A stretch of DNA of 26,941 bases from Nanohaloarchaea archaeon B1-Br10_U2g21 (GTDB lineage: Archaea; Nanohalarchaeota; Nanosalinia; Nanosalinales; Nanosalinaceae), in contig LKMP01000012.1 of the NCBI GenBank assembly GCA_001563915.1, forward strand, positions 1 through 26,941. The letters run 5' to 3'. The position numbers and the translations under genes are program-made. This document shows positions 1 through 26,941 of this stretch, in pieces. Below the pieces are notes generated by a model that was not told the origin of the DNA, did no database searches, and was given only the letters and a program-made list of their open reading frames with translations. The first letter of the stretch is position 1. Each line of letters begins with the position of its first letter.

Positions 1-46
1 GAATATACTAGAAAGACTTAAACACCAAGAAACCAAATTTTAGTCA

Positions 47-592
47 ATGAGTCAACAAGAGATGACTGTTGAACTCTTCGGACGCCAGACTAACTTTGAA
101 TACTCAGAGACCTGGCTAGGTTATTCCATTCTAGGCCTCAGAGTTCTCGTGGCTTGGGTCTTCATTCAAGGAGGATTAGAAAAGATTCTTGGAGACTTTA
201 CATCAGTACACTTCCTTGAAGGAGTTGAGGAATCAAACCCGTTCTTTGAACTGTTCCAGTTCTTTGCAGCACATCCAGAACTAATTGATCCTCTAGTGAT
301 GTATGGCCAATTATTGATAGGTCTTGCACTGCTTTTAGGACTTGCTTTCAGATTTGCAGCCGCTATGGGAGGTCTTCAAATGACCTTATTCTGGTTAGCA
401 AGCTTTGAAGCAGGATTTATGGCAGGATTGCCAGTAGAACATGGATTTGTAGTAACTGAAACCCTTGTGTATGTAGTCTTATTATTTGGACTAGGCGCTT
501 GGGGCGCAGGCAGAATCCTAGGTCTGGATTCAAGACTGGAAGAAGAGGAGTTCGTGCAAAACAATTCCTGGCTGAAATACTTGCTGGGATAA
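47..592 (+). CDS. DoxX/DoxD-family membrane protein (haloarchaeal type)
   Basis: LRVLVAWVFIQGGLEK helix, GQLLIGLALLLGLAFRFAA, and C-terminal GAGRILGLD, all typical of DoxX; about 4 TM segments. Confidence 0.85.
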   Translation: MSQQEMTVELFGRQTNFEYSETWLGYSILGLRVLVAWVFIQGGLEKILGDFTSVHFLEGVEESNPFFELFQFFAAHPELIDPLVMYGQLLIGLALLLGLAFRFAAAMGGLQMTLFWLASFEAGFMAGLPVEHGFVVTETLVYVVLLFGLGAWGAGRILGLDSRLEEEEFVQNNSWLKYLLG

Positions 593-639
593 AAAAGGGA
601 AACCTTAACAAATATCTCTTTCTTATTTTTTCTTTATCT

Positions 640-1035
640 ATGCAGAACTCCCAAAAAATTCTATCAGCTTTAGAGTCAGGCCCTACAAGTTTTTCAAATC
701 TTAAGAATCGTACCGGCCTCGCTAACGGCGTTCTTCAGTACCATATTAACAATTCTGAAAAAATCAGCAAAAATAATGGTGCCGTTATGCTTTCTAAGGA
801 GTGCGATACTTGTGAAATAAAATCTCTTTGCAAAGATCATTGTATTAGAAGTGAGTTGAATAAAGAGAGAAAGAGAGACGTACTCACATTGAAACATGAA
901 AATTTCTCGCAAGCCGAGATAGCAGAAAAACTTGGAATCTCAAGACCTACTGTGAACTACCATATTAGAGATTTGGAAGATAAAGGTCTTTTGACTCATA
1001 AAGGCGTGCAAAAAAAAGTTTTAGAAGTCTTATAA
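640..1035 (+). CDS. Tandem winged-helix transcriptional regulator with central CX2CX5CX3C motif
   Basis: First wHTH (SFSNLKNRTGLANGVLQYH), linker CDTCEIKSLCKDHC, second wHTH (SQAEIAEKLGISRPTVNYHIRDLEDKGL). Start moved to ATG 640 because the 499 start overlaps doxX by 94 nt. Confidence 0.8.
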   Translation: MQNSQKILSALESGPTSFSNLKNRTGLANGVLQYHINNSEKISKNNGAVMLSKECDTCEIKSLCKDHCIRSELNKERKRDVLTLKHENFSQAEIAEKLGISRPTVNYHIRDLEDKGLLTHKGVQKKVLEVL

Positions 1036-2148
1036 TGCTGATATACTCCTCATAACCTTTAAAAACGCCTCAACATCTCTTTTTGAATTATACAAATGCA
1101 AAGAGACTCTTAATGTACTATCAAAGTCTTTATTCTTGAACCACGGATGCACACAGTGCTGTCCTGATCTCACTTTGATCCCTTTAAGATCCATTATTTC
1201 TGCAGCCTCATTAGAAGACATAGATTCAGGCACGACCGATACAATACCAGGCCCTTTGTTAAATATTTTTACATTCATACTCTCTAACTCTGAGACTAAA
1301 TGTACTGTAAGCTCCTCTTCGTGTTCTAAAACCTTCCTCATACCTATAGATTCAAGATAATCTACAGCAGCACCTAATCCTGTGAATCCAGCAATATTCT
1401 TGAGACCTGGTTCAAAACCATGAGGAAAATCTTCTCGAGAGTTAGTGCTTAAACTAGAATCTATCACAGCCCCTCCACCATATTTTAATGGTTCTAATTC
1501 TTCTTGAACTCGTTCCGCAACGTAAAGCCCGCCTGTACCAGTAGGTCCTAACATCTTATGGCCTGAAAAAGCTACAAAGTCAGCATCAATCTCTCTAACC
1601 GAAAAAGGTCCATGAGATATGCTCTGTGCAGCATCTATCAATGTATATGCTTGTTTCTCTCTTGAGATTTTACAGAGAGTTTCAACATCTAAGATTTCTC
1701 CGTCAAGGTTTGAAACATGGAGCACACTAACTAAATCTTTCTCCCCCAAAGTCTTTTCTAAGAACTCTAAATCCAAGTCAGCCATATTTACTGTTTCTAC
1801 ACCTAGCTCCTGCCATACAGCCCTATTTGAATTATGTTCTTTCTCAGTAAGAAAGACTCTCTCAAAATCCAGTCCTTGCGCAACAGTGTTAATTGCTTCA
1901 GTAGTACCAGAAGTAAACATCAACTCAGATTTTGAAGCACCTATAAACGAGGCAATCTTTGCTCTCGCGTTTTCAAGTTCTTGTTCCGCTCTTCTTGATA
2001 TAGAATGCCCGCTTCTTCCAGAACATCCAGAATAATCCGTATAATAGTCTTGAACTTTTTCGATCACCCTCTGAGGCCTGAAAGACATACAAGCACTGTC
2101 AAGATACACGAGTTCATCATTTAAACAGGGAAAATCCTTCTCATTCAT
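1030..2148 (-). CDS. sufS: Class V PLP aminotransferase / group II cysteine desulfurase (SufS-like)
   Basis: VYLDSA, FTSGTTEAIN, EHNSN, DAAQS, PLP-lysine FSGHKMLGPTG, catalytic loop RSGQHC. ATG 2148 gives an ATGA overlap with the upstream gene; GTG 2160 is the alternative start. Confidence 0.85.
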   Translation of the reverse strand: MNEKDFPCLNDELVYLDSACMSFRPQRVIEKVQDYYTDYSGCSGRSGHSISRRAEQELENARAKIASFIGASKSELMFTSGTTEAINTVAQGLDFERVFLTEKEHNSNRAVWQELGVETVNMADLDLEFLEKTLGEKDLVSVLHVSNLDGEILDVETLCKISREKQAYTLIDAAQSISHGPFSVREIDADFVAFSGHKMLGPTGTGGLYVAERVQEELEPLKYGGGAVIDSSLSTNSREDFPHGFEPGLKNIAGFTGLGAAVDYLESIGMRKVLEHEEELTVHLVSELESMNVKIFNKGPGIVSVVPESMSSNEAAEIMDLKGIKVRSGQHCVHPWFKNKDFDSTLRVSLHLYNSKRDVEAFLKVMRSISAL

Positions 2149-2504
2149 CCTCTTAACCACCTTAGCCCGTCTTCAATACTACAGCCATTAACAGGATCGC
2201 AACTTCCGTATACCAGTATATTATATACGCCTTCTAAAGTGAATACAAACATTAAAGCCATTAAAACAAATACTAGCCAGTTCAAAAGCTCAAAATGATT
2301 ATTAACTGCTTTTGCGAGCCTAGTATCTATCCTCATAGCTTTCTCCACACACCACGCCCTATATTTTTCATCAAACCTGCTTTCGCAAGGTTTAGCCGAA
2401 GCTCTACTCTTAATACATTCTAAAGCCTCTAACGTATAACTTCTATATTTAGCAGAGAATATGGCCAAGAACGCAAATAAAGCAAAGCCGACAAAGCAAA
2501 TCAT
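2145..2504 (-). CDS. Small Cys-containing membrane protein, function unknown
   Basis: Two hydrophobic segments and several Cys (MICF.., LECI, KPCE, AWCV, GSCDPVNGC). ATG 2504 is preferred over TTG 2531. Translationally coupled to the sufS-like gene. Confidence 0.65.
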   Translation of the reverse strand: MICFVGFALFAFLAIFSAKYRSYTLEALECIKSRASAKPCESRFDEKYRAWCVEKAMRIDTRLAKAVNNHFELLNWLVFVLMALMFVFTLEGVYNILVYGSCDPVNGCSIEDGLRWLRG

Positions 2505-2590
2505 ACCCTCAACTTCTACAAGATTAGTCAAAAGACTACTGGTAAAGTCTTCTAACCAGTTTATTTCAATAATAAAACCTAACTACCGTT

Positions 2591-3538
2591 ATGGAAGTAG
2601 CATGGTTCGATCATCAAAAATGGGAGGACATAAGCGAATTCAAAACTTTTGAACAGCCCTTAAACACAGAAAACTACAAAGACATAGACGCAGACGTAAT
2701 CTCGATTTTTGCCTCTTCAAACGTATCTGCCGAGATATTAGAAGAAATCAGGCCCAAAATAGTTGTAACTAGATCCACAGGCTTTGACCATATTGATTTA
2801 GAAAAAGCAGAGGAACTAGAGATAGAAGTTTACAACGTACCCCACTACGGATCTAATACCGTTGCAGAACATGCATTTGCCTTATTACTCGCATTATCAA
2901 AAAAAATACCTCAGGCTGAAGACAAAACACATCATGAATTCGCTCATGACGGCTTAGAAGGCTTTGAACTCAAAAACAAAAAAATTGGTGTTATTGGAAC
3001 TGGAGAAATAGGTCAAAAAGCCATAAAAATGGCAAAAGGGTTTGAAATGGATGTTATAGCTTACGATCCCTATGAAAGAAAGGAGTTAGAAGAAGATCTA
3101 GGCTTTATGTATGTCACTTTAGATCATCTAGTTCAAAAAAGCGATATAATCTCCCTACATTGTCCTTTAACCGAGGATAACCATTATCTACTATCAGAAG
3201 ATGAGTTCTGTCAGATGAACGAAACAGTGATAATTAACACTGCTCGCGGAGGCCTAATTAAGTCAGAAGCCCTTTTAGAGGCATTAGAAAATGATTCAGT
3301 AAGTTATGCTGGTCTAGATGTACTAGAACTCGAAGATGAGATGAGAGCCATAGAGGACTTCTCCAAAGAGACAGAGTTCTGCTGTAAAGAGTTTCAGGCA
3401 AACTGTGAACTAATTGAAAGAGAAGATGTTATTGTCACACCTCATAGCGCCTTTAATACAAGAGAAGCTAAGCAGAGAATACTTGAAACTTCTTTAAAGA
3501 ATATAGAAAAGAGGCCGGAAGAGAATCGAGTAGTTTAG
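2591..3538 (+). CDS. D-isomer-specific 2-hydroxyacid dehydrogenase (D-lactate dehydrogenase-like)
   Basis: RSTGFDHID, NVPHYG, VAEHA, Rossmann GVIGTGEIG..YDPY, INTARG, catalytic TPHSAF. Confidence 0.9.
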   Translation: MEVAWFDHQKWEDISEFKTFEQPLNTENYKDIDADVISIFASSNVSAEILEEIRPKIVVTRSTGFDHIDLEKAEELEIEVYNVPHYGSNTVAEHAFALLLALSKKIPQAEDKTHHEFAHDGLEGFELKNKKIGVIGTGEIGQKAIKMAKGFEMDVIAYDPYERKELEEDLGFMYVTLDHLVQKSDIISLHCPLTEDNHYLLSEDEFCQMNETVIINTARGGLIKSEALLEALENDSVSYAGLDVLELEDEMRAIEDFSKETEFCCKEFQANCELIEREDVIVTPHSAFNTREAKQRILETSLKNIEKRPEENRVV

Positions 3539-4926
3539 GCGTCTTCTACTCTGACGGGTTCTCTGTCCTGCCTAGTTGCAACATATGCTAGCCCTATCAA
3601 TACCAGTAGCCCTAGTAATAATAGCGGCCAGAATTCTGATACTGCTTCTGTGAACTGGCCAGCTAAGTCATCTTCAGGCTCTATGGGATCCTCTGGCTCC
3701 GGTTCAGGTTCAGGCTCTGGTTCTGGCTCCGGTTCAGGTTCAACTGTAATATTCCCTGTCTCTTCATCGTCTTCAGTGAAGACTCCGTGTACAAACTCTC
3801 CAGTTTCTAAATTACTTGTATCAATTGCTTCAAAAGTGATGTTTTCCTCTGATCCAGATTCGATTGTGGTATTTTGATCTTCTATTATTTCTCCGTCAAC
3901 CTGAAATTCTATGGTTTGGTTGCCTTCTTCTTCACCCACGTTTGTGATTGTTGCAGATACATCGATTAAATCGCCCTGTGTTACTGTTACGTTTTCAGGA
4001 TTAAGGTTGCTTACTTCAAAGAAAACTTCTTCTTGCTCTAGATCATCTATAACGTGTACATCATTACCATTTTCGTCTATTTCGTTATCATTGTCATTGT
4101 TATTTTCTTCTTCTGGTTCTTCTTCAACATCTTCTGTTGCGTATAATGTGTATACTGAGAAACTTTCTGCCTCGCCTGTAACAAAGTCATCTCCAGTCTC
4201 AGTAGTTACATCAGTCCATTCTTCTGCTTCTTCATCAAAATAATACATTTCAACGGCATGCTCATCAAATTCTTCTACTTCATCCTCTTCGTAAAATATT
4301 GTGACTGTGCCGCTTGCGTCATTGTCTACAATTACCTCTACGCCTCTTACAAATTCTCCAGGACCTTCAACATCTATACCTAGGGTTTCAAGCTTTTCCA
4401 CATCATCTATTTGATTTATGCTCGGGAATACTTCCGCATCTGAAATAACTTCGACTTCAGTCATCTCAGTATTCAAGGTCTGAATGAAAGGATTTTCTAG
4501 GTCATTAAATTCATAGGTCCACATATCGATCTCATAATCTCCCGTCCACAAATCAGCGTCAGAATCTACACCTAACTGGTCTATGCTTGAATCAAAGCCG
4601 TCCACTTCGCAAATATAGGTAGTATAATGATCTTCCTCCTCTATAGGTGTACACTCTGCATTACCAAAAGGTTCAGAAATATCTTCATCCTCAGATACGT
4701 TTATCCATACTCCTTGTGATGACATATCTTCTTGTAGTTCGGAATCCTCTCCTAACAACTCCTGCATAGGATAGTCTTCTCCTAACATTCCTGAGGCCTC
4801 TTCTTCAATAGTTGGAGGCTCAGCTCCTGCGAGACTTATTCCTATACCTATTATCAATATTGAAACTATTGCTGCCTGTTTCTTTAAATCCAACCTAACC
4901 ACCATACCATTGATGTATGAAACCAT
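3535..4926 (-). CDS. Acidic membrane-anchored surface protein: acceptor-like domain, PGF-pre-PGF-like domain, CARDB/Ig domain, PE stalk, C-terminal TM
   Basis: Signal peptide ending SLAGA; YYFDEEAEEW...AESFSVY; CARDB-like VSNLNP..GDLIDVSATITNVGEEEG..FQVDG; E(PE)8; TM FWPLLLLGLLVLIGLAYVA followed by a charged tail. Confidence 0.8.
   Translation of the reverse strand: MVSYINGMVVRLDLKKQAAIVSILIIGIGISLAGAEPPTIEEEASGMLGEDYPMQELLGEDSELQEDMSSQGVWINVSEDEDISEPFGNAECTPIEEEDHYTTYICEVDGFDSSIDQLGVDSDADLWTGDYEIDMWTYEFNDLENPFIQTLNTEMTEVEVISDAEVFPSINQIDDVEKLETLGIDVEGPGEFVRGVEVIVDNDASGTVTIFYEEDEVEEFDEHAVEMYYFDEEAEEWTDVTTETGDDFVTGEAESFSVYTLYATEDVEEEPEEENNNDNDNEIDENGNDVHVIDDLEQEEVFFEVSNLNPENVTVTQGDLIDVSATITNVGEEEGNQTIEFQVDGEIIEDQNTTIESGSEENITFEAIDTSNLETGEFVHGVFTEDDEETGNITVEPEPEPEPEPEPEPEPEDPIEPEDDLAGQFTEAVSEFWPLLLLGLLVLIGLAYVATRQDREPVRVEDA
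3691..3741 (-). repeat. Coding hexamer repeat encoding E(PE)8
   Basis: Degenerate ggttca/ggctct/ggctcc units; the 21-mer tctggctccggttcaggttca occurs at 3692 and 3722. Confidence 0.9.
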
Positions 4927-5066
4927 TCTTTTATCTCTTGCGACTAAACACTGAATAAGGACATATACATAGGATTATGCTGAAATAAAGTGTAATAAAG
5001 AGCTAAAAATAATGTAAAAGTATAGATATGTTTTTCAATACAATTCTTAGAACCGGAAAAAATTCC

Positions 5067-6170
5067 TTACTCTCTACCCAACAAATCTAAGATATCTTCT
5101 CGCCTTAAGTAAGCAAAACCTGCTGTAGCCAGCAAAATAAATACATACCAGTAACTTGAAGCTGTAGCAGCAGCCTGACCGGTTAGACCCTGAGCATCTG
5201 CATCTTCTGGCACTTCAGGCTCTCCAAGATCAACTCCCTCTTCTTCATCAGTATCTTCTTGATCTTCGTCTTCAGGTTCAGGTTCTGGCTCAGGTTCTGG
5301 TTCAGGCTCAGGTTCTGGATCTTCTTCAGATTCATTGACTTCTGATTCATCTTCAACAGATTCTGAAGGATCACTAGGACCTACCGTCGACGGAGTATGT
5401 TCTTGAGCAAAGGCCGCGTAAACTGAGAAATGATCTACTTCCGCTTCAACATAGTCATCACCAGCCTCAGATGCAAGTCCCTCCCATTCGCCAGTTGAAT
5501 CATTGTAGTACCGGACTTCTAATGTATCAGTATCAAGACCTGAAACATCAAACTCATCGAAACCGATACGCACAGTACCCGAAGCTTCAACACCTTCATC
5601 AACGCCTACCTCTATACCGCCTACAAACTCATCAGAGTGGTCGACTCCTACAAAATCAAGCTCAGTAACATCAACACTAGAGTCTTCTGAGGCCTCAACA
5701 GTTACATCACTCTGACCTACAGGAACATTTGTCGGAACATTTGCTTCAGCATTTTCAGAAGCAGTTTCAGACCCAAGGCCTACGCGACTCAAAAGTCCTA
5801 ACTCAAAATCATAGGTTTCAGCTCTCAAGTTAGTAGCCGAATCAATATTAAGAGATGCTTCATACTCTCCCTGCTCAAATTCGCCTAAATCACAGATATA
5901 GGCCTCATCCATAAACCCGCATTTTTCTCCCTCTACTCCAACACTAAAAGCCTCTTCAGGCACTTCAAACTCATCATTTGAAACGTTCAATTCTAAGAAT
6001 ACCGGCACTTCTCTGTCAGGAGTGACCTCAAAATCAGCACCGAGTTCAAAACTTTCTCCGCCAGTAAATTCTTCAGAAAACTCTGAATCACCAGTAAATC
6101 CTACAGGCTGACCTAATGCAAGGCCTGAAAATCCTAAAATCACCGCTAAAACCAGTAATTGTTTCCTCAT
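5067..6170 (-). CDS. Acidic membrane-anchored surface protein, paralog of 3535-4926 without the CARDB domain
   Basis: Signal MRKQLLVLAVILGFSGLALG; YYNDSTGEW...VDHFSVY; (PE)8 and acidic stalk; TM YWYVFILLATAGFAYL followed by RR. ATGA overlap with the upstream gene. Confidence 0.8.
   Translation of the reverse strand: MRKQLLVLAVILGFSGLALGQPVGFTGDSEFSEEFTGGESFELGADFEVTPDREVPVFLELNVSNDEFEVPEEAFSVGVEGEKCGFMDEAYICDLGEFEQGEYEASLNIDSATNLRAETYDFELGLLSRVGLGSETASENAEANVPTNVPVGQSDVTVEASEDSSVDVTELDFVGVDHSDEFVGGIEVGVDEGVEASGTVRIGFDEFDVSGLDTDTLEVRYYNDSTGEWEGLASEAGDDYVEAEVDHFSVYAAFAQEHTPSTVGPSDPSESVEDESEVNESEEDPEPEPEPEPEPEPEPEDEDQEDTDEEEGVDLGEPEVPEDADAQGLTGQAAATASSYWYVFILLATAGFAYLRREDILDLLGRE
5271..5318 (-). 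repeat. Coding hexamer repeat encoding (PE)8
   Basis: Degenerate ttcagg/ttctgg/ctcagg hexamers. Confidence 0.9.
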
Positions 6171-6712
6171 GGCGCACTCACCTCAACTCTCGTATCTCCA
6201 TATCTTTGAAGAGTCAGATCTTCGCCTGAATCTGACTTAACTGTGTATTCAAAACGTTCCACAATTTTCCCACCAACATCAAGCTCGCAACCTTTAACAC
6301 TCTCTTGATTCTCTACACCATTACTTGTTTCTTCTTTCCCAACGTCCTCAACCACATCTTCACAACTATCAATTGCCTCTCCTTCACTATCAAAAGCCTT
6401 AAAATTGAATAAAACGTCCGCATTTTCGTCTTCGTCTTTATCAGTAGCTACATTCGCAAACATGCCTATTTCGGCATCATACCAATCTCCACTGTTATCG
6501 ACAACATACTCAAATGTAGTGCCGCCAGCCGTACTTCCTCCTTGTTCCTCTAGATAAAGCTCTTCTCCGGATCCTGCCCAAAACGTAGGACCTTCAACCT
6601 CCGTGACTCCGCTAATACTTCCGAAACTATCTAGAACTGTCGCGGAAACCATACCTACTAGTATGAAGAATCCAAGGATTCCAACCACTGCGATTTTCTC
6701 AAATACATTCAT
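6167..6712 (-). CDS. Secreted beta-rich acidic protein, putative minor or tip filament subunit
   Basis: Signal peptide ending VSA, then TVLDSFGSISGVTEV, which resembles the mature N-terminus of 6786-7889. One Cys pair and no C-terminal anchor. The function is inferred. Confidence 0.7.
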   Translation of the reverse strand: MNVFEKIAVVGILGFFILVGMVSATVLDSFGSISGVTEVEGPTFWAGSGEELYLEEQGGSTAGGTTFEYVVDNSGDWYDAEIGMFANVATDKDEDENADVLFNFKAFDSEGEAIDSCEDVVEDVGKEETSNGVENQESVKGCELDVGGKIVERFEYTVKSDSGEDLTLQRYGDTRVEVSAP

Positions 6713-6722
6713 ACGTGTATAA

Positions 6723-6776
6723 CAGACCTAACCGATCAGGTTAAAGGTCTGCTGTACCTTCCCCTATAAAATAGGG
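6723..6776 (-). terminator. Two tandem stem-loops between the putative major and minor subunit genes (partial terminator or mRNA stabiliser)
   Basis: cagacct-aacc-gatca-ggtt-aa-aggtctg (6723-6751) and ccctat-aaa-ataggg (6762-6776). Confidence 0.55.
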
Positions 6777-6785
6777 CTAAGAGGA

Positions 6786-7889
6786 TTATTCTTTAGGATG
6801 AACTCCTAAATCGAATCCATAATCCCCCGGATACGCTGCAAGCTTGAAGTCAATAACTGTGCCGAACTCTGAATCGCCAGAAGGAACAGTCACTTCTTCA
6901 TCTTCTGCAAAGTTGACAGGAGTCATCAGTGACTCTCCATCAAGTTTGAAATCAGTGTAGAATACTTCAAAAACTTGATCGTCTCCATCATTCTCCGTTC
7001 CTGTTGCTGTACCAGCATGGTAAATTTTAGCTCCTTCTACATCGTCACTATCATACTCATACCTTTCTGCATTACCATCTTCGTCATCCTCTCTAGCAAA
7101 TTCGTAGTCTTCTTTCTGTTTAGCAGAGTCATAGTTAGTGATCTTCAGAAGTGCAGCATCGTTCCCTTCAAATTTCTGACCTTCCCAAGTTACTGTGTCT
7201 TCACTGACAGTCGCATCTATGAGCATATAATGACCTTCATCCAGCTCACTATCTTCTTCTGTGACTTCAATGACTAGATATACCCAGTCAGGGTTTGTCT
7301 GACTGTGTTTGTTACCTTCTTTTCCTTTAACAGTCACTTCTGTTTCTCCTTCCTCAAGAGTTCCATCTACATCAAACCATACTCCTGCTGAGATTTCGCC
7401 ATCTTCTCCTTGCTCTTCTGCGTAAGCTCTAACTGCTGGCTGGTCGTCATGTAATGCATATTCTACTTCAGCAATACCCTCTCCTGGAGCTTCAGCGAAT
7501 GTAACGCCATTTTCTATGAGAAGATGTTCTGCCATGTACGCATCTCCAGAATCAACATATTCATCATCTGAATCACCTGGAGTATTACTTACTTGGCCAT
7601 CAAAGTATACTTCTTGTTCAGTCCCCAGATTGTTCTGGATTGTGTTGACATCTGTTACTGATTCTCCTGCTACAACTCCTGAAAAGCTCCAATCTTGCTC
7701 AAATGATTCTTCATTTGCATCTTCGCTATTAACAGTGATTGATTGATCCACATTTGCATCGCCAGTCACTGTACCAAAGCTTGAGAGTAGTGCTGCGCTT
7801 GCTCCTGCTGTTAGGAGTAGGCCTGTGATTAGGAGTACTGATACACTTCTTCCTAGGATTTCTACTTCGTGTGTTAGTTTGTCTTTCAT
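6786..7889 (-). CDS. Secreted beta-rich acidic protein, putative major filament subunit (TasA/CalY-like pattern)
   Basis: Signal peptide ending ASA; mature N-terminus ALLSSFGTVTGDANV; GVVAGES..TIQNNLG; C-terminal YPGDYGFDLGVHP; no TM anchor; perfect SD upstream. Confidence 0.75.
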   Translation of the reverse strand: MKDKLTHEVEILGRSVSVLLITGLLLTAGASAALLSSFGTVTGDANVDQSITVNSEDANEESFEQDWSFSGVVAGESVTDVNTIQNNLGTEQEVYFDGQVSNTPGDSDDEYVDSGDAYMAEHLLIENGVTFAEAPGEGIAEVEYALHDDQPAVRAYAEEQGEDGEISAGVWFDVDGTLEEGETEVTVKGKEGNKHSQTNPDWVYLVIEVTEEDSELDEGHYMLIDATVSEDTVTWEGQKFEGNDAALLKITNYDSAKQKEDYEFAREDDEDGNAERYEYDSDDVEGAKIYHAGTATGTENDGDDQVFEVFYTDFKLDGESLMTPVNFAEDEEVTVPSGDSEFGTVIDFKLAAYPGDYGFDLGVHPKE

Positions 7890-7898
7890 TTTATTTTT

Positions 7899-7906
7899 TC
7901 ACCTCC
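7899..7906 (-). promoter_or_regulatory. Shine-Dalgarno GGAGGTGA for 6786-7889
   Basis: The plus strand reads tcacctcc, 9 nt from the ATG at 7889. Confidence 0.85.
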
Positions 7907-8050
7907 TTTTTTCTGTGTTTGTGTTGATATGCGGTTTTTTTAGGTGTAAAACGGATATTAGAAAAATAACTTGTGATTTCTACGTTTCTTTGTATACGAA
8001 TCTTTGTTCCCCTCCGTTTTAACCCGTGGGCCGGAATTCATGTTTAATTA

Positions 8051-8057
8051 TTATATA
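8051..8057 (-). promoter_or_regulatory. Candidate TATA box (TATATAA) for the surface-protein operon
   Basis: The plus strand reads ttatata. This would place the TSS near 8028, just before the inverted repeat arm at 8013-8021. Confidence 0.4.
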
Positions 8058-8169
8058 GTCTGGGTTGTTACTTTTTTCTGAACTTTTAGAGCTTATTTTT
8101 CCTTTTATTTGTTTTTCTATATTTTTGTGTATAGGTTCGTTTTTAAGATTTCTCGTTCCGGTGGTCGAT

Positions 8170-8631
8170 ATGGGCGATGGACTGGATTTTCCTGCGTTAG
8201 AAGAAGATAGAGAAGAGTTAGAGTCTTTGATAGATGAAAATGAGTATGGAGAGGTTGCAGAATGGTATGATGAGAATATTGGAGTAGAAGAAGAGATTTT
8301 AACGGATGATTTATCTGAAGAGTACCCTCTTTTTGAGGATGTGAAGCAAGTGCATGACTCCTATATCGAAGGCCTTGATACTGAGAGAGGACGCTGGTTG
8401 CATTGGTCTTGGATAAGTTCTTTTGGAGTTGCAGGAGGACTGACTGGCAGAGAGGCGTTTTACTCTGCTTTTGATAGCGGTGCAGAGTATGGTCCTGATG
8501 CAGTTGAACTAGCACAGGAAAATCTGTCCGGTACGCCGGAAGCCGGAGCCCTGGTGGGCAGCAGTTTGGCAAGCGCATATTTAGGGCACAAGCTGTATAA
8601 GCAGGCGCGAAAAGGGAGAAGAAACAATTGA
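8170..8631 (+). CDS. Hypothetical acidic protein with two Gly/Ala-rich hydrophobic segments and a basic tail
   Basis: ATG 8170 follows ggtggt. The extension to 8065 is T-rich sequence that looks intergenic. Confidence 0.6.
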   Translation: MGDGLDFPALEEDREELESLIDENEYGEVAEWYDENIGVEEEILTDDLSEEYPLFEDVKQVHDSYIEGLDTERGRWLHWSWISSFGVAGGLTGREAFYSAFDSGAEYGPDAVELAQENLSGTPEAGALVGSSLASAYLGHKLYKQARKGRRNN

Positions 8632-8692
8632 TGTTTCTAAGTTAGCAAAAATTAGGGAAGATCAAAAACTCTTTGGCCCCTACTGTGTTTGT

Positions 8693-11600
8693 ATGAAGGT
8701 TGAAAATCTTGAACTGGATGAAAGACTGAAGCAGGACTACATTAATTCAGGCATAGTTGAGTTAAATCCTCCTCAGCAGCAGGCAGTAGAGAAAGGTCTT
8801 CTTGAAGGCGAGGACTTGATTGTGGCATCGCCGACCGCTTCTGGTAAGACTTTTATCGCAGAGCTAGGGCTCTCTAAGAAGACTGTCGAACAGGGAAAGA
8901 AGACAGTTTATATTGTTCCTTTGAAGGCTTTAGCATCGGAAAAGTACCATGATTTCTCTGAGCGTTATAGCGATTTGAACGTGAATATGAGTGTTGGTAA
9001 CAGCGATGATGCTGGAGAATACTTAGACAACTCAGACATTGTGATTGTGACCTCAGAAAAGATGGATTCGATGCTTCGGCATAATCCTAGCTGGATACAT
9101 GACATAGGTCTCGTAGTCGTTGATGAAATTCATTTACTGACTTCTGAGAACCGAGGACCTACTTTAGAAGTAACATTAACGCGTTTACGAGAACTCCTAG
9201 ACTTCCAATTGTTAGGCCTGTCAGCAACAATCAGTAATGCCGGCGAAATGGCGGAGTGGCTAGACTGCAAACTGGTAAAATCCGATTACAGGCCTGTCGA
9301 ACTGAAGCACGGAGTTTACTGGGGTAACGAGGTAGAGTTCTTCAGCGGAGATGAAGAAGTTGATTCGGAAACTGAAAGTCCTGATGGTTGGAGTACAGGA
9401 GCCGAATTAAAAGACGAGAACGACGTGGATTCTGAGACTCTTAAAGTGGATCACGGTGAGAGCCGAGGAACCTTAAATCTGTTAATAGACACATTAGAAC
9501 AGGACAAACAGGCCATCATCTTCTGCAACTCTAGAAAAGGCGCAGAAAAAGAATCAGACAGAGCAGGTAGAATAACAAAAGAATATCTCTCCAGAGAAGA
9601 GAAAAAAGACTTAGAAGCATATGCCGAAGATATAATTACGGAACTAGGCTCTCCAACATCCCAGTGTAAGCGTTTAGCAAAAAACATGGAGAAAGGCTCA
9701 GCATTTCACCACGCCGGAATTTTACCGGGCCAGAGAAAGGTTGTAGAGGAAGCTTTCAGGAAAGGCCTTATTCAATCTGTCTCTGCTACGCCCACACTTT
9801 GTTTATCAGGAGATACCGAAATCTGGACGGATGGCGAAAATAGAAAAGTTAAGGATCTTTCTCAATCGGATAACGTTCTGACATTACAATGTGATGATTC
9901 ATTGGAAGGTTTAAGACCTGAAAAAGTAGTTGAAAACTTGAATACTTCTAAATTAATCAGAATAGAGTCAGTCAGCGGAAGATCTATCAAAGTTACGCCA
10001 AACCACGATATACTCATAAAAAGAGATAATAAACGAAAAATTCTGCCTGCTAAAGACCTACAGAGCTCAGACAAAATAGCAACTGTTGGAAAAATCTCAC
10101 TATCTAAACATAACAAACCACGTATGAGCGACTTCGTTGAGCATAATGATTTACCAGTTATTGACCGCGTCTTAGATAAAGAGGATTTCTTCTTCATCGG
10201 AGCTATGCTAGGAGACGGTTATTCTGGAGCAGAATCTCGGAACAACTCCATTAAATACAAAGGGAGTGCCGACTTTGCTAACAGCAATAAATATATTTTG
10301 AATCGCGTAGAGAAATACTGCAAGTCTCTAGACCTGAATCCAAGATTACGGAAATCATCTACAACCGATCATGTAATAATATCAAAACATGAGTGGTTTA
10401 GAGAATTTCTACTTAATACTGGAGTTGAGAAAGGCGAGAACAAGTATATCTCTTCTGAATTACTGAGCGCAGATAAAGATAAGATTAGGGCCTTACTGCA
10501 AGGTTTGTTTGATACTGATGGTTGGATAAATTCGAGTAAATGTATAGGAATTTCAAGTATTTCAAAGCAGTTGATTAAAGATATTCAAAAACTCCTTCTG
10601 CGGTTCGGAATAGTTTCTAGAGTTAGAGAACGGAAAGGCCGTAAAACTAACTTTGATGACCGAGATAACTTTGAAACTAAGAAATGTTATGAACTAACCA
10701 TAAAGCAGAGTAAATGCATAAGACGGTTCTCAAGAAAAGTGGGATTTACAATAGAGCATAAGAATAACTCATTGAGAAATCTGGTTGCCGAAAATACTAC
10801 CATTCATTACAAGGAATGCTGTGAATGCAACTATAGAATCTATAGCACATTATTCTCTGGAAGAACCACGGATCAGAGAAAATGGGCTCAACAGAAGAGA
10901 GACATCATTAATTTTCTGGGAGAAAACGGCGAAACAGGATCTAATAAACTCAAAGATGATTTAGGATTCCCGCCGAGAAAAAACGAAACTCGTCTTAACC
11001 ACCATTATCAGCTTATTAGCAAAAGGAAAATAGGCGAAATAAGCCCTACAGAATGGTTCTGGAGTCTAAATGACATTGGAGAATGGATACATCAAAATAT
11101 TATCAAAAAACAAAGAGACCTTAATTACTTCCTATATAGAGGAAATTGTCCTATTTGCAAGAATAGTTTGGAAACTAAATATAGAGAAAAACACAGATCA
11201 AAAGACTTTGAACAAGACATTTTCTGGGATAAAATCAGAACAGTAACTCAAACAAAGAGAGAAGAAAAAGTATATGATGTGGTCCTCCCCCAAGAACCAG
11301 AAAACCAGCACTTATTCGCAGCAAATGGATTTCTAGTACATAACTCTGCAGGAATTAACATGCCCGCCTACCGAGTAATAAATCGCGATCTAAAACGTTA
11401 TACTGGTAGTGGCATGGATTTTATACCTGTATTAGAATATGAACAGATGTCGGGACGCGCTGGAAGGCCTAAATATGATGACTGTGGAGAGGCTATCTCG
11501 ATTGCGAAACAGCCCGGTATGAAGCAAGATATACTTGAGAGATATATTCTTGGCGATGCTGAGCGTATTCAATCTAAGCTTAACGTTGAGCCTGTGCTGC

Positions 11601-12481
11601 GTATGCATACATTGGCTTTAATTGCTTCAAAGTTCTGTGGCTCAATGGACGAATTGCAGAGTTTTTATGAGAAGACTTTTTACGCATATCAGTTCGGTAA
11701 TTTGTCAAGCGTTGAGGAAAAGATCGAGAAAGTTGTCAAGACGCTAGAAGAGTATGGTTTTGTTGATGTTGAGAGTTTTGAGGCCTCTAAAATAGGTAGA
11801 AAAGTGAGCGATTTGTATATTGACCCTGATTCTGCTTATCATATGATTCAGTGTTTGGAACGTGCTGAGGGTAGCGAGACTCGAGATATTTCATACTTGT
11901 TTATGTTGTCAAGAACTTCCGAGATCCGTTCTTTGAACGTGAAGAATAAGGAGTTGTCTGACTACGATAAGATGTTAATGGACGCTGAACCGTATTTGTT
12001 GGAGTCTGTACCTGAGGAGTGGGATATTGAGTATGAGAAGTTTGTGAGTTGTATGAAAACTGCTATGATGATGAATGCTTGGGCTTCGGAGATGAATGAG
12101 GAACGGATCATGAATGAGTTCGGTACTGCTCCTGGAGGCATTAGAGCAAAGATGCAGAATGCTGACTGGCTTCTCTATTCTTGTAAGGAATTAGCACGTA
12201 TGAAAGATCTTGAAGTCGACAAAGATTTAGAGAGGTTAAGAATTCGTTTAAAGCATGGAATAAAGGAGGAATTGTTGACTTTGGTTAAATATGATCAGAT
12301 AGGCCGTGTCAGAGCCAGAAAATTGTATGATTCTGGAATTAGAAATCAACGCGACATAAAAGATGTTAATTTTGAGAAGTTGAAGAAGCTGATAGGAAAA
12401 TCTACTGCTGGAAAATTAAAGGAGCAAGTCGGTCAGGAGAATTATTTTGACCGCGAAAACATAATGGATTATTTTGATTAG
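8693..12481 (+). CDS. hel308: Ski2-like SF2 DNA helicase Hel308 (Hjm), intein-containing precursor; spliced product about 747 aa
   Basis: Q motif LNPPQ, SPTASGKT, VPLKALASEK, DEIH, LSAT, AFHHAG, motif V ATPTL|SAGIN split by the intein, QMSGRAGRP, HhH IGRVRARKLY, and PIP-like C-terminus RENIMDYF. Confidence 0.95.
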   Translation: MKVENLELDERLKQDYINSGIVELNPPQQQAVEKGLLEGEDLIVASPTASGKTFIAELGLSKKTVEQGKKTVYIVPLKALASEKYHDFSERYSDLNVNMSVGNSDDAGEYLDNSDIVIVTSEKMDSMLRHNPSWIHDIGLVVVDEIHLLTSENRGPTLEVTLTRLRELLDFQLLGLSATISNAGEMAEWLDCKLVKSDYRPVELKHGVYWGNEVEFFSGDEEVDSETESPDGWSTGAELKDENDVDSETLKVDHGESRGTLNLLIDTLEQDKQAIIFCNSRKGAEKESDRAGRITKEYLSREEKKDLEAYAEDIITELGSPTSQCKRLAKNMEKGSAFHHAGILPGQRKVVEEAFRKGLIQSVSATPTLCLSGDTEIWTDGENRKVKDLSQSDNVLTLQCDDSLEGLRPEKVVENLNTSKLIRIESVSGRSIKVTPNHDILIKRDNKRKILPAKDLQSSDKIATVGKISLSKHNKPRMSDFVEHNDLPVIDRVLDKEDFFFIGAMLGDGYSGAESRNNSIKYKGSADFANSNKYILNRVEKYCKSLDLNPRLRKSSTTDHVIISKHEWFREFLLNTGVEKGENKYISSELLSADKDKIRALLQGLFDTDGWINSSKCIGISSISKQLIKDIQKLLLRFGIVSRVRERKGRKTNFDDRDNFETKKCYELTIKQSKCIRRFSRKVGFTIEHKNNSLRNLVAENTTIHYKECCECNYRIYSTLFSGRTTDQRKWAQQKRDIINFLGENGETGSNKLKDDLGFPPRKNETRLNHHYQLISKRKIGEISPTEWFWSLNDIGEWIHQNIIKKQRDLNYFLYRGNCPICKNSLETKYREKHRSKDFEQDIFWDKIRTVTQTKREEKVYDVVLPQEPENQHLFAANGFLVHNSAGINMPAYRVINRDLKRYTGSGMDFIPVLEYEQMSGRAGRPKYDDCGEAISIAKQPGMKQDILERYILGDAERIQSKLNVEPVLRMHTLALIASKFCGSMDELQSFYEKTFYAYQFGNLSSVEEKIEKVVKTLEEYGFVDVESFEASKIGRKVSDLYIDPDSAYHMIQCLERAEGSETRDISYLFMLSRTSEIRSLNVKNKELSDYDKMLMDAEPYLLESVPEEWDIEYEKFVSCMKTAMMMNAWASEMNEERIMNEFGTAPGGIRAKMQNADWLLYSCKELARMKDLEVDKDLERLRIRLKHGIKEELLTLVKYDQIGRVRARKLYDSGIRNQRDIKDVNFEKLKKLIGKSTAGKLKEQVGQENYFDRENIMDYFD
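9800..11344 (+). mobile_element. Intein (515 aa) with LAGLIDADG homing endonuclease in Hel308 motif V
   Basis: Block A CLSGDTEI, block B VTPNH, LAGLIDADG helices IGAMLGDG and LQGLFDTDG, block F VYDV, block G ANGFLVHN followed by Ser+1. Removing it restores ATPTLSAGINMPA. Confidence 0.95.
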
Positions 12482-12544
12482 CTCCCAGAAAAAATTAATT
12501 CTGTTATTGAGACTAATAAAGACAGACATGGTTTCTCAAGACTC

Positions 12545-13414
12545 TCAGCCGTCTAAAGATGATATATCTATCTCTTTCTCCACTTTTTTGATAAGCTTCT
12601 CATCTCCAGCGAAGAAAGGCGACCTTTGATGGAGTTTATCAGCCTCAACTTCCAAGATTGATTTTTCTGTATCCGTGGATGCGCCGCCCGCCGCTTCTAC
12701 TATGTAAGCTATTGGATTACATTCGAAAAGCAGCCGATACTTTCCTTCAGGAGCATCAGTACGATGAGGATATCCGAAAAGACCTCCATGGTGCAAAGTC
12801 TGGTTAATATCTCCCACAAATGCTCCTCCATACCTTAACTTATACTCCTCCGAAATTTCGGATTCAAAGTCTCTGAAATCCTGAGCCCAGTTTTTATTCC
12901 CTCCAAAACCATATACCTTGGCTTTCGGCATACGAATATTTTCAGAGGCCTTATGCAACTCAATTTTATCTCCTGGTTTTTCTTCTATAACGTATTCATC
13001 TACTTCGCCATCTCTTGCAACAGTTAGCGTGGTTAGCGGCCCGTAAAGTATGTAGAATGCTGCCACCAGGTTTTTTCCTTTGCATGGTAGTTCCTCATCA
13101 TATATCCCGACAATTGTTCCGACCAAGTTGTTTGTAGGTATGTTTGAAGAGCCATCTAGCGGATCAATCGCAACCGATAAACCTTCCCCACAGTCGGTTA
13201 CCTGTTCCTCTTCTTCTGATGCGAATTCTCCTACACCTTTAACTGATGTTACAAGCTGTTTCAACAATTCATTAGCCCATATATCAGCTTCAAGCTGTTT
13301 TTCATCGCTAGGATTCTCGTTGCCGACGTATTCGCGTCTCTTCTTGAGGCCAGAGGAAATGTGAGGCGCAGCCTCCGCAACCTGCCTTATGACCTCATCT
13401 ATTATATCATTCAT
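12545..13414 (-). CDS. fbp: Fructose-1,6-bisphosphatase class I
   Basis: ASEEE, IDPLDGSSN, LRYGGAFVGD, GKYRLLFECNP, LHQRSPFFAG. Confidence 0.93.
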   Translation of the reverse strand: MNDIIDEVIRQVAEAAPHISSGLKKRREYVGNENPSDEKQLEADIWANELLKQLVTSVKGVGEFASEEEEQVTDCGEGLSVAIDPLDGSSNIPTNNLVGTIVGIYDEELPCKGKNLVAAFYILYGPLTTLTVARDGEVDEYVIEEKPGDKIELHKASENIRMPKAKVYGFGGNKNWAQDFRDFESEISEEYKLRYGGAFVGDINQTLHHGGLFGYPHRTDAPEGKYRLLFECNPIAYIVEAAGGASTDTEKSILEVEADKLHQRSPFFAGDEKLIKKVEKEIDISSLDG

Positions 13415-14189
13415 AAAGTACTTCTTCTAATCTATCAAGGATTTCGGTCGGATCTTCTCTCTGGAAGATGTTTCTTCCTACTGCAAGGCCGTTCCCTCCA
13501 GCATCAATAGTGTTCTGAACATCTTCAAGGAATTCATCATCGCTCCTTTTTGAGCCTCCAGACATTACAAACTTCATCTTTCCAGTCACATCAAGCACTT
13601 TTTCTGTTTCTTCTCTAGAACCAGGATATTTACATTTCACAACATCAGCGCCAAGTTCCAGACCGAGACGGGCAGCATAGGCTATAACATCTGTGTCAGT
13701 GTCTCCGCTGTAATCAGAGTTCTCTTCTATTCCACGACCTCTCGGATATGCCCACATAACTACAGGCACCCCGTATCTACGCGCCTCTTCCTGTACTTCT
13801 CTGAAGTCCTGCCACATTCGATCTTCATAATCACTTCCAGCATACATAGTATAACCTACAGCAGATGCGCCTAACTCTTCCACCGCATACTGAACGCTAC
13901 ACTGTTTCGGAGAGTAATAGTCTTTAGGATCTCTTAAATTAGAATTACCGTTTAACTTAACCAATAATGGCACATCATCACTGTATTCAGAATAATAGGC
14001 CTCCGCAATCCCTTTCTGAACCGCGATAGCAGTAACTGCATCGTGTTTCGCCACCTCAAAAACATTTTTTGGATCAGCGCTATCAGGATTAGGTTCAAAA
14101 TCAACAGGCCCATGCTCGGTACCATGATCATAAGCCAAAATTAAGAGATTTCCATTTCGGTAAATCGGAGAATCAGAGTATTCTTTCAT
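13407..14189 (-). CDS. fba: Class I fructose-bisphosphate aldolase (DhnA/FbaB archaeal type)
   Basis: LAYDHGTEHGP, VKLNG, WAYPRG, Schiff-base ELGADVVKCKY, SGGSK, GLAVGRNIFQ. Overlaps fbp by 8 nt. Confidence 0.92.
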   Translation of the reverse strand: MKEYSDSPIYRNGNLLILAYDHGTEHGPVDFEPNPDSADPKNVFEVAKHDAVTAIAVQKGIAEAYYSEYSDDVPLLVKLNGNSNLRDPKDYYSPKQCSVQYAVEELGASAVGYTMYAGSDYEDRMWQDFREVQEEARRYGVPVVMWAYPRGRGIEENSDYSGDTDTDVIAYAARLGLELGADVVKCKYPGSREETEKVLDVTGKMKFVMSGGSKRSDDEFLEDVQNTIDAGGNGLAVGRNIFQREDPTEILDRLEEVLYE

Positions 14190-14261
14190 AATACAAAGTA
14201 TTACGATTTACTTAGATTTTAAACTAACGGCTCACAAAATTCTGATAATTCCAGAAAACTG

Positions 14262-15350
14262 TTATCGACCATTCTGATAAATTACTTTAACTTCGTCTTC
14301 AGATAGAGCCCTGTCATAAAGGACGGGGCTACTTATCGTTCCCTCAAAATTTGCAGTAGCTCCTTCAGACGTATGGAACGAACCAACTGCTTCAACTCGT
14401 AATCGCGGCACACTAATACCAAGTTCTTCGCTCTCTCGTTTTTCACCATTAACATAAAGTGTACTTACATCCCCATCATAAGATCCCATGATATGATGCC
14501 AATCGCCATCATTTACTAAGACTTCAGAAGTAGTTACATGATTCCATGTATCTCCATCATGAAATGTAGTCTGTGCTCCATCATCCCTAGTTCTTAAATA
14601 AAAAGATCTTCTACTTGATCCGCTTGCAATTATGTGCTGTGTTTTTTCACTATTCGTCTTCACCCATGCCCCAATAGTTATCTGTCCTGACCAGCCATCA
14701 CCAGTAGAATAATAATTTTCTTGGATTCCCACCCACTCATCATCTCCATTAAAACTCAGTCCATCACCAAGATTACTCTCATCAAACTCTGGTTCCCCTA
14801 CTATCTGACCATGATTTTGATTACCTGACAAATCAAAAATTTTATCGTCCCCTACATAGTCAGGATCTAAATACCAATATCCTAGCAAATCATCTAACAA
14901 TATTTCTTTACCCTCAAAATTATTTGAAATATCTAAGCGTCCTTGAACCTGTCCTTCAGACGTTAAACCCTTTAAATTTCCTGAATCATAACGAATTTCT
15001 ACGTCTAGCTGTTCGTTCTCATCAGATGGCCTGGTCCCAGGCAACGAAACAACATTATGCTCATTTAAATTTTGATTCATAGTATAAGTAACATTTTCGA
15101 CTTCTGAACTGCTTAAAGTAATATTGTTTATTTTTGTTTGTCCAATAGAGTCTTGCACTACAAACTGCAGGCCTTTGCCCTCAGCCACACTAAAATCTTG
15201 GACATTAAAATGACTAGATTCAAAACCTGTAACTGATTCTATATTTTGACCAGAGACTATAGAGAATATTGCTTCTCCAGCGATTGCTACAACAAGAAGC
15301 ATCCAACCATAAGTCATGAGGTATTCGATGGCAGACTGTGCCTTCATCAT
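14262..15350 (-). CDS. Class III signal peptide (type IV pilin-like) protein with C-terminal LamG/ConA-like domain
   Basis: MMKA|QSAIEYLMTYGWMLLVVA with E+5; LamG marks GYWYLD, DLSGNQNHG, FNGDDEWV, WHHIMGSYDG, LYVNG, YDRALSEDEV. Confidence 0.88.
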   Translation of the reverse strand: MMKAQSAIEYLMTYGWMLLVVAIAGEAIFSIVSGQNIESVTGFESSHFNVQDFSVAEGKGLQFVVQDSIGQTKINNITLSSSEVENVTYTMNQNLNEHNVVSLPGTRPSDENEQLDVEIRYDSGNLKGLTSEGQVQGRLDISNNFEGKEILLDDLLGYWYLDPDYVGDDKIFDLSGNQNHGQIVGEPEFDESNLGDGLSFNGDDEWVGIQENYYSTGDGWSGQITIGAWVKTNSEKTQHIIASGSSRRSFYLRTRDDGAQTTFHDGDTWNHVTTSEVLVNDGDWHHIMGSYDGDVSTLYVNGEKRESEELGISVPRLRVEAVGSFHTSEGATANFEGTISSPVLYDRALSEDEVKVIYQNGR

Positions 15351-16477
15351 GTTACCCCCGTAGATTCATACAAAAAATTTATCTCATTTTCGGATAAAGC
15401 TCTGTCATATATGTAGACTTCCTCTATAATCCCGTCCCAGCCATAATAACTGTTCCCGCTACCAGAGTGTCCAAACCTCCGATAAGGCATTCTTTCACCA
15501 TAATCTTCTATACTTTCTTCTCCGATAAAACTACTATTTTCATATACTCTCAGTACTTCATCATCAATAGTCCATGCTAACTGAAAAGGATTGCCATTTG
15601 GCCAAGACATGTCATCATGAGCTGTTCTTACATCATCACCGCTCTCAAGCCTATATCGAAATCTTTCTCCCTCTGTTCCACTACTAGAGGAGAAATAAAT
15701 AGTTCCACTAGTAGATGGATCGCCAAAGGGAGATATAAACCGAGAACCTCCTTCAGGATTTTCTGTCTGTTCACCGCCATCCCACCTCATCCATGTAACC
15801 ACAGTATACTCAGAATCGGGTTTTATCGTGCTGATTTCAAATGAATTAGTTTCTTCAAACCCAGAAAAGCCTCTAGTATGGAATCGCAGCGACTTTTCAT
15901 TAATATGCCCTTCAACAAAATCATTTCCATTACTTAACTGACCGTGATTATCGTTCAACGTCAAGTCATGTACCTTATCTTCCTCAGTATAGGTCTTTGA
16001 AGTACTCCAGTATCCTTTTAATCCGTTTAAAATAAGGGTTCTCTCTTCAAAAGAATCATCAATTTCTAATTCTCCTGCTAATCGGCCCGAAGTGGTAATA
16101 TTTTCTAAATTACCTGAATCATAGTTTATATCTATTTGTAATTCTCTTCCATTATCTGAAGGGATTATGCCTGGTAAATTAACAATCTCTTCTCCATCAG
16201 GATCTTGATTAAGTAAATATGTGATATTTCCTGAGTCTAAATCGTTTACTTTTATTTCTGCGACAGATACTTGTCCTACAGGATCTCCTATAGAGAAGAT
16301 TAAACCATCTTCTTTTGAGACTCCAAAGTCCTGGATAGTAATATGGCCTGAGTCAAAACCTGTAACAGATTCTATGTGCTGATCGCCTATCATTGAGAAT
16401 ACAGCGCCACCTACCACCGCAACGACCAACAGCATCCAGCCATACGTCATCAAATACTCAATCGCAGACTGCGCCTT
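15347..16477 (-). CDS. Paralogous class III signal peptide LamG protein; true start unresolved
   Basis: In-frame KAQSAIEYL lies upstream of the called TTG at 16453 (K codon at 16477-16475), but no in-frame ATG/GTG/TTG precedes it. GYW..DLTLNDNHG..YDRALSENEI. Confidence 0.8.
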   Translation of the reverse strand, partial: KAQSAIEYLMTYGWMLLVVAVVGGAVFSMIGDQHIESVTGFDSGHITIQDFGVSKEDGLIFSIGDPVGQVSVAEIKVNDLDSGNITYLLNQDPDGEEIVNLPGIIPSDNGRELQIDINYDSGNLENITTSGRLAGELEIDDSFEERTLILNGLKGYWSTSKTYTEEDKVHDLTLNDNHGQLSNGNDFVEGHINEKSLRFHTRGFSGFEETNSFEISTIKPDSEYTVVTWMRWDGGEQTENPEGGSRFISPFGDPSTSGTIYFSSSSGTEGERFRYRLESGDDVRTAHDDMSWPNGNPFQLAWTIDDEVLRVYENSSFIGEESIEDYGERMPYRRFGHSGSGNSYYGWDGIIEEVYIYDRALSENEINFLYESTGVT

Positions 16478-16521
16478 TAGAACATGTATAAGTCTATAAT
16501 ACTTAGAGTTTGATTTAAATT

Positions 16522-17076
16522 ATGGCCTTGACTGAATCCGATTCTGAACTTTCTGTAGGCGAAAATGCGCCAAGCTTTAAATTAGAAGACTTTGATGGGA
16601 AAAATGTACGCCTAGCCGATCTAGATAACTACGATGGAGTTCTAGTAGTATTCATGTGCAACCATTGTCCCTATGTCAAGACTCAAATGGACGAGTTTCG
16701 AAATCTAATAGAAGAGTTCTCAAGTATAGCCTTTGTAGGTATTAATCCTAATGCAAAGACACACCCTGATGACTCAATAGAAAAAATGTCGGAATTTGTA
16801 GAACAATACGATCTAGAAAAGCCTAACTTTTACTATTTGATTGATGAAGATCAACAGGTTGCTGCTAGCTACAATGCGGAATGTACTCCAGATCCTTTTT
16901 TACTGGACTGGAGACACCGACTGTATTATAAAGGCCGTTTAAATGATAAATTGGGTCCTGACGATGAAGCCACAGAACGCGAGATGAAAAATGTGATCAC
17001 TCGGATGCTGAAACGCAAAGACTCTCCTGAAAAACAGAAAGCTTCTCAGGGCTGTAGCATCAAGTGGAAAGATTAA
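16522..17076 (+). CDS. Thioredoxin-like AhpC/TSA-family redoxin
   Basis: APSFKL, FMCNHCPYV, AECTPDPFL, YKGRLND, C-terminal SQGCSIKWK. Confidence 0.9.
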   Translation: MALTESDSELSVGENAPSFKLEDFDGKNVRLADLDNYDGVLVVFMCNHCPYVKTQMDEFRNLIEEFSSIAFVGINPNAKTHPDDSIEKMSEFVEQYDLEKPNFYYLIDEDQQVAASYNAECTPDPFLLDWRHRLYYKGRLNDKLGPDDEATEREMKNVITRMLKRKDSPEKQKASQGCSIKWKD

Positions 17077-17102
17077 GAGATTTCCCCGAGAATTAATAGT
17101 TC

Positions 17103-17726
17103 ATGGAGTACGCTATCAGGCCTTCAAACAGCGAGTTAAAGCAGGCGCGCAGAATTATTGATGGAGTTATTGCAGCATGTAAGGTAGTTATGACCAAGGA
17201 AAACGATTTAGAGATTTCTCTAGGATGGAGTGATGAAGAGTATGTAAAACACGAGATGAAAGGCATCTCAGGATATACTTATTCTCCTGAATTGATAGCA
17301 ATAGAGTTCAACACTAATGTTAAAGGATGGCAAAACTCTTTGAAAACAGTTACTGCAAGAGAGTACGCGCACAGCGTCTTCGCAGAATCTGTCCCAGTAA
17401 GCGAAATAGATTTTTACTGGCAGTACACCGTTTTTGAAGCACAGGCCTCAGTATTTGCAGAAAAAATAGTAGAATCTCCTCTGGAGAAAGAGAAAAGTTT
17501 TACAAAAGAAGAATTGAAAGATTACTGGCCGAATTACCGAGAAAAAATTAGTGAAGAAGTAGATGAAGACCGAAGCCTTTTCTTCGGAACTGAAGAGTTC
17601 CCTAAATGGCTAGGATATGCGATATCCTATCACATAGGAAAGAAATTAATGGAAGATCGAACTCTAAAAGAGTTCTCAAAAGTTTCAAAATCTGAAGTAC
17701 TTTCTATTGGAGATGAACTCTTTTGA
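17103..17726 (+). CDS. DUF2268-like (putative Zn-dependent protease fold) protein with degenerate HExxH
   Basis: GISGYT, VTAREYAHS at the zincin position, FEAQASVFAE, FFG..FPKWLGYAISY. Confidence 0.6.
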   Translation: MEYAIRPSNSELKQARRIIDGVIAACKVVMTKENDLEISLGWSDEEYVKHEMKGISGYTYSPELIAIEFNTNVKGWQNSLKTVTAREYAHSVFAESVPVSEIDFYWQYTVFEAQASVFAEKIVESPLEKEKSFTKEELKDYWPNYREKISEEVDEDRSLFFGTEEFPKWLGYAISYHIGKKLMEDRTLKEFSKVSKSEVLSIGDELF

Positions 17727-18274
17727 GCGAAAGTGCTGGATTTCTCGGAAGATTTCAACCCTTCCACATAGGACATTACAAGACCGTAGAGAGTTTAAGG
17801 GACGAATTCAATGATTTTAAAATAATTATTGGAAGCTCAGAAAAATCGCGGACAGAAGATAATCCTCTCACCTTTAATGAACGTAAAAAACTGATTAGAT
17901 CCTGTTTCCCCGATATTGAAATTATTTCCTTGAAAGATACCGAGAAAACTCCTTCAGGAAATAGGGAATGGGCTGAGAAACTTGAAGAACTAGAACTTGA
18001 CATTATTGTTTCTCGTAATTCTCTAGTGAACGAGATCATTAATCAATACACCCACCTTGATTTGTACGAACAAGAACTATACGACCATGAAATCTATTCT
18101 GGTACAGAGGTGCGGAGACGTATAAAGTCTGGAGAAGAATGGCGATATCTCACTCCTAAATGCAGCCACTCAGCACTTGAAGATCTTCTAGAAGAAATTA
18201 AGAATTCTGGTACTCAATACAATTTTGAGCCTGGCTGGGAGAGAAAAAACGCATTTCATGGAACAGAAAAATAA
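17723..18274 (+). CDS. nadM: Nicotinamide-nucleotide adenylyltransferase (archaeal NadM type)
   Basis: GRFQPFHIGH, IIIGSS, NPLTFNER, SGTEVRRRI..GEEW. The TTG start overlaps the upstream TGA. Confidence 0.85.
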   Translation: MSESAGFLGRFQPFHIGHYKTVESLRDEFNDFKIIIGSSEKSRTEDNPLTFNERKKLIRSCFPDIEIISLKDTEKTPSGNREWAEKLEELELDIIVSRNSLVNEIINQYTHLDLYEQELYDHEIYSGTEVRRRIKSGEEWRYLTPKCSHSALEDLLEEIKNSGTQYNFEPGWERKNAFHGTEK

Positions 18275-18489
18275 TATAATTGAATACTATTCTAACTTAG
18301 GCGATTTCAGTGCTCTTAACAATTTGAGAAGTTGGAGTTGCTTCTTCAGGAAAAATTTAGCCCTGTAGTCTATTATGTCTTCTTCAATCTAAGTAAATCT
18401 TATCTAATAATTATGTCGTATTTTTCTGTGTCTATTAGTGCCAAATTTTTAGATAGTTGTATAATGTCTAATTACGGCTAAATTAACTT

Positions 18490-18849
18490 ATGGACTCGTC
18501 GAATATTTATATCGGCCATTCAACGCTTATCGATTTTAGAGAAGACCTCTACAAACCATTAAGAAAAAGCAGGTTAGATAATGACCACAATATCATCTTG
18601 CCGCATGAAAATTCTGATATCCCTTTCCGCTCGAAAGATTTTCTAAAGGATGAGTGCGACCTTTTCATTGCTGAAGTGTCTAAGGCATCTACAGGCCTCG
18701 GTATTGAGCTTGGCTGGGCGAACTTATTTGATGTGCCCGTACTCTGCATGTATAAGGAAGGCTCTACAGTCTCAAGCGCTGTTCCTGCAGTATTTGACAC
18801 AGTACTTGAGTATGGAGATGAAAAAGAGTTAATTGAGAAAATTATCTGA
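18490..18849 (+). CDS. Nucleoside 2-deoxyribosyltransferase / dNMP N-glycosidase (RCL)-like protein
   Basis: IYIGHS, ILPH, CDLFIAEVSKASTGLGIELGWA..VPVLC. Confidence 0.7.
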   Translation: MDSSNIYIGHSTLIDFREDLYKPLRKSRLDNDHNIILPHENSDIPFRSKDFLKDECDLFIAEVSKASTGLGIELGWANLFDVPVLCMYKEGSTVSSAVPAVFDTVLEYGDEKELIEKII

Positions 18850-18936
18850 AATGATTAAGCATCATAATAATTAGATTTGGCACTATTCTCCTGAGCAGTC
18901 GGATTTTTATTCAAGCCTTAGAATTTATTGTAATAT

Positions 18937-18941
18937 GAGGT
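18937..18941 (+). promoter_or_regulatory. Shine-Dalgarno GAGGT for gap
   Basis: Lies 7 nt before ATG 18949. Confidence 0.6.
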
Positions 18942-18948
18942 ATTACAA

Positions 18949-19974
18949 ATGGTAAACGTTGTTGTTAATGGAATTGGAACTATCGGGAAACGAGTAGCTG
19001 AAGCTGTCAAAAAACAGGATGATATGACGCTTTATGGCCTATCAGATGTATCACAGAACGGAGGCCTAAGAACTGTTTTAAGCGAAGATGGACCTCTTCA
19101 CGGAACAGATCTTTATGCTTCTAACAATGATGGATTAGAACAGCTTGAAGACCAAGGTTTCTATGTAAATGGTCTTTTAGAGGATTCTCTAGATGAGGTA
19201 GATGTTGTAGTAGATTGTACTCCTCCAGGAATCGATGAAATGAACAAAGAAAACTTATATGCTCCTAACAACGTTAAGGCCATTTTCCAGGGCGGTGCTC
19301 CTAAAGATATCGCGCCTGTAGCCTTTAATGCTGACGCTAACTATGATGATGCGCGTGGAGAGGACTTCGTTAAAGTCGTTTCTTGTAATACTACTAGCCT
19401 ATCGAGAACTATGAGTGTTGTAGATGAAGAATTTGGTATTAACAATGCAGTCGCTAGCCTTGTAAGACGTGGAGGCGACATTCCGCAAGATTCTCGAGGA
19501 CCGATCAACTCCACAGTGCCTGTAACAGACGTACCCTCGCATCATGGACCTGACGTACAAGCCGTGATGCCTGATTTAGAAATCAAAACTCTGGCCGTTA
19601 AAGTGCCTGTAACCTATGGCCATGTACATATGGTTAACGTAGAGCTTGAATCTAAACCTGAAGACGAAGAGGTTAAAGAAGCCTTTAGAAGTCAACCACG
19701 AGTAGATCTTGTAAAAGCTGGAGAAGGATACGATTCCACAGGCAAAGTGCATGAAAAGATGCGCGACCTGCATAGCGAGCGCAGCGATATGCCTAATGCT
19801 GCAGTTTGGGAAGAAACAGTGACTGTAGAAGATTCGACATTGTACTGGATCCATATGGTACATCAAGAATCAATCGTAGTGCCAGATAACATTGATGCAA
19901 TAAGAGCAATGTTTGAAATGGAGGACAAAGAGTCAAGCATAAGGAAAACTGATAAGGTTTTAGGCCTTAGGTAA
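18949..19974 (+). CDS. gap: Glyceraldehyde-3-phosphate dehydrogenase, archaeal type II (phosphorylating)
   Basis: NGIGTIGKRVA, DCTP, FQGG, VVSCNTT, PSHHGPDV, HQESIVVPDNIDAIRA. Confidence 0.95.
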   Translation: MVNVVVNGIGTIGKRVAEAVKKQDDMTLYGLSDVSQNGGLRTVLSEDGPLHGTDLYASNNDGLEQLEDQGFYVNGLLEDSLDEVDVVVDCTPPGIDEMNKENLYAPNNVKAIFQGGAPKDIAPVAFNADANYDDARGEDFVKVVSCNTTSLSRTMSVVDEEFGINNAVASLVRRGGDIPQDSRGPINSTVPVTDVPSHHGPDVQAVMPDLEIKTLAVKVPVTYGHVHMVNVELESKPEDEEVKEAFRSQPRVDLVKAGEGYDSTGKVHEKMRDLHSERSDMPNAAVWEETVTVEDSTLYWIHMVHQESIVVPDNIDAIRAMFEMEDKESSIRKTDKVLGLR

Positions 19975-20002
19975 ATAACCCTTCTTTTCCTATTCCTATT
20001 TT

Positions 20003-21025
20003 ATGAAGGCTCTCATAGTAGGCTGGGGTTATCCTCCAGATATTGACGGCGGTCTCGACATCCACGTCAAAGAATTATTTGAAGGGCTTAAAGAGAAAGA
20101 TATTGAAGTTACTCTGGCTTTACCTGAAGATCGTTCCCCCGAAAAAGAAAATATTGTTGGGATACCTGTTGAAGGAGATATGATGTCTAAAGCCGAACAA
20201 ATGAGTAGAAAAGTAGCTTCAATGGCTCAAAATTATGATATAATACATACCCACGATTGGTTCGGATCTGAGGCAGGTTACAAGGCCTCAAAATATTCTG
20301 ACATAGCATGGATTTCCACATTCCACTCTCTAAGCTGCTCCAGAAGCCGCCAGCCTAGCAAAGAACTAGAAAAATTCGAAGAAATCGGAGTAAAACATTC
20401 GGATGTAGTTACCAGCGTAAGCAAAAAATTAGGCGATGAATTAAAGAAAAAACACAGTGTAACTCCTAAAGTCATTTACAACGGCTTTTCAAGCCCTAAA
20501 AAGTCTAAAGAAGCGGATTTCAATCTAGAAAAGCCTGTATTTTTCTTTGTAGGTCGTCACGCAGAGCAAAAAGGCCTAGAGCATTTACTATATGGATTTA
20601 AGAAATACTTGGAACATAATGAAGGACTATTAGTTTTAGGAGGAAAAGGACATCTAACTAGCTCTCTGAAAGACTTTGTAGAAATACTTGGAATAGATGA
20701 ACATGTGAGATTCGAAGGATTTATACCTGAAAATGAGCTAGGCGGTTACTATGAAGCTGCAGACGTTTTTGTGACGCCTTCTATAAACGAACCTTTCGGT
20801 TTAACTATTAGCGAGGCGTTAAAATGTGGTACTCCCGTAGTTTGTGCTGATAGCGGAATAACAGAGATACTTCCTTCTGGAACAGTGACTCTTGTTGACG
20901 CTCACTCAGATTCAATTAAGGAAGGCCTAGAAAAAGCACTAGATTCTGAAACTCCGAATTTCGAGGAACGGTCTTGGAGCGAAATGGTAGAAGAGTACAT
21001 AGAACTCTATGAAAGACTAGTTTAG
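20003..21025 (+). CDS. Glycosyltransferase family 4
   Basis: WGYPPDIDGGL, HTHDW, FVGRHAEQKG, PSINEPFGLTISEA. Confidence 0.92.
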   Translation: MKALIVGWGYPPDIDGGLDIHVKELFEGLKEKDIEVTLALPEDRSPEKENIVGIPVEGDMMSKAEQMSRKVASMAQNYDIIHTHDWFGSEAGYKASKYSDIAWISTFHSLSCSRSRQPSKELEKFEEIGVKHSDVVTSVSKKLGDELKKKHSVTPKVIYNGFSSPKKSKEADFNLEKPVFFFVGRHAEQKGLEHLLYGFKKYLEHNEGLLVLGGKGHLTSSLKDFVEILGIDEHVRFEGFIPENELGGYYEAADVFVTPSINEPFGLTISEALKCGTPVVCADSGITEILPSGTVTLVDAHSDSIKEGLEKALDSETPNFEERSWSEMVEEYIELYERLV

Positions 21026-21250
21026 TACCTGTATATTATCAGGCCGCCCAGGATAAAATCCAACATATCCATTAGATATTTCTGCTAGACCATCAGGGTT
21101 TTCGTAGTAGTAAGTGTCTTGATCAGGTCTTTGGCCTATAGGAAGCAGTATTCTCTCCTTTTCACCATCTTCTACTAGTACTGCAACCTTCTCTTCGGTC
21201 CTAACCATAATTCTTACTCCATTCTTGGTTTCTTCTGTTTCGAGTATCAC
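21017..21250 (-). CDS. Small hypothetical protein in the glycogen cluster
   Basis: 77-aa beta-rich ORF with GTG start that fills the gap between the GT4 and GH57 genes; ERILLP..DTYYY. Confidence 0.65.
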   Translation of the reverse strand: MILETEETKNGVRIMVRTEEKVAVLVEDGEKERILLPIGQRPDQDTYYYENPDGLAEISNGYVGFYPGRPDNIQVLN

Positions 21251-21274
21251 AACTACTTATTGAATCCGATCCAA

Positions 21275-21281
21275 TTTTAAA
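21275..21281. promoter_or_regulatory. Palindromic TTTAAA TATA box between divergent leaderless genes
   Basis: About 24 nt from ATG 21305 (+) and about 25 nt from GTG 21250 (-). Confidence 0.5.
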
Positions 21282-21304
21282 CCGTCACTCCCAACTAGTT
21301 TTCT

Positions 21305-22522
21305 ATGACTCCTATAACTCTGTGCTTTGAAGTTCACCAGCCTCATCGACTAAGAGTTGACGGCGTGAATGAGGAGGCAGACAACTTATATGACAGATAT
21401 TTTGACGATGAAATGAACGAACACTTCTTCAGAGACGTAGCAGAAAATTGTTACTTCCCTGCTACAGAAAGATTATTGCGTGAAGCAAAGAAAAGATCAG
21501 GGAGCGAAAGGCCTTTAGTTGTGAACTTTTCTATTTCGACTAGTTGGATTCAGCAGGCGAAAGAATATCACCCTGAGTTAATTGACTTGATTAACCGTTT
21601 CCCTGAGGATTCTATTGACTTTATTGGACAGGCTTATCTTCACAGTTTAGCAGGACTTTTTGATGATAAATCTGAGTTCAGATGGCAGCTAAACCATCAT
21701 AGAGATATTGTGGAGGAGACTTTTGATGTCCGACCCCAAGTCATGACTAATACTGAATTGATTTATCATAACGAGATTGGAAAAATCAGCGCCGAGGAAG
21801 GCTACAAAGGAATATTTACTGAGGGTGTAGACCGAATTCTAGGCTGGCGTTCACCTAACGATGTCTACACACAGCCAGAATTTGTGACAGATAATGGTAA
21901 TTCAATTATGCTACGTAACAGAAAACTGACTGATGATGTAGGTTATCGATTCTCAGCCGAGTGGTGGGATGAATATCCTTTAACAGCAGAAAAATATGCC
22001 TCCTGGATTTCAGAAGCAATTGGTCACTCAGTCAACTTATTCATGGATTATGAGACGTTTGGAGAACATCACTGGGAAGGAACAGGCATATTGTGGTTCC
22101 TTGAATCTTTGCCAGAAGAAATACTGAAATACGATAATTTACGATTTGCAAAAGTTAGAGAAGTAGCCGAAGAGAACCATCCTGTGGGAGAGTTTGATGC
22201 ATTTGAGTTCAATACTGTTTCTTGGGCAGATCAAGAGATGGATGCATCGGCATGGCTTGGAAACCCTATGCAAAAGATGCTTTTCGATAAAATGCAGGCT
22301 TTAGAAGAAAAAGTCAAAGCACTAGATGATCCTGAGTATTTAGAGATCTGGAGAAAGTTCTTGACTTCCGACCATTTACATCATATTGCAACGAAAACCT
22401 ATGACGATGGTTCAGTACATAACTATTTCTCATACTTTGATCACCCTCATGAAGGATTTGCAGTCATCACTGATCACTTGATGGATTTCCAAGAACAAGT
22501 CGATCAAGAGCTTAAAAATTGA
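21305..22522 (+). CDS. Glycoside hydrolase family 57 (alpha-amylase-like)
   Basis: FEVHQP, HSLA, nucleophile NTELIY, acid/base MDYETFGEH, SWAD, TSDH. Confidence 0.93.
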   Translation: MTPITLCFEVHQPHRLRVDGVNEEADNLYDRYFDDEMNEHFFRDVAENCYFPATERLLREAKKRSGSERPLVVNFSISTSWIQQAKEYHPELIDLINRFPEDSIDFIGQAYLHSLAGLFDDKSEFRWQLNHHRDIVEETFDVRPQVMTNTELIYHNEIGKISAEEGYKGIFTEGVDRILGWRSPNDVYTQPEFVTDNGNSIMLRNRKLTDDVGYRFSAEWWDEYPLTAEKYASWISEAIGHSVNLFMDYETFGEHHWEGTGILWFLESLPEEILKYDNLRFAKVREVAEENHPVGEFDAFEFNTVSWADQEMDASAWLGNPMQKMLFDKMQALEEKVKALDDPEYLEIWRKFLTSDHLHHIATKTYDDGSVHNYFSYFDHPHEGFAVITDHLMDFQEQVDQELKN

Positions 22523-23001
22523 TTATATGATTTGCCTAATTGGGCTGCAGCTAAGCCTGTTATCAATGCAGGTGCGCTGAGCAGTGCTGCTCTATTTTCC
22601 CATCCTAAAAAAGTATAATATACTTCTAAAGCATCATTAGCCTCTAAAAACAGGGGAGAAACCGGCTGACCGGTCGATAGAAGAAATGATGATAAGGACG
22701 CAATGTTTACAATGAAAAACCCTACAAAAGAGGAAAATACAGCGAACATTAGAAGATATTCTTCACTAGGGTTTGAGTATCCGAGATAACTGCCTGTTAT
22801 TATTGACGCTAATGGCGCTACAAAGAAAGAAGATACTGATACTAATATTACAGCTGCAGATAATTCAAATTCTTGTATAGTCCATGCATCTACTGATTCA
22901 ATGAAGAGTACGCCCATACCTACAGTAAGTCCCAGAAGCATACCTGTTACAAGATAAAACAGAAGCGACTCAGTAAGATTACTGTATATCTGCTGGTGCA
23001 T
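22504..23001 (-). CDS. Hypothetical integral membrane protein (about 4 TM)
   Basis: Four long hydrophobic segments; occupies the space between the GH57 and GT4 genes. Confidence 0.65.
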   Translation of the reverse strand: MHQQIYSNLTESLLFYLVTGMLLGLTVGMGVLFIESVDAWTIQEFELSAAVILVSVSSFFVAPLASIITGSYLGYSNPSEEYLLMFAVFSSFVGFFIVNIASLSSFLLSTGQPVSPLFLEANDALEVYYTFLGWENRAALLSAPALITGLAAAQLGKSYNQFLSS

Positions 23002-23035
23002 AACGAATTTTTTGAGAGTAAGAAGTAAATGGTTT

Positions 23036-24178
23036 CTATTCCGAGACCTTGTTGTATATTCCTGTAGTCCACGCCGAGATTTGCTCCCACCGGAAGTTAT
23101 CTTCTACCCTATCACGCGCATTTTCGCCTAACCAATTCATCCAGTTAGGATCGTTTAGTCCTCTTACTACTTGATCTGTTATAGATCCAGGGTCTGCTGG
23201 ATAAGTGTGTAAGCCTGTGTATTCATGGACTATAGTATCTTTCATTCCTCCAGTGTAGCTTCCTACTGTTGGCGTTTCACATGCGGCTGCCTCTAGAGGA
23301 ACTATTCCGAAAGGTTCATAGACTGATGGTGCAACGGTAATTTCTGCTTTTTTCATTAAAGACACAAGTTCTTTATCTGACACATATCCTGGAAAGTGTA
23401 CCTTATCGCCTACAGTGTTTTTTGCAATACCTTCATAGTGTTGTGTTGCCCCACTACCGCACATAACAAATTTTGCATCAGGATTCTTTTCTAATATATG
23501 AGGCATAGCTTCAATTAAGTGGCCAGGCCCTTTTTGAGGATACATACGTCCTACAAATAGCACTATTTGTTCCCAGTCGAGCGCATATTCATGTCTTTCA
23601 AGGCTATGGCTGTGGTCATCGAATTTTTCAAGGTTCACACCGTTAGGAATATAATTTATTTTATCTTCAGGCACATCATACAGATGTTTTACTTCTTCGC
23701 AGAAATCTCTGCCCACAGTTATGACTTGTGATGCCTCATACGTACCCAACCATTCTAAATTGTGTATAGCTTGCTGATAATCTGAACTAATCCCATCACG
23801 ACCTTGTTGAGTTGAATGCACCGTGAATACTAGCGGGAGGCCTAGCGTTTTCTTTACACCTGTTGCTGCCGGCACCGTCATCCAATCATGACCATGTACT
23901 AGATCAAAATCTTTCTTTTTGGAGAGCTGAATGGCCTTTTTCTCCATTCTGTCTCCGAGACTCATTGACCACGTCACAGTATTGTTTGCAGAATTATTAG
24001 AAGGTACTCTGTGAATTTCTACGCCGTCACGGACCTCTGTTTCTTCCGTATCTCCATAAGTTATTACTACAGGCTTATGTCCTTGAGAAGCCATAGTAGT
24101 AGCTAAATCTTCACAGTGTGCTGCTATTCCTCCCGCCTTATAAGGCGGATACTCCCAAGTTATGAATAATGGTCTCAT
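23036..24178 (-). CDS. Glycosyltransferase family 4
   Basis: WEYPPYKAGGI, HGHDW, IPNGV, FVGRMYPQKG, PSVYEPFGIVPLEA. Confidence 0.93.
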   Translation of the reverse strand: MRPLFITWEYPPYKAGGIAAHCEDLATTMASQGHKPVVITYGDTEETEVRDGVEIHRVPSNNSANNTVTWSMSLGDRMEKKAIQLSKKKDFDLVHGHDWMTVPAATGVKKTLGLPLVFTVHSTQQGRDGISSDYQQAIHNLEWLGTYEASQVITVGRDFCEEVKHLYDVPEDKINYIPNGVNLEKFDDHSHSLERHEYALDWEQIVLFVGRMYPQKGPGHLIEAMPHILEKNPDAKFVMCGSGATQHYEGIAKNTVGDKVHFPGYVSDKELVSLMKKAEITVAPSVYEPFGIVPLEAAACETPTVGSYTGGMKDTIVHEYTGLHTYPADPGSITDQVVRGLNDPNWMNWLGENARDRVEDNFRWEQISAWTTGIYNKVSE

Positions 24179-24187
24179 ATTTATCTT

Positions 24188-24796
24188 CTAGTTTTCTGCT
24201 TCGACTCGCTCTGTTTTAACAAGTTCTCTGTAAGTTTTTAAAATTGATTCCTGCCATGCATCGTCAAAAGGCGATATTTTCTCCAATTTTGCCTCTTCAG
24301 CTTCAAGGTCAAAAGCCGCAGAGTTGTAAGTATCTTCTTTGTTTGTATAAACTCGATCTGCATCTCTACAACCTTTCCATTCTAGTTCCGAAATCATTGA
24401 AGAATTCTCACTATGGAAACCTCTTTCATGTTCTGTAGAGTGCAGAGTCAGTATCATGGGCCTGTCTAAGTACGCTTTTAATGCAGTCGCTCCTGGGACA
24501 GTCATCCAATCATTAGCGTGAATCACATCAAATCCTTTTTCATCAAATAGTTCGCGAGCCTCCTCCTTTAGCTCATTATTCATCATCATTGACCAGCTGT
24601 AAAGAGATTCTCCTTCATAATGTAGAGGCACTCTATAGACCTCTACTCTTTCATCTACAGAGTAATGGGAACCATCGTCAAAAGCCAATACGAAGGCTTC
24701 TAACCCATTTTCAACTAAATATTCTGCAAGAGATTTAACGTACTCCGAAACCGGCTCCCCATCTTCAAACCTTCGGGTAAGCAAAACGACTCTCAT
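24188..24796 (-). CDS. Stand-alone GT4 N-terminal domain protein
   Basis: HANDWMTVPGA..TLHSTEHERG..ISELEW matches the neighbouring GT4, but the C-terminal domain (VGR..KG, EPFG) is absent. Confidence 0.8.
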   Translation of the reverse strand: MRVVLLTRRFEDGEPVSEYVKSLAEYLVENGLEAFVLAFDDGSHYSVDERVEVYRVPLHYEGESLYSWSMMMNNELKEEARELFDEKGFDVIHANDWMTVPGATALKAYLDRPMILTLHSTEHERGFHSENSSMISELEWKGCRDADRVYTNKEDTYNSAAFDLEAEEAKLEKISPFDDAWQESILKTYRELVKTERVEAEN

Positions 24797-25938
24797 TTAA
24801 ATCTCTCCTCAAATCCTCTTTTCTTACTTTTTTCAACATCTGGCTGGTTGAATGCGTTCACGTTCCTAATCCATGCAGAATAAACCGCTAGATACTGTAA
24901 AAACGCCATAAAAGCTCCTATATCTCTATAACCGTGATCAACTTTAATATTGATAAATGGCCTGTTTTCGCTTTTTAATGCCTCTCTAATACCTTCAAGC
25001 TCTGCATTTAGCGAGTCTCTATATTCGAAATCGTCAAAGTCTCCTAGTTTTCTACCACGCAATTCAAGAGATTCTAGTTCTGGAGGAACCTTAATTTTAG
25101 CTGACTCATAACTTGTCTCAAAGAATAATGGAACCACGTTCTTCTTCCCTCCAAATATCCTTTGATTAGTATGATGTTGTATTTCAGGTCCTAGATCTCC
25201 ATAATAGGTTTGTCCTTCTTCATTTTTACATACTGACTCATGCATTAATTGGATGAGTAGTGGGTAAAAGCCAAAGAGTCTGGTAGAGTAGAACGGAGTA
25301 ACAACCTCCTGAAATCCTTGTTTTTCTAAACTATATAGGACTTCTGCAAGTTTTGAAGCCTTATTATGTCCTGGAGGGGCAAGCTCTTGATGCATTTTTC
25401 TTCCGCCCTCAAATATTTGTTCTATATCTAGCCCTAGCATTGATGCTGGTGCCAACGTAGTTTCTGATAGGCCTGTAAATCTTCCTCCTATATCGGGATG
25501 TCTTATACATTCCAGATTTTTTTTCAGAGCTATCTCTCTGAGTGTGCCTCTTTCTGACGTAAGAGGTCTTATCTCGTATCCTTTATTGAGAAAGTATAGC
25601 GTGCTTTCTATAACCCCTGTTGTGGTCCCAGACTTGCTTATAGGCATGACCACTGTTTTTTCTAAATCTAATGTTTTCTCAAGCCTATGAAGATAATCTG
25701 GTTCCATTGTAGAGACTAATTCAAGTCTCTTATCATGAACATCATGGAAAGCATATTCTAATGCGCGGAGACTAGTTATAGATCCGCCATTGCCTATTAC
25801 TACCAACGTTTCGAAGTCTGTGCCTAGATTTTTCAGGTAATCTATGTTTACTTCATGTTTTGAAAAATATGGTTCTGGCTGTTCGAACCTCTTATTTTCT
25901 GTAATTTTTGAGTCATAAGTTGTGTCTATGTTTATCAT
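24793..25938 (-). CDS. pgi: Glucose-6-phosphate isomerase (PGI/SIS superfamily, compact)
   Basis: IGNGGS, ISKSGTT, IGGRFT, QLMHESVCK, QHHTNQ, NAFNQPDVEKSK. Confidence 0.85.
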   Translation of the reverse strand: MINIDTTYDSKITENKRFEQPEPYFSKHEVNIDYLKNLGTDFETLVVIGNGGSITSLRALEYAFHDVHDKRLELVSTMEPDYLHRLEKTLDLEKTVVMPISKSGTTTGVIESTLYFLNKGYEIRPLTSERGTLREIALKKNLECIRHPDIGGRFTGLSETTLAPASMLGLDIEQIFEGGRKMHQELAPPGHNKASKLAEVLYSLEKQGFQEVVTPFYSTRLFGFYPLLIQLMHESVCKNEEGQTYYGDLGPEIQHHTNQRIFGGKKNVVPLFFETSYESAKIKVPPELESLELRGRKLGDFDDFEYRDSLNAELEGIREALKSENRPFINIKVDHGYRDIGAFMAFLQYLAVYSAWIRNVNAFNQPDVEKSKKRGFEERFK

Positions 25939-26941
25939 TTTTCTCGTGCCATTTTGTGTGCTTCTCTGTAGTTCTCTCCTAGCTTATCCCACGACGTGAG
26001 CTGTGCTAATTTACGCGCATTATGCTTTCTCTCTGTTATCTCTGTCTTATTATATGATGCGAACTCTTCTATAATATTTGCGAGGGCTTCTACCTCTTCC
26101 TCATGCGACTTATTCTCTCTTTCAAGAACCTGAATACCTTTTCTTTCTGATTCTTTTACTTCATCCAAAAGAAATCTGCCGAAACCTGCTAAGTCAGTAG
26201 TGACTGCGAGAGCACCATTTGCTGCTGTCTCAACCGGAGTATACCCCCAAGGTTCATAGTAACTCGGAAAAATTCCTGCGCTTGAAGCAACTACAGCATC
26301 TTCATAATTCATTGACAGAAGCTTATCGCCTACAGAAAGATAAGTTGGATAAAATATTACTTTAACCCTAGAGTCTTTGGAATTATCAAGGCCCGCCTCA
26401 TAAAGAGATTGTATAATATCATCATGTTCATAGTTTAGTTCGAAAGCAGAAACAGGAGGTTTGCCGTTTTTACCATGAAAATTAGATTGTAAAAATTCAA
26501 GCTCTTTTGAAACATCCAACACTTTTCCCATTTCTTCCAAAGGATCTTTTCCTGACGTAACAGCATCTATAAATCTTCTTCTTACTTCAGGCATTCGTTC
26601 GTCAATATAATGTACAAGTTCACCGTAAAGCGATTTATTCTCCAGAACTTCAGGCTCAGGACCTCCTACATCCGAAGGAACAAAGAAAAAGACGTATATA
26701 TCGTCACCAGATCTACTGTTAATTCTGTCTAAAGCATCAATGAGTATATCATAGCCTTTGTTATGAAATTCATACCTTCCTGATGTGAAAAATATTCTAG
26801 GATCATTATCGAGGTCTATAGAATAGTAAGGCTTGAAATAAGATCTTAGAAATTCTTTGATTTCTCCCTTTTTTCTAGTATGGTTATAGGATAGTTCTTC
26901 TAGGCTCGGATAATCCTTAACATTAAATCCGTTCGGCAAAA
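25935..26941 (-). CDS. Glycogen synthase, GT3 family (5' part lies beyond the window edge)
   Basis: PNG, FTSGRYEFHNKGYD, RVKVIFYPTYL, FPSYYEPWGYTPVE, TTDLAGFG. The frame is open to the window end. Confidence 0.9.
   Translation of the reverse strand, partial: LPNGFNVKDYPSLEELSYNHTRKKGEIKEFLRSYFKPYYSIDLDNDPRIFFTSGRYEFHNKGYDILIDALDRINSRSGDDIYVFFFVPSDVGGPEPEVLENKSLYGELVHYIDERMPEVRRRFIDAVTSGKDPLEEMGKVLDVSKELEFLQSNFHGKNGKPPVSAFELNYEHDDIIQSLYEAGLDNSKDSRVKVIFYPTYLSVGDKLLSMNYEDAVVASSAGIFPSYYEPWGYTPVETAANGALAVTTDLAGFGRFLLDEVKESERKGIQVLERENKSHEEEVEALANIIEEFASYNKTEITERKHNARKLAQLTSWDKLGENYREAHKMAREK

Follow-up and report, generated by a model that had tools for sequence, protein, structure and literature searches.

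A candidate multi-subunit adhesin with donor-strand complementation and a putatively self-cleaving membrane anchor in Nanohaloarchaeota

Four adjacent genes in the genome of Nanohaloarchaea archaeon B1-Br10_U2g21, a small archaeon from a salt lake, had been interpreted in a preliminary description as the parts of an undescribed filament, in which a shaft, a tip, and two membrane bases are joined by donor-strand exchange. This raises the question of whether the locus encodes a pilus, or which other surface structure its products might form. In the window, i.e. the whole analyzed stretch of 26,941 nucleotides from contig LKMP01000012.1, the ORF listing confirmed all four ORFs where they had been placed, on the minus strand, to which all coordinates below refer: the large subunit (the former “shaft”, 367 amino acids, 6786..7889), the small subunit (the former “tip”, 181 amino acids, 6167..6712), base1 (367 amino acids, 5067..6170), and base2 (463 amino acids, 3535..4926). 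The start of base1 overlaps the end of the small gene by 4 nt, an arrangement found in the window and in six other loci. The large and small genes are separated by a 73-nt spacer (6713..6785) that folds into two hairpins (6705-6795: MFE -26.4 kcal/mol, z -2.74, with 1 of 200 shuffles equally stable) and may represent a partial terminator or processing site. The base1/base2 spacer is 140 nt long and AT-rich, which suggests that base2 is probably transcribed separately. A dedicated signal peptidase or chaperone gene was not found within the locus.

In the large subunit, a signal peptide precedes an N-terminal donor-type strand and a split beta-sandwich with a jelly-roll insert. Its signal peptide (residues 1-32, 7794..7889; alignments A1, A2, and A7) ends in GASA, with cleavage sites here and elsewhere read by eye according to the -3/-1 rule, and has an n-region whose conservation is unusual (K..[ILV].[ILV][FL]G[KR].[IV][PS], supported by a listing of 101 of the 108 family proteins). 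It is followed by a putative donor strand (residues 33-49, 7743..7793) with the motif ALLSSFGTVTGDANVDQ, in which A33, L35, and Q49 are invariant in 18 orthologues. In the AF2 monomer model (pLDDT 73.5, pTM 0.76), residues 1-46 are unpacked (pLDDT <50). A fold search resolved the protein into two domains, with sandwich matches spanning 49/53..367. The acceptor sandwich is composed of an N-terminal half holding block 1 (GES...VSN; residues 50-112, 7554..7742) and a C-terminal half holding block 2 (residues 321-367, 6789..6929), between which a variable, CBM/lectin-like jelly-roll is inserted (residues ~118-320, 6930..7538). Across the 104 representatives of the family, conservation resides in the motif and in the split sandwich, and the middles vary; relatives with a beta-helix as insert reach 445-500 amino acids. 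The mature protein comprises 335 amino acids, including the variable insert of 200 amino acids. The former “shaft” is a two-domain, lectin-like protein, and its conserved split sandwich with a variable lectin/CBM-like insert resembles the head of an adhesin more than it does a pilin.

The small subunit, which has three homologues besides itself, likewise starts with a signal peptide and a strand (residues 25-43, TVLDSFGSISGVTEVEGPT, 6584..6640), assigned as donor strand from the complex model described below, followed by a body without any match in Pfam or NCBIfam. Residues S23, A24, G31, S34, and G35 are invariant in the 11 sequences of alignment A3. The N-terminal motif previously noticed in both the large and the small protein was substantiated by BLASTP (E 2e-4) and, more clearly, by hhalign (97%, E 1e-10 over 40 columns), and a strict regular expression of the motif retrieved only these two proteins among the 2516 ORFs of at least 50 amino acids in the genome. 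As proposed, neither block was found in the small protein, which does carry the strand: comparisons of its body with either block or with the base N-domain gave E-values of 0.46-0.57.

In the three-chain complex model, residues 25-43 of the small protein enter the conserved sandwich of the large protein as an antiparallel strand. The ipSAE of the scored interface, which is the small-to-large one only, was 0.78, 0.78, and 0.80 compared to 0.00, 0.00, and 0.15 for the controls; the runs had at least 96% of contacts in common, with a partner pLDDT of at least 79. In the calibration set, which is unlike our three-chain job with its self-made, shallow alignments (11-20 rows), 58 of 80 solved complexes reach the ipSAE mark, as do 2 of 110 mismatched pairs. 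Residues 30-39 of the small protein pair with 355-363 of the large one and also pack against its residues 49-53 and 63-75; the large-small pairs 363-30, 361-33, 357-37, and 355-39 along the large strand 355-365 define the antiparallel register, with an expected error of 0.5-0.8 Å at the best pairs. On the large side, the interface comprises residues 49-53, 63-75, 78-82, 94, and 101-104, with contacts at 344-365. The model supports the expected insertion of the N-terminal strand of a donor-only small protein into a large sandwich that looks incomplete. When the large protein was replaced in the control, the small protein was not confidently placed on the base (0.15), suggesting that the base may not offer such a strand an open groove.

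The similarity of the bases to the large subunit is more remote. Two blocks had been reported to be shared by the large protein and base1, which pairwise BLASTP did not separate from chance (best E 0.94). Profile comparison, in contrast, aligned the large and base families (78%, E 1.9e-5, with signal peptides included in the alignment), and after removal of the signal peptides each of the two blocks was recovered on its own, with their order maintained (E 5.9e-4 over 36 columns and E 2.2e-4 over 26 columns), compared to E-values of 0.07-0.57 for eight control domain pairs. With large/base profile probabilities ranging from 29 to 78%, we consider this similarity weak but specific. The base1 N-domain (residues 22-130, 5781..6107; placed by hhalign), a putative docking site, shares the fold neighbors 8jmw_A, 7n6g_6M, and 5fqe_A with the large sandwich, in line with the structural similarity anticipated earlier. 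Opposite the strand region of the large subunit, the base has a gap in the profile alignment, which, together with the cleavage site read by eye, agrees with the earlier view that base1 lacks the strand. These comparisons point, weakly, to the base N-domain as a homologue of the acceptor sandwich without donor strand. The domain is confident in the monomer model (pLDDT 85-93) and may be complete on its own. The end block assigned to base2 aligns within the base family (alignment A4, 20 sequences), but the paralogy of base2 and base1 detected by BLASTP (E 4e-12, residues 167-255 versus 175-263) lies in a middle domain that had gone unmentioned.

Closer inspection of this middle domain indicated that the bases are not the plain anchors they had been taken for. 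Base1 (AF2 model, pLDDT 77.1) is arranged as a Sec-type signal peptide, the N-domain, a GAIN/ZU5-like domain of the MAIN (microbial GAIN-like autoproteolysis-inducing) type (residues 131-258, 5397..5780), a PE-rich linker, a GLTGQ motif, and a C-terminal transmembrane helix (residues 341-366, 5073..5150; helical in the model), with residues 265-339 being disordered and acidic. Base2 likewise contains an N-domain, the middle domain, a PE linker, and a TM anchor, as well as an extra domain. The sequence H247-F248-S249 (5424..5432) of base1, in the turn that links strand 240-245 to the final strand 250-255, is a putative autoproteolysis site. HFS is present in 18 of the 20 family members; base2 has SFS, and a base from the same genus (G026) has KYP at this position. 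With thresholds relaxed to E 10, none of the 20 base proteins matched Pfam GAIN, GPS, or ZU5, and the C-terminal GLTGQF+TM part also occurs in unrelated large proteins. According to the cited portions of a preprint, cleavage of HFS in bacterial MAIN domains falls between F and S, and the layout of MAIN proteins is signal peptide, ectodomain, MAIN, and anchor (bioRxiv 10.64898/2026.05.12.724683). From fold, motif, and this preprint, we infer probable self-cleavage of the base between F248 and S249 and a possible release by force.

The co-occurrence of these genes elsewhere was confirmed: the order large, small, and anchored base is found in 14 of 70 Nanohaloarchaeota genomes and in one Candidatus Aenigmarchaeota contig. 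In all 14 genomes with the N-module, a base match covering the N-domain adjoins on the same contig (coordinate comparison). Among nine fetched loci, all have a large homologue, BLASTP identified a base1 homologue in eight, and in seven a motif-bearing small ORF lies between large and base. The large protein is present in one copy per genome. The N-module occurs in 6 of 28 high-quality and in 3 of 8 single-contig genomes; in five closed genomes, the helicase/DHFR intergenic site holds other secreted cassettes or nothing, and three closed genomes have an empty syntenic site.

On balance, we lean towards the interpretation that the cluster encodes a multi-subunit adhesin combining donor-strand complementation with a self-cleaving membrane anchor. 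The donor-strand linkage of its proteins is partly supported, and the formation of a true filament is unproven. In the proposed assembly, Sec would export all proteins, and the single housekeeping signal peptidase I would process them. The small N-terminus (25-43) would then complete the split sandwich of the large protein, as modeled, and the large strand (33-49) would, judging from homology, complete the N-domain of base1 and perhaps that of base2, giving a chain in which the small subunit docks on the large one and the large one on the base. The ligands of the variable jelly-roll of the large protein are probably glycans, either on a host or on another surface. After cleavage at F248/S249, the ectodomain and its docked parts would be held solely by the last beta-strand, which continues via the acidic stalk into the TM helix, so that the ectodomain could be pulled off under force. 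The module, with its probably force-releasable anchor, could be how tiny DPANN symbionts grip and release their hosts.

We regard it as fairly unlikely that no strands are exchanged and that the N-terminal segment is instead specialized for export, processing, or retention in the membrane, as an uncleaved signal anchor or the recognition site of a modifying enzyme would be, with the proteins being independent members of a hypervariable surface-protein island. The motif directly following the predicted signal-peptidase site, the conserved n-region of the large protein, the changing content of the helicase/DHFR site, and the GLTGQF+TM part common to unrelated proteins would all fit this alternative, and predictors can juxtapose chains without real binding. 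However, the complex scores far above its three controls and in a specific antiparallel geometry, the acceptor sandwich is conserved beyond the signal despite variable middles, the three genes are nearly always adjacent, and a homologous base domain exists without the strand region. Highly improbable, in our view, is that the module forms the S-layer of the archaeon as an SlaA/SlaB-like canopy on a membrane stalk: a putative S-layer is described for nanohaloarchaeal cells in the cited part of a cryo-ET study (bioRxiv 10.1101/2023.02.24.529834), and a secreted large protein indeed adjoins a C-terminally anchored one with a long acidic stalk, but the patchy distribution, the empty syntenic sites, and a head domain that differs between genomes, which is commoner in adhesins, argue against it.

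A true donor-strand pilus, in which the large protein polymerizes head-to-tail, the small one caps, and the base nucleates or terminates and anchors the fiber, is unlikely as well. The large protein does combine a donor-type strand with an acceptor sandwich, the donor-only small protein sits in its modeled groove like a cap, the two hairpins 3' of the large gene could raise its stoichiometry, and tafi (the Tat-fimbriae of haloarchaea) and the Pam pili of CPR bacteria, as far as described in the cited portions, are anchor-terminated strand-donation fibers in membrane-only envelopes (PMC11821415, PMC12337348, PMC13278184). Nevertheless, donors and acceptors already balance 1:1:1 without polymerization, the single gene copy and the lack of a dedicated peptidase or chaperone at the locus speak against a pilus, and a mature subunit of this size with a large variable insert and beta-helix relatives differs from known major pilins, which are small and uniform.

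In TasA/TapA of Bacillus subtilis, AbpA bundling pili, threads, and cannulae, an N-terminal strand completes the beta-sandwich of the next subunit, and an accessory protein gives or takes the first strand; all these fibers are homopolymers of small subunits. The cluster shares with these systems a Sec signal peptide that is immediately followed by an N-terminal strand. TasA, archaeal bundling pili, cannulae, and threads, suggested earlier for comparison, were not among the top 50 fold matches, which contained none of the known donor-strand pilins, nor did these match in sequence. Unlike tapA-sipW-tasA, the locus is without a SipW-type peptidase; Peptidase_M73 (PF12389) and the SipW-cognate signal (TIGR04088) had no match in searches of the genome whose controls worked. 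Pam pili are described, in the cited portion of PMC13278184, as donor-strand fibers of an ultra-small episymbiont with all parts exported by Sec, abundant small pilins resolved by cryo-EM, PapD-like membrane-anchored chaperones, C-terminal TM helices holding assembly factors, and a terminator anchoring the fiber to the cytoplasmic membrane. We liken the two by description; Pam is bacterial, whereas the archaeal cluster is without an identified chaperone homologue.

Regarding the anchor, the base differs from adhesion GPCR GAIN and ZU5/FIIND proteins in having no 7TM or death-fold signaling module; since its C-terminal fragment comprises no more than a stalk and a single TM helix, its output is likely release and not signaling. 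With MAIN proteins such as B. subtilis YfkN, it has in common a GAIN-like beta-sandwich adjoining a cell-surface anchor, the HX(S/T) motif (here HFS) in the turn preceding the last strand, the order of signal peptide, ectodomain, MAIN, and anchor, and the association with lectin-like adhesion domains. Typical MAIN proteins, as characterized in the cited portions of the preprint, combine adhesion and enzyme domains in cis on one large polypeptide (mean 158 kDa) and use sortase, cell-wall-binding, or SLH domains as anchors (bioRxiv 10.64898/2026.05.12.724683). Base1, in contrast, has only 367 amino acids with one small N-domain, a TM-helix anchor, and putative autoproteolysis, and the lectin, beta-helix, or LTD cargo resides on separate genes and appears to dock by strand donation.

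Also similar in organization is tafi, for which the cited portions of the literature describe a TafC tip, a TafE adapter or major pilin, TafA, and TafF/TafF1/TafF2 anchors (PMC11821415) as well as cryo-EM in Natrinema (PMC12337348). DPANN go unmentioned in these portions of the two papers. The concept as such is not undescribed: haloarchaeal tafi, according to the same sources, already join a tip, an adapter, a major pilin, and one or more membrane anchors via strand donation (PMC11821415, PMC12337348). No sequence relationship was found, PF06510 having no match, as was also the case for its control; the locus is without the TafD signal peptidase or TafG, its signals are of the Sec type instead of Tat, its anchor bears a GAIN-like HFS domain, and no homopolymeric major pilin is evident. 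The likeness lies in N-terminal donor strands joining subunits, in a two-domain tip with a lectin-type head (laminin-G in tafi), in a Sec-exported anchor that spans the membrane and has a pilin-like domain to take the strand, in two anchor paralogues per locus, as in Natrinema, and in an archaeal envelope without outer membrane. Overall, our analysis suggests that the concept combines tafi-like strand donation with a MAIN anchor, both of which are of known kinds.

All four open reading frames named in the preliminary description are present on the minus strand. They encode the large protein, which had been proposed as the shaft of a filament (6786-7889, 367 aa), the small protein, proposed as its tip (6167-6712, 181 aa), and two membrane-anchored bases, base1 (5067-6170, 367 aa) and base2 (3535-4926, 463 aa). 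The window is contig C15 of a genome of 816 kb (24 contigs, 92% complete) with strongly acidic proteins, and the named relatives of the cluster proteins belong to Candidatus Nanohaloarchaea and Candidatus Haloredivivus. None of the four proteins reached the cut-off of a Pfam or NCBIfam family, all matches being sub-threshold or of low complexity. BLASTP against the 2516 ORFs of the genome found no paralogues beyond the four proteins.

The end of the small gene overlaps the start of base1 by 4 nt, and a spacer of 140 nt, rich in AT, lies upstream of base2. The 73-nt spacer adjoining the 3' end of the large gene (6713-6785, minus strand) separates it from the small gene and contains two hairpins (-26.4 kcal/mol, z -2.74, equally stable in 1 of 200 shuffles), which may represent a processing site or a partial terminator. 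On the plus strand, divergent from the cluster, lies a 188-aa ORF with hydrophobic segments (8065-8631). Neither Pfam nor NCBIfam gave a match for it, other loci show no evident counterpart in this position, and it may not be a gene. It is followed by a Hel308-type helicase gene (8693-12481, plus strand), whose product owes its length of 1262 aa to an intein harbouring a LAGLIDADG endonuclease (Intein_splicing, E 2e-16; LAGLIDADG_3, E 2e-21). Its orthologues comprise 753-784 aa in most related loci, with two further long forms in the genomes G039 (1296 aa) and G050 (a frame of 1225 aa).

The N-terminal motif reported for the large and small proteins proved to be real (BLASTP, E 2e-4; profile comparison, 97%, E 1e-10), and these are the only two of the 2516 ORFs in which it was found. 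This N-module consists of a conserved n-region, a hydrophobic core that runs to G[AG]SA, and the donor-type strand ALL.S[FY]GT[VI]SGTA.V.Q; a permissive regular expression recovered it in 101 of the 108 listed family proteins. Within the signal peptide of the large family (residues 1-32 of the large protein, 7794-7889), the cytoplasmic n-region, of the form K..[ILV].[ILV][FL]G[KR].[IV][PS], is conserved across acidic and non-acidic members, a degree of conservation not usual in Sec signals that are cleaved. The small proteins lack this large-type n-region.

The two sequence blocks that the large protein had been said to share with base1 scored no better than chance when compared by pairwise BLASTP (E 0.94) but emerged from profile comparisons. 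The full profiles matched at 78% (E 1.9e-5), partly via the signal peptides; once these were removed and the blocks tested singly, E values of 5.9e-4 and 2.2e-4 were obtained with the order kept, compared to 0.07-0.57 for eight control domain pairs. We read this similarity as a weak but specific homology at the profile level. In the full-profile alignment, the strand region of the large protein falls into a gap in the base, in line with the earlier observation that base1 lacks the strand. The small protein has the strand and neither block, as had been described (profile-profile comparison of its body with the blocks and the base N-domain, E 0.46-0.57). For base2, an end block in common with the other proteins had been claimed; its N-domain does align in the family alignment, and its paralogy to base1 is evident from a BLASTP match over the middle domain (E 4e-12), which had been missed.

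The co-occurrence of the cluster genes in other genomes was confirmed. Among nine fetched loci of other Nanohaloarchaeota, a homologue of the large protein was present in all nine, a base1 homologue (BLASTP) in eight, and a motif-bearing small ORF between the two in seven, the small and base genes overlapping by 4 nt in five loci and by 1 nt in two. The gene order is recurrent. It extends to a second phylum, as one Candidatus Aenigmarchaeota contig carries a non-acidic family member in the same arrangement: a beta-helix version of the large protein, a second protein of 787 aa carrying GATLDSYGTVSG, and a base-like protein whose gene overlaps the second one by 4 nt and which has HLS where others have HFS. 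The N-module profile matched 14 of the 70 genomes of the phylum, among them 6 of 28 of high quality and, by our own count of single-contig rows, 3 of 8 in a single contig. Coordinate comparison showed that each of the 14 has, next to its N-module and on the same contig, a base match that spans the N-domain, which bears out the expected conserved synteny.

The module is located between the Hel308-type helicase gene and the DHFR/thymidylate-synthase genes. Of five closed genomes, three have nothing at this site, and in two it is occupied by secreted cassettes of other kinds with different large proteins (L040-L044: G046, G065, G053, G031, G050); in G065, it contains a 473-aa GLTGQF-anchored protein with SFS and no N-motif partners. 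The site is therefore a hypervariable surface-protein island and not a universal S-layer locus; the S-layer reading of the module was rejected on account of its patchy distribution. Searched for exhaustively, the family of the large protein yielded 104 representatives (E <= 1e-3), about 17 of which are full-length orthologues. Most members match only the first ~100 and the last ~30 residues and differ in their middles, some having Beta_helix/NosD middles. The small proteins of other genomes likewise combine the same strand with different bodies, a lamin-tail domain (LTD) being found in the three of three tested.

The structural model of the large protein (pLDDT 73.5, pTM 0.76) leaves residues 1-46 unpacked. 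By comparison with the family, the conserved parts are the strand and a split beta-sandwich, and the variable jelly-roll inserted into the latter is a probable glycan-binding head. The protein proposed as the shaft is more fittingly regarded as the head subunit of an adhesin. A giant protein of 4417 aa (P0028) contains nine stretches matching jelly-roll residues 128-208 (E 7e-13), so that the head domain is also found repeated in surface proteins of giant size. For base1 (pLDDT 77.1; ectodomain 85-97), also encoded on the minus strand, the family alignment gives a signal peptide at residues 1-21, and the model and fold search place an N-domain sandwich at residues 22-130. A second domain with a GAIN-B-like beta-sandwich fold (131-258), a disordered acidic linker, and a transmembrane helix (341-366) are predicted to follow. 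The likeness of the N-domain to the sandwich of the large protein in sequence is accompanied by three common fold neighbours of the models (8jmw_A, 7n6g_6M, 5fqe_A).

The donor-strand linkage was addressed in one modelling job, which combined the ectodomain of base1 (22-262) with the mature forms of the large (33-367) and small (25-181) proteins and scored the small protein. Scores of 0.78, 0.78, and 0.80 were obtained, compared to 0.00, 0.00, and 0.15 for the controls, the last with the large protein swapped for an unrelated one; the runs had at least 96% of contacts in common, and the partner pLDDT was at least 79. In calibration, 58 of the 80 solved complexes attained the mark, as did 2 of the 110 mismatched pairs, counts that serve as a rough guide for a three-chain job built on alignments of our own. 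The predictor is unlikely to have reproduced a structure known to it, since no solved relative was found by sequence: in a PDB search (E <= 10), the profiles of the large (A2) and small (A3) proteins gave no match and that of the base family (A4) noise only. In the model, residues 25-43 of the small protein contact residues 49-53, 63-75, 78-82, 94, 101-104, and 344-365 of the large one (best pairs 30-363, 33-361, 37-357, and 39-355). The small strand is thereby predicted to be added antiparallel beside the C-terminal strand of the large protein, which corresponds to donor-strand complementation in this one model. Contacts with base1 were few (68-74, 112-116). Overall, the preliminary description was largely correct in what it observed, while its donor-strand idea gained support from the model at the small-large interface only.

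The bases are better seen as probably self-cleaving anchors of the MAIN type (microbial GAIN-like autoproteolytic domain) than as plain bases. Base1 follows the order typical of MAIN proteins, from signal peptide through ectodomain and MAIN-like domain to the surface anchor. Its HFS (247-249) agrees with the HX(S/T) catalytic motif expected in the beta-turn ahead of the last strand, as it is placed between strands 240-245 and 250-255, and this tripeptide is present in 18 of the 20 base-family members, the exceptions being base2 (SFS) and the G026 base (KYP). MAIN domains have been described in bacteria and archaea, where they adjoin a cell-surface anchor and are cut between F and S of HFS, the fragments remaining together; the authors, who count 15,000 MAIN proteins, propose a release of adhesins and enzymes under shear (bioRxiv 10.64898/2026.05.12.724683). 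No Pfam GAIN, GPS, or ZU5 match was found in the 20 members at E <= 10, which agrees with the low similarity to the eukaryotic domains noted in that preprint. By analogy, base1 would cleave itself at F248|S249 and provide a releasable anchor. Base2, which has SFS, one additional domain, and a promoter region to itself, may be a non-cleaving alternative.

The C-termini of base1 (5067-5200) and base2 (3535-3670) have in common GLTGQF, a transmembrane helix, and a short basic tail. This C-terminus resembles a tripartite sorting signal and was also matched alone in other proteins of the phylum (G064, G043, G047, G034, G065, G033, G041, G049), including ORFs of 4085, 895, and 804 aa. The claim that no sortase is at hand holds for archaeosortase: TIGR04178 and TIGR04125 had no match in the 92%-complete genome and matched the Haloferax volcanii controls. 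Exosortase PF09721 had no match either, its control missing the Haloferax enzyme too.

Little has been established about the way in which DPANN archaea recognise their hosts, hold on to them, and leave them; in Nanohaloarchaea, an adhesin role has so far only been suggested, for proteins with lectin/glucanase and pectin lyase domains (bioRxiv 10.1101/2023.02.24.529834). The module bears on this question as a testable adhesin architecture with interchangeable heads (jelly-roll, beta-helix, LTD), a conserved docking sandwich plus strand, and a probably self-cleaving anchor able to let go under force. The own strand of the large protein would dock on the homologous base N-domain, giving the order base <- large <- small, and the head would bind glycans, perhaps on a host. 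If so, strand-donation assembly would reach DPANN, and the hypervariable island would be explained by heads that can be swapped without touching the anchor. The filament itself is unproven. Beyond what was observed or modelled (gene order, shared strand, acceptor sandwich, small-large docking, GAIN-like fold with HFS), a combined reading would hold that at least two DPANN phyla build a lectin-decorated fibre without ATPase, chaperone, or sortase, in which large subunits are chained by donor-strand exchange, the small one caps, the MAIN root acts as a mechanical fuse, and base1 (HFS) gives releasable and base2 (SFS) permanent host attachment; we regard this combined reading as improbable.

In the literature searched, which for the MAIN preprint means its main text, neither a donor-strand nor a MAIN system is described for DPANN, and nothing relevant was found on the lamin tail domain or on pili, adhesins, or host attachment of Nanohaloarchaeota. 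None of the terms DPANN, Nanohalo-, halophil-, Haloferax, PGF-CTERM, and archaeosortase appears in that main text. Both the donor-strand and the MAIN part are each already known elsewhere. In the described MAIN proteins, cargo is fused in cis; here it would be attached in trans.

The non-type-IV nature of the proteins was borne out: the class III signal peptide and the hydrophobic mature N-terminal helix of type IV pilins are both absent, and the mature N-termini are of the amphipathic strand type after xSA. Elsewhere in the window, two adjacent overlapping ORFs (14262-15350 and 15347-16453, minus strand) have archaeal type-IV-pilin-like N-termini (QSAIEYLMTYGWMLLVV...) and Laminin_G_3 domains (E 5e-20 and 5e-10); they represent a second, unrelated lectin-type surface-protein set. 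Tat export of the cluster proteins was rejected, since the n-region, read by eye, shows a single R or K and no twin arginine. No dedicated signal peptidase is encoded near the cluster, the sole archaeal signal peptidase I match of the genome being a housekeeping one (C16:37778-38359). The genome is also devoid of archaeosortase, a TasA-type protein, and a SipW-type signal: PF12389 (Peptidase_M73; matched by the B. subtilis control) and TIGR04088 (SipW-cognate signal; matched by the B. subtilis and Haloferax volcanii controls) had no match in the genome. In the suggested fold comparison, the 50 best Foldseek/VIA-align matches of the large model included no structure of TasA, AbpA, CanA, a thread, or Taf, an absence compatible with a likeness to them.

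Chaperone-usher pili are characterised by a PapD-like chaperone and an outer-membrane usher; archaea have no outer membrane. The closest functional analogue is given by the Tat-fimbriae (tafi) of haloarchaea, in which a lectin-type tip is already linked to adapter, pilin, and membrane anchor(s) by strand donation confirmed by cryo-EM (PMC11821415, PMC12337348), so that the concept was not undescribed. PF06510 (TafA/TafE, DUF1102-like) matched neither this genome nor any of 14 control genomes. The present module differs from the tafi by Sec-type signals, by the lack of TafD/TafG and of a detectable sequence relationship, and by its MAIN-type anchor. A bacterial parallel in episymbionts is provided by the Pam pili of CPR (PMC13278184).
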